Positions 1 through 64,000 of a DNA stretch of 64,000 bases are shown here, piece after piece. The position numbers and the translations under genes were made by a program. The DNA is from Hypanus sabinus (Eukaryota), in the NCBI RefSeq assembly GCF_030144855.1, contig NC_082710.1:28458001-28522000 (forward strand), given 5' to 3'. The notes under the pieces were generated by a model. It was not told where the DNA came from. It ran no database searches and saw only the letters and a list, made by a program, of their open reading frames with translations. Numbering within the stretch: the first letter of the stretch is position 1; every line of letters begins with the position of its first letter.

Positions 1-1629
1 TAATATACCCCAATGAATGCCAGTTAACGGTATTGTGCAATTATTTTATGCAATGCTAGCAAATGGAAGAATTTGATTCTGATCTTACACTGAACATAAT
101 GACTATATGTATAATTTCAAAGCCAAATGAATTTTTGACAATAATCTTGCAGAGTAGGAGAGATTTTTTTCATGATTTCATGCTCCCAGCATGGAGCTCC
201 ACCCACGTGGAACACCATCAGGAAATCAGAGTATTTCTGAGCTCATTACCTACATCTTGGGGAGCAATCAAGGCTCCACACCAGAAGTGCATGCATAAAA
301 TTATCCCAACAGACCAAGATTATTAAAGCATTCCAAACACTTTAATGATTATGATGGTCTGCGCACCGACAAAACAGCGATGGGATTCTCTGTGGATTGG
401 TAGCATGTAACAGGAGGCAAAGCGTGGGTGTGAACTGTATGAATATCTTATTAAGAAACCTTTGGGGAATGGAATATATTGCTTGTGAGAATATTCTGTT
501 CTGGTGAAAGAGTAACTTTGATACAGCAAAAGATTGTTACTTGTTTCACCATGTTTGTTGTTTTGTAATTGAAAATGGATAAAGCAAGTAGTTTTCAGAA
601 ATTCCCAAAATAAATAACCATAAAGGGAAATTTCAGAATGAATGATATCAGTAGAGTAAAATCTATTTCCAACATTTATCTGCTATCTTTTCAGAATTTC
701 ACTTCTTTAACTTCCAAAATGTTAAGTTTAATCATTTGATTATTATCCAGTGAAACAAAACCTTTTTTATGTTTCCTCACAAGAAAACTTCTGCCAGCTG
801 TTTCTGGTGAACTTTGGGTAGACTGGAAATTTTCAGCTACATTCCAATGCAGTCTTTAAAGCAACACTTAGGATTTATAGGAGCTGTTTGGAGGCAAGCA
901 AATTGAAATAAAAGCCACATTAAACATTGAACATGTGAATTTGCCAGGGAGCAACCAAGTTTCTTTGGATTCTACATAGCAAAAAAGAGTACGTCCAAAT
1001 ATATAATTTTTAATTTATAATATTTGGCACATTTAAAAATGTTTGCAATGAAATATCTATAGTGAAATAAACTATGTCCCAAGAGCTTATAGAGTGGTTC
1101 ACTAAACTATTTTAAAAGCTGTTAAGTGTCATTCCATTGATTCTTGTTGCCTTCATGTATGTAACTTCTGCTCGTGTTCTCTCAAGTCCCTAATTCTACA
1201 CTGTGCATCGCGGGATATACACTAATAAAAGCTAAACTGTTGACCTTAATGATTTTGGGCCCTTTCTTCCATTCATGTACGAGGTATGAAGGCACCTCTT
1301 TGGAAGCAACAAATTCCCTTATTTTAATCTCCATTTTACAATTAATTTTCTACTCACTGGATGCCTGGCTGGGACTCAGGTGATAAAATCTTCCTCATTT
1401 AGAGGGTTATGGCTCAGTAACACTGGAATAGTAAACAAGGCACTGATGGCATTGCAACAGTGGGGAGGACTGTGAGTACCACAGTATCAGTTAGATTGTC
1501 TTTTTGCCTTCAAGCCAAAAGGTGACCTAACAATGATAGGTTTGGGAGCAGTCAGAAAGACAGTGCCAATGGGATAGATCAGCTTTGAAGAACACATCAA
1601 TGCACTCCTGCTCTTTGTAGTCATGCAAA

Positions 1630-2180
1630 TAGAATCCGTGGCCCTCTTATTAGGTACAGGAATGGAACCCAGTGTGGTTGTCTGCTGTTATATAATCCAC
1701 CCACTTTAAGATTTGACATGTTGTGCATTCAGACACACATTTCTGCACACCGCTGCTGTAACGCATAGTTATTTGAGTTACTGTAACTTTCTTGTCAGCT
1801 TGAACCAGTCAGGACTTTCTCCTCTGACCTCTCTCATTAACAAGGTGTTTTCGGCCACCGAGCTGCTGCCCCCTGGATGTTTCTTGTTTACACACTATTC
1901 TGTGTGAACTGTAGAGATTTTTGATTGTGAAAATCTTAGAAGATCTGCATTTCCTGTGATACTCAAACCACCCGCCTGGCACCATCACTCATTCTGTGGT
2001 CAAAGGTACTTAGATCGCATTTCTTCCCCATTCTGATGTTTGCTCTGTGCAACAACTGAACCTCTTGACCATGTCTATGTGCTTCTTTGCATTGATTTGC
2101 TGTCACATGACTGGCTGATTAGATCTTTGCATTAACAGGCTGGTGTAGAATTGTAACTAATAAAGTAGCTATTGAGTGTA
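1630..2180 (-). mobile_element. Non-autonomous Tc1-like DNA transposon (internal deletion derivative, ~550 bp)
   Basis: Degenerate TIRs at both ends (TAGAATCCGTGGCCCTCTTATTAGGTACA; AACTAATAAAGTAGCTATTGAGTGTA). Minus strand from ATG at 2031 reads MGKKCDLSTFDHRMSDGARR/GGLSITGNADLLRFS, a Tc1 transposase HTH N-terminus. Related copies at 28783 and 62532. Confidence 0.8.
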
Positions 2181-2334
2181 TGTTCCAGAAGGCTATTTAC
2201 TCCTCCCAAAGATGCTATAAACAATTCTAAATCACGTATGGTTTGGGACCATTTTGACCAAGGAGCCGTGGCAAAATGATTGTCAAAAGTGGTTCACTGG
2301 CTGCAATATAGGTTCAAAAGAAACTCAATATGGT

Positions 2335-2450
2335 GGAAATCTGAAATAATAATTGAAATGTGAGGGAAAAACTCAGCACGTCAGGCAGCATCTACAGAGA
2401 GAGAGAAACAGTGATGACGTTTCAGTTCAATGATCTTTCACTGGAACTAA
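2335..2450 (-). repeat. Old Penelope-like element (PLE) terminus
   Basis: ACTCAGCACGTCAGGCAGCATCTACAGAGA...GACGTTTC matches the repeat at 6045 and 16225; GAAACGTC is retained on the minus strand at 2416-2423. Confidence 0.65.
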
Positions 2451-3491
2451 GAGTACCTAAAGAAGATTTTATGTGGCAAAAAAAGGAAGGGAAGGAAAGA
2501 GGAGAATGTATTGGAAGGCAAAAGATAAGAGCAGTTAACTTATGGAAGATGTGTTGGTGAAAGTCAAAAGATATTGATGAAAGGGAGTAGAAAGAGAGTC
2601 AGCAATTCAGAACAAGCATCTCAAATTACCAGGGAGGTTGAGTGAATGCTGGCAGTCTGAAATGCTGATTATTTAAAAATCTTGAACATTTTCTTGAGTT
2701 TGTATTGCTATACTGTGGCTAGTTGAGAAATAAGTTGATCTTGAGCTTACATAGAGCTTTACTGGATTAAGTAAGGAATTGGAATAGGAATGAGACAAAG
2801 CAGGTGACTGATTGCATAAATTATATATTTTCCATAAAGCAGTCAATCTAATCTTTGGATCTAGTCTCCTGTGTAGTGGAAACCACAGCATGAACAGTGA
2901 ATGTAATAAACTAGATTGAAAAATGTACAACCAAATCACTACCACACAAGGTAAGAATATCTAGAAGAAGAAGACAGAAAGGTAGCCATGCTGTGAATGC
3001 ACAGGGTAGGTGCCATGGGAGTGTGCAATGGTGAAAGGTTATGAAAGGCAGGAATCTTAACAATCCAAAACAAAGTTGGTTAACAGCCCTTGCCCAGGGG
3101 AAGGAGAATGAATTTATTTGAAACCCATATTGAGGGACAGAGATTTTAATGGGCTTAGGAATAAAACCTCCAGCTTTGCAACACTGTTCACAATTTTAAG
3201 CAATTTATTCAGGAAATTATTCTTTTTTATGAATAAACTCTTCTCAGGCTTCCATCTGGGTACAGGTATCAATTTTAATCAACGTTTCAATGACAAACTC
3301 TGCCATCTTCATCATGAATGATGGCTGGGCATGCCTAGTCTGGTGATATTTATACCCCCTTTGTCTGTCCCTCCTGATTGGTTAGTGCTCATCCAATTAA
3401 GTTTCCATTGTCCCAACTTATTTTCAATCGAATTCCAGTTCTTACTTAGAGCAAGACCTTCGTCTTTGTTAAAATTCTTTTCCTTTAGTTT

Positions 3492-3686
3492 TAGAAACAT
3501 AGAAAACCTACGGCACAATAGAAGCCCTTTGGCCCGCAAAGCTGTGCCATACATGTCCTTACCTTAGAAATTACCTAGGGTTACCCATTACCCTCTTTTT
3601 CATTACCCATTTTTCTGAGCTCTATGTACCTGTCCAGGAGTCTCTTAAAAGACCCTATCGTACCCACCTCCAACACCGTCAACAGC
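3492..3686 (-). mobile_element. CR1 LINE 3' end fragment
   Basis: AGAAACATAGAAAA tail, and reverse-complement similarity to the 3' end of the CR1 at 59385-62530. Confidence 0.85.
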
Positions 3687-3729
3687 ATTTTATTTCAATG
3701 GCTTCCTTCTCTTTTAAACTGGAGAGGCT

Positions 3730-4140
3730 AGAAATCTGAAACAAAACAGAACATGCTGGCATCACTCATCAAATCAAATAACAACTGCGGAAAGGGAAAT
3801 ATAATTATTGTTTCAGGTTTAAAGACTACTTATCAAAAATGGGAGAGAAAAGAAGTTGGTTTTAAGTTGCAGAGAAAGTTGGGAGGAATTGACAAGGCGA
3901 AAGGAATATCTGTGCTGGGAAAGCCAAGTCAAAACAGGTTGATGGAGAAAGGTTACATTTCTTTACTTGTGCTATATATTAGTAACAGCAGAGCAATCAG
4001 ACATCTGGCATATCCCAGAAAGAGAGCTAGAAGTAAAGAGTCAACATCATGAATGAAATTGGAGAATTCTGTATTGAGTCTAGACAGCTGCAGTGTGGCC
4101 AAGTAGAAAGCGAGATACTATTTTTGAAGCTTTTTGTAAT
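3730..4140 (-). mobile_element. Very old Penelope-like fragment (terminus plus GIY-YIG C-terminal remnant)
   Basis: Degenerate terminus at 3730-3840; 4060-4130 resembles the reverse complement of the PLE endonuclease C-terminal region seen at 9720-9835. Confidence 0.45.
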
Positions 4141-4821
4141 AGTCTAGGAGACTGAAGCAGATATGAGAAATGGACAAGCAGTCTCCTTTATCATTTTGCA
4201 GTCTTAGTGGACTTTGTAAGTTATGAACCCATGGCAGTTGTGGCTAACAGGATTTTCAAATGTTTGTAGCCCAATTTTTAAAGAAAGAGATCGCCAGGAG
4301 TGGAGGACAGATTGAGATTTACCAGGTTCCAAATGATCAAGAGCTTACCTTTTCCCAGCAGTCTAGATGAACAATAGGAGGTCCAGTTAATTTTTACACC
4401 TTTAACACAAATACCAGATTGTACCTTGGGCTAGCAAAGGATTCTTCTCTTCAACAAGAGAATATATGTTTAGTCATTTCCTCAGTATCAGAATCGAAGT
4501 AAATAGATGGTTCCACTTAATAAAACTGATAGATGAATAGATTTACAGTGAATCATAAACTCCCTACACTTTAATATCCTCCTTAATAGGTAAATAATGA
4601 AGATCTACTCTCATCATTTGTTTTGAAAGAGAAGGCCTTATTTACTGCTACCAATTCAAATTGTATATTTCCCTGCTGGGAACAGATTTTGTTTTCAGTT
4701 AAAAAAAAAGATTAAAACTGACACGCTGGTAAAGCATTCTTTCAATAGAAATGGAAAAATGGAATCCGTCCGTATTTTTAACATATTAAGAATGGTTTTC
4801 TTTCCTTCAATATCACATACA

Positions 4822-5375
4822 CAGAATCAGATTCAGGTTTAATATCACCGGCATGTTATGAATAGTGTTAACTTTGCAGAAGTACAATGCAATATATGAA
4901 ATAGAGAAAAAAAATGATTTTGAGTGTGAATATATATAATAATTAAATTAAATAAATAGTGCAAAAATGTATGAGATAGTGTTCATGGTTTTAATATTTA
5001 TTCTGAGATCAGATGGCGGAGTGGAGAAGCTGTTCCTGAGTCATTGAGTGAGTGCCTTTAGGTTTCTGTACCACCTTCCTGATGGTGATAGTGAGAAAAG
5101 GGCACATCCTGGGTGATGGAGTCTTTAATGATGGACACTTTGTCTTTTTGAGGCACCATTCCTTGCAGATGTTCTGGATACTGTAAAGGCTGGTGCCCGT
5201 GATGGAGCTGACTAATTTTACAACTCCCTGCTGCTTACTTTGATCCTGAGCGTTATACCCCTCTGCCCACCCCCCCCCCATACCAGCCAGTTAGAATGCT
5301 TCCCACAGTGCATCCGCAGAAATTTGTGCAGTTTTGGTGATACATCAAATCTCCTCAAACTGCTAATGAAATATT
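4822..5375 (-). mobile_element. Rex1/Babar-like LINE 3' fragment
   Basis: CAGAATCAGATTCAGGTTTAAT tail; reverse complement of the 25550-25937 and 27552-28067 copies. Confidence 0.85.
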
Positions 5376-6044
5376 TATATCAGCAATGTATATTTATATC
5401 AATTGTGTGCTTTTTCTTGTGTTCTTTATATATATTATGTTTTTTTTAATATTCCATCAGATCTGGAGAAACAGTCGTTTCATTCTCCTTTACACTCATG
5501 CACAGACGAATGACAATAAGTAATCTTGAATCTTGAATAGAGAACTTGAGCATTATTATAACACAATCATTATCCATTCAACACCATTTACCTTTGAAAC
5601 CTCATTGTCCTTGCATTTGAATTTCATTTCATGTAAGACATACATTAGCAAGCCTGTGTTGACCCTGTGCTCATGAAAATTCACTTCTGAAATACCACAC
5701 ACAAGATTTCAAAATCTCAAATGTACTTTTATCAATAAAATATCTAATCAAAAACTCATTATAGATAAAATGCAACATAAATTAACTAATTACATTTTGG
5801 AAACAGGTCATTTAGTTCATCTAATTGTAATGATGTTGATCATTCACAAAGCTGTAGCTCTAGTCCCAAGTACGGTGTCAATGATTTTGGAAATAGTATA
5901 ACAGAAAATGTTGGAAATACTCAGTAGATTGGGCAGTATTGTTGGAGAGAAAAACAAATCATTCCAAATCCATTGTCTAGAAATTGGATTTCATTGGTAA
6001 ATGTTGAACTTAATTGGAGATCATTTCTGGGTCAACAAATCATA

Positions 6045-6176
6045 AACACGAGATTCTGCAGATGCTGGAAATTTTGAGCAAGTCACACAGAATGCTAAAG
6101 AAACTCGTCAAGTCAGTCGGCATTTATGGAGGGGTTTAAACAGTCAACATTTCAGGCTCAGACCCTTCATCAGGAC
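6045..6176 (-). repeat. Penelope-like terminus with hammerhead ribozyme motif
   Basis: Minus strand of 6141-6176 reads GTC CTGATGA AGG GTCTGAG CCT GAAA T GTT GACTG. Confidence 0.75.
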
Positions 6177-6319
6177 ATCTTGTCTGTATTTCTAGATCAA
6201 TTTACCCAGGCACTCCTAAGCTTTGCTTGGCATAACTTAAAAAGGAAAGGAGCATATTTCTAGCCAGGTACTGGATTTAGTAATAGAGCATAAAGAAACA
6301 TAAAATAGGAGTGAGACAA

Positions 6320-6600
6320 CATGAATTTACAAAAGGTAAGGCAAGTTTGTCCATTGAAGTTTTGTGAGGGTATGTCTAGATAAAAGGGTACCAATGGATG
6401 TGATGCATTTACATTTTCAGAAAGCTTTTATTAAGGAGAAATAAATGAGATTGTTCAACAAGAGTAGAGCATATGGAATTGGTGGATGGAATGAGAATTA
6501 GCTAATGCTAGAAAACAATAGTGGGAATAAGTAGATCTTTCTCAGGTTGAGTATCTGCCAATAGTGGGTAGCGTGGGGATAGTTTGTTGAGGACCCGGAC
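6320..6600 (+). mobile_element. Old CR1 RT fragment
   Basis: ATGGATGTGATGCATTTACATTTTCAGAAAGCTTTT translates MDVMHLHFQKAF, compared with [12 protein letters not shown] in the CR1 near 57060. Confidence 0.7.
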
Positions 6601-6629
6601 TGATGGAGAGTTCTTTAAAATATTGAGTC

Positions 6630-7128
6630 ACAGCAAGGCAAAAACCTACAAAAAGTGATGGATACAGCCCAGCCTATCACAGAAAATGCCTTCCCTACTA
6701 TTGTGTGCAACTACAAGAAGAGCTGTCATAAGAATGCAGCATCCATCATCAAGAATCCCACCATCCAGGCCATACTCTTTTCTCACTGGTACCAATGCAA
6801 AGGAGCTGTAGGAGCCTTAGGCTACCTGAACCAGTGTGGGTAACTTCACTCACCTCCAGACTAAACTGATCACTGACCATAACCTGTATATTTCCTTTCA
6901 AGGACTCTACAAATCATGTTCTCACTATTATTTATTTAGTTAACAGTCTATATTCATTTATTTTTGTGCCATGTTTACAGTTTGTCTTCATTTACATATC
7001 AGTTGCTTGTCAGTCTTTGTGTTTAGTTTTCCAGTGGTTCTATTGTATTTCTTTGTTTTTCTGTGAATGCCTACAAGAAAATGAAATATAGAGACATTTG
7101 CGTATTTTGATAATAAATTGAACTTTGA
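6630..7128 (+). mobile_element. Rex1/Babar-like LINE 3' fragment
   Basis: ORF 6655-6843 (DTAQPIT..FPTI..AASIIKNP) matches the other Rex1-like C-termini in the window; ends with AATAAA and a TTGA-type tail. Confidence 0.8.
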
Positions 7129-7589
7129 TGTTATAAGTCCTATGCAGAGAGCTGAGAGGAATTTCGATGTTTGCTTTGGTGTGCAGATTCATCAGCCATT
7201 GCATTTTCAAGTTTTTCTTTTATTTTAGTGTATTTCTCAGTTGATCTGAGTGGGCATTGGTGCTACAAGCATTCCATATTCAATGAACAAGTGTCGATTA
7301 ACTCTTAGTTCAGGGCAAGTAATTTTATTTTAATCAAAAATATAAAAAACTTTTGAAGAAGTTATTGAGTTGAAATGACTGCCACAAATGAAAAGGAGAC
7401 AAGGAAGAATAAATTAAAATGAAGTACTGTGTAGAATGTCAGACTGGAAAAATTAATTAAACAATATAAAGAAATGCTGGCACAAGGCAAAAGAGATGCT
7501 TTAATAGTGAGGAAACAAATTTTTAAAAAGACAGCAATGCAACATACATACTGTTCAATCAATTTGAAAACGGATCTCAAGAGAGTGAG

Positions 7590-9610
7590 TTTGTTGAAAA
7601 CCTATGAGGTGGCTTCTTAGAGCAGATTGTCGTTGAGCCTACTAGGGGATCAGCAATACTGGATTGGGTGTTATGTAATCAACTGGAGGCGATTAGGGAG
7701 CTTAAGGTAAAAGAACCTTTAGGAGACAGTGATCACAGTATGATTGGGTTCAACTTGAAATTTGATAGGGAGGAAGTAAAATCTGACATAGCAGTATCTC
7801 AGTGGAGTAAAGCAAATTACAGTGGTATGAGGGAGGAGCGGATATAGGACCGCTAGCAAATGACGCTGGAGAAATATTAATGGGGGATAAGGAGATGGCA
7901 GATGAACTAAATGAGTATTTTGCATCAGTCCTCACTGTGGAAGACACTAGCTGTGTGCCAGATGTTGAAGGGTGTGAGGGAAGAGAAGCGAGTGCAGTTA
8001 CTATTACAAAGGAGAAGGTGTTTAAAAAAACCTAAAGGTACATAAGTCACCTGGACCAGATGACCTGCACCCCAGGGTTCTGAAAGAGGTAGTGGTAGAG
8101 ATTGTGCAGGCATTAGTAATGATGTTTCAAAAATCATTGGACGCTGGCATGGTGCCAGAGGAGTAGAAAATTGCAAATGTCACTTCACTCTTTAAAAAAG
8201 GAGGAATGCAGAAGAAAGGAAATTATAGACTCGTTAGCCTGACCTCAGTGGTTGGGAAGATGTTGGAGTCGATTATTAAGGATGAAGTTATGGAATACTT
8301 GGTGACACAGGACAAGATAGGACAAAGTCAGCATGGTTTCCTTAAGGGAAAATCTTGCCTGATCAACCTGTTGGAATTCTTTGAAGAGATTATAAGCAGG
8401 ATAAGTAACATGAATGCAGTAAATGTTGTATACTTGGAATTTCACAAGGCCTTTGACAAGGTGCCACACATGAGGCTGCTTCGCAAGTTAAGAACTCATG
8501 GTATTACAGGAAAGTTATTGGCATGGTTAGAGCATTGGCTGATTGGTAGAAGGCATGGGGTGGGAACAAAAGGATCCTTTTCTGGTTGGCTGCCAGTAGT
8601 TAGTGGTGTTCAGTAGGGGTCAGTTTGGGGACCATTTCACTTTATACTGTATATAAATCACTTAGTAATGGAATAGATAGCTTTGTGACAAGTTTGCAGA
8701 TGATATGAAGATTGGTAGAGAGGTAGGTAGTGCTGAGAAAACAAAAGACGACAGAAGGACTTAGGCAGATGAGGAGAATGAACAAGGGAGTGGCAAATGA
8801 AATACAATGTTGGAAAATGCATGGTCATGCACTTAGGTAGAAGAAATAAATGAGCAGACTATTTTCTAAATTGGTAGAAATTCCAAAAATCTGAGATATA
8901 AAGGGACTTGGGGTTTCTTGTGCAGAACACCCTAAAGGTTAACTTGCAGGTTGAGTCAGTGGTGAAGAAGACAAATGCAATATTAGCATTTGTTTCAAGA
9001 GGTTTAGACTTTAAGAGCAGTGATGTGATACTGAGAGTTTATAAGGCACTGATGAGGCCTCACAGTTAAAACAGTTTTTGTCTCCTCATCTGAGAAAAGG
9101 TGTGCTGGCATTGGAGAAGGTTCAGAGGAGGTTCACAAGGATGATTATGAGAGAGAAGGAGTTATCATACAAGGAATGCTTGAGAGTTCTGTGTCTGTAT
9201 TCACTGGAATTTAGAAGGATGAAGGGGATCTCATTGAAACCTTTTGAATGTTGAAAGACCCAGACAGAGTAGATGTGGAAAGGATGTTTCCCATGGTGGG
9301 AGAATCTAGGACAAGAGGTCACAGCCTCTGGATAGAGGGGAGTCCATTTAAAATAGAGATGTAGAGAAATATCTTTAGCCTGAGGGTGGTGAATTTGTGG
9401 AATTTATTACCACAGGCAGCTGTGGAGGCCATGTTGTTACATATATTTAAGAAGGAGCTTGATAGATTCTTAATTGGACATGGCATCAAAGGTTACAAGG
9501 AGAAGGCTGGGGAGTGGGGTGAGGAGGGGGAAAAACATGATTGAATGGCAGAGCAGTGTCGATGGGCCAAATGGCCTAATTCTGCTCCTATGACTTACAG
9601 TCTTAAGGTC
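7590..9610 (+). mobile_element. CR1 LINE, 5'-truncated, internally deleted ORF2 pseudogene
   Basis: ORF 8206-8616 has RT motifs NYRLVSLTSVVGK, QHGFLKGKSCL and [10 protein letters not shown]. An EN remnant near 7600 jumps to the linker near 7840. 3' UTR and tail at ~9540-9610. Confidence 0.95.
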
Positions 9611-9694
9611 ACATTATCCTCATTCCAAATTCCATTATCTCCATTTTTATTTCAAGATACCATCTCTTTTTTAAAACCTTTGCTTCTTCTGTTC

Positions 9695-10200
9695 CTATTC
9701 CCATTCCCATTCTGATATGTCAGCCCATGGAATCTTCTTTTGTCATGACGAGGCCTCTTTCAGGGTGGAGTTTTAACCCCTCATTTTCCCTCAGGTTTGT
9801 CTCTAACCTGATAGCATGAACATCGATATTTCCAGTTTTTTTCCCCTCCATCTTCCCTCTTCTTCTACACCCACTGTGGCCTCTTCCATCTTCTCCTCAC
9901 CTGCCTATCAGCTCCCCTGGTTCCCTCCTTCTTCCCTTTCTTCCATGGACCACTCTGCTCTCCTATCAGATTCGTTCTTCTCTAGCCCTTTACATTTCCC
10001 AGCCACTTAGTTTCATCTATCACCTACTAGCTAGTCCTCCTTCCCCCACCCCCCCCCACCTTTTTACTTTGGCATCTTCTCCCTTCCTTTCCAGTCTTGG
10101 CCCAAATTGTCGACTGTTCATTCATTTCCATAGATACCACCTGACCTCCAGCATTTTGTTTGTTTTGCTCTGGAGTTCAGCATCTGCAGAATCTCCTGTG
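9695..10200 (+). mobile_element. Penelope-like element 3' fragment (GIY-YIG C-terminus, pyrimidine-rich UTR, terminus)
   Basis: CATGACGAGGCC..AGGGTGGAG and CCTGATAGCATGAACATCGATATTTCC translate HDEA..RVE and PDSMNIDIS, like the PLE endonuclease end. This is followed by a C/T-rich tract and the same terminus as at 6045 and 16225. Confidence 0.75.
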
Positions 10201-10809
10201 TTAATTCTTTACTTTATTCTACTGTACTTACTTTAGTCACATCTGGCCTTTTGTCTAATTCCACTGGATCTCCGAAACTTACAAATGCTATCACCTAGAA
10301 GGACAAAAGCTTCAGCAAGTTCTTATCCGAGTTCAATATAGTCTTCATTTGGATGTAGATTGCAATGCCTTCAATACTGATTGCTCAAATCTTGTAGTTT
10401 CCTCTTACTGCACAGCCAAAATAACTTCCCTCTTTTGACAGCAGCATTTCAAAAGGTGGCACAACTTCACTTTTCAGGGCCAACGACAGATGAGCAAAAT
10501 CTTTTCACTCTGCCTGTGACCTATTATGAATTATTACATTTATTAACAAAATCCCATTTGAAGAAACAATAATTTTCCTCTAAACCCATCATCAGTTCCT
10601 GTTTGTTCATCTTATTTCAAGTACTTTGAGATATTTTTGCAAAAGATAAACAGAAATCTTGCTTTTCTGTTAAGTGTCCTGCCTTCACATTTAAAAAAAA
10701 ATATTTGTAATCTTTGGAACAGCAATTTGGGTCCTGATGTTAATGATCTTGGTAATTTAAGGGCAGCCCTGAATTTTCATTGTTTAAGTCAATAACCTCA
10801 ACTCCCAAC

Positions 10810-11140
10810 CCACTCCATTTGTGTGAGAATGTTCCGTTTAGTATTTTCCCCTTTATCTTAAATCTATATCCTCTAGTTTTAGATATCTATATTTTAGGGA
10901 AAAAACATTGTGACCGTCTACTTTAACTACAGCCCTCATGATTTTATGTACCTCTGTAAGGGCCCCGCTCAGCCTCCAGGAAAAAGAACGTTCCTTTCTG
11001 CCCAGCCTCTCCTTATGACCGAAGCTCTCCAATTCCTGGAAAATTCCTCATCAATGTGTTTTTGCACTCTTTCCAGCTTAATGATATCCTTCCTAGAGTT
11101 GGGTGACCAGAACTGCACATTAGTGTGGTCTCACCAATGA
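10810..11140 (-). mobile_element. Old CR1 fragment
   Basis: GGGTGACCAGAACTGCAC is the reverse complement of the VQFWSP motif; flanks match the CR1 ORF2 C-terminus. Confidence 0.75.
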
Positions 11141-12092
11141 GGTATACTGAGGATGAAAATTACTGAGAATACATAGGCTTTAAGTATAAACATGATTTAG
11201 TGCTGTGGCAAAGTAAATGTTGCTGAATGTCTGTTTAATCCTGGATTCAGCAGAGCCTCATACTTCAGAATTTAATCAGTTGAAAGGTAGAAATATTTAG
11301 TTGCTCTTTTAGTTCTTCTGTTTCACTTACATTCTTCAGAGAAGGAAATCTGTCTGTGTTTCTAGGCTACCAATGTGATTGACTCTTATATCCATTCCTA
11401 AAGGCCTAGCAATTCTTCCAGTTCTTGTGCAGTTAGGAATGAAACACAAATGCTAAATCCCCAGCACCATAACAAAAACTAATCTAATTTATGTATGTGT
11501 AAATTTCCTAACAAAAACATTTCAATGTATAGTAATTTTTAAATTAATTTTAAAGCAAGTTATTAATGATATTTTTCACTTATCTTAATGAAATGGCTAT
11601 CTCCTTATTTGTTTTGCTATCTATAAAGAATTCTTTATAGTGCATCAGATCATATCACAACGATAACAGTTCGATTGATGATATCACAATTGCTGGATAT
11701 ATCAGGGATCCTACTGGATATCAGCAGAACTGCAGCGTGATATCAACAAGCTTTGGCAAAGGTTAGGACCACACACAGGACTGTTAAATATTTGTGGGGA
11801 ACTTTCTTTCAGATTGGTTGCAAGTACTGTTGTTTTGTTGTTTGTCACACTCTTGGCCATAAGAAAAGCAAATCACATTTCCAATATGTGGTGCGAATGT
11901 GCTCAGAAATCTTTACTTCATCAAACTTTTATATTGCCTCCCTCACATTAGTCCGATGTTTAATATGGTGATACTTAGAAATTGTCATCTCCATGTGAAA
12001 GGTCATTCAAAGATGATTGATGAAATAAATAGATTTAAGATATGTAAATTCCAAGACAAAGTAACATGTTTACATCTTAATATTCAGATTAT

Positions 12093-12511
12093 TTCCTCCA
12101 AGCGGACCACAACCTTGTTGTAGTTTGGAGGCTTGCATACCTCAGTAACCTGGAGTGTTTCTCTATGTTGGCTGGAGTCAGGGTTTTATGCTTGGACTCT
12201 TGCTAGGGTCACCCATACCAAGTAGGTCAAAGAGTAGAGATCAGACTAAGAGTGGTCCATCGGACCTCCAAGTTCAAGGGTTCAACTCCAGTTTTGCCCT
12301 GACTGGTAAAACAAAATTGCTACAGAAACAGTAATGAAAATTCTTTCTACATCTGAGTTTGCCAGTATTCCCAAGTCTCCACCCGGAACTTGCATGACTG
12401 ATAGGAGTGAAAACTGAGCCACTAACATGAGGAAGGAAGCCTTGAACACTGCCAGAGATGGAGGACCTTCATTGCTGCCTGAAATGCCAGCAGAGTAATG
12501 GGCAGTAAAGT
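12093..12511 (+). mobile_element. Bipartite non-autonomous RTE-clade retroposon (5' UTR fused to 3' end)
   Basis: 5' part resembles RTE/Expander/BovB-type 5' UTRs (GGACCACAACCTTG..TAGGGTCACCCA..CAGACTAAGAG); RTE-like 3' end (GGAGGACCTTCATTGCTGCC..GGGCAGTAAAG). Flanked by a 10-bp TSD with one mismatch: TTCAGATTAT 12083-12092 and TTCAGGTTAT 12512-12521. Confidence 0.7.
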
Positions 12512-12902
12512 TTCAGGTTATCTGAAGATAGAAATCTTAAGGTTGCATTCTCATTTTGCAGCTACAGAAAGCAGCATAGGTTTACCTGAACAATCTTTGA
12601 TGAAATTTATTAAAACTTATCATTCTTCCATTATTTTTCATGGGATAACATGTATCAGAGCTAACTAAATGGTAATGAATAGTTACTTAGTACTTTTTAA
12701 CAAAGTAGTATTTCCAATAGGATCATATTTACCTTTCATTAATGAGCAAGGATATCTTACTAATTAAAGAATAATATGTTCTTATACAACACAAAAATTA
12801 ATTCAAAACAGCTGCTGAATATGATTGAATAGGTAGATTTATTATAATAGGTTTGTCTGGTAAATAAATAATACATCAAATATGTACTAAATTGAATAGT
12901 TT

Positions 12903-13722
12903 GAAAGCTTTCAAAGGTACGTTGAATGTCAGAGAAGTGTATAAAATATACATCCTGAAATGCTTTTTCTTCACAACCATCCATGAAAATAGGGGAGTGC
13001 CCGCAAAGAATGAATGACAGTTAAATATTAGAACCCCAATGTCCAACCCCCCCCCAGCTCCCCTCCCTCCCATGCGCAAGCGGCAACAAGCAACTATGCC
13101 CCTCCCCACCATCACTGGTAAGAAAAAGCATCAGCACCCACCACCAAGCACTCAAGCGTGAGCAGAGCAACAGCAAAGACACAGACTTGCAGTTACCCCA
13201 AGGACTGATTTTTGAGCTGGTATTTGACTTACCACAGGCTCTCCCTCTCCCTAATAAGGGAGAATGAGGTGTCTCCATTTCACAGCGAGAGGGGGGGCAT
13301 AACAAATAACTCACTGGTTTACAATGTTAGAAGTCCGTTGCATTGCTTTTTCCGTCTCTGTACCCAAAGGTCCTGGGTCTCTGGGCACACAGCCGTAGAT
13401 CTTCTGACTCCCCGTTGACACACTGATCTCTTGCAGTGATCTTCGATCCATCCGTCTCCACCGCCATGAGATCTCGGTCCTCCAAAGGTGATCTGAGCTC
13501 TTAGGCCGAGACCTTGGCGCGCCGAGTACGGCCAGAAGTGAAACCCCAAGATCAGATCCCATTTCCGCAGAGAACCGTAGTCAGTGTGTAACTCCAGGTC
13601 AGGGTCTTCAAAAGAAGAAGAGATAAGGGAAAAATAGAGATATTAAAGATAGAAATAGAGCTGTTTCCGAAGATGCAAGCAAAGGATTGCTATTAGGTGC
13701 CATTAATCCTCCTAAGCTTGTC
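12903..13722 (-). mobile_element. Non-coding ~820-bp retroposon (SINE-like or non-autonomous LINE derivative)
   Basis: CpG-retaining; homologous copies at 51303-51728 and 45693-46140; TTGAA-type 3' tail on the minus strand; no credible ORF. Confidence 0.8.
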
Positions 13723-16224
13723 CTATATAGTGCATATACATTTGAAACATAAATATGAGTTAAATACATATGAGTTAAATGAAAGTAATTTTATATTATA
13801 TTTATAACCCGCTCTAAATGCATTGAAATTACACTTTTTTCCTCCTAGTTTATTCATTCCTTTTGCAGTGGTATGAAGTGCTTTACAACTTGCATGATAC
13901 AATCCAGATTTTGCTTTTGAACCATTTAGGTTTCACTTGGGGTTATAGATGATATTCATTTGAGCACAACTTTGTAATTTTCTTTCTGGTAGACAATATC
14001 AGACACTACATTAAACCAATCTGGTTCCAATTACTGATGGTCAAAGTTCATATCATCTTTTGCTGTTGATTAATATTAACATCTTTGTTCTGTTGCAGTA
14101 CAAGACCATTGCACATTTATTATTGCAATACTATAGTTAACAACTAACAGAGTTTTAATATTGAATCAGCAAATATTTAATTATATTAATAAACAATTAA
14201 TCATGCATGCGAGATTAGATTCATAGATTCATGGAACACTACAGTACAGTAACAGGCCTTTCAGCCCATCTTGTCTGTGCCAAATTAATATTTGAGTTTA
14301 GTAAATATTATTACTAAGTTTCAAACTATTTGTTTTAAGTGAACACAAATATTTCCATTTCAATTCGGAAAATGCATGCAGAATGATGTATTATCTTAAG
14401 CACACTTATTAGATTAATGAAATCTAAAACGAAAACTGAAAAAACTCTAAAAATGACAACTCATTCAGTACTGGAAAACCTGCAAAAACATAAGTAAAAT
14501 CTTGTATAATCAGACTGAATTAACAAGACTTCAATTATTAGCAGGCTTCTTTTAATGCAATTTGCAATGAGAAATTGCAGGGAGGAAATTGAGAAGTACT
14601 GCCCTATGTGAACGGATATCAAATCCTGATGTGTCAACATGTCTCCCCCTTTTTCATACCTTATTTTTTTCTCTGGAAATGTATTACTTTACAACTTTTA
14701 TTTCATTGGACTTGTTTAGTTGATACAGGTCTTTGGGCCTTAGCCTGTTGTCTGTTGATTGGTTCTTTGTTGGCAATCAAAATTTATCTTAAAATAGGTT
14801 CCAGAAGATACTGTAAAAAGACTGAATAAAGTACATGTGAAGGGAATGTAGTTCAATATTGAATGTTCATATTTGTGAAAGCTGAATATGTCGGTTTACC
14901 CACCTTTGGTTTGATTTTGGTGTGATTTATATGCTTAATTAAGTGTGAAAAAATTAAGATTAATAAATAATGAAAAGTAATACTTAGCTGCAAAAACTCT
15001 GTTCAATATTAGTTCTGAATATTTGTTTGGAAAATGTAGTCTTGGTCAACATAATAATAAATGTGAGTTAGTGAATGATTTGGGAAATAAGCAGTAGTTT
15101 TCAGCCCATGATCTCATGTAGATAAAATGAGAAAATTAGCGAATCAACAGTCTTGACAGTTATCCGTATTTCAAAAATTGATCAAAAATACTATTTTAAA
15201 TACATAATCAAGCTTGTCATTTTCTGGACTGTTACTTCAGTTAAATCTATTGACATTCTAGACTTGAATTGTCACACTGATGAATGCTTGTCTTATCCAC
15301 AAATCGACTTTACATATTCCTTAACATCCCCACTCAAGCTGTCAAATACTGCCAGCTGAGATCTTATCCCTAGGTTCTTTCAGGAGGGTTGAAACTGACT
15401 TAAACTTGGGTTTGAAATGTTTGTTTGTGAAATTCAATGTGAAATAAACTTGAAATCAATTAGGAATAATAAACCTCTCCTAATTTTAACACAGTCTGTT
15501 GTGTTATGTGCAAAATAACTTAAGCAGATGTGTTTGTAATCAGATTTGCTCTTGTGTGGTTAGGTCTGAGGAAGTGTGTCCAGACAAAGTAAAGAAATAG
15601 GTTATTCAGTCACACAAATGTCTGTTGCAATGAACTGGCTATATCGTACTTAAATGCATTTGCCTTCAGTATCCTTAATATCAAAAGAAAATCTTAGTAA
15701 TTTTATTAGGCCTGGCTTCCTTTGGGAGGGGGGAGAATAGCAGTTTCCCACTATTGTTTGTCTGCATGTAGAGTTTGCTCATTTCACTCTTGAATGAGCT
15801 CTCTCGGGTTTTAAGATTATTTCTGTATTCCCCCAACAGAAGAAATAGCTTCTCAATATCTGTTCAATGGAATTCTTCTACCACTTCAAGTGTATTAATC
15901 AGTTCGCAACTTTCTAAACTCTAGTGAATATGAATCAAATTTATGCAAACTAGGTTCATAAATTAACCCAGTGAACCTGCAAACTTGAATTTATAACTTT
16001 CTATTCATCCAGCCAGTGCACTATTGTGATAAGCTGAACTCCCAGCACAAATGTGTTGGGAACTTTGCAATCTGCCATTAAGTTTCACCACATTCTTTGT
16101 GCACTCTTGTTTCCATCTCCAACCGGAACTAAGTAACAGCACAAGTTACAAGTGGCTTCTTGACACCTAAAGGTAATCTTTCATTTGATTACTTATCCCA
16201 GTAGTAAGCCATTTCAAAGATTAA

Positions 16225-16355
16225 GCAAAGAGATTTTGCAGATGCTGGAAATCCAGAGCAACACCCAAAATGCTGGAATAACTCACAGATCAAGCAGCAT
16301 CTGAGGAGGGGAATAGACAGTTGACATTTCAGGCTGAGACCCTTCATCAGGACTG
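16225..16355 (-). repeat. Penelope-like terminus
   Basis: Same ~130-bp repeat as 6045-6176. Confidence 0.8.
16318..16355 (-). ncRNA. Minimal type I hammerhead ribozyme motif (near-intact, CpG-decayed)
   Basis: Minus strand reads CAGTC CTGATGA AGG GTCTCAG CCT GAAA T GTC AACTG: core boxes CUGAUGA and GAAA, stem II AGG/CCT, GUC cleavage triplet, stem I CAGT/ACTG. Confidence 0.7.
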
Positions 16356-16562
16356 AATATTTCAAAGGTTTTTGTTTCAAAACTCACTTTAAATGTTAAT
16401 GTGAAGTATGTGAAAAATATCATCAATTTTATTTATTTGAATTTTCTAAATAGCTTGCTTATGATTATGCTTGCAGTTCAGTGATTTTCAAAATCAAAAT
16501 CATTTTCAGGTCTTGCTATTACAAATCAGCATCTTAAAGTGTACTAATTTACTAGAATTCAC

Positions 16563-16974
16563 ATTGAATTGAATTGACTTTATTTCTTACATCCTTCACA
16601 TACATGAGGAGTAAAAATCTGTGTTACATCTCCATCTAAATGTGCAATGTGCAATCATAGTAATTTATAATAAATAGATCAGTCAATGTAACCAGCGTGA
16701 GTTCATCAGCCTGATGGCCTGGTGGAAGAAGCTATCCCGGAGCCTGTTGATCCTGGCTTTTATGCTACGGTACCGTTGCCCGGATGGTAGCAGCTGGAAT
16801 AGATTGTAGTTGGGGTGACTTGGATCCCCAATGATCCTCCGGGCCCTTTTTACACACCTGTCCTTGTAAATGTCCTGAATCGTGGGAAGCTCACAACTAC
16901 AGATCCGCTGGGCTGTCTGCACCACTCTCTGCAGAGTCCTGCGATTAAGGGAGGTACAGTTCCCATGCCAGGCA
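16563..16974 (-). mobile_element. Young Rex1/Babar-like LINE 3' fragment
   Basis: ORF 16683-16925 (VQTAQRI..LPTIQDIY..DPSHP..LLPSGQRYRSI..RLRDSFFHQAIRL); (ATTGA)n tail; CpGs retained. Confidence 0.92.
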
Positions 16975-17109
16975 TTTCTAAATTAGTTTAAATGGGATGG
17001 AAACTGCAGTGAGTGGTAAACACTAGTAACTCCTTCACAGGTTCATCATGTTGTTTCATTTAGTTTATCACCAAGGTATATTGTTTCGGGAAGGCCCTGT
17101 GCCATTGTC

Positions 17110-17460
17110 AGGAATGCCAGCTGTGCTAGCTATTCCCTTTTCTTTCTTCTACCTTCTGGGAGAAGATACAGGAACTTAAAAGCCCAGACAAGCAGCCTCA
17201 AGATCAGTTTCTTCCCATTGCTTTCAGACTACTAAACCTATCATCTCTTTTACTTCCTTTTCCAGTGGTGCTTCAATGTTCTCGGTTTCTTAATCATACA
17301 CCTCTTGGTTATTCCACTACTGACACCTCAGCATCTATGCTTGCACTGACTTGGCTTACATTAAAATCTTCAAAAAAAAAAGTTTTATGTTGCAGTAATA
17401 TGCTGTTTTGCACTTGTTGCTGTATTTATTGATGTATTTGTTATTACCATGACAGTAATA
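17110..17460 (+). mobile_element. Old Rex1-like 3' fragment, probably continuing at ~18540-18617
   Basis: CTTCTACCTTCTGGGAGAAGATACAGG translates LLPSGRRYR; a tail-like segment resumes after the nested copy. Confidence 0.6.
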
Positions 17461-18538
17461 CCTACATTTGGCTGCTATTCATTGATTATCGCTCAGCTTT
17501 GAACAGCATCATCCCCTAAGTACTATTCATCAAGCCTCAAAACCTGGGCCCTCGTACTTCCCTCAGCACTAGATCCTTACTTCCTCATCAGGAGGCCACA
17601 GTCGGTGTGGATCAGAACTAACATTGACCATCAACGCAGGTGTATCTCAAGATGCGCGCTTCACCCATTTCTCTACTCTCTCTACACGCGTGAGCTGTGT
17701 GACTGAGCACGGCTCAGATGTCATCTGTAAGTTCACCGGTGGCACCACTGTCATTAGCAGAATCTCAGGAGGCATACAGAAGTAAAATAGATCACAACTC
17801 TTATTGATGGTAAGATCAAGAAACTGATTATGGACTTCAGGAAGGGGGTCGGGAGAGCACATGGCAGTCCTCATTGAGGGGTCAGCAGTGGAAAGGGTGA
17901 GCAGCTTCATGTTCCTGGGTCTCAATATCTCAGAGGATCCATCCTGGGCCCAACGTATTGAAGCAATCACAAAGAAGGCACACCAGCGGCTGCACTTCCT
18001 AAGGAGTTTGAGGAGATTTGTATGCCATGAAAAACTCTAGCAAATTTCTAAAGAAGTCTGACTGTTGGGATCACTGCCTAGAATGCAGGCTGCAATGCAC
18101 TGGATTGGAATAAGCAGACTCAGCCAGCTCCATCATGGGCACCAACCTTCCCACCATTGCAGAAGTCTTCAGAAGACAGTGCATCAAGGAAGTGGCATCC
18201 CCCATTAAGGACCCTCACAATCCAGGACATGTGCTCTTCTCATCACTACCTTAGGGGTAGAGGTACAAGAGCCTGAGGGTGACACATAGTGAGCTAAGCG
18301 CCCATCCTTGAGGTGTGCCTGTGTTGATTATCAACATTTTAAGAACAATTTCTTCCTCTCCATAGATTTCAGAATGGCCCATGAGCAATAAACATTACCT
18401 CACTATTTTGCTCTCTTTTGTACTATTTATTTATATTTTTACACATTTCTCATTGTAATTTATAGTATTCTGTTTTGCAAGGAACAAAAAAAACATGATA
18501 TTTTGTCGGTGATAGCAAACTTGATTCTGAATCTAATT
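17460..18538 (+). mobile_element. Rex1/Babar-like LINE RT and 3' end, decayed
   Basis: Starts YIWLLFIDYRSALNSIIP; contains KTKELI-like and FLG motifs; ends in a TTGATTCTGAATCT tail. Confidence 0.88.
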
Positions 18539-20383
18539 CTGTATATTGTTTACACTGTGAGCTTCACATGAGCGATGATTTTCCCCTGTTTATATGACAG
18601 TAACCATCTGAACTTGATGGTTATAAGCTCATTTTTAGAATGCTAGGCAGCCAGATGACAAAAAGTTATATTCTACCTATTTTGTGTATTGTATAGCTGC
18701 GGCAATTTTCAGACAGAAGTAATCACACTGACAATACCTGGCAGAAATTCATTAATAATAATGCACAATGCCAATAACCTCCCATATCTGTTCAATTTCT
18801 ATGTAAAGATGTGAAATTATGAAATGTATAGAGCTGAAATAGAGGCATGATTTTGAAATAAAGTTCCAACCTTTTAAGAAGAAAAATTAAAAATTAACAG
18901 GTTGAATTATGCTCCTCTGCCTCATTGCCACTCAAAGTTCCACTCTTCTAGATCCGTCATAAGGAGAAAGAATACCAGTAACTTCTGCTGATAGGAGCCT
19001 GTGAAAATCTTATTTCTTTCATTTTCCTTGCTGCAGTTTTAACCACTCTGACTTTTTTGAAAGCATGATACCCAGCAACTTCTAGGCAAACAGGCGATCA
19101 CTGCGATTGTAATTAAAGAGAGATGAATCACAGATGCCTTGCATGCAGCTTAACAGGGATGTTTCATTAAGTTAGAAAAATAAAGTTCAGCTTTCCAAAT
19201 TATATAATACAACTTTTGTGAATTATTTTAATCAGATATAGATATAAATTTGTAGCTAGATTGGCATTAAAAATAAGCAAGGATATATATTTAATGAATG
19301 TGCCTCACTTAAGAATAATAAAAAGGAGATTTTTCCAACTATAATGTGATAAGAAACTGATTGCCAACGTTAGGATACACTTTTAGTTTTTTATGCTCGG
19401 GGTGAAAAATTGATTAAGTATTGCACAGAAGAAATTCAGACAAAGCTCCTTTGAGTTTACCATCCAGTCAAATTTGTGAGTGAAAGAATTCATAATCTTA
19501 TTGATGGGACATTGCATATTGAAGCAGCTGTATGCTTTTGACTGCACACCTCAACAAGATTTTATTTTTTAAGTTTTGTATTAAGAGACTTGGATACCTA
19601 GAATTGCAGCCCACAAAAAAGAAATTGTGAGTGAAAAGTGAACTGGTTGCCTTGTAGCACAGTCCCCTACGTGTTCAGTTTTCTCCTAGATGATGATGTT
19701 CATTTATAAAAAGATGAACCAAATGAAAGCAAAGTTATTTCAAATATACTTTGTCCTATAGTTACATAATTAGTGACTGTTATGTTGACATGGTCTTCTT
19801 TTACACAACTATTGACTCAGTACCCTAAAATCAAATTATATAAGCATCTGGAAGAATATATTTAGTTGTTTCTGATATTGGAACAAATGGTGAATACTTT
19901 CTTTTTTTTATTCTTAATTGCTTACTGAATAATTATTGGAGCAAATCAGGCTAAGTTATTCCCTGGAGTTGAAAGGCTGCTGCATGATGTGATAACATGA
20001 CCATGTGTGAATCAAAACAAGTAATGATTCCAAATAGCTGTTCAAGTTTATTCATCTCAGTTTTCTGGAGGCTGTAAAGTAACAAATCAAATTATACCTG
20101 ACACAATCTGTAGACACTTACCAACAAATTCCAGATTACTGGCTGCAATCCACTTGGATCTGTAACACTGGCATTCTGGGAACACACCTGCTTGGTGTAT
20201 GATTCAAAGCAAGACAGGCAATGCAGGAAATACACAACAGGGCCATTAACTTCTGAATCAGTGTTGTGTTAATGACTGGTTAATGTTAACAAAATGAGGA
20301 AAAAATTGGAAAATATCAGGAAAAATTAATTAATAAAATGTAGGCTATAAGTAAATGAAGAAATACAGGTGAAGTCAGAAGTT

Positions 20384-21947
20384 CAAGTCAAGTCAATTCA
20401 AGTCACTTTTATTGTCATATCGAACATAACTGCTGGTACAGTACATAGTCAAAATGAGACAACGTTTTTCAGGACCATGGTGTAACATGACACAGTATAA
20501 AAACTAGACTGAACTACATAAAAAAGCAACACAGAGAAAGCTACACTAGACTACAGACCTACACTGGACTGCATAAAGTGCACAAAAACAGTGCAGGAAT
20601 TACAACAAGTAATAAACAGGACAGTAGGGCAAGGTGTCAGTCCAGGGTCTGGGTATTGAGGAGTCTGATAGCTTGGGGGAAGTAACTGTTACATAGTCTG
20701 GTCGTGAGAGCCTGAATGCTTCGGAGCCTTTTCTCAGATGACAGGAGGGAGAAGAGATTGTATGACGGGTGCATAGGGTCCTTCATAATACTGTTTCCTT
20801 TGCGGATGCAGCATGTGGTGTAAATGTCCGTGATGGCAGGAAGAGAGACCCCAATGATCTTCTCAGCTGATCTCACTATCCGCTGCAGGGTCTTGTGATC
20901 TGAGATGGTGCAATTTCCGAACCAGGCAGTGATGCAGCTGCTCAGGATGCTCTCAATACAACCCCTGTAGAATGTGATGAGGATGGGGGGGTGGGGAGAT
21001 GGAATTTCCTCAGCCTTCGCAGAAAGTAGAGACGCTGCTGGGCTTTCTTTGCTATGGAGCTGATGTTGAGGGACCAGGTGAGATTCTCTGCCAGGTGAAC
21101 ACCAAGAAATTTGGTGCTGTTAACGATCTCTACTGAGGAGCTGTCGATGTTCAGCGAGGAGTGGTCGCTCCATGCCCTCCTGAAGTCAACAACCATCTCT
21201 TTTGTTTTGTTCACATTCAAAGACAGGTTGTTGGCTCTGCACCAGTCTGTTAGCCACTGCACCTCCTCTCTGTAAGCTGACTCATCGTTCTTGCTGATGA
21301 GACCCACCATGGTTGTGTTATTGGTGAACTTGATGATGTGGTTTGAGCTGTGTGTTGCAGCACAGTCGTGGGTCAGCAGAGTGAACAGCAGTGGACTGAG
21401 CACACAGCCCTGGGGAGCCCCCCGTGCTCAGTGTGATGGTGTTGGAGATGCTGCTCCCGATCTGGACTGACTGAGGTCTCCCAGTCAGGAAATCTAGGAT
21501 CCAGTTGCAGAGGGAGGTGTTCAGGCCCAGTAGGCTCAGCTTTCCAATCAGTTTCTGAGGGATGATTGTGTTGAATGCTGAACTGAAGTCTATGAACAGC
21601 ATCCGAACGTATGTGTCTTTTTTTGTCCAGGTGGGTTAGGGCCAGGTGGCAATGGGGTCATCTGTTGAGCGGTTGGGAAGGTACGCAAACTGCAAGGGGT
21701 CCAGTGAGGGGGGCAGCAGGGTCTTGATATGCTTCTTGACGAGCCTCTCGAAACACTTCATGATGATGGATGTAAGTGCAACGGGATGGTAGTCATTTAG
21801 GCAGGACAGTGAAGACTCCTTCAGCACAGGGATGATGGTGACGGCCTTGAAGCATGTTGGAACGGTGGTGCTGCTCAGGGAGATGTTGAAGATGTCAGTG
21901 AGAACATCTGCTAACTGGTCTGCACATCCTCTGAGCACTCTACCAGG
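20384..21947 (-). mobile_element. Young 5'-truncated Rex1/Babar-like LINE inserted in the left outer DR
   Basis: ORFs 21636-21938, 21318-21602, 20942-21403 and 20637-20876 carry RT motifs ([34 protein letters not shown]). (TTGAC)n tail. TSD GAAGTT at 20378-20383 and 21948-21953. Confidence 0.95.
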
Positions 21948-22163
21948 GAAGTTTACCTACACCTTAGCAAAATACATTTAAACTCAGTTTTTCACAATTC
22001 CTGACATTTAATCCTAGAATACATACCCTGTCTTAGGTCAGTTAGGATCACTACTTTATTTTAAGAATGTGAAATGTCAGAATAATAGTAGAGAGAATGA
22101 TTTATTTCAGCTTTTATTTCTTTCATCAATTTCCCAGTGGGTCAGAAGTTTACATACACTTTG

Positions 22164-22881
22164 TTAGTATTTGGTAGCATTGCCTTTAAATTGTTTAGCT
22201 CGGGTCAAACGTTTTGGCTAGCCTTCCACAAGCTTCTCACAATAAGTTGCTGGAATCTTGTTCCATTCCTCCAGACAGAACTGGTGTAACCGAGTCAGGT
22301 TTGTAGGTCTCCTTGCTCGCACACGCGTTTTCAGTTCTGCCCACAAATTTTCTACCAATTTTGTGAAGTACACCACAATGTGATGCTGCCACCCCCATGC
22401 TTCACGGTTGGGATGGTGTTCTTCGGCTTGCAACCCTCACCCTTTTTCCTCCAAACATAACGATGGTCATTATGGCCAGACAGTTCAATTTTTGTTTCAT
22501 CAGACCAGAGGACATTTCTCCAAAAAATGCACTTGCAAACTGTAGTCTGGCTTTTTAATGGCGGTTTTGAAGCAGTGGCTTCTTCCTTGCTGAGCAGCCT
22601 TTCAGGTTATGTCAATGTAGGACTCGTTTTACTGTGGATATAGATACTTGTCTACCTGTTTCCTCCAGCGTCTTCACAAGGGCCTTTGCTGTTGTTCTGG
22701 GATTAATTGCACTTTTTGCGCCAAGGTACAATCATCTCTAGGAGACAGAAGACGTCTCCTTTCTGAGCAGTATGACGGCTGCGTGGTCCCATGGTGTTTA
22801 TACTTGCGTACTATTGTTTGTACGGATGAATGCGGTACCTTCAGGCTTTTGGAAATTGATCCCAAGGATGAACCAGACTTG
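22164..22881 (-). pseudogene. Sleeping Beauty-type transposase pseudogene (start lost, catalytic region deleted)
   Basis: KSGSSLGSISKSLKVPHSSVQTIVRKYKHHGTTQPSY, LEETGRQVSISTVKRV and FWRNVLWSDETKIEL..KHGGGSI, then a jump to VENLWAELK..GNATKY*. Confidence 0.93.
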
Positions 22882-22890
22882 ATATCATTT

Positions 22891-23097
22891 TCTGACCTCA
22901 ATCCGATAGAAAATTTGCTGGCAGAACTGAAAGAGTGTGTGCGAGCACGGAGGCCTACAAACCTGACTCAGTTACACCAGTTCTGTCTGGAGGAATGGAA
23001 CAAAATTCCAGCAGCTTACTGTGAGAAGCTTGTGGAAGGCTACCCAAAGCGTTTGACCCAAGTTAAACAATTTATAGGCAAAGCTACCAAATACTAA
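22891..23097 (+). pseudogene. Inverted duplicate of the transposase C-terminus
   Basis: SDLNPIENLLAELKECVRARRPTNLTQLHQFCLEEWNKIPAAYCEKLVEGYPKRLTQVKQFIGKATKY*, the tail of ORF 22648-23097. Confidence 0.93.
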
Positions 23098-23200
23098 CAA
23101 AGTGTATATAAACTTCTGACCCACTGGGAAAGTCATGAAAGAAATAAAAGCTGAAATAAAGCATTCTCTCTACTATTACTCAGACATTTCACATTCTTAA

Positions 23201-23898
23201 TGCAGCCGCCGGTAAGCCTCCAGTTCGCTCAGCTCACTTCCGTCTAGGGGGAGCAGCCTTCGGCCCCGCCAAGCTGGGTAATCAACTTGTGTAGATGCTG
23301 TGTGATGTCCCCAACACGCCAAATAACAGACAGTATGCCATATGCGATTAAATGATTACACTTTATAGATCTTACTGGAACTATTCTTTTAATAGAGGTA
23401 CAATATAAAAGAAAAAATAAAAGGCGCCAAACTTATCAAAGTCCAACCACTTTGTGCACAACTGTTGGAGCTCAGTTAACAAAGTCTACTTGCCACCATT
23501 CGATCCCCTCCGACCTCCTCGACCCGCAGCCTGGGACCAACAACTGTGGTCGACCAAACGCTCCACACGAATCTGTCCTCGTCTCCTCTCCTCACCGAAG
23601 ACCCTGGGCCTCGGACTCCAGCTTACAGCATCACATTTCCTCTTTTCCACCCCATTGCGCCTTCTCCCCAAAGCCCGTGAAACAATAGCTTACAGACCTA
23701 CAAGAAAGAATAACATCAATCCCAATAGGTTAACAAATAAATACCATTCTCGTTATCAATAATTATAACCCAAACAAGCTGTGAGAGAAAAGCACTTTCT
23801 CAGCAGTTACCATAAGAAAGAAACATTTTTATTTTTAACATAACAAAGAAGCCATTTTATTAGCCATAGCAGTAACATAAAAGAAGAAACCCCTTACA
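23201..23898 (-). mobile_element. Solo LTR (698 bp; Gypsy or ERV) inserted in the right IR
   Basis: TG...CA termini (TGCAG...TTACA); TTAA duplicated at 23197-23200 and 23899-23902; removing it restores the IR colinear with the left copy; CpG-rich. Orientation is tentative. Confidence 0.85.
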
Positions 23899-25469
23899 TT
23901 AAAATAAAATAGTGATCCTAACTGACCTAAGACAGGGAATGTTTTCTAGGATTAAATGTCAGGAATTGTGAAAAACTGAGTTTAAATGTATTTGGCTAAG
24001 GTGTTTGTAAACTTCTGACTTCAACTGTAGGTCTCCTGAAAACGTAAAAAAGATTTGAAATAGGAAGACTCAGTTTTGAGCCTGAGAGGCAGTAATTGCT
24101 TGATCTAACTAATGTCTACTATCTTTGTACTTCAGTTTGGTTGCATTGAATAGTAGAGTTAGAACCACATTTGACAGTGGTCTGTTACGCACTATGGACC
24201 ATAATGCCATTTTTTTCTAGTACTGAGTTTGGTCTCATTACTCACCTCACACTTGTCTTTAGCTTTCAAGAATATTATTCATTTTTGGATAGTGAAAGCA
24301 TGAAGCTCAGTGGCTTGACTCAGTCAGCTAAGATCAGAGGTACATCTGCTAAAATCCATCCCAGTTTGTGAATGTAGCTTCCAGAGTTTATAAAATGCGA
24401 GCATTTGAGGAAAGGAAGTTTCCAAGTCGGCCTGTAAGTAATTAATTACCTGGCTTTAGTATCCATCTTAATGTTGCAGTAATAAATTGATTGACTGGTT
24501 ATTCTGAAAACAAGCATTGCTGGAAATATTCACCAAATCAGGCAGCGTTAATGGTGAAACACCAAATAGTTAGCATTTTAGTTCTAAGATCTATTCTCAG
24601 CACAGCTGAGCTAGTAATATTACCTGCAGGAAGAATGTTGATAAAGGACTCTCTTCCCCAAAAAATAACATTGGACTATTACTATCCTTTTAATTATAGA
24701 AATAGGGCTATATTTCATATGTCTACAATGTAAGTCTCCTGGAGATGTATGAGCCTTCAAACATTGTAATGATTTGATTCTACGATCTTTTGAATCAGAT
24801 AACCCAATGGTATTATTAAAACCAAAATGACATTTGGGAGCATTGTTAATCTCAAAACTAAAATAGATTTGTGTAGTGTGGAATGCTAACATGAAGTAAG
24901 TGTAAAAACGATATTTAACAATTTTGGACAGCTTTGTCAGTTTTAATGGCTGTTGGACTGCAAACAGATGACATGTCCCTGCTCTGTTTCAGATTAAATG
25001 CTGAATGTTAAGTTTCTGGTTTACTGAAAGGAGTTGAAAACTACTATAAGGAATTTTTATTTTTCCACTTCTAGCCAACAGGAGCATGAGAATCTTTGGC
25101 CTGACATAAAAACTAATGTTTCACATTCCAAACTACACTTTTTTTTCACTCAAGTACATCACAAACAATCCTCAAATACCTAAATCATATTTATCTGTCC
25201 TCTGACAATTGACAATTAATCTCCCGACAGCCATGCAGATTCCTTTTCTGGACTGCTGTTTCTATGGGTATTCCCCTCTGTCCTCAGTCTGGCTTCCAGT
25301 GAAGATGGGTTGGAGGGGTTGCTGTTGCTAAGGAAAACACAGATTGTGGAATTACAACTCCATGACTTTTAGACCCCGAAATATCTCTAACCATCGGATT
25401 GAAAATCCAATCAAAGTAGATCAAAGTTCTTTGAAAGATTTCTTTATAGAAACATGGAAATATTGATAA

Positions 25470-26330
25470 ATAAGAACACAAATTGTCTACAAGGCCCTTT
25501 CATCCAGCCATCATTCCAAATGATCATAACTTTTTGCTTAATTTCAATGTCTCAGAAGCGGTGTCTCAGAAAGGCAGTGTCCATTATTAAGGACCTCCCA
25601 GCACCCAGGTCATGCCCTTTTCTCACTGTTACCATCAGGAAGGAGGTACAGAAGCCTGAAGGCACACACTCAGTGATTCAGGAACAGCTTAATCCCCTCG
25701 GCCATCCTATTCCTAAGTGGACATTGAACCCTTGGACAGTATCTCACTTTTTAAATATATACTATTTCCGTTTTTGCACAATTTTTAATCTGTTCAATAT
25801 ACAAGTACTGTGTTTGATTTACTTAATTATTATTATTTTATTTTGTTTTTTCTTCTATTGCATTGAACTGCTGCTGCTGAGTTAACAAATTCCACGACAC
25901 ATCCTGGTAATAATAAACTTGATTCTGGTTCTGGTTCATATTCCTACATCCTCCCCATATTCCTTAACATCTTTTGTCCCTAGAAAATTATCAACTTCTT
26001 CTTTAAATATAGCCTTTATATAGAGTTGGTAACTTGGGTTCCACAGCCTTCTATGAAAGAAAATTCCATTGTATGAAGAAATTCCTCCTCATCTCAGTCT
26101 TCTGTTTTATCATATATCTCAAAACCATGACCCCTAACCCCTAACCATGACAATACAGCCAAGGGGAACAGCTCACTGCATCAGTTGCCAAGTCTTGCAA
26201 GAATTTTGAAAATTCCAAAGAGGTCCCCTCTTGTTCCTCTAAGTTGTGATGAATCCATTCCCAGGGGACCCTAGTTTTCCTCATATATCAGTACTGCCAT
26301 CCCAGGAATCAATATGGTGACCCGTTCAAA
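25470..26330 (-). mobile_element. Old CR1 3' fragment interrupted by a Rex1-like insertion
   Basis: GAAGAAATTCCTCCTCATCTCAGTC and CCATCCCAGGAATCAAT are reverse complements of CR1 C-terminal motifs (ORF 26271-26489 ends RVTILIPGM). Confidence 0.65.
25550..25937 (+). mobile_element. Rex1/Babar-like LINE 3' fragment
   Basis: KRCLRKAVSIIKD; ends AATAAACTTGATTCTGGTTCTGGTTC. Confidence 0.88.
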
Positions 26331-26380
26331 AAGTAATGTCCAATTTGAGTGAAAGAAAGTCATTATTTGAGCAAATAAAT

Positions 26381-26700
26381 GAAACATCAACTTTTTATTC
26401 CTCATCACAGACGCTGCCTGACTGCCACGTTCCTCCAGCATTTTATGTGTGTTGCTTAAGATTTCCAGCATCTGCAGAATGCCTTGCATTTATTATTACA
26501 ATGAGCAAATCTCTTTGAGCTGCCATGTGAACTTCACCTTTTAAGTAACACACACAAAATTCTTGAGGAACTAATTCAGCAAGCCAGGCAGCATCTACGG
26601 AGGGAAATGAACAGTTGACATTTTATTCTGAAACACTTCATTAAGACTGCTGTGTGTGTTGCTCAAAATTTCAAGCATCTGCAGAATCTTTTGTGTCTTT
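26381..26700. repeat. Cluster of Penelope-like termini in both orientations
   Basis: Plus copy 26381-26490, minus copy ~26545-26648, plus tail ~26650-26700. Confidence 0.75.
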
Positions 26701-27289
26701 GTGATTTACTTTTTAAATGATGCTTCCTCTGCTGATAAGAACTAAATTAGTTAACCAGCTATGTGAATTTGCCATAATCAGCAGGCAATCTCACATATAT
26801 TTCTCGAGCAGTATTGCAATGTCCAGAGAAAATGAAGGTAAGTGAGCAGACAATCACATAAAAATTATTGGGCATTTTGTCATACTTGCTTAAACGTTGG
26901 CACAGTTTCAAAATATTGCAATTTGTTAACATAACCAAGAATACTGTTTCATACTGAAGCTGCCTATACTTTTCAATAATGGTAGCATTCATAACATTTC
27001 AATCATATCATACAGCTTCAGCCACAGGAACTTTAAGGAACAGTAGTAGCCTTCAAGTTGCCCACTATTCATAGCTGTGTTGCTACTGACCTCTATTTTC
27101 CTGTGTTTATCCCATGGTATTCCTACTAACAAAAATCTATTGACTTCAGGCTTAAAAGCTCCATTAAGACCAACATTCATACTCTTGATAGTAATGATCT
27201 CAAGGTGAGTAAGTGCAGTGTATTTTGGGAAGGGTTTATACTGCAGTCATTGTGTGCTTTAGTGGAGGAAATGAATGTTCAGGGTAGTG

Positions 27290-27550
27290 GATGGAATGCT
27301 AATCAATCAACTTTATCCAAGCTAGAGTCGAGATTCTTGAGTGCTGTTGATGTTGCACTCATCCAGGCAAATTGTGAATATTCTATCACACTTCTGCTTG
27401 TGCCTCACTTATGATAAAAAAAAAGGCTTTACGTTGTCAAAATGTGAATTAGTTGTAGCAGGATACCTAAATATTGATCTGCTCTTGTGGTCAAAGTATT
27501 TTTATGGCTTTCCCAGTTAAATCTCTGATATAACCCCCAAAATATTAATG
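27290..27550 (-). mobile_element. Old LINE fragment (RTE-X-like, clade uncertain)
   Basis: Resembles the reverse complement of 40560-40820; interrupted by the Rex1-like copy at 27552. Confidence 0.5.
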
Positions 27551-27551
27551 A

Positions 27552-28067
27552 AAGGAGTTTGAGAAGATTTGGTATGTCACCTGATTCACTTGCAAATTTC
27601 TACAGGTGTGTAGTAAAGAGCATTGAAACTGGCTGCATCACTGTCTGGTTTGGTGGGGGGGGGGGGGTGCTACTGCACAGGATCGAGGTAAGCTGCAGAG
27701 TGTTGTAAAATTAGTCAACTCCATCATGGGTACCAGCCTCCATCGTATCCAAGACATCTTCAAGGAGCAGAGCCTCAAAAAGGTGATGTCCATCATTAAG
27801 AACTACCACCACCCAGGACAGGCCCCCTTCTCATTGTTACTGTCATGAAAGTGGTACACTTTCATGTACCTGAAGGCACACACTCAATGATTCAGGAACA
27901 CCTTCTTCCCTTCTGCCATCCAATTTCTGAATGGACATTGAACCCATGAACACTACCTCACTACTTTTTTAATTTCTGTTTTTGTTTTATTTCTGTAATT
28001 ATTTCTGCTGCAACATAAACAGATTTTCTCAACACGTGCCGGTGATATTAAACATGATTCTGATTCA
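27552..28067 (+). mobile_element. Rex1/Babar-like LINE 3' fragment
   Basis: RSLRRFGMS..GCITVWFG motifs; ATTAAACATGATTCTGATTC tail. Confidence 0.9.
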
Positions 28068-28782
28068 ATGATGATATTCTCATTGATGTTTGACCATAGG
28101 TGGATAGACTCCCCCTAATTAGTGAGTCTATATTTGGTGCCAGGCCATAACAAGGACTGAAGTCAAGCAGACCTGGCAAGCCCACACGGAGCACCAAAGA
28201 GCCAATTTTTAGTCTAGAAGCGTCAAGTTGATAAACTGTTGAACAATTCCATAATTTGCTGATGGAAGAGTGTGGTTTTCAGTGATTAGCTGGATTAGAT
28301 TTTTCCTAGCTTTCCAGACAAGCCATTCTAGGTAATTTTTCACATTGTTAGATAGATGCAAGTGTTGTAAATATACAGAAAGAGATTTTCCAGAGGTGTA
28401 GCTCACTCTGGAGAGTAAATCTTGGGATACAACCTGGGATGTTTTATGATCCCATAGCCTTTTCTACAGCCAGTATTTTCCACTATTTTTTAAACTCATA
28501 CCAAGCAAATTATTTGAAGACCAGTTTTTTGTGATGGTGAAGACTGCAAAAAGAAGCCCAGATGTATCACCCACTCAGCAATTGTGACTGGCAATGATGG
28601 CAAATGCTTCCATCTTGTTTTTGAAAATGAAGGTAATATTTTTAACATTGCAAAGCTTCATTCCCAGGAACTAGAGTACATCAGCATTCACAAAAGTAAA
28701 ATGAAATGGTGAATAAGAGGATGAGGCAGCAGAGCTTTTGATAACCTTATTGTGGAACAAGAGTGGCTAGTCAGGACACATT

Positions 28783-29339
28783 TACACTCAGTGGACACTT
28801 TATCAGGTATATTTGTACAAATGTTATTACAAATGTCTAATTGGCCAATCATGTGGTGGCAATTAAATGCATAAAAGCATGCAGGCTAGTTTAAAAGGTT
28901 CAATTATTGTCAGACCAAATTTTTCAAATAGAAAGAAGTGTAACCTAGGTGACTTTAACTGTGAAAAGATTGCTGGTGCCATACAGGGTGTTTTGAGAAT
29001 CTCAGAAATTGCTCATCACCCATGATTTTCATACACAACACTCTCCAAAGTTTATGGTGCAAAAAGCAAAAAAAAAACATCCAGTTGCTGGCATTTATGT
29101 GGGTGAAGATGCCTCGTTAGTAAGTAGTGTTAGAGACCTGTCTTGCTCAATGTGATAAGAAGGCAACAGTAACTTAAATAGCGATAACTTAATTAACTTA
29201 AATAATAGTTAAAAAAAAGTGGTATGCAGAAAAGTATGTCTGAACATTGAACCTTGAAGTGGATGAGCTACAATAGCAGAAGACTTTGAGCATACAGACA
29301 GTAGCCTCTTTATTAGTTAATAAAGTGGCCAGGAGTTTA
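28783..29339 (+). mobile_element. Non-autonomous Tc1-like element, same family as 1630-2180
   Basis: Left TIR TACACTCAGTGGACACTTTATCAGGTA; right TIR TAATAAAGTGGCCAGGAG; HTH remnant KKCNLGDFN..IAGA. Confidence 0.8.
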
Positions 29340-31299
29340 TTTTAATCAATTCTAGAAAAATCTTGGTGAATTCAGTATGGCATTAAGTAATGGATTCCCA
29401 TTGAGCAGGCTGTGCTTGAAAAGGAAGATAGTTTGGAAATGGGGCTAGCTACATTGTCATCTGTAATGCTCAGCTTGTAGAAGCAGTTTTGCATTGTGAA
29501 GCAACTTGCAGCATTCTTGCACAGCAGAGTCACTTGCATTTTTCTATCCATAAGAGATAAAGACATAAAAAGGAATGGGTATCAATGGGAAAAGGCAGAA
29601 CAAGAAAGAGGTTGAAAATATATGTCATTAAAAATATGGAACTATTTACACTAGCACAATAGATAATGGTTTTATAGAGCAATACAGTGTGGATGCAGGC
29701 CCTTCAACCCATCTAATTCATGCCAACCACAGTGCTCTTCCTGTTGAACCCAGTTTAGGCCCATATCCCTTCAAACCCTGCTCCATGCAACTATCCACAT
29801 GCTCTATGTAAAGGAGCACAGTAGCACAATTTTTTTTTTAAATTAGCTTTATTTGTCACATATACATCAAAACATGCTGAGAAATGCATTGTTTGCTTCA
29901 AATCAAATCAGCAAGGATTGTGCTGGGCAGCCTGCAAGACAATTTCTTTCTTTTAAAGTAGTTTTAGAACCTGCAGAATTTCCATTGTTCACTTTCCTTC
30001 CCAAAACCTTTAAATCCAACTTAGACTGAAATTCATTTAAAGTACTGGGATAATAACCTGTAACCATAGGCAGCAAATAATTTGTCATTACCAACCATTG
30101 TTTCAGTAGTCATAACCTTGGAAATTCTTTAGGCCCTGTGCTTCTGTGATGGGTATTGGCCTGCTTTCTCTATCACAAGTTAAGGTGTTTTATAATGTAG
30201 GTGTCTATATCAGATATTGTGATAGCTGCTTCATCCAGCTACTTAGTTTGCCCTTTTGTCATTTGAGACTGGATTAATAGAACCCCCTAAGAGGCAGAAT
30301 ACTCCAGCTATAAATGCTGTCAAAATGTTTGTGAATTTCAACTTTCCTGAGGATGCTATTTTTCACTCTGCATTTGATAATGGTGCAAGCAGATGAGAAC
30401 TACCATCACAGGGGAATTCCAGGAGCCTGAAGAATCACACTCAGTGGTTCAGCTTCATTGGTTTCTTCATCTGATTTCCGACTGTTCCATGAACCCATGA
30501 AACTATGTAATTATTCTAATTCTAATTCCTATTCTGAAAGTGGAGGTCAGCTAGCCTCTGTCTTATTTCCAGTAAACAGATGCGCATGGAGCCTTCATAA
30601 AGGTAGAATTAAGCTTGGCTGCAATAGCCAGCTTGGACAAATAGTCTTCTAAAGTAGTATCTTGAGGCTCAGTAAAAGAGAATAACCCCTTGGGCTAGGT
30701 CATGACATATGTCTGTCTAATGTATGTTAACTAGCTCCACAAGTAATCTGTACCTTTTGAAATTTATTAACAAATTAAGTTAGCAGACTATCAAATAAAG
30801 CTAAAAGCAAATTATTGATTAAGATTTTCAATAGATAGGAAGATTGTACAGAGAAAGTATGGACAATGTAGTAAGGATTGGAAACCTAGGTCAATAACTG
30901 TCATATTTATCACTAAAATTAATCTCCAAAACTCTTCATTGGTACCAGGTACTGATCAGTCATGTAGAAAATGTCAAGATGAAATATTTAGAAACTGGAA
31001 ACTTCTTGAAGTAGCAGTAAGAAAAGTAAAAGATATTAAAAAGACTTTATGGAGTGTGCAGTTGAGAATGAATAAGAGAAGAAAGAGGATTTCATCCATA
31101 GCAATGTCACTGTGCAGGGCATGTATTAACCTATGCCTTGAAAGAAATCACAAGATTGGATATCAGATTTGGATCAACAATTTTGCAATTGCCTCAGGGT
31201 CAGAATATTGCAGCTTCATGCTGCTCTAAAGACTTTAAAACATCTGGTATGATGTTAAAGTGTGGTAATGATGACTACCATTTAAGCAAAGCTGCGAAA

Positions 31300-31830
31300 A
31301 TTCAGGTTAAAACCCGGGACTGGCTAAGAAACTGGTGGAGTGATAGAAAACAGTGGTATTTCTTAGAAAAGGTCATGTCTGAGTGGAGAGAGGTACTGAG
31401 CAACATAGCTTTGGGATTGTCGTTGTCTCCAGTGTACATGAATGATCTGCATCCAGAACCTCAATTCAGATTGCTTATGTTTACAAATTATAGCTAATCA
31501 TAATGGACAGCAGAGTAAGGAAATAAAATAAACTACAGAACATGTGGAGCAAAATAGGAATACTAGAAGGATAATGATAAGTAAAAGTTAAAGCAGACAT
31601 GTATAACTTACTATATATTGAAAGGAAAATATGAAGCAAATGAGGATAATACCGTATAATGTTGAAACAATAAAAGTTGTAATATTTTATAGCAGAATCT
31701 AAAATTATATAACCACTGCATAGCAGTAAATCATGTGAACTAATCTTATGCTGTAAGTGTCAGGTTATTACAATGAAATTGAATGGTGTAATATTGCATG
31801 TAGTATCCAATTACCATACTCCAAAGACAA
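31300..31830 (+). mobile_element. Ancient CR1/L2-type RT remnant
   Basis: ORF 31138-31497 contains WLRNWWSDRKQ..SEWREVLS..VYMNDL..LLMF, colinear with [27 protein letters not shown]. Confidence 0.65.
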
Positions 31831-31859
31831 TTGCACTGCTCCAAAGAGCACTATATGAG

Positions 31860-32066
31860 GTCTTTCTTACCCTCAGCCATTAGGCACTATAATAAGTCAA
31901 CATATAGCCAGGGAAGTGACAACACCCTCTGTTAGACTGTTTGAGGTAACATTTTTAATTCTTTCCTACTTCTCTTTTAATACTTGTATATTTGTATATC
32001 TGTGCACTTGTAATGCTACTGTGATACTGTAATTTCCTTTGGGATCAATAAAGTATCTATCCATCT
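31860..32066 (+). mobile_element. Rex1-like 3' UTR fragment
   Basis: SFLPSAIR-like end followed by GGGATCAATAAAGTATCTATCCATCT. Confidence 0.7.
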
Positions 32067-32339
32067 GTCAACTTATGCCCATGAGAAGCACAAGAGAGAC
32101 AGAAAATGTAATGGTCAAGAGTGTTCCAATGTGCCAGGCAGTGACATGAGAATTGTCAAGATACAGCATTTAAAAACTGCCATAGTAGAAAATATTAAAA
32201 TTATAACTATGCTGTAAATATTCATCAGGATTAGGCTGCACCAGTGTAGGGAAATAGAACTAACATTTTAAGGTTGAAGATCCTTGATGTGAAGTGGTGT
32301 GACCTGCTGATTATTTTATGATTTTCTGTTTTCATATCA

Positions 32340-33165
32340 TACATGGTCCATTGAATCTATGCCAACCATCAAATATCAATTTGCACTAATCCTACATTAA
32401 TCCAATTTTTAATATCCCTGCATTCCTGTCAATTCATCTCCTGCCCCTCCCCCACCTCCCATGTTCTATCACAGTGGCCAATTAATCTACTAACCAGTAT
32501 ATCTTTAGGATATATGATGAAACCACAGAGCCCAGGATAAATTGACATGGTCATATGGATAAAATGCATGTTCCACAAAGATGTGCTGACATTGGAGAGG
32601 GTTCAGAGGAGATTCACAAGGATGGTTCCAACAATGAAAGGGTTACCATGTGAGGAACATTTGATGGCTCTAGGCCTGCACTTGCTGTAATTTAGAAGGC
32701 TGAAGGGGGATCTAATTGAATCCTTTTGAATGTTGAAAGGCCTAGACAGAGTGAATGTAGAAAAGATGTTTCCCATGGTAGAGAAGTCCAGAGGAAGAGG
32801 GCATGGCCTCAGGATAGAGGGGCATCCATTTAGAACAGATATGTGGAGAAATTTCTTTAACCTGAGGGTGTTGAATTTGTTACCACTGGCAGCTCTGGAG
32901 GTCAGGTCATTGGATATATTTAAGGCAGAGATTGATAGGTTCTTGATTGTCCATGGCACCAAAGGTTATGGGAAGAAGGCCAAGGAGTGAGGCAGAGGAG
33001 GGACAATAAAGGATCAGCCATGATTGAATGGTGACGCCATCTTGATGGGTCAAGTGGCCTAATTCTACTCCTATGTCTTATGGTCCTATGGTCTTATGGA
33101 CTAAACCTGAGATGAGAATTGGATTGCATGAGCTATTGTTCAGCAGTCTGCTATCTATACTACCA
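32340..33165 (-). mobile_element. Old HE1/V-SINE-like SINE split by a CR1 insertion
   Basis: GTGGCCAATTAATCTACTAACC is the reverse complement of the core at 43558-43580; a head-like remnant resumes at ~33100. Confidence 0.55.
32580..33100 (+). mobile_element. CR1 3' fragment
   Basis: ORF 32730-32990 (MLKGLDRV..RGHGLRIEG..FKAEIDRFL); (TTATGGTC)n tail; same family as 7590-9610. Confidence 0.92.
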
Positions 33166-33450
33166 TGGTACATGCTTTTGTCAAAATATTTCAACATTAA
33201 AAGTCTATCACAGAAAGTCCAATATGTCTTGTGTTAAAACTCACACAAATGTCTTCTATTACCACAGAGAATGAAGCTTGTAGAACAAGCCAGCCTAGTC
33301 GTACAGGTTAAGAGGACTATCATGAGGAGATCAGAGTTGCAGAGAGTGGTGGGGCTGTGATGTATTATGTTTACAGGCTTGTTCAATTAGTTGATTGAAT
33401 CAGAATAGAATTGTGGAATTGGTTGGAAAGCTTTGTAACTGACATCACAT

Positions 33451-33670
33451 ATCAGCATACTGAAAATAGGAGCAACACAAATTCTGGTGGAAGAACTCAA
33501 GAGGGTGAGAACCTTCAGTGGGAGGAAAGAAGCTGTTTGATAATCCTGATGCAAGGTTTTGGCCTGAAATGTTGGCAGTTTCTTTCCTCCTGCTGATGCT
33601 GCTGTACCTGCTGAGTTCTTCCTGTAGTCTGAGTGTTAATCCAGATTCCAACATCTGCAGTCTGTTGTGT
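33451..33670. repeat. Fold-back Penelope-like terminus pair with a central hammerhead-like core
   Basis: Arms GGAAGAACTCA..GGAGGAAAGAAGCTG and CAGTTTCTTTCCTCC..TGAGTTCTTCC; core CTGATGC AAGG TTTTGG CCT GAAA at 33546-33569. Confidence 0.7.
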
Positions 33671-35679
33671 CCACTTGTGTCTTTCCATGGGGTGGCTTAC
33701 TTAAAAGAGTAGATTCACATCAGAATATAGGTGAGGGGGATAGTGGTGAGGTATGCAGGGAGAGGATAAGTCCCTGTTCTCTCTTTAACTATTCCATTAT
33801 CCTGTTCCTACCGGCCAAGTTATAGCTGAGTCAGGGTCAAAACATCTGACCTCAAGTAGTTCAAAATCATACGGCTTGTGAAGGAAGCAATAAGAGTCAA
33901 TTAACAAAACTGGCTAAAACAGTGGAGGTCTTGTGGCTGAATTTCCTAGCAAGTCATACCGTGGCGGTACCACAAGCTGCATGGAACAATCATGCATCAG
34001 AAAGAGGTGATGCAGAAACCCCAAACTCTGCTGCACTTACGAGAAGAAATGTTCATTTCAGTTTGACTAGCAGCATTTTCTCTCAAAATATGTTCTTGTT
34101 TGTCATTTCAGTGACCTCTTTGATCTGTTACATTGAACGGAGATATGATTCATTGTGTAGTGCAATATTATTACCAGAGCTACTGGAACAACTGAGGGCC
34201 TGATGTCACAGCAGTGGCCATCATTGAATTAAAATATTGTCTGATGGCTCATTTGGAAAAGCAACAGAAATGCACCACATCTTTACTAAAACAAGGAAAT
34301 GGAGATAGATACAGAATGAAGATGCATTAGACAAAGACAATAGTACAACTATTAATTTATCTTCCCTTCCTCTTTCCCATTGAATAACTATTACCTGCTA
34401 TGAATCCCTCTACCATGATCTGCCTTTTATTCAGCATTGATGTTTGCATTGTAAACTCTGGGCACTGTGTACTGGCTGTTATATGGCATTAGTCATATGA
34501 TGAAAACCATTTTTCGGAGGCTATAATTAATGACTTTGAAATATAACCTCTATCTGCTAGCTTTTTATTCCATTCCTTGTTGCTTATGTATATCAACCCA
34601 CACACTGTTATATATTTGTTGAACCATCCACTGTGACCTCCTCCAAAGAGCTATAATGTTTCTTTTTGCAATAAGAATTTGCTTTCTCTTGCTGCCCTTT
34701 CTGCTTTGACACATGTAATTTAAATCACAAAAATGGTTATGCTTTAATTCTGAAATCATTCCCTGCTGACTGCATACTCAATGCAGCCTCAGCCTTCCTA
34801 AAATAGCACATTTCATTCATACCTGTATTCAGTGCGACTGCTTCACATTACATCTGGATTGCACACAAGTATAAAATTACTTCCAAATGGAGAGACGCAA
34901 ACATCAATTCTTCCCATCTTGTCAGCCCCCACATCCATGCACATGAATTTAGCTTTCCTGAGGCTCCTAAGTAGTTTGAAAGCCTATTTCAGCACACTAA
35001 TTACATTTAATAACCACTCATATTTTAACATAACTCATAATATAGGTAATCAAAGCCATGTTTATGTTTAGTGAGGACTGAAAAAGATTCAGTCCTCAAC
35101 CTGTTTATTATGTGGGTTGATTGCATCTTGCTTTATCTGTTGCAATGCCAGATTGGAGCTATATTAAGTAAATAACTGAATTTGGGCAAAAAATAAATTA
35201 AATGCGAACACTGTTGTTTGGAAAACCTTACATGGTCTAAAGTCAAGTAAAGAATGATTTTTGGAACAAAGGATGTAACATTGCAATTTGTATTAGAGAG
35301 GGTGCAGCAATATATGTTTTTGATGGTGGATTGATATAAACCTTGCAGCTCACGTAATCAAAGCAAGACAAAGAATAGAAATAGATTGTAGAAGTACACC
35401 AACATAACTGTTCCTTCTAGGTCAATTGTATCTTGGAAACGGACCGTGGGCAATTTTTCGAGAGCCACTGGTTATGTCACACTAGATGAATTACACAGGA
35501 TTGAGCAGACATAAAGAATTTGCACCTGAAATTTACACAAGTCCCCAAATGCAACTTAACAAGACCGATTTGGAAGTGATACCTGTCTGATATCTCCTTT
35601 GAGTTGTGCCTGAAGTAACAGCATAATTAACAACCACCACACTTGCTGGAGATGACAAGTTGGCATTCACAGGACCCAA

Positions 35680-35836
35680 GGGAGACTGTAGAGGCTGGAA
35701 ATCTGGATCAACACACATAAAGTGCTGGAGGAAGATTAGCCCTCAATGAAGGGTATCAGCTACAATGTCAACTCTTCATTTTTCTCCTTAGATGCTGCTT
35801 GGCCTGCTGAGTTCCTCCTGCAGTTTTCATGTGTTG
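35680..35836. repeat. Fold-back Penelope-like terminus pair
   Basis: Minus-type start (GCTGGAAATCTGGATCAACACAC..GCTGGAGGAA) joined to plus-type ATGAAGGGT..GATGCTGCTTGGCCTGCTGAGTTCCTCC. Confidence 0.7.
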
Positions 35837-36984
35837 AAGCTGAAATTGCTCCTTTTATTTATTTTCTACCCAAATTCAAATGAAAGTTGGTTTTCTACTC
35901 ATTAGCCATTTTATCTAAATTTATATTTATTAATTTTTTTATATCTCCAACTACAATCTTTGAGATTGGAGAAAATGAGATTTTTTTTTTAAATCAGTAA
36001 CTTCAATTGATTATAGTCAGTTAAAAAAATAATTTGTAAGGTAGCATTGGAAATTTGACCCATTTATTGGCTGATCTGACTGATGCTTGTCTATGGTCTA
36101 GCAGGGTGCCTACTGAGGCTCCTCTGTAAGCTTTGGGAGGGATGCAGCTTGGTATTTTTTACTGCCTGACACCAGCATCATTCGGCTCCTGCAACAGGGC
36201 TTGGTTTTTGGGTCCAATACACAGATCAAGTTTTTGTCTTCATGGCTGTGGAATCAGAATCAGGTTTAATATCACCAGCAGATGATGTTGATTTGTTAAC
36301 TTAGCAGCAAGAGTACAATAGTATAGCAGTACAGGATAATATAGAAAAAAAAGTAAGTAATAAATAAATTACATATAAGTAAATAAATAAATGACAGCCC
36401 AAAACATTGACAGTGCTTCTCCTCATAGATGCTACTTGGCCTGATGTGTTCTACCAGCATTTTGTGTGTGTTGTTAAATAAATGACCTGTAGCTTTGCAA
36501 ATACTGAAGGGAAATTTGAAAGGAATGTAAAATTACAGATTTGTCAGAGAGTAAATGATGGAAAGAGGAGGCAGAGGGTAAAGACATGCATGCTGGTGTG
36601 CATGCGCGTGCGCATGCACAACTTTGCAATTTTCATGTGTCTGCCAATATCCTTGCCTTAGAGCCTTCCCTCTGATTATTTTTGATGTCATTACTATTAG
36701 CTCAACACCTCACTCTAAGAATGATGACATAACCTGAGGTATAATGACCACAGCACGGTGAAATAAATCACACACCAGCATCTTCAACTCCTCTGCATGA
36801 TACTAGGTCTCACCAGGTCAAGGTGGATAGACCAATTTGTCTTTATTCTCACTAATCCTTAGGGGGTAACTGTATTCTGTCCATGACATAATTAAGGTGA
36901 TCACTACAAAGTCCTTGTGGACTCTAGGATCCATTTTCACATGAGGACACACAATATTTTGCACTGTAGCACAACAGCCTAAAT

Positions 36985-39405
36985 GGGATAGACTACAGCA
37001 CATTACAGGCCTTTTGGCCCCCAATGTTGTGCTGACCATGTAACCTACTCTAGAAGCTGCCTAGAATTTCACTAGTGCATAGCCCTCTGTCTTTCTAAGC
37101 TCCATGTACCTATCTAAGAGGCTTTTCAGCATCTGCAGATTTCCTTGTGTTTGATCTTTAAAAGACCCTATTGTATTCGCTTCCTCCAGCAGTGCATTCC
37201 ATGCACCCACCACTCTGTGTGAAAAACTTACCCCTGACATCTCCTCAGTAACTATTTCCAAGCATCTTAAAACTATGCCACCTTATGTTAGCCATTTCAG
37301 CCCTGGGAAAAAGCCTCTGGCTATCCACACGATCAATGAACCTCATCATCTTATACACCTCTATCCGGTCACATCTCATCCTCCGTCACTCCAAGGAGAA
37401 AAGGCCAAGTTGACTCAACCTATTCTCATAAGGTACACCCTCCAATCCAGGCAACGTCCTTGCAAATCTCCTCTGCACTCTTTCTATTGTATCCATATCT
37501 TTCCTGTAGTGAAGTGATCAGATCTGAATACATTATTCCAAGGGGTGTCTGACCAAGGTCTTGTAAAGCTGTAACATTACCTCATGGCTCTTGAACTCAA
37601 TCCCATGGTTGATGAATGTCAACACACCGTATGCCTTCTTAACAACACTGTCAACCTGTGCAGCAGCTTTGAGTGTCCTATGGACAAGGACACCAAGATC
37701 TCTCTGATTCTCCACACTGCCATGAGTCTTATAATTAATATTACATTCTGTCTTCAAATTTGACCTACCAAAATGAACCACTTCAAATTTATCTGGGTTG
37801 AAGTCCATCTGCCACTTCTCAGCCCAGTTTTGCATCCAATCAATGTCCTGCTGTAACCTTTGACAACCCTCCAGACTATCCACAACACCCCCAACTTTTG
37901 TGTCATCAGAAAGCTTACTAACCCACCCTTCTACTTCTATACCCAGGTCACTTATAAAAATCACAACGAGGAGGGGTCCCAGAACACATCCCTGTGGAAC
38001 ACCACTTGACACTGTCCTCCATGCAGAATACGGACCATCTACAACCACCCTTTGCCTTCTGTGGGCAAGTCAATTCTGGATCTACAAAGCAAGATCTCCT
38101 TGGATCCCATGCCTTCTTACCTTCTGAAAGAGACTGGCATAGGGAACCTTATCAAATGCCTTACTGAAATCCATATACACTACATCTACTGCTCTACCTT
38201 CATTAATGTGAAGGTACATCCTTCAATCAGGCTTGTAAGGCACTGCCTGCCGTTGACAAAGCCATGCTGACTATCCCTATTCAAATTATGTCTTTCCAAA
38301 TGCTCATAAATCCTGTCTCTCAGGATCCTCTTGAACAACTTGCCCACCACTGAACTCACTGGTCTATAATGTCCTGGCTTATCTCTACCCATTTTCTTCA
38401 GCAATCCTCCAGTACTTCTCCCGTCCCTATTGATGACGCAAAGGTCATCACAAGAGGTTCAGCCATCTCCTTGCTTGCTTCCCACGGTAGCCTGGGGTAT
38501 ATTTCATCAGGTCCTGATGACTCATCTAACTTAATGCTTTTCAAAAGCTCCAGCTCATCCTCTTTCTTAATGTCTATATGCTCAACCATTTCAGTATGCT
38601 GTAGGTCATCCCCACAATTACCGACGAATTTTCCCCGGTGAATACTGAAACATTAAGTACCTCCATTACCTCCTCCAACTCCATGCACATATTTTCACTA
38701 TTGCTCCTGATTGGTCCTACTCTCACATGGCTCATCCTATTTCTTTTCACATACTTGTAGAATGCCTTGGGGTTTTCCTTAATCTTGCTCACCAAGGCTT
38801 TCTCATGGTGCCTTCTGGCTCTCCAAATTCCATTATTAATCTTCCTCCTCGCAATCTTGTAATTTTCTAGAGATCTAACAGTTTCTTGAAACTTTTGCAA
38901 GCTGTTCTTTCTTCCTAGTTTTTCTACATCCTTTGTACACCATGGTTCTTTAACTTCACCACCATTTCCCTGCCTTAATGGAACATACCTATGCTGAACT
39001 CATTGCAAATGTTCCCTGAACATTTGTCACATTTCTGCCGTGCATTTCCCTGATAACATCTGCTCACAATTTATGCTTGCAAGTTCCTGCCTAATAGCAT
39101 CATATTTCCCCCTTCTCCAATTAAATGTTTTCTGAAATTGTCTGCTCCTATCCCTCTCCAGCACTATGGTGAAGGAGATAGAGTTAGGGTTACTACTTCC
39201 AAAATGCTCTCCCACTGAGAGATCTGACATCCGACCAGATTCTTTTCCCAATACCAGATACAGCCTCTCCTCTGGTTGGCTTATCTACATATTGCATCAG
39301 GAAACCTTCCTGAACACACCTAACAAACTCCACCCCATCTAAACCCCCTGGACTAAGCAGATGTCAATCAATATTAGGAAAGTTAAAATCTTCCATCACA
39401 ACAAT
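36985..39405 (-). mobile_element. CR1 LINE, 5'-truncated ORF2 pseudogene
   Basis: ORFs 37533-38048 (SGVPQGCVLGP, SDDTKVGG), 38186-38404, 38574-38900 and 39027-39251; same family as 59385-62530. Confidence 0.95.
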
Positions 39406-39559
39406 TGATGACAGATCAAAACTGAGGAATGTACAACACCACAATCTGTAACCTCTTCTCTTAGCATTTCTGTTGAGTTGCAATCAAGTGATATGGAAGA
39501 CATATTGTCTGGAACTAGTCATATACCTGGTCAAGCTGATCTGGTGCAAAGGGATTAGT

Positions 39560-40170
39560 GGATTTTAGTTCATGAAATGAAGAGGATGAATGGCAAGTAG
39601 AGTAAGTAACTAAGTTGGTTAATGAAATGCTGCCTTTATTGCAAAGAAGGTATCATTAGTAAATTTGATGTAACTATTCTTAGCATTGGTGAAACTGTAC
39701 CTGAAATATTGCACATAGTTTTGATCTGTATCGTTATGGAAGAATATACTTCCATTGGAGGTTTAATTGATTCCTGAAATGAAGAGTTAGCCCTATAAAA
39801 AAACGTTGAAATAAGTAAGTTATAGAGTTATTTGAATATGTGGTAATCATATTGAAAAGATATATTCCGAGGTGGATTGATAAGATGGATGCTATGATGT
39901 TTCACTGTGTGTGTGGGGGTACTAGACATATAAGATTACTCTTTGATGATGAGGACAAGAAGGAGTTTATTCTCTTTAGAATTCTCTCAACCAGAGATCT
40001 GTGGAGGCAGAATTATTAAAAACAAAGCAAAAGCTCACAGACAATCTAACTGAGAGGAATCAAGGGGTAAAGGGGAAGTGAGATTGACTCCAAGGTTGGA
40101 TCTGCCATAAACAATGGAACAGGCTTGAAAGGTTGACTGACCTGCTCCGGCTTCTGTTCCTAATATCCCT
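39560..40170 (+). mobile_element. Old CR1 3' fragment
   Basis: LVKLYLKYCT (cf. LVRPHLEYCV) and a CR1-type 3' UTR GATCTGCCAT..AATGG. Confidence 0.65.
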
Positions 40171-40214
40171 ATGCAAGTTCTTAAGTCAAGGGGCAATGTT
40201 ACAATATTTGAGGT

Positions 40215-40820
40215 CAAACCACACACAAAAGAGGATGATTGTGGTTATTGGACTGTGTATTATCCCAAATCCAGTGTATTCTGTGGTACTTTGTTAAAGA
40301 TGTAGCCTAGACTCAAACCATCTTCAATTACTTCAGCAATGATCTCCTATCATTAATTGTTTGAAAATACATGAACAATATTCAGTTCTATGTACAGCAG
40401 CTCAGTAAACTGAGCAGCCCATACCCTCATGCGGCAAGACTTGGGTAATATTCAGGTATGAGATGACATGAATCAAACAACACTCATTATCAATAGACAT
40501 CCCCAACATCCAGAGAACATCTCCAACAAACAGTTTAACCTTCTACTCACTGATGTTGCTATTGCCAAGTTCCCAGTGATTAACATTCTTGGAATCAAAA
40601 ACTGATCAGTATTGGCCATATACATACTGTGGATTCATTAGCAGATTAGACACTATGTGTGCAGTGGTAAATGACTCACCTCCTAATAACCAAAATCCCT
40701 CATATATTTCAGAAATGATCATTCACAAATCTTGAAGGCTCATACTGAGATGGTGATGAACTGGTCTCCATTGATGAGTATAGCCACAATAATATTAACG
40801 TTTGACACTTTCTAACACAA
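40215..40820 (+). mobile_element. Old LINE RT fragment (RTE-X-like, clade uncertain)
   Basis: MIVVIG, TIFNYFSNDL and MRQDLGNIQ resemble a non-LTR RT. Confidence 0.55.
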
Positions 40821-41169
40821 TCTTTGCATCAGGATGTCAGATGTGTGTATGCTTGATCATGACTACATAAAGTTCAGTCACACTTTCAACTCCTCTGCAA
40901 ATGCAGGAACCCAAGATAGAAGCAGGAATAGACCATTTAACTTCTTGTAGCTGCACCACCTTACAACACTATGGCTGATCTTCGACAACAGCAGCACTAT
41001 CCTAATATACCCTTGATTTCCCCTATGTCTGAAAATCTATCAGTCATTTTCTTAGATACAATCAGTGACTGAGCCTCCACAACCGGGTTGAGTGGAGAAT
41101 TTGTATGATTCCCTGTCTTCCAGATGAAATTCCATGGAATAATGAAGATTCAGCATTACATCCTTGCTT

Positions 41170-42210
41170 TTATATTCTAATCCTCTCAGAATATCAGTAC
41201 AGATTGATAACAACATCTCCTATACCATTGAATCAGCACAGGTGCACCTACAAAGCTGTGTGCTTAACCCCTGCTCTACTGGTTATATACCCATCATCGT
41301 GAAGTAAAGCTCTGGTGGTGTTGCTGGCTACTCCGCTGTTGTTAGCTGATTCAAAGACGGTGACCAATTGGCATATAGGATGGAAATTGAAAATCTGGTT
41401 GAATTGGTGCCACAACAACAATCTGTCACTCAACATCAGCAAAACGAAAGAGCTGATTATTGACTACAGGAAGAAGACACCAGAGGTTCAGGAGACAGTC
41501 CTCACTTGGAGATTGGAGGAGGAGAATGTCAGTACCTTAAAATTCCTTGGCGATAACATATTTGAAGATCTGTCCTGCGACCAGCACTTAAGTGATATTA
41601 ATAAGAAGGGATGGCAATGCCTTTACGTTCTTAGAAATTTGCGTAGATTTGGTATGTCATCTAAAACCTTAACAAACGTCCATAGACACACTTTGCAGAG
41701 TATCTTGACTGGATGCATCATGGCCTGGTATGGAAAATAACTTCCCAGGAACAGAAAGGCCTATCAAAAGTGGTGGATACAGCCCAGTGGTTCACAGGCA
41801 AAACCCTCCCCACATTGTGTGCACTTACAAGGAGCGCTACTACAAGAAAGCAGCATCCATCATCAATGATCTCCATCAACCAGGCCAGGCTCTCTTCTTG
41901 CTATTACCATCAGATAGGAGGTACAGGGACAGTTGTTACTTGATAGTCATCAGGCTCCTGCACCAGTGCAGATAACTTCACTCACCTCAACTCTGAATTA
42001 ACTCCACAACTGCAGATTCATATATTCAAAGACTCTACAACAAAGTTCTCAGAATTACTATTTTGTTAATTTACTGCTTGTCTTCTTTGCACATTGGTTG
42101 TTTGTCAATTTTTTTATGTATAGTTTCCATAATTCCTATTGTATTTCTTTATTTTCCCATAAAATACCACAAGAAAATGAATTTTAAGGTGACATATACT
42201 TATTAAATTT
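41170..42210 (+). mobile_element. Rex1/Babar-like LINE RT and 3' end
   Basis: ORF 41315-41740 (WCHNNNLSLNISKTKELIIDYR..ILTGCIMAWYG) and ORF 41730-41975 (LLPSDRRYR). Confidence 0.9.
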
Positions 42211-42400
42211 AGTTTGAATGCTAGCTTTGCTTTTGCCTTCCTTAGTATGAAATCAACAAGGGAATTAACTTTTATGGAATGTTGTACTGGGACTTGCAAG
42301 CCCAATTGCATCTCTGATTTCTGAAGTTCTTCCTCATTTAGAAAACAATCTACACCTTTATTCCTCCTATCAAAATGTATGACTATATACTTCCCTACAC
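42210..42400 (-). mobile_element. CR1 fragment
   Basis: ORF 42114-42458 contains VIHFDRRNKGVDCFLN..QKSEMQ. Confidence 0.75.
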
Positions 42401-43404
42401 TGTAGGCTGACAGTAAACTGCAAGGCCATAACAAGATAGATGTGAGGTCAGTGTCCACCTTATTGTACTAGGGAACTATTCAATAGTCTTGTAACAGTGA
42501 AATAGAAGCTGTCCTTAAGTCTGGTGATACATATTTTCTGTCCAATGAGTGGGTAGAGAAAAGTGAATATCCAGGGCATGATGTTTCATTTATATTAGCT
42601 GCTTTGTTGAGGCTGTGAGAAGTGTAGGCAGTCTAGGGATAGGAGGCTGATAACCATGATGGGTCCACAACTCTAAACTCCTATCAAGCCCTGCAAGAAT
42701 TCCATATTTCAGTAAAATCCACTTCTGAAAGACCATTAAATGGAAATATACTGTACTTGTTCCTCTCTTTTTGGATGCTGTCTGATATGCTGTGTTTCCA
42801 GCATTTTCTATTATTTTAATTTCAGTTTTGCAGAAACAGCGGTTATTTTTAAATTTTCATTTTCTATGGAAAACTACCTGAGTAAGTGTATTGAGTGGTA
42901 ATTGAACTCCTCTAAGAATGATGGCACTGCCTCAGCTTATTTTACATGACCCTCCTCTTGGCTTTACTTCTGTTCTCCAATTATCCCAGCCTAGCTGTTT
43001 CACAAATTGCTGCAAGGTTTTCTGTTTAACAAATTCTTTAAAATCAAAGTAATGCATAGAATATAAAGATTGATAGATGATCTTAGAAGAAAAGGAGTTG
43101 AGTTGCACTGAATTATAATTATTGAATTCTTCTATCCCTAAATCTTCAAATGAGGAATACCGTAACAGATGAATTTTATTCTCAACCCTTTGTTGCTGGT
43201 ATGATTGGCTGCCTATTACAGGACTGTTTGATTTTCATTCATTGATCACTGTGTATAGAAATGTTTCTCATTGTACATTCTTCTTCTGCCAAATGTCATA
43301 AATGCTGCTTTTGATCCCTCTTCTGTGGGAGTTTATTCAATCTCTTTATGATTTTAAAAAGAAGAGAAAGCCTCTATCTTGTTTCTTCTTGGCTTTCAGG
43401 CCTG

Positions 43405-43715
43405 CTGGGTGGCACATTAATGTGGCTGGTAGAGTTACTGCATCACTGCTTCAGTACCTCAATTCAATCTTGACCTCCTGTGCTGTTTGTGTGGTGTTGG
43501 CATGCTCTTGTGAGTGCATGGGTCCCGGGTGCTTCAGGTGTTTCTCAATGCCGTGCGGGTTAGTAGGTTAATTGGCCACTGTAAATTACCCTTACTTTAA
43601 GTAGAAGTCATGGAAATTTCATGAGAATAGATTACAGGGATAATTAGAGGGGAATACATAGCTCTGCAAGTCAGTCTGGACATCATGGGCTGAGTAGCCT
43701 CCTTCAGTTTCACAA
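43405..43715 (+). mobile_element. HE1/V-SINE-like tRNA-derived SINE
   Basis: Decayed A/B-box head (TGGCTGGTAG..TTCAATC), core GGTTAGTAGGTTAATTGGCCACTGTAAATTACCC, CR1-like tail ATGGGCTGAGTAGCCTCC. Confidence 0.75.
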
Positions 43716-43779
43716 GGGAAGTCACAAATATGGAATGGTCATGGATTTAAGATGTTTTTTATATATATATATGCATTCA

Positions 43780-43972
43780 TTAGTCTCGAGAGACCAGGGA
43801 TTTGCACCTTAGAAAGTTTCCAGGGTGTAGGACTGGACAAGGTTGTTTGGGAGACAGGCAGTTGCTCATGCTGCAAGTCTCCCCGCTTCACACCACTGAT
43901 ATTGTCCAAGGGAAGGGCCAGGGCCGATACAGCTTGGAACCAGTTTCATCGCAGAGCAATGTGTGGTTAAGT
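43780..43972 (-). mobile_element. Truncated SINE-like repeat (family uncertain)
   Basis: GC-richer block with a sharp boundary, ending in GTGTGGTTAAGT where a SINE core (..GCACTTAACC) would begin; recalled as a common chondrichthyan repeat. Confidence 0.5.
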
Positions 43973-45267
43973 TTGGATGTTAACTCTATTTCTTTCCCAA
44001 CAGATATTGGCTTACCTGATCTATTGAGATTCTCCATCTTTCAGTATTTTTGCACCATGCTGAAGGATCTTTCCTGCTCAATCTAAAGCCTTGACAGATC
44101 TTGATTCCAGATCTCATCCTGAGGCTTCTGCTATCCCGTTGCCTGCATAAATGCTGGGTGATCTACTGAATTCCTTCAGCAGTTTGATTTTTACTCCAGA
44201 TTTCCAGCATCTGCATCTTAAGAGTTATACCGTTTGTAGAATAATACCCTTTGACCCAATTTTCCCATGCTGACAGTAATGCCCATATTAGTTTGTCCTG
44301 TTTTGCCTGCATTTGGCTTTTATCTCTTGAAATCTTTCCTCCCTCTTTTTTTAATTGCTTCAGTCAGTTCCTCTGGCAGCTCATCCATATCTCTGTGTTT
44401 CTGTACCATCTTTAAATGTTTAATTAATAAAAAAAACCTTACATTATTGACAACTGGGAAGCTAGGACCCAATTCCTGTCTAGCATGCTGCAGCCCCTTT
44501 TGTTCCATGGCCTTTAGTTCTGAGTCTATTGTGAGCCATTTTGAAACCTATTATGTGGCACTTTATCAAACTCCATTTGGAAGTCTACATACATCACATC
44601 AACTACATTTTGGTCATTGACTTTCTGTTACTTAAAAAAAACTATTAAGATGCTTGCTGTGTTTCTCTAATCAATGCACATATTTCCAAGAGACTGATAT
44701 TCTATTCAAATTACTGTTTTAACAACTGGGTTAGATTGACAGGTCTGCGATCAGTGGGTTTATTCTTGTATTCTTGAGAAAAGGTATAACATTTGAAACT
44801 TTTTAATTCTTCGTCTATCAATATTATCATGTTTCCATCTGCCCAAAGTACTTTTTCGATTGAAGTGACCAAATCTAATTCTATGTCCTTATACCTTTAA
44901 TCTTAGTGATATATGTTGATTAGTCTGTCAGTGTGCTTTCAGTGAAGGCCATAAATCTTGTCAAGGTAAATGAATGAGGATAGGTTTAGTACCTTTCCTC
45001 TTTTATTTATAACCATTATATTGAATGAGCCTTAGTGTAACACAAACTGAAAATCTTTACAAGTCCGTTGCAAAAGCAATAAAAATATCATAGTCAAATC
45101 ATAACATGTGGAGACCAACAACTATAAAAATAAAGTCCTTAAATGTTGTATGAGTGGTTCTCGCCAAGCAAGTACTTGTATTATTAATTATATAATAATC
45201 ACAAAAATAATTTTGTACCATCATGTATTGGTTGCATCAAGGCATTAACAAATTATGAGCACATAAC

Positions 45268-45322
45268 TGTGTGTGTGTGACAGAGAGAGAGAGAGAGAGA
45301 AAGAGAAGAAAAGAGAGGAGAG
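45268..45322. repeat. Compound (GT)n(GA)n microsatellite
   Basis: TGTGTGTGTGTGACAGAGAGAGAGAGAGAGAGAAAGAG is seen directly. Confidence 0.95.
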
Positions 45323-45692
45323 ATATCTAAATTCCACACAATTGGATTATTTCTGGGAAAATCTAGGAAAAAAACATATACAAAATATTAAAATATGAAA
45401 TTAAGCTGAAATCATTTTTTTATAGTTTGTGGAGAGAAGAACTTTGGCCAAACTCAGTGTGGGGAAGGTATGGTGGATGTACTGCAATGGGGAATAAAAC
45501 ATATCTTGCTGAAGTACTCTTTATGTCAGACAATGAATAAAAATTGAAACATAAATAATCTGGTTTCAACAATGGTCAGAAAATTTGATTGCCGCTATTA
45601 GAAATACTAGCCCCAAATGCTTCAACTAAAATACGGACTGTAATTAATTTCTTTAGGTGCAATTGAAAGAAAGAGGCTTATAATTTATGTAG

Positions 45693-46140
45693 ATGTCAAG
45701 TGTTCAGTCAATAGTTCAATTTAATATCAGAGAAATGTATACAAAATACAACCTGAAATTCTTACTCTTCGCAGACATCCACAAAACAGGGAGAAAAAAA
45801 TCTCAAAGAATGAAGGACAGAAAAATTTTAAGAACCCCAAAGCTCGTCTCCCCCCCCTCCCATGCACAAGCAGCAGCAAACACATCACCTTCCCTGCCTC
45901 CACTTACTTCAGTAAAAAGCATCAGCCCCCCATTATCCACCAACCCCACCCCCAGAGAACACGATCTAAAGTCCATCAAAAAACTACCATCCATCCAAAC
46001 ACTTCAACATCTCAACAGACTCTCTGTCTCAGTAACAAGGGAGAAGGAGATATTGTGCTTTCTACAGTGAGAAGGGAGTCCAAAAGCTCACTGCTTCAAT
46101 GTTACAGTCTACAGCATCGCTTACTCAAGATCCTGCGACT
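45693..46140 (-). mobile_element. Diverged relative of the 12903-13722 retroposon
   Basis: Shares TCAGAGAAATGTATA..CCTGAAAT..AGAACCCCAA..AAAAAGCATCAGC..CTCTCTGTCTCAGTAACAAGGGAG. Confidence 0.75.
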
Positions 46141-46304
46141 CAAGAATCAGCTAATTCGCTATCGCCATCGACAAGAGTCCAGTGTTAGCCAAGAACTCCT
46201 CTACTTTAGTTGACATTGCAAGCTCAACCAAAGTTATATTTTTTATCATACCAGATGTTTCTTCGCATACCTGTAACTACAGGGTCATACAAATTATATT
46301 TGAA

Positions 46305-46755
46305 TAGCTGCAGCTCAGTTGATAGCACCTGCGTTTCTGACTCAGATGATTGTACTTTCTAGCCCCACTTCAAACACTTGAGTACTAAATCTAGTTTGAC
46401 ATTAGAGTATGCACAGTGCTGTGGGAATACTATAATGCTGATGGTGGCATGCTGCAGATGAGACATTAAATTTTCCACCATCTGCCCTCTGAGATGAACA
46501 CGATAGAGGCTATGGCATATTTTGAAATATAACGGGGAAGTTTTCCCTTCTGTCCTGACCTATATTTAATCTTTTAAACAGAAACACCAAAACTATGGTG
46601 TGGGATTATTATAATTTTATTGCTGATGGGACCTGGCTATGCTAAATTGCCATGAATTTGATATTACAATTGAAACTACACTTCAGAAGTACGTATCAGC
46701 TTGGAAAGTGCATTTGGATGTGCTGACTTAATGAAAGGCATGATACAAATGATAG
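46305..46755 (+). mobile_element. Deu-domain SINE (SacSINE1-like), near full length, old
   Basis: tRNA-like head (GCTCAGTTGATAGC), Deu-like core CAGATGAGACATTAAA..TCTGCCCTCT..ATGGCATATTTTGAA..GGGGAAGTTTTCCC..GTCCTGACC, L2-like tail GAAAGGCATGATACAAATG. Confidence 0.7.
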
Positions 46756-47029
46756 ATTGGATTAAATAATTGACCATCTACTTTCATTCTGATTTTAGCA
46801 AAGCTGCAGCAATGGAAACAGGAAAGAGGAATGAGTCATAGAGACAGAGCATGGCAGCACAGAAACAGGCTCTTTGGCCCATCTAGTCTACGCCATGCTA
46901 GTCTTCTGCCTAGTCCCAGCTATGTGCAGCAGGACTATCACCCTCCATACCTCTCTCTTCCACGTACTGCCTAGTCCCAGCTCCCTATCACCCACATAAT
47001 TAAAGTTCTGGATCTCCTATTTTCTCCCC

Positions 47030-47470
47030 CAACTGGTTCTATTTTCCTATTATTCCTCCCTTACCCGTTTCTATGTGTCACCCTTCTCACTTACCAGATT
47101 CCAGCATACGCAGCCTCTCGTGTCTCTACATATCACCTTCTATTCTGTGTTTCAGCCTCGCCCTCCCCCCAACATATCTCCATCTGCCTACTTTATTTTT
47201 CTCTCCATCTATCATTCAGCAGTTGCTGTCTCCCACTTCCAAACTTCTCACTACCCGTGGTTCACCTACTCATCATCCCTCTTGTCATTTCATTTTAGTT
47301 ATCTCCTATTAGTCCCTGCTCAGCTCTCCCTCTTATCTCTTCATACTGGCTGTCTCACTTCTCAGTCTTGATGCAGGGTCTCAACCTAAACTAACAACTG
47401 CCTCCACCTGAGCCATCTAATCTGCTGGCATCCTCCAGGAGTTTGTTATTTTGTTTAAGCCTGCAGCATA
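47030..47470 (+). mobile_element. Old Penelope-like 3' region
   Basis: C/T-rich tract followed by CAGTCTTGATGCAGGGTCTCAACCTAAAC (decayed hammerhead) and a terminus. Confidence 0.55.
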
Positions 47471-47639
47471 TGCTTTCTCTTGCATTCCCCCGATACTTTC
47501 CCCATAATGTTGAAGACAAAGAGGTGTGGGATAGTATCATTTCTTTTCAGAACAATCAGCTCCAGAGTTCCTTGAAAATCCATTGTCAGCTCTCTCTTGT
47601 CTTGATCTGCAAAATGTCACTTTGATCCTAACATGCAAA

Positions 47640-48360
47640 GCTGAAAGAGTTACATTCACTAGCTCCATTTCTCCACTACCACTCACCACCACATTATCTT
47701 CAAGATACCCTGACTGCTAATTTGATATCAGTCTTAGATAACAACCTTTTCCTCAATCTTAACAAAATGGTGGAGCCAATCATTGACTTCAGGAAGTGGG
47801 ATGGAGTTCATGCACCCATCTGTATCAAAAGTGCTGAGGTGTAGACGGTCAAGAGCTTCATGCTTCTAGATGTAAATTTGTTCTGATCCAGCCAAAAAGC
47901 ACACCGATGCCTCTAGTTCCTCTGAAGACGAAGGAAGTTCAGCATGTCCTCAGTGACTGTTACCAATTTATATAGATTCTGCTCAAGACTACAAGAAATT
48001 GCAGAGTTGTCAATGCAGCTCAGTGCATCATGCAAATCAACTCCCCTTCATTCACTTTGATGACACTTCCCACTGATTCAGGAAAGCAAATAATATAATG
48101 AAAGACCCTTTCACTCTGATCATGGTCTCCTCTCCCCAATCCTATTAGGCAGAAAAACCTGAGTGCATGAACTATCAGATACAAGAGCTCTTTCTATCCC
48201 ATGGTTATCAGACCATTGAACAGAGCTCTCATACTCTAAAAGATGAACTCCTGAGCTTTTAATGTCCTGATATAGTATGATCTGTCTGGATTGCACACAA
48301 AGCAAAGACTCTTTACTGTAGCTTCGTACGTGTGACAATAATAAACTAATACCAATAAAT
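47640..48360 (+). mobile_element. Old Rex1-like fragment
   Basis: DNNLFLNLNK..IIDFRK; AATAATAAACTAATACCAAT tail. Confidence 0.75.
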
Positions 48361-48484
48361 GAGCTGGAAATTCTTGTAATAATCAATCGTGAGCGTATTC
48401 CTTTCTTTGGTTGCTGTTCCAACCTTTCTGAGCCTGCTTACAAAGAGCCTCCTTTGAGTAAGCTAAATTTCTAACCTCATTAGA

Positions 48485-48585
48485 TAGAAACAAAATAGAA
48501 ACATAGAAAACCTATAGCACAATACAGGCCCTTTGGCCTACAAAGTTGTGCCGACCATGTCCCTACCTTGGAAATTACTAGGCTA
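48485..48585 (-). mobile_element. CR1 3' tail
   Basis: ATAGAAACATAGAAAACCTATAGCACAATACAGGCCC, as at 3492. Confidence 0.85.
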
Positions 48586-49818
48586 TCATAAATAGCCTAT
48601 CATAATTAGATATATCATAAATATTGTTCAGGTCTACTTTTGTAATGTTATCTGTGTCCATCTCTACCTCAACGTAACACCAACTGAAACCTTTACTCAT
48701 AATTGATAAATAAAATGGTTTCCAGCAGATCTTCTGTATTTCATAAACTATGGATCACCACTTGTTTGCTGCCTGAATTGTCTTCCAGATTACATCCTTC
48801 TTTTCAAATTTTCATTGCTTTGCTAGCCTACAAAGACTCTTCAGGTTTAAAAGCCTCAATTTTAAAACTTCTCTTCTTCTGTGTAAATCCATTCATAGCC
48901 TATTATGTGTCTCTACTAGGCAGTTATTGCACATTGGCACTTCCTTATAATAGGCCTAGGTTATACTGCTGCACATTATTCTCAGGTTAAAGAAAACAGA
49001 GATTTGAATATAATTACGTATTTGTGTTGACCGCAAGCTGATGAAAGCAGTAAAGTAATCAGTTGAACCTTTAGGGACATCCTTTTTAATTTTGCATTAC
49101 ACTGATCTAGCAGGAGATGGAAGATTAATTTTTCTCATAGTGTATTGGTTAATCAATTCTCCTAATGAGGTGGTTAACCTTCCTGATAAAATAGTATTAG
49201 TAATTGTTCAGGAACAATATACATGGGGATTATACACAATTGAGTAACCAATGCATTTCTAGAGAGCACCACACAATTTTAAATCGGTATAATGTCCATT
49301 AGTAATTAAAAATCTTTACTCTGCCTCTATCTCTATGTTTTGTTTTCTCTCTCTGACAAAATCAGAACAAGTGGGTTTCTCTTCATGCCTTGGAGATGAA
49401 ATTCCTTATTTTCTTTCCTATTCTTCCTTATCAGCTATATTTCTTCTCCCATATGCATGCTCTTTCTGACACTATTATTCCATGCTTCCTGTTACACTTC
49501 ACCATGAAAAGGAGCATAACCTTCAGTTCCTCTATTGAAGGTAGAAATTACAGGTGCTTCAGGATTCGCACCACCAGGTCCAAGAACAGTTACTACTCCT
49601 CAATCATTAGACTCCTGAACAAAAGAGGATAACTACATTCATTTAAAGACTCTATAATCTTGTTATTTCATGGTTGTTTTTATTATCTTTATTGGACATT
49701 TCTTTGGCAATTGCCACACTCTGTTCGATATTGATTGCCACAGGCTTGCTTCCCTTGTTTGGTGGTGAGTCAGGCGGCGAGACAGCAGTGTGGCCTTGAC
49801 TGTAGCAAGGTCTAAGCC

Positions 49819-49922
49819 TATGGTGAACTACATATACCTGTCTGGACACGCCCCCCCCCCCCCGCTGACTGCTCCTGTGGCTCCTCCCACAGACCCCGGT
49901 ATAAAGGCAATTGAGGCCTGCA
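49819..49922 (+). mobile_element. Truncated LTR (U3-like) fragment with TATA box
   Basis: TGGTGAACTACATATACCTG..C-run..GGCTCCTCCCAC..TATAAA(49900); recalled as a Gypsy-type LTR start; no R/U5 or CA end. Confidence 0.5.
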
Positions 49923-50114
49923 AGGATTTGAACTTCTATCTCAACAGCCTTACCGAGTTAGAAGTAACATAACTCCTTTGCTAGCATTACATAAAATTAT
50001 TCACAAGGGCATGATTTTATTTATTGGCAAAAGCTTCATTGTCAATGGATAATTGTTGTAAACATTCAATAATGAAAGCAACGTGTTTATTTCTCTTTTG
50101 TGCTCACTATCTCA

Positions 50115-50500
50115 GTTAAGCAGCCAGCATAACCAAAGACCGCATCCACCCTTCTTCTCCCCTCTCCGATTAGGCAGAATGTACAAAAGCCTGAAAGCAT
50201 ATCCTACCAAGCCCAAGGACAGCTTCTGACATGCTGTTATCAGAGTCTCAAATAGATCTCTTGTATGATAAAATGGACTCTCACTTCACAATCTACCTCA
50301 TTATAATTTTGCTCTGTTTCTTTTACTTGCACTTCACTGTTTCTGTAGCTGTTACACTTTATTGTGCATTGCTATTATTTTACATTGTTCTATCTCAATG
50401 CAATTTGTAATGACTTGATCTGTATGAACAGTATGGAAGACAAGCTTTTCACTGAATCTTGGTATATGTGACAATAATAAACTATACTAATACCAATATG
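50115..50500 (+). mobile_element. Rex1-like 3' fragment
   Basis: AASITKD..FSPLRLGRMYKSL; AATAATAAACTATACTAATACCAAT tail. Confidence 0.8.
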
Positions 50501-51302
50501 TCTTATAACCCGGAACCATTGTTCTCAATAATATACTTTCTTTGATTCAGGGTTCATAAATTGCTATTGCATTTCTTTGAGGCTTCGTCCAAACTTCCAG
50601 CAGAACTTCAACAAAGCCACACAATATTCTAATGAAATTATAAGAACAGTTTCAAATAGCAAGTTATGACATTTTTTCAAAGAACACCAATCTAAAAAGA
50701 CATTCCGATGGAGTTTAGGATGAGGATTCAGTAGCACCTTCTAAATGATTAACAATAAAATTGTTAAGTACATGTTTAATGATGTTACAGAACCTTGTCA
50801 TCTGGGATATTATCACATATTGTTGTAATTGATGCCATTGCACTAAACACTTGTTATTTTAGGAAGAAAATTTTATGCCTAAAATCTTTATTTAGCTTTC
50901 CTGTCTCCGTGTTCTCCCTAAAAAATTAGTGGCTAAATTGATTGGAGACTATACCTGGAGTAAAAAAGATTAATAATCTGTTTAATTTAAGACCTGTACT
51001 GAAATCGAGCATTTGATGTATCCAGCCAGGCTAGGTCATATTCACTACTGTCCCCATCAAAATGCACAAACCTCTTCAGTTCCCTGAGAATATTATAGAT
51101 TGATGCACTGTCCTTATTCTGTACAAATCTACATTGATTCTGTCATGTTATGTAATTGTTTAGTGCATAATATGATTGAATTTCTCTAGTGCATGCATTA
51201 CGCAACAATGCAACATATTTCACGTTGTGCCCTGCATTCAGAATCTTGTTGTGATCTGCATGGTTAATGCATGGTCATATGCAGCACATGGATTATGCTT
51301 CA

Positions 51303-51728
51303 GAAGTTTCAAAGGTACATTTAGCGTCAGAGAAATAGATACAATATACATCCTGAAATGCTTTTTCTTTGCAATCATCCATGAAAACAGAGGAGTGACC
51401 CTAAAGAATGAACAACAGTTAAATGTTTGAACCCCAAAATACCCCCTGCCCCAGCTTTCTTCCCTCCCGCACGTAAGTGGCAGCAAGCAACAATCTCCCC
51501 TCCGCCCACCGGCAAAAAAAAGCATCAGCACCCACCACCAAATACTCAACAGTGAGTAAGGCTTGCAGTATTCTTGCAAAGAACCGTAGTCAGTGTGCAA
51601 CTCCAGGTCAGGGTCTTCGAAAGAACCCTGAAAGGGAAAAATAGAGATGTTAAAGATGGAAATAAGCTGTTTCCAAAGATGCAAGCAAAGGAGTTGCCTT
51701 GGGCACCATTAACCCTCCTCAGCTCTGC
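51303..51728 (-). mobile_element. Internally deleted copy of the 12903-13722 retroposon
   Basis: Both ends are colinear with 12903-13722; roughly 400 bp of the middle is missing near 51570. Confidence 0.85.
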
Positions 51729-51784
51729 CTTTTGTTGATCCTTGTGTAATGTTCAACAGCAAGTAACCTTCGGTAACTAAAACC

Positions 51785-52720
51785 TTAAGGCTGTAAGACA
51801 TAGGAGCAGAATTAGGCCAAGCAACCCTTGAAGTCTACTCTGCCATTTGATCCTGGCTGATTTATTTTCTCTCTCAACTCTATTCTCCTGCCTTCTCCCC
51901 ATAACCATTGATTTCCTTACAAATTAAGAGCCTATCAACTTCCACTTTTACTAAACCCTATGATTTGGCCTTCACAACCATCTGTTGCAAATAATTCCTC
52001 AGACTTCCACCCTCTGACTAGAGAAATTCCTCCTCATCACTGTTCTAAAGGAATGTCATCGTATCATAAGGCTGTGCCCTCTGGTTCTAAATACTTGCAT
52101 TATTGGAAACATCCTCACCATGTTCACTCTATCTGGGCCTTTCAATATTCAGTAGATACCTCCCTCACCATTATTCTTCTAAACTCCAAAGTGTACAGGC
52201 CCAGAGTCATTAACTGCCCCTCATACATTATCCTATCATCCCTGGATTGTTCTTGTACACCGCCTCTGGACCTTCTCCAATGCTAGCACACCCTTTCCTA
52301 GGAAGTATAGGGGACAAAACCATTCATAATGGTCCAAATATGGTCCCACCAAACCCTTATAAAGACTTATCCTTGTTTTTTTTTATATTCTAGTCCTCTC
52401 TAAATGAATGCTAATATTGCATTTACACTTCTTTCTACCATCTTAAACTGCAAGTTAAGCTTGAAGGAATCCTGTACTGGAACTCACAAGTCCTTATGCA
52501 CCTCTGATTTCTAGTTTCATTCCCCATTTAGAAAATTCCCTATACTTCTGGTCCTTCAACCAAAGTGCACTGCATTCCACTGGCACTTCTCTACCCATTC
52601 TCCTCATCTACCCAAGATCTTCTGCAAAGCTTCCTCAATGCTACCTGCCCCTCCAACTGATTTTGTATCATCCATAAACTTGACAACAAAGCAAACAGTT
52701 CCATTATCCAAATCATGATA
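51785..52720 (-). mobile_element. CR1 3' fragment
   Basis: TAAGACATAGGAGCAGAATTAGGCCA 3' end; reverse-complement similarity to 8690-9610. Confidence 0.88.
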
Positions 52721-54113
52721 GTTTATATCCATATCTGAGGCCCTCAGGTAAGAGTTGGGAAAGTATGTTGAAGTCAGAAGTGGAAATGGTGGTGTTAATG
52801 ATAAAAGTAAACATCTAATTTAATGTTTTGGAATGACTGGAGTAAGTTTATGTTGGAAGGACAAATTTCTTTGAGGCTGAGCACAACAAAAAATGAGAAG
52901 CTCTATGATATTGAATAATGATAATAAGTAATTTAAAATATACAATAATTGGAATCTCTGATCCACAGTAAATGATTCTTTAACTACAAGGTTCTAACTG
53001 GTCAATGGTCACTTTTGTGGTCCATGGAAGAATATCATTTGCTTTCCTTTGATTTATCATATTAATTTAACTTTGATAATTTAATTAATTTTGTGAACTT
53101 GCTAAATTTAAAATTCATTATGAGTTTTCCATCTTTTCCTGAGCTCTTTATATAACTACCCAAAGACCAGTCAAATTAAACTCTATATGATTGAATCACT
53201 TAAAAAAGAATCTTTTCATCTTGTATGCACTGTGTTTTGCAGGGTGCATTATTCAGAATCACATGTTAATATCAGTGAAATAGTTAGGCAACATGGAAAG
53301 CAAATATAATTGAAAATATTATTCTATGTGTTCAACTGATTAACTTTTCAACAAAACTATTTTTCAGCTAAAACAATTTCAACAATAGCATTCTGTTGGA
53401 ACAGGTTTAAAAATGAAACAAGAGAATATTTGTTCTGAATAAGTCAGGCAATGATCATTCACTAATCTCTAATGAAGTCAGCAAAGCCCAGCTGCATGGA
53501 AATGTAGATGGGCTTACTTTTAATGTGAGAATATATGCTTGTGAAGCTACAGTTAATGACACACAGTAGATAGACTGATATTAACATGCTAGGTGCATGT
53601 CCCATGCTAGGTGCAGATTATATCTTGGTGCTGAAATGTAAACAAGGCAAGGAGAGAGGTCCAATTATAAATGCCAGTTTGAGACTGGAACTTATAAACA
53701 TATTTGATACTTGATTGTAGTAAAATCTGGGACAGGATAATTAGATGAGCTAGGCCCAACATCCCACTCATCATGCACCAGTATCAACAAGATAAAAGTC
53801 AACCACAACTCTTTGGTGACTGTTGCAATAGAACACACAAGACTGTGCCATCTGGCCGCTTGTAAAGTCTGCAGTATACCATATTGAGATTTCCTGGCTA
53901 GTATATTTATGTGCGACATGATTAAATTGGACTCTTAAATTTAATGCTAAATGCAATTAGAATTTCCTGAGGTGTTTGACAGGAATTTTAATCAATCCAT
54001 ATGATATACCTGCTCATAGAGGTTCTGGGCAAGCAACAGCTGACATGGGGATAATTATGTAACATGCTTGACATCACTACTAAAGCACTGGTGTGTGGAG
54101 TAATATGTGTTGT

Positions 54114-55066
54114 ATGGGGGAGACAGTTAGAGCAGTGGTGTGCTCAGTATACAGTATGTGGGAGGTCAGGGTCAACACAGTTGTCCCTGATGACCACACC
54201 TGCAATAGGTGCATCCAGCTGCAGCTCCTATCAGACCGAGTTAGGGAATTGGAGCAGGAGCTGGATGAACTACGGATCATTCGGGAGGCAGAGGCAGAGA
54301 TAGATAAGAGTTATTGGGAGGTAGTCACACCGAAAAGACAGGAGGTAGGCAAATGGGTGACAGTCAAGAGAGGCAGGGGGAGCAGACAGTGAGAGAAGAG
54401 CACCCCTGTGGCCATTCCCATCAAAAATAAATATACCGTTTTGGATACTGTTGGTGGGGATGACCTACCAGGAACAAGCTGCAGTGGTCCTGTCTCTGGC
54501 ACTGAGGTACTGAGGTTGGACCCTCGACTAGGAAGGGGAGGAGGGAAGAGAAGAGAGCGGTAGTGATAGGGGATTCTATAGTCGGGGGGGGGGCGGATAG
54601 GAGATTTTGTGGGGAAGATTGGGAGTCTCGGATGGTATGTTGCTTCCCTGGTGCCGGGGTCCAAGACATCTCAGATCGGGTGCAGGTTATTCTCGAGAGG
54701 GAGGGCAAGAATCCAGATGTTGTGGTCCATGTAAGGACCAATGACGTAGGTAGGATGAGAGAGGGGGTCCTGCGTAGTGAGTTCAGGGAGTTAGGTGCGA
54801 AGCTGAAGAGCAGGACCCCCAGGGTAACAATCTCTGGATTGCTACCTGTGCCACGTGCGAGTGAGGCAAGGAACAGAAAGATTATACAGATTAATATGTG
54901 GCTGAGAGGATGGTGCAGGAGGGAGGGCTTCAGGTTTGTAGATAATTGGGCTTTGTTCCAGGGAAGGTGGGATCTGTTCCGAAGGGACGGTTTACACCTG
55001 AACTGGAGCGGTACTAACATTCTTACAGGAAAGTTTGCTAGTGCTTCTTGGGGGGTGGGGGTTTAA
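54114..55066 (+). pseudogene. CR1 ORF1: zinc finger, coiled coil, SGNH/GDSL esterase
   Basis: CSVY..CNRC, LQLLSDRVRELEQELDEL, then IGDSIV, GAGVQD, VHVRTND and DGLHLN; stop at 54392 and a frameshift. Confidence 0.9.
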
Positions 55067-55370
55067 ACTAAATTTGCAGGGGGTGGGGATCCAGAATGTG
55101 AGAGAGGATAGCGAGAGGAAGAATAAAGGACAGGTGGGGACTACAAGGTTCCGGAATATTAAGAGTGTAGTAGAGAAAGGTGAGGCGGAACAAGTGATAA
55201 GGAGGACACGTGTACAGAGGGATGGTCTGATGGAACATGGAGTTAAATGTGTTGAAAGAATAAGTAAATTTAGGAAGGACAACAAAATTCTAGGGGCGTA
55301 TAGCCTGATGGGAGTTCAGGGAGCTGGGTTAAGCACAGTAGGCAGTGATTCAAACAGAGAGAGGAGAAAT

Positions 55371-58171
55371 GGGCTAATAATTCTATATCTGAATGCACAA
55401 AGTGTCAGAAATAAGGCGGATGAGCTTGATGCTCAGGTGCGAATGGGTAACTATGATGTTGTTGGGATAACGGAGACATGGCTGCAGGGAGATCAGACCT
55501 GGGAAATGAATGTTCAAGGGTATACGTGCTATCGTAGGGACAGAAATGTGGGCAGAGGTGGTGGGGTGGCCCCGTTGGTGAGGAATGAGATTCAGTCCTT
55601 TGCAAGGGAGGATATAGGGTCAGGAAAAGTAGAGTCTGTGTGGATAGAATTGAGGAACAGTAAGGGCAAAAGGACCCAAATGGGTATTGTCTACAGGCCA
55701 CCAAACAGTAGCATGGATATTGGGTGCAAGTTGAATAGGGAGTTAACATTGGCATGAGGCAAAGGTAATGTCACAGTAGTTATGGGGGATTTCAACATGC
55801 AGGTGAACTGGGAGAATCAGGTTGGTGCTGGACCTCAGGATAGGGAGTTTATAGAGTGCCTATGGGATGCATTCTTGGAACAGCTTGTACGAGAGCCAAC
55901 CAGGGACACGGCTATTCTGGATTTAGTGTTACGTAATGAACAGGATTTGATAAGCGATCTTGCAGTAAGGGAGCCATTAGGAGGTAGTGATCATAATATG
56001 ATAAGCTTTTATCTGCAATTTGAGAAGGGTAAGGGCAGCTCGGAGGTGTCAGTGTTGCAGTTGAACAGGGAAACTATGGAGCCATGAGGGAGGAGCTGGC
56101 CAAAGTTGACTGGATGGATAGCCTCGCAGAAAAGACAGTTGAACAGCAATGGCAGGTATTCTTGGGAATACTGCACAAGGTGCAAAATCAGTTCATCCCC
56201 CAGATTCAAGTGGAGGAAAGGGGCCACAGTGGTTGACAAAGGAAGTCAGAGATTGCACAGCATTAAAAAAAAGGAAGTATGACAGAGCTAAGGTGAGTGG
56301 GAGGACAGATGATTGGGAAGTTTTTAAGGAACAACAGAACTTAACTAAAAAGACAATACAGGGAGAAAAAATGAGGTACGAACACAGGCTAGCCGGGAAT
56401 ATAAAGGAAGATAGCAAAAGCTTTTTTAGGTATGTGAAGAAAAAGAAGATAGTTAAGAACAATGTTGGGCCCTTGAAGGATGAATTGGGTGAAATTGTTA
56501 TGGGAAACAGAGAAATGGCGGAAGAATTTAATGAGTACTTTAGATCTGTTTTCACGAAGGAAGACACAAGCAATTTTTCAGATGTACGGATGGGCCAAGG
56601 ACATAGAGTATCAGAGGAAGTGAAACAGATTGACATTAGGAAGGAAACGGTGATGAGAAGACTTATGGGACTGAAGGCTGACAAATCCCCAGGTCCAGAT
56701 GGTCTGCATCCTAGGGTACTAAAGGAGGTGGCCCTGGAAATTGTGGATGCATTGGTAATCATTTTCCAATGTTCCTTAGATTCAGGATCAGTTCCTGAGG
56801 ATTGGAGAATGGCTAATGTTATCCCACTTTTTAAGAAAGGAGGGAGGGAGAAAACAGAGAACTATCGACCTGTCAGACTGACATCGGTGGTGGGGAAGAT
56901 GCTAGAGTCCATTATTAAGGATGAAATAGTGGCATATCTAGATAGCAGTGATAGGATTGGGCCGAGCCAGCATGGATTTACCAAGGGTAAATCATGCTTG
57001 ACTAATCTGTTGGAGTTTTTCGAGGATGTAACCAGGAAGTTAGACGGGGGAGATCCAGTGGATGTAGTGTACCTCGATTTTCAGAAGGCATTTGATAAGG
57101 TCCCACATAAGAGATTGGTGGGTAAAATCAAAGCTCAGGGCATCGGGGGGAAGACATTGACATGGATAGAAAACTGGTTGGCAGATAGAAAGCAAAGGGT
57201 AGCGGTGAATGGGTGTTTCTCGGAATGGCAGGTGGTGACTAGTGGGGTGCCACAGGGCTCAGTATTGGGACCACAGCTGTTTACAATTTACTTCAACGAC
57301 TTGGATGAAGGCATTGAAAATAACATCAGCAAATTTGCTGATGATACTAAGCTGGGTGGCAGTGTGACGTGATGAGGATGTTAGGAGAATTCAGGGTGAC
57401 TTGGATAGGCTGGGTGAGTGGGCAGATACTTGGCAGATGACGTTTAATGTGAATAAGTGTGAGGTTATCCACTTTGGGAGTAAGAACAGGAAGGCAGATT
57501 ATTATCTGAACAGTGTAGAGTTAGGTAAGGGAGAAATACAAAGAGATCTAGGAGTCCTTATTCATCAGTCACTGAAGGTGAATGAGCAAGTGCAGCAGGC
57601 AGTGAAGAAGGCTAATGGAATGTTGGCCTTTATTACAAAGGGAATTGAGTACAAGAGCAAGGAAATCCTCTTGCATTTGTACAGAGCCCTGGTGAGACCA
57701 CACCTGGAGTATTGTGTACAGTTTTGGTCTCCAGGGTTAAGGAAGGACATCCTAGCTGTAGAGGAAGTGCAGCATAGATTCACGAGGTTAATTCCTGGGA
57801 TGTCTGGACTGTCTTACGCAGAGAGGTTAGAGAGACTGGGCTTGTACACGTTGGAATTATAGAGATTGAGAGGGGATCTGATTGCAACATATAAGATTAT
57901 TAAGGGATTGGACAAAATAGAGGCAGGAAATATGTTCCAGATGCTGGGAGCGTCCAGTACCAGAGGGCATGGTTTGAGAATAAGGGGAAGGTCATTTAGG
58001 ACAGTGTTAAGGAAAAACTTCTTCTCCCAGAGAGTTGTGGGGGTCTGGAATGCACTGCCTCGGAAAGTAGTGGAGGCCAATTCTCTGGATGCTTTCAAGA
58101 AGGAGCTAGATAGGTATTTCATGGATAGGGGAATCAAGGGATATGGTGACAAGTCAGGAACTGGGTATTGA
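55371..58171 (+). pseudogene. CR1 ORF2: AP endonuclease plus reverse transcriptase
   Basis: YLNAQS, GITETWL, YRPP, GDFN and SDH (endonuclease); [26 protein letters not shown] and FADDTK (RT); broken by a few stops and frameshifts. Confidence 0.96.
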
Positions 58172-58269
58172 TGGTAGTTGATCAGCTATGATCTCAAAAT
58201 GGCGATGCAGGCTCGAAGGGCCAAATGGTCTACTTCTGCACCTATTGTCTATTGTCTACCAGATATTGA

Positions 58270-59088
58270 AATTCGTATATAGAATGGACATGGAGAGGAT
58301 GTCTCCAATAGTGTGAGAGTCTATGACAAGAGGACACAGCCTCAGAATAGAAAGACATCACTTTAGAAAAGAGAAAAGGGACAGTTTTTCAGCCAGTGGG
58401 TGGTGTTTCTGAGAAATTCATTGCCGTAGATGGCTGTGGAGAACATCAATGGATATACTGAAAGCAGCGGTTGATAGTTTCTTAATTATTAAGGTGTCAA
58501 AGGTTATGGGGAGAAGAATTATGGATCATTTACAGAGGAGGTGAGCGCCATGGGAGCATAGCGGTCAGTGTGATGCTGTTACGGATTGGTGCATCGGAAT
58601 TCAGCGTTCAGTCTTGGCATCATCTTTAAGGAGTCTCTGTACATAAGCATGAAGTAATATGTGTTCCATCCTACCGGAAGTTGAAGGGCTAGATAGAATA
58701 GACGTGGAGAGGATGTTTCCAATAGTGGGAGAGTCTATGACAAGAGGGTACAGAATACCGTCTCTGTGGAATGTGTGGATTTTCTCTGGGGCCTCCAGTT
58801 TCCTGCCTCCCACAGTCCAAAAACATACCAGATAGGCTAATAGGTCATTGTAAATTGTCCCAAGATTAGTTTAGGGTTAAATCCGGGATGTTGGGGGTGG
58901 CTGGGCAGTGTGGCTTTAAGGGCTAGAAAGGTCTATTCTGCGCTGTATCTCTAAACAAATAGATAAGATAGATAAATAATTAAGAATGGGGTGAGAGTGA
59001 AACTAAATCAGCCATGATCAAACGGGGGAGCAGCCATGATGGGCCAAAAGGTCTACTTCTGCTTCTATGTCATATGATCTTATGGTAT
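58270..59088 (+). mobile_element. Older CR1 3' fragment interrupted by a SINE
   Basis: CR1 C-terminus 58270-58518 (..VKGYGEK) resumes at ~58982 with the 3' UTR and a TATGATCTTATGG tail. Confidence 0.8.
58550..58980 (+). mobile_element. V-SINE-like SINE containing a short CR1 piece
   Basis: tRNA-like head, core TTTCTCTGGGGCCTCCAGTTTCC..CACAGTCCAA..GGTCATTGTAAATTGTCC, tail CTGTATCTCTAAACAAATAGATAA. Confidence 0.7.
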
Positions 59089-59384
59089 AAAGGAGAAAAA
59101 GTCTGTTTGAATGCACCTTAAAGGAACAAGTCTGAACAGTTGTTCAAGAGGGAGCCTTTGAAGTGAAAAATAAGCTCAAACAGACCTCTTGGGAATTTTC
59201 TATTTTGGAATTTGCTTACTTGGAGTTGTGGTGGATAATAAATTATAAGAAAGTATATGTGGCCATTCCTATACTTGCCACAAGCTTTAATTGCATGTAA
59301 GAAACTGTAAAACTATAGATTTATAAAATTCTAAACTTTATACAGTTAGCTCGCTATAGTTATGGTTAACAATAAAACAGCAAT

Positions 59385-62300
59385 CTCAGGACTACTACCT
59401 GTACCACACAACAGTGAGTATAGGAATAGAGTGAGATGGACGATAAAGGCATGACTGAGGGATTGGAGCAGGGGACAGGAATTCAGATTTCTGGATTATT
59501 GGGATCTCTTTTGTGGCAGGCATAACAGATGCATGTGAATCCAAGGGGAACCAATATCCTGGCAGGGAGACTTGCTAAGGCTATTGGAGAGAGTTTAAGC
59601 GAATTGCTAGGGGGTGGGAACCAAACTGAAGAGATGGAGGAAGGGACGGTTAGCTCACAAATAGAGAAAGCTTGGAGACAGTGTGAGAGGGAGGATAGGC
59701 AGGTGAAAGAGACAGGATGCGCTCAGACTGATGGTTTGAGATGTGTCTATTTTAATGCAAGGGTATCATGAACAAAGTGGATGAGCTAAGAGTGTAGATC
59801 GGTTCTTGGAGCTATGATATTGTGGCCATTACAGAGACTTGGATGGCTCAGGGGCAGGAATGGTTACTTAAGAGTGCCAGGCTTTAGATGTTTCAGAATG
59901 GATAAGGAGGAAGGCAAAAGAAAAGAAGTGGGGGCTTGGCATTGCTGATCAGAGATAGCATCACGGCTGCAGAAAAGGAGGAAGTCATGGAGGGATTGTC
60001 TACTGAGTCTCTGAGGGTGGAAGTTAGGAACAGGAAAGAGTCAAAAACTCTACTGGGTGTTGGGGTGGCAGATTTTAATTTCCCCAATATTGATTGGCAT
60101 CTTCCTAGAGCAAGGGGTTTAGATAGGGTGGAGTTTGTCAGGTGTGTTCAGGAAGGTTTCCTAACACAAAATGTAGATAAGCCTACAAGAAGAGAGGCTG
60201 TACTTTATGTGATATTGGGAAATGAACCTAATCAGGTGTCAGGTCTCTCAGTGGGAGAGCACTTTGGAGATAGTGATCACAATTCTATCTCCTTTACCAT
60301 AGCATTAGACAGGGATAGGAACAGACAATTTAGGAAAGTGTTTAATTGGAGTAAGGGGAAATATGAAGCAATCAGGTAGGAACTTGGAAGCATAAATTGG
60401 GAACAGATGTTCTCAGGGAAATGTACTGCAGAAATGTGGCAAATGTTCAGGGGATATTTGTGAGATGTTCTACAGAGGTACATTGCAATGAGACAGGGAA
60501 AGGATGGTAGGGTACAGGAACTGTGGTGTACAAAGGCTGTTGAAAATCTATTCAAGAAGAAAAGAAAAGCTTACGAAAGATTCAAAAAACTAGGTAATGA
60601 TAGAGATCTAGAAAATTATAAGGCTAGCAGCAAGGAGCTTAAGAATGAAATTAGGAGAGCTAGAAGGGGCCTTGAGAAGACTTTAGCGATCAGAATTAAG
60701 GAAAACCCCAAGGCATTCCACAAGTATGTGAAGAGGAAGAGGATAAGACATGAGAGAAAAGGACCAATCAAGTGTGACAGTGCAAAAGTGTGTGTGGAAC
60801 TAGAGAAGATAACAGATATACTTAATGAATGCTTTGCTTCTGTATTCACTTTGGAAAAGGATCTTTGCAATTGTAGGGATGACTTACAGCAGACTGAAAA
60901 GCCTGAGCATATAGACATTAAGAATGAAGATGTGCTGGAGCTTTTGGAAAGCATCAGATTGGATAAGTCACCAGGACTGGATGAGATACACCCCAGGCTA
61001 CTGTGGGAGGTGAGGGAGGAGATGGCTGATCGTCTGGCGATGATCTTTGCATCATCAATGGGGATGGGAGAGGTTCCGGAAGATTGGAGGGTTGCAGATG
61101 TTGTTTCCTCGTTCATGAAAGGGAGTGGAGATAGCCCAAGAAATTATAGACCAGTGAGTCTTACTTCAGTGGTGGGTAAGTTGATGGAGAAGATCCTGAA
61201 AGGCAGGATTTATGAACATTTGGAGAGTCATAATATGGTTAGGGATAGTCAGCATGGTTTTGTTTAATGCATGTCGTGCCTTACAAGCCCGATTGAATTT
61301 TTTGAGGATGTGACTAAAAACATTGATGATGGTAGAGGAGTAGATGTAGTGTATATGAATTTCAGCAAGGCATTTGATAAGGTACCCCATGCAAGGCTTA
61401 TTGAGAAAGTAAGGAGGCATGGGATCCAAGGGGGCCTTGCTTTGTGGATCCAAAATTTGCTTGCCCACAGAAGACAAAGAGTGGTTGTAGATGGGTTATA
61501 TTGTGCATGGAGGTCAGTGACCAGTGGTGTGCCTCAGAGATCTGTACTGGGACCCCTTCTCTTGGTGATTTTTATAAACGACCTGAATGAAGATGTGAAG
61601 GGATGGGTTAGTAAATTTGCTGATGACACAAATGTTGGGGGTGTTCTAAATAGTGTGGAGGGCTATCAGAGGTTACAGTGGGACATAGATAAGATACAAA
61701 ACTGGGCTGAGAGATGGCAGATGAAGTTCAACCCAGATAAGTGTGAGGTGGTTCATTTTCGTATGTCAACTATGATGGCAGAATATAGTATTAATGGTAA
61801 GACTCTTGGCAGTGTGGAGGATCAGAAGGATCTTGATGTCTGAGTCCATAGGACACTCAAAGCTGCTGCACAGGTTAACTGTGTGGTTAAAAAGGCATTT
61901 AGTGCTTTGGCCTTCATCAACCACGAGATTGAGTTTAAGAGCCGAGAGGTAATGTTACAACTTTATAAGACCCTGGTCAGACCCCACTTGGAGTGCTGTG
62001 CTCAGTTCTGGTCACCTCACTACAGGAAGAATGTGGAAACTATAGAAAGGGTGCAAAGGGATTTTACAAGGATGTTGCCTGGATTGGGGAGCATGCCCTA
62101 AGAGAATAGGTTGAGTGAACTTGGCCTCTTCTCCTTAGAGTGATGGAGGATGGGAGGTGATCTGATAGAGGTGTATAAGATAATGAGATGCATTGATCAT
62201 GTGGACAGTCAGAGGCTTTTCCCAGGGCTGAAATGGCTAATATGAGAGGGCACAGTTTTAAAGTGCTTGGAAGTAGATACAGAGGAGATGTCAGGGGCAT

Positions 62301-62530
62301 GTTTTTTATGCAGAGGGTGGTGAGTGCATGGAATGGGTTGCTGGCGACGATGGTGGAGGTGGATATGATAGGGTCTTTTAAGAGACTCTTGGATAAATAT
62401 ATGGAGCTTAGAAAAATAGAGAGCCATGGGTAATCCAAGGTAATTTCTAAAGTAAGTACATGTTTGGCACAGCATCGTGGGCCAAAGGGCCTGTATTGTG
62501 CTGTAGGATTTCTATGTTCTGTGCTCTATG
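59385..62530 (+). mobile_element. CR1 LINE (end of esterase ORF1 plus ORF2), decayed
   Basis: ISGLLPVP and MHVNPRGTNILAG (ORF1 end); CVYFNAR and SDH (endonuclease); RT ORFs 60488-61267 and 61271-61843 (FADDT); (TTCTATG)n tail. Confidence 0.96.
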
Positions 62531-62531
62531 T

Positions 62532-62663
62532 TACACTCAGTGACCATCCACTTCAGGGTTTGACCTGTGTACTCAGAGATGCTTCACTGTATAATACTGC
62601 CGTAACACATGGTTTTTTGAGCTACTGTCACCTTCCTGTTAGTTTGAAGCAGTCAAACCATTC
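62532..62663 (-). mobile_element. Fragment of the 1630-2180 Tc1-like family
   Basis: TACACTCAGTGACCA TIR start fused to a segment colinear with ~1697-1815. Confidence 0.7.
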
Positions 62664-63039
62664 AAAATCAAGTCAATCACATTTTGGAGTGGAGTACAAA
62701 GTGCTGTCATGACTATGCAAAATGATTTGCTGGGATTAATTAAGTTTTAACTTGAATCAGCCAATACTTTCCCTACCCATAACACCATAACCCCCTTTTC
62801 TGCCATCCCTGTTCCTCCTGCAATCTGTCTCACTGTGGGCACCCAGGTATTTCCAACTTACCGCAATCATTAGTAGCATCAGATCAGACATCTGTTTTAT
62901 CCCTTCCCCTCATTTTAATTTCAATTGAAGTCAGTGTTACCCATTTTACACTAATTCCTAAAGTGAAGATTTAAAGTTAAGTAAATTGAGGCTCAGATTC
63001 ATTTGCTTTCTTTGGGTTTTTTAGGTATGTGCAGATGAT

Positions 63040-63810
63040 TTTAGGAGTAGAGAGGAAAATTAGAGTTCAGGGACAGAGATGAGGGAAAATTAGAGGTCAA
63101 GCTGGAATTCAAGCCTCTGCTCCGCCTTCCAAGGTCAAGGTGGATGTGGTTGGATGTCAGGCTGGCAGCAATGCTCAGGGTCAGAGTCCCATCATCGGCA
63201 AGTCCCGTGCTCATGGCCTGGAGATTGGGTTCTTAGGGTCCTCATTCGTTGTCATCGGCAAGTCCTGGGTTGATATTGAAGATTGAAGCCCGAGACTTGA
63301 TTGGAAGTCCAGATTGAAACATCAAGATCAATTGGAGGTTCTGAAGTCGAAGCCAAATGGCCAGAACCCCACGTCTGTGAATCTCTGTACATCCACTAGG
63401 GAAGCTGAAGCCTGACATCTGAGAATCCATTAGTTCACTGGAAGCTTGGAGCTAAAGAAGCTAACTAGTCCTGGGGTTAGAAAACCGTGTATGTGTGTGG
63501 GTGAGTGGGAGAGAGAAACGAAGCTTGTGTTGCTGCTGTTGCTTTGTCACTTGGTATGTTCCATCTAGTTGTGTTCTATGTTGTTCTGCCAAACATAGTT
63601 GACGTGATATGTTGGTGTCGAAATGCACTTGCTGCCCCCAGCGCATCCATATTGGTAATGCAAATATACACATTTCTTTTACTTAAAATATGTTTTATTG
63701 TTTTATGTGAACGGACTTGTAAAAAACTAACAAAAAAAAACTAACGAGAAAATATACACATTTCACCGTATGCTTCAATGTACATGTGAAAAATAAATCT
63801 GAATCTGAGC
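63040..63810 (+). mobile_element. Non-coding retroposon (SINE-like) with (ATCTGA)n tail
   Basis: GC-richer body ending AATAAATCTGAATCTGAG; its 3' part is related to the reverse complement of 29840-29938; 5' boundary uncertain. Confidence 0.6.
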
Positions 63811-64000
63811 TTAAGTCTAAAAATGACTAAATTGCCCTTTCGGTTAAACCTGTTACTCCTATAAAATGCATTTCTTAAAAATTAAGAATTGGTATTAATG
63901 GTTCATAATAGTATTTGTAATGATAAAATGGCAAATAAGAATTATATTAATATCACAGCCACATGATTAATATTTGGTGTAATGGTTCATGTTGTCAGTA

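What the first reader, a model, noticed from the sequence alone, without database searches (positions are those of the whole stretch)
20366..24027. Sleeping Beauty-like transposon in an apparent cartilaginous fish: horizontal transfer candidate
Seen: transposase segments (SSVQTIVRKYKHHGTTQPSY; VRARRPTNLTQLHQ; LVEGYPKRLTQVKQF) and the whole non-coding IR/DR closely follow the Sleeping Beauty/salmonid Tc1 subfamily as I recall it. Inference: such similarity in non-coding IR sequence is hard to reconcile with vertical descent since the cartilaginous/bony fish split, and suggests horizontal transfer. It may also supply natural variants of SB transposase and binding sites.
Basis: partly seen in the sequence, partly recalled or inferred. 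Interest (0 to 1): 0.7.

Follow-up and report, generated by a model that had tools for sequence, protein, structure and literature searches.

The report
Dead Sleeping Beauty-type transposon in stingray
A stingray genome carries a long-dead, rearranged copy of the jumping-gene family that Sleeping Beauty was rebuilt from; it is far too similar to trout copies to be inherited from a shared ancestor, so the family crossed between bony fishes and rays, a known kind of event in a new host group.

Summary
Window 20366-24027 is one Tc1 element of the Sleeping Beauty (SB) clade, flanked by TA duplications, and all three quoted peptides are present. It is not an ordinary copy. Both ends are the RIGHT inverted repeat. 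The left repeat, the 5' leader and about the first 18 codons are replaced by an inverted copy of the last ~206 bases of the gene plus the right repeat. The remaining gene (minus strand) has frameshifts, stops and a ~228-base deletion. A LINE fragment (20386-21947) and a 698-base insert (23201-23898) are nested in the two ends.

The host is a stingray-lineage fish: a LINE in the same window is 90% identical to a Hypanus sabinus protein, and no teleost was named among the 120 hits listed. Contigs from related species carry the same flank-to-element junctions, so this is not contamination.

The non-coding right repeat is 88-91% identical to rainbow trout copies, similar to trout copies compared with each other (90%). 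That supports horizontal transfer. I did not compute a host-gene control.

The same right/right junction occurs in a Mobula hypostoma protein model, so this form spread as a non-autonomous derivative. The scan has already reported this family and the right/right form elsewhere in this genome. This copy offers no usable transposase.

The parts
20364..20365 (.). Left TA target-site duplication
   Evidence: Read directly: TA followed by CAGGTGAAGTC.
20366..20385 (+). Outermost 20 bases of the left-hand terminal repeat (outer direct-repeat start), cut off from the rest by a LINE insertion
   Evidence: Inverted-repeat pair I3 with 24010-24034. Matches the outer end of L001 at 94%.
20386..21947 (-). 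Nested 5'-truncated non-LTR retrotransposon (LINE) fragment with reverse-transcriptase remnants. Flanked by a GAAGTT duplication (20380-20385 and 21948-21953).
   Evidence: Pfam RVT_1 and PF09004 hits on minus-strand ORFs. The duplicated GAAGTT appears when the fragment is removed. Contig depth is far above the flanks in all four related runs.
21948..22164 (-). Remainder of the left-hand terminal repeat. It is a RIGHT-type IR/DR in inverted orientation, with the inner direct repeat at about 22137-22162.
   Evidence: 91-95.5% identical to right repeats of L001, L003 and L005, and 89% to trout L006/L007. Only the ~60-base inner repeat matches the trout left repeat, at 81%.
22165..22881 (-). Decayed transposase gene on the minus strand, running from the stop codon back to about codon 18. 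It has at least 3 frameshifts, in-frame stops and a ~228-base internal deletion at 22354/22381 that removes the D244 region. The WSDETK (D153) and ENLW (E279) motifs are still readable.
   Evidence: Three-frame translation. BLAST mapping on trout L002: 22381-22881 aligns to 2441-1935 and 22171-22354 aligns to 2853-2670. Matches to 2m8e and Pfam HTH_SB.
22882..22891 (.). Head-to-head junction between the minus-strand gene (about codon 18) and the plus-strand gene tail (about codon 272)
   Evidence: Limits of the two BLAST alignments. An ORF reads straight across it, and the same junction is in Mobula hypostoma protein P0242.
22892..23097 (+). Last ~206 bases of the transposase gene on the plus strand (SB residues ~273-340, stop TAA at 23095-23097)
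   Evidence: Match to 5cr4, E 1e-30. 85-88% identical in DNA to trout copies.
23098..23200 (+). Inner part of the right terminal repeat (inner direct repeat at about 23099-23128)
   Evidence: 92-93% identical to L001 and L003, 86-87% to trout. Arm of inverted repeat I1.
23201..23898 (.). Nested 698-base insertion of an unclassified repeat, flanked by TTAA (23197-23200 and 23899-23902)
   Evidence: Absent from L001, L003, L005 and trout at this point. No Rfam or tRNA match. Its first ~335 bases have very high contig depth in related species.
23899..24027 (+). Outer part of the right terminal repeat, with the outer direct repeat and terminus
   Evidence: 97% identical to L001 and 91% to trout L006/L007. 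Inverted repeats I2 and I3.
24028..24029 (.). Right TA target-site duplication
   Evidence: Read directly: CAACTG followed by TA.

Best explanation
This is a fixed, long-dead, non-autonomous derivative of a Tc1/mariner DD34E transposon of the Sleeping Beauty clade, sitting in a stingray-lineage genome.

Structure: the unit that inserted here, by cut-and-paste into a TA, was already a 'right/right' form. Each of its ~435-base termini is the right IR/DR plus the last ~190-206 bases of the transposase gene. Between them lies an inverted fragment of the gene covering about codons 18-205. Each end keeps an outer and an inner transposase-binding repeat, so a transposase made by full-length copies elsewhere could move it. 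It lacks the left repeat, which carries the enhancer in SB.

Later history: after insertion it decayed neutrally and was hit by a LINE fragment and by a 698-base repeat.

Origin: the family entered the ray lineage by horizontal transfer from, or through a vector shared with, bony fishes. It then amplified to high copy number before the sampled stingray relatives diverged.

Shown: the structure, the SB-clade relationship, the host lineage, the shared junctions and the small ray-to-trout distance. Inferred: the horizontal transfer itself (no host-gene control was computed), its direction, mobilisation in trans and the way the right/right form arose (aberrant repair or template switching).
For: Structure
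- TA duplications and termini are read directly.
- Inverted-repeat arms 22061-22354 / 22907-23200 (92%) and 21948-22064 / 23899-24015 (95%) run past the repeat into the coding sequence.
- The left-hand repeat is 91-95.5% identical to right repeats of relatives. Only its inner ~60 bases match a trout left repeat.
- In the near-complete relative L003, the left and right repeats are only about 68% alike.

SB clade
- Matches to 2m8e, 5cr4 and Pfam HTH_SB.
- Coding DNA is 84-89% identical to trout. This is within the >80% reported inside the SB clade and well above the 61% between SB and SB-like (PMC9777934).

Host and endogeneity
- The window's LINE ORF is 90% identical to a Hypanus sabinus protein.
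- Contigs of relatives 2-3% diverged in the flanks run from flank into the element at both ends (X15 records 11 and 16, X16 records 18 and 22).
- A ~9%-diverged relative reaches 18 bases into the left end, and has a single-copy-depth contig across the internal junction.

Transfer
- Window arms against trout copies are 85-88.5% identical in the gene tail and 87.6-88.5% in the right repeat. Trout against trout is 90%.
- The ray group (two window arms plus L001) has 100/99 support. It sits on a branch of only 0.023 from the trout-type group, with end branches of 0.04-0.06.

Spread of the right/right form
- Mobula hypostoma protein P0242 aligns without a gap across the same junction.
- None of its TTC33 part is found in this window.

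Literature
- The SB clade was reported in 107 ray-finned fishes and one mollusc, and in no cartilaginous fish.
- Tc1/mariner makes up 2.3-3.3% of ray and skate genomes against 0.14% in sharks and 0.03% in chimaera.
Against: - No host-gene distance (for example RPL3/RPL4 dS) was computed here. The excess similarity is judged against general knowledge of the cartilaginous/bony fish split.
- The closest outside relative (L001, assembly GCA_013565615.1) and loci L003-L005 come from organisms I could not name. The donor lineage and the direction of transfer are therefore open.
- Absence from sharks and chimaeras is taken from the literature and from named protein hits. It is not from a genome census.
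- Contig junction evidence extends only 18-22 bases into the repeat, short of the tool's own 31-base bridging rule.
- That the Mobula copy lies at a different locus is likely but not proven, because its introns could be longer than the window.
Confidence: 0.85

Rival explanations
1. There are two independent, truncated SB-type insertions lying head to head (or one inserted into the other), not one right/right unit that transposed as such.
For: The two halves are on opposite strands and differ by 5-8%. The minus-strand half keeps much more of the gene than the plus-strand half.
Against: The whole unit is bounded by one pair of TA duplications with intact outer termini. A Mobula hypostoma protein model reads across the very same junction, gap-free over 101 residues, and no TTC33 exon is in this window. 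A 287-base contig of a ~9%-diverged relative spans the junction. Earlier scan notes report other right/right copies in this genome; these are leads only.
Confidence: 0.07
2. Vertical inheritance: the family has been in both lineages since the common ancestor of jawed vertebrates and stayed similar through constraint or very slow evolution in rays.
For: Cartilaginous fishes evolve slowly (general knowledge). The transposase-binding repeats are functionally constrained while an element is active.
Against: The compared copies are dead on both sides. Non-coding repeat spacers are as similar as coding DNA, about 88% in both. The ray-to-trout distance barely exceeds the trout-to-trout distance. A resident LINE in the same window is only 57-66% identical in protein to the other named shark, chimaera and Hypanus hits. 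The SB clade was not found in cartilaginous fishes in a 2022 survey, and Tc1/mariner is scarce in sharks and chimaeras.
Confidence: 0.02
3. Contamination or misassembly: teleost DNA was joined into a ray scaffold.
For: High similarity to trout sequences. Teleost DNA is a common laboratory and dietary contaminant.
Against: Flank-to-element junctions at both ends recur in Logan contigs of three related organisms. The element is interrupted by a LINE fragment that is hugely abundant in those same genomes. The Tc1 part has roughly a thousand times the flank depth in all four runs. The ray copies carry their own diagnostic substitutions.
Confidence: 0.01

Closest known systems
Sleeping Beauty / salmonid-type Tc1 elements (SB clade of DD34E Tc1; Ivics 1997 reconstruction; survey in PMC9777934)
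   Same: TA duplication and an IR/DR architecture of about 230 bases with outer and inner direct repeats. PAI-type HTH 91% identical and C-terminus about 81% identical to SB. Coding DNA 84-89% and right repeat 88-91% identical to rainbow trout copies. The stop codon abuts the inner repeat of the right end.
   Different: The host is a stingray, not a ray-finned fish. The ray copies form their own subgroup. This copy has no left repeat (the one that carries the HDR enhancer in SB, PMC5224488) and no 5' leader or start codon. It lacks the D244 region and carries two nested insertions.
[quoted passage not shown] 2012, PMC3516227)
   Same: A Tc1 family shared at high DNA identity between teleosts and a vertebrate lineage that split from them more than 400 million years ago, with high copy number in the recipient.
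   Different: A different Tc1 family (DTSsa1 'Group 1'). PCR for that family was negative in cartilaginous fishes, including thornback ray. Here the partner is a batoid, and no parasite or vector link is known.
Internally rearranged, non-autonomous DNA-transposon derivatives with two identical ends (for example MITE-like derivatives, and engineered SB constructs with swapped repeats)
   Same: Two identical termini with binding sites, no working gene, moved in trans, and the same breakpoint in copies from two ray families.
   Different: The termini are long (~435 bases) and include gene sequence. Mobilisation has not been demonstrated experimentally. The copy number of this form was not measured here.

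Membership tests
Tc1/mariner, IR/DR subgroup | TA target-site duplication at both ends | tested here: met
   TA at 20364-20365 and 24028-24029, next to CAGGTGAAGTC... and ...GACTTCAACTG.
Tc1/mariner, IR/DR subgroup | Long (~230-base) terminal inverted repeats, each with an outer and an inner direct repeat | tested here: met
   Direct repeats D1 and D3 and inverted repeats I1-I4. The core motif is found 3 times against 0 expected. Full-length alignment to intact right repeats.
Sleeping Beauty clade (DD34E Tc1) | [quoted passage not shown] | tested here: met
   Pfam PF25787 HTH_SB, 52 bits against a cut-off of 43. 31 of 34 residues identical to 2m8e.
Sleeping Beauty clade (DD34E Tc1) | Coding DNA more than 80% identical to clade members (the within-clade value in PMC9777934) | tested here: met
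   84-89% to three O. mykiss copies over 184-531 bases. The criterion was read.
Sleeping Beauty clade (DD34E Tc1) | Complete DD34E catalytic triad in one reading frame | tested here: not met
   The D153 and E279 motifs are readable, but a ~228-base deletion removes the D244 region, and there are frameshifts and stops. This is a property of this dead copy, not of the family.
Sleeping Beauty clade (DD34E Tc1) | Distinct left repeat (with the HDR enhancer) and right repeat | tested here: not met
   Both ends are right-type. Only the ~60-base inner repeat matches a trout left repeat. The HDR role comes from PMC5224488.
Horizontally transferred transposon | Element distance far below host-gene neutral distance | tested here: inconclusive
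   The element distance was measured (about 12% ray to trout; master branch 0.023). The host-gene dS was not computed because there was no usable host coding gene pair.
Horizontally transferred transposon | Patchy taxonomic distribution | tested here: inconclusive
   Named hits among cartilaginous fishes: only Mobula hypostoma. Literature: no SB in Chondrichthyes in 2022, and Tc1/mariner is rich in skates and rays but poor in sharks and chimaera. No genome census was possible.
Horizontally transferred transposon | Endogenous in the recipient (not contamination) | tested here: met
   Junction contigs in related species, a nested host LINE, and high copy depth in four runs.

The most novel reading that the evidence does not exclude
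The Sleeping Beauty clade proper crossed the bony/cartilaginous fish boundary into the stingray and devil-ray lineage (Myliobatiformes). I found no paper reporting this. There it amplified partly as a right/right derivative lacking the left repeat and its enhancer. That would mean natural SB-type transposases can efficiently mobilise enhancer-less, two-right-end substrates in vivo.
Probability: 0.5. Interest if true: 0.45.

Novelty: new member of a known kind. Interest (0 to 1): 0.35.

Why it matters
Horizontal transfer of Tc1 elements among fishes, and into lampreys, is well documented. A further case adds a host lineage and not a new principle. Three things would be of modest value.
- It extends the known range of the SB clade to cartilaginous fishes. 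A 2022 survey found it there in none.
- It offers a likely cause for part of the published, unexplained Tc1/mariner expansion in rays and skates compared with sharks.
- It gives a natural population of right/right derivatives that could show how far the SB ordered-assembly rules tolerate loss of the left repeat and enhancer.

This particular copy has no practical use as a source of transposase variants.

Tried and rejected
- **Left-repeat comparison.** I first compared the window's left-hand repeat with a trout LEFT repeat and found only about 55-60% similarity outside the direct repeats. I briefly took this to mean the element was not salmonid-like. It was the wrong comparison, because both window ends are right-type. 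Against trout right repeats the identity is 88-91%.
- **Naming the unnamed loci.** Paper searches for the assembly and run accessions behind L001, L003, L004 and L005 found nothing useful.
- **The 698-base insert.** It has no Rfam or tRNA match and no other copy in the window, so it stays unclassified.
- **A host-gene control.** I looked for a host coding gene in the window. I found only LINE ORFs and one weak TORC_M-like ORF, below Pfam's cut-off.
- **The Mobula locus.** A look-up of the genomic locus for Mobula P0242 found no record.
- **Sequencing-run names.** Organism names are coded, so they could not name the host.
- **SB vector repeats.** I did not compare with the engineered pT/SB vector repeats, because no tool supplied that sequence and memory is unreliable.
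- **Searches and builds not run.** The exhaustive protein search was not used, as the family was already clear.
Full report
**1. What is at 20366-24027**

The stretch begins TA|CAGGTGAAGTC and ends GACTTCAACTG|TA. These are the termini and TA duplication of a Tc1 element.

Only about 1.4 kb of the 3.66 kb is Tc1 sequence:
- 20366-20385
- 21948-23200
- 23899-24027

The other two blocks are unrelated insertions:
- **20386-21947** is a 5'-truncated LINE fragment on the minus strand. It has RVT_1 and PF09004 remnants and is bounded by a duplicated GAAGTT.
- **23201-23898** is a 698-base unclassified repeat bounded by TTAA on both sides. Intact relatives lack it at exactly this point. It has no Rfam or tRNA match.

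**2.

All three quoted peptides are present, but they lie on opposite strands.
- The N-terminal piece (minus strand) matches the solved PAI subdomain of the SB transposase, with 31 of 34 residues identical. It passes Pfam's curated cut-off for HTH_SB.
- The C-terminal piece (plus strand, 22892-23097) matches SB100X residues 163-230 of chain 5cr4 at about 81% identity, E 1e-30.
- The direct-repeat core occurs three times where none is expected by chance.

**3. Anatomy: a right/right element**

The inverted-repeat search finds two pairs of arms:
- 22061-22354 with 22907-23200 (294 bases, 92% complementary)
- 21948-22064 with 23899-24015 (117 bases, 95% complementary)

These arms run beyond the terminal repeat into the coding sequence.

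Mapping on a rainbow trout copy (L002) gives three alignments:

| Window | Strand | L002 |
|---|---|---|
| 22171-22354 | minus | 2853-2670 |
| 22381-22881 | minus | 2441-1935 |
| 22892-23097 | plus | 2655-2860 |

So the minus-strand gene runs from its stop codon back to about codon 18, with a ~228-base internal deletion. At about 22882-22891 the sequence switches to the plus-strand last ~206 bases of the gene, followed by a right repeat.

In ordinary SB-type elements the left and right repeats differ. In the near-complete relative L003 they are only about 68% alike. The trout left repeat matches the window repeat well only over the ~60-base inner direct repeat. By contrast, the window's left-hand repeat is 91-95.5% identical to the right repeats of L001, L003 and L005, and about 89% to those of trout L006 and L007. 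Both ends are therefore right ends. The left repeat, the 5' leader and the first ~18 codons are missing.

The minus-strand gene has at least three frameshifts and several in-frame stops. It lacks the region of the second catalytic aspartate. The WSDETK (D153) and ENLW (E279) motifs are still readable. The copy is dead and could never have been autonomous in this form.

**4. The right/right form is a propagated variant**

A RefSeq model from the devil ray Mobula hypostoma (P0242, annotated as TTC33 isoform X3) ends in about 98 residues that align without a gap to the window ORF that reads across the junction. The aligned part covers both the antisense reading of the PAI region and the sense C-terminus.

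None of the TTC33 part of P0242 is found in the 64-kb window, so this is most likely a different locus.

A single-copy-depth contig of a ~9%-diverged relative also spans the junction (X1 record 3).

Earlier notes of this scan describe other right/right copies in the same genome, one of them with about 95 relatives (s1-187813, s1-146739). I treated these as leads. The Mobula result is my own partial test of them.

**5. Host and endogeneity**

The window holds no clear host coding gene. It has only LINE ORFs and one weak TORC_M-like ORF.

As a proxy I searched a 407-residue LINE ORF from the same window:
- The best named hit is from the Atlantic stingray Hypanus sabinus, at 90% identity.
- The next named hits are sharks, a chimaera and a second H. 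sabinus protein, at 57-66%.
- No teleost is named among the 120 hits listed.

Laying Logan contigs of four runs on 19200-25100 gave the following:
- The flanks are 2-3% diverged in three organisms (X15, X16, X20) and about 9% in a fourth (X1).
- In X15 and X16, contigs run from the unique flank through the left terminus into the nested LINE (to 20405). Others run from 24006 in the right terminus out into the right flank.
- In X1, a flank contig reaches 18 bases into the left terminus.
- The Tc1 part draws roughly a thousand times the depth of the flanks in all four runs.

These junction overlaps are shorter than the tool's 31-base bridging rule, because contigs break in repeats. They are still consistent across species.

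The element is therefore endogenous, high-copy and fixed. At this locus it is older than the split from the 2-3%-diverged relatives, with the LINE already in place, and probably older than the split from the 9%-diverged one. The arms' end branches (0.041 each) agree with about 4-4.5% per lineage in the flanks.

**6. Similarity to bony-fish copies**

Word-based protein searches with the C-terminal piece return hundreds of fragments. The named ones are from Oncorhynchus, Salmo, Coregonus, Sander, Prochilodus and Denticeps. I fetched DNA for three O. mykiss copies and four unnamed loci.

Over the gene tail plus right repeat:

| Comparison | Gene tail | Right repeat | Overall |
|---|---|---|---|
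| Window arms vs trout copies | 85-88.5% | 87.6-88.5% | – |
| Trout copy vs trout copy | – | – | 90% |
| Window arm vs window arm | – | – | 92% |

An IQ-TREE analysis groups the two arms with L001 (support 100/99). Only a 0.023 branch separates that group from an unresolved trout-type cluster, and most divergence sits on end branches of 0.04-0.06.

Non-coding and coding parts are equally similar, as expected for neutral decay from nearly identical active ancestors. For lineages that separated well over 400 million years ago (general knowledge), this fits horizontal transfer and not descent.

**7. Placement**

Coding identity to trout (84-89%) lies within the >80% reported inside the SB clade and far above the 61% between SB and SB-like (PMC9777934).

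The ray copies and L001 share their own substitutions (FCLEEW.KIPA.YCEK against LCQEEWAKIHPTYCGK in salmonids; TAACAAAG against TAATTGAG after the stop). Some of these states recur in Sander and Prochilodus fragments. The family is SB clade, but a salmonid donor is not shown. The organism behind L001, the closest outside relative, could not be identified.

**8. Mechanism**

In SB, transposase first binds the inner repeats, pairs the two ends and then cuts at the outer repeats. The left repeat carries an extra enhancer (PMC5224488).

The element here keeps an outer and an inner repeat at each end, close to those of intact relatives. It lacks the enhancer-bearing left repeat. By inference, it was mobilised in trans by transposase from full-length copies and has been immobile since. 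How the right/right form arose is also inference. Interrupted gap repair with a strand switch is the usual explanation for such derivatives.

**9. What is known**

- The 2022 survey found SB in 107 ray-finned fishes and one mollusc. It found none in Chondrichthyes, though ZB-like occurred in one species.
- A 2025 genome paper reports Tc1/mariner at 2.3-3.3% of ray and skate genomes against 0.14% in sharks and 0.03% in chimaera. It describes expansion rounds and does not mention horizontal transfer.
- The teleost-lamprey case concerns another Tc1 family, which was PCR-negative in cartilaginous fishes.
- Further searches found no report of SB-type elements in batoids.

**10. Verdict**

The finding is real, and its main inference holds. 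It is a new host lineage for a well-known kind of event. This scan has already followed up the same family elsewhere in this genome (s1-233771, s1-216717, s1-187813). This copy is a decayed right/right derivative with two nested insertions, and it is of no use as a source of transposase variants. Interest is moderate to low.

Noticed in passing
P0242 (Mobula hypostoma), residues ~138-235; compare window 22792-23094: A RefSeq model of TTC33 isoform X3 in the devil ray ends in an ORF that reads across the right/right junction of this transposon family (antisense PAI region joined to sense C-terminus). It is either an exonised transposon or an annotation artefact.
   Followed up: partly
window 23201-23898: A 698-base insertion in the right repeat, flanked by TTAA on both sides. 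It has no terminal inverted repeats that I could see and no Rfam or tRNA match. Its first ~335 bases have very high contig depth in related species, so it may be a SINE-like repeat.
   Followed up: partly
window 20386-20970: The 3' part of the nested LINE fragment, ending in a CAAGT-like short repeat tail, has by far the highest contig depth of the stretch in all four related runs (about 10^5 times the flanks). It is likely the tail shared by a very abundant LINE/SINE family.
   Followed up: no
window 54300-62400: A cluster of LINE ORFs (endonuclease and reverse transcriptase) with strong G over C skew. The 407-residue ORF at 56149-57372 is 90% identical to a Hypanus sabinus protein annotated as 'STARD3 N-terminal-like isoform X1', which looks like a transposon-derived exon in that annotation.
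   Followed up: partly
window 45693-46070 (+): A 125-residue ORF with a weak, below-cut-off match to the TORC_M domain of CREB-regulated transcription coactivators (24 bits against 27). It may be a host exon, which would place the element in or near a CRTC-like gene.
   Followed up: no
L001 (GCA_013565615.1, contig JACCDO010263149.1): The closest relative of the ray subfamily (repeat 94-97% identical, same diagnostic substitutions) comes from an assembly whose organism I could not determine. It may be another batoid, or it may point to the donor lineage.
   Followed up: partly
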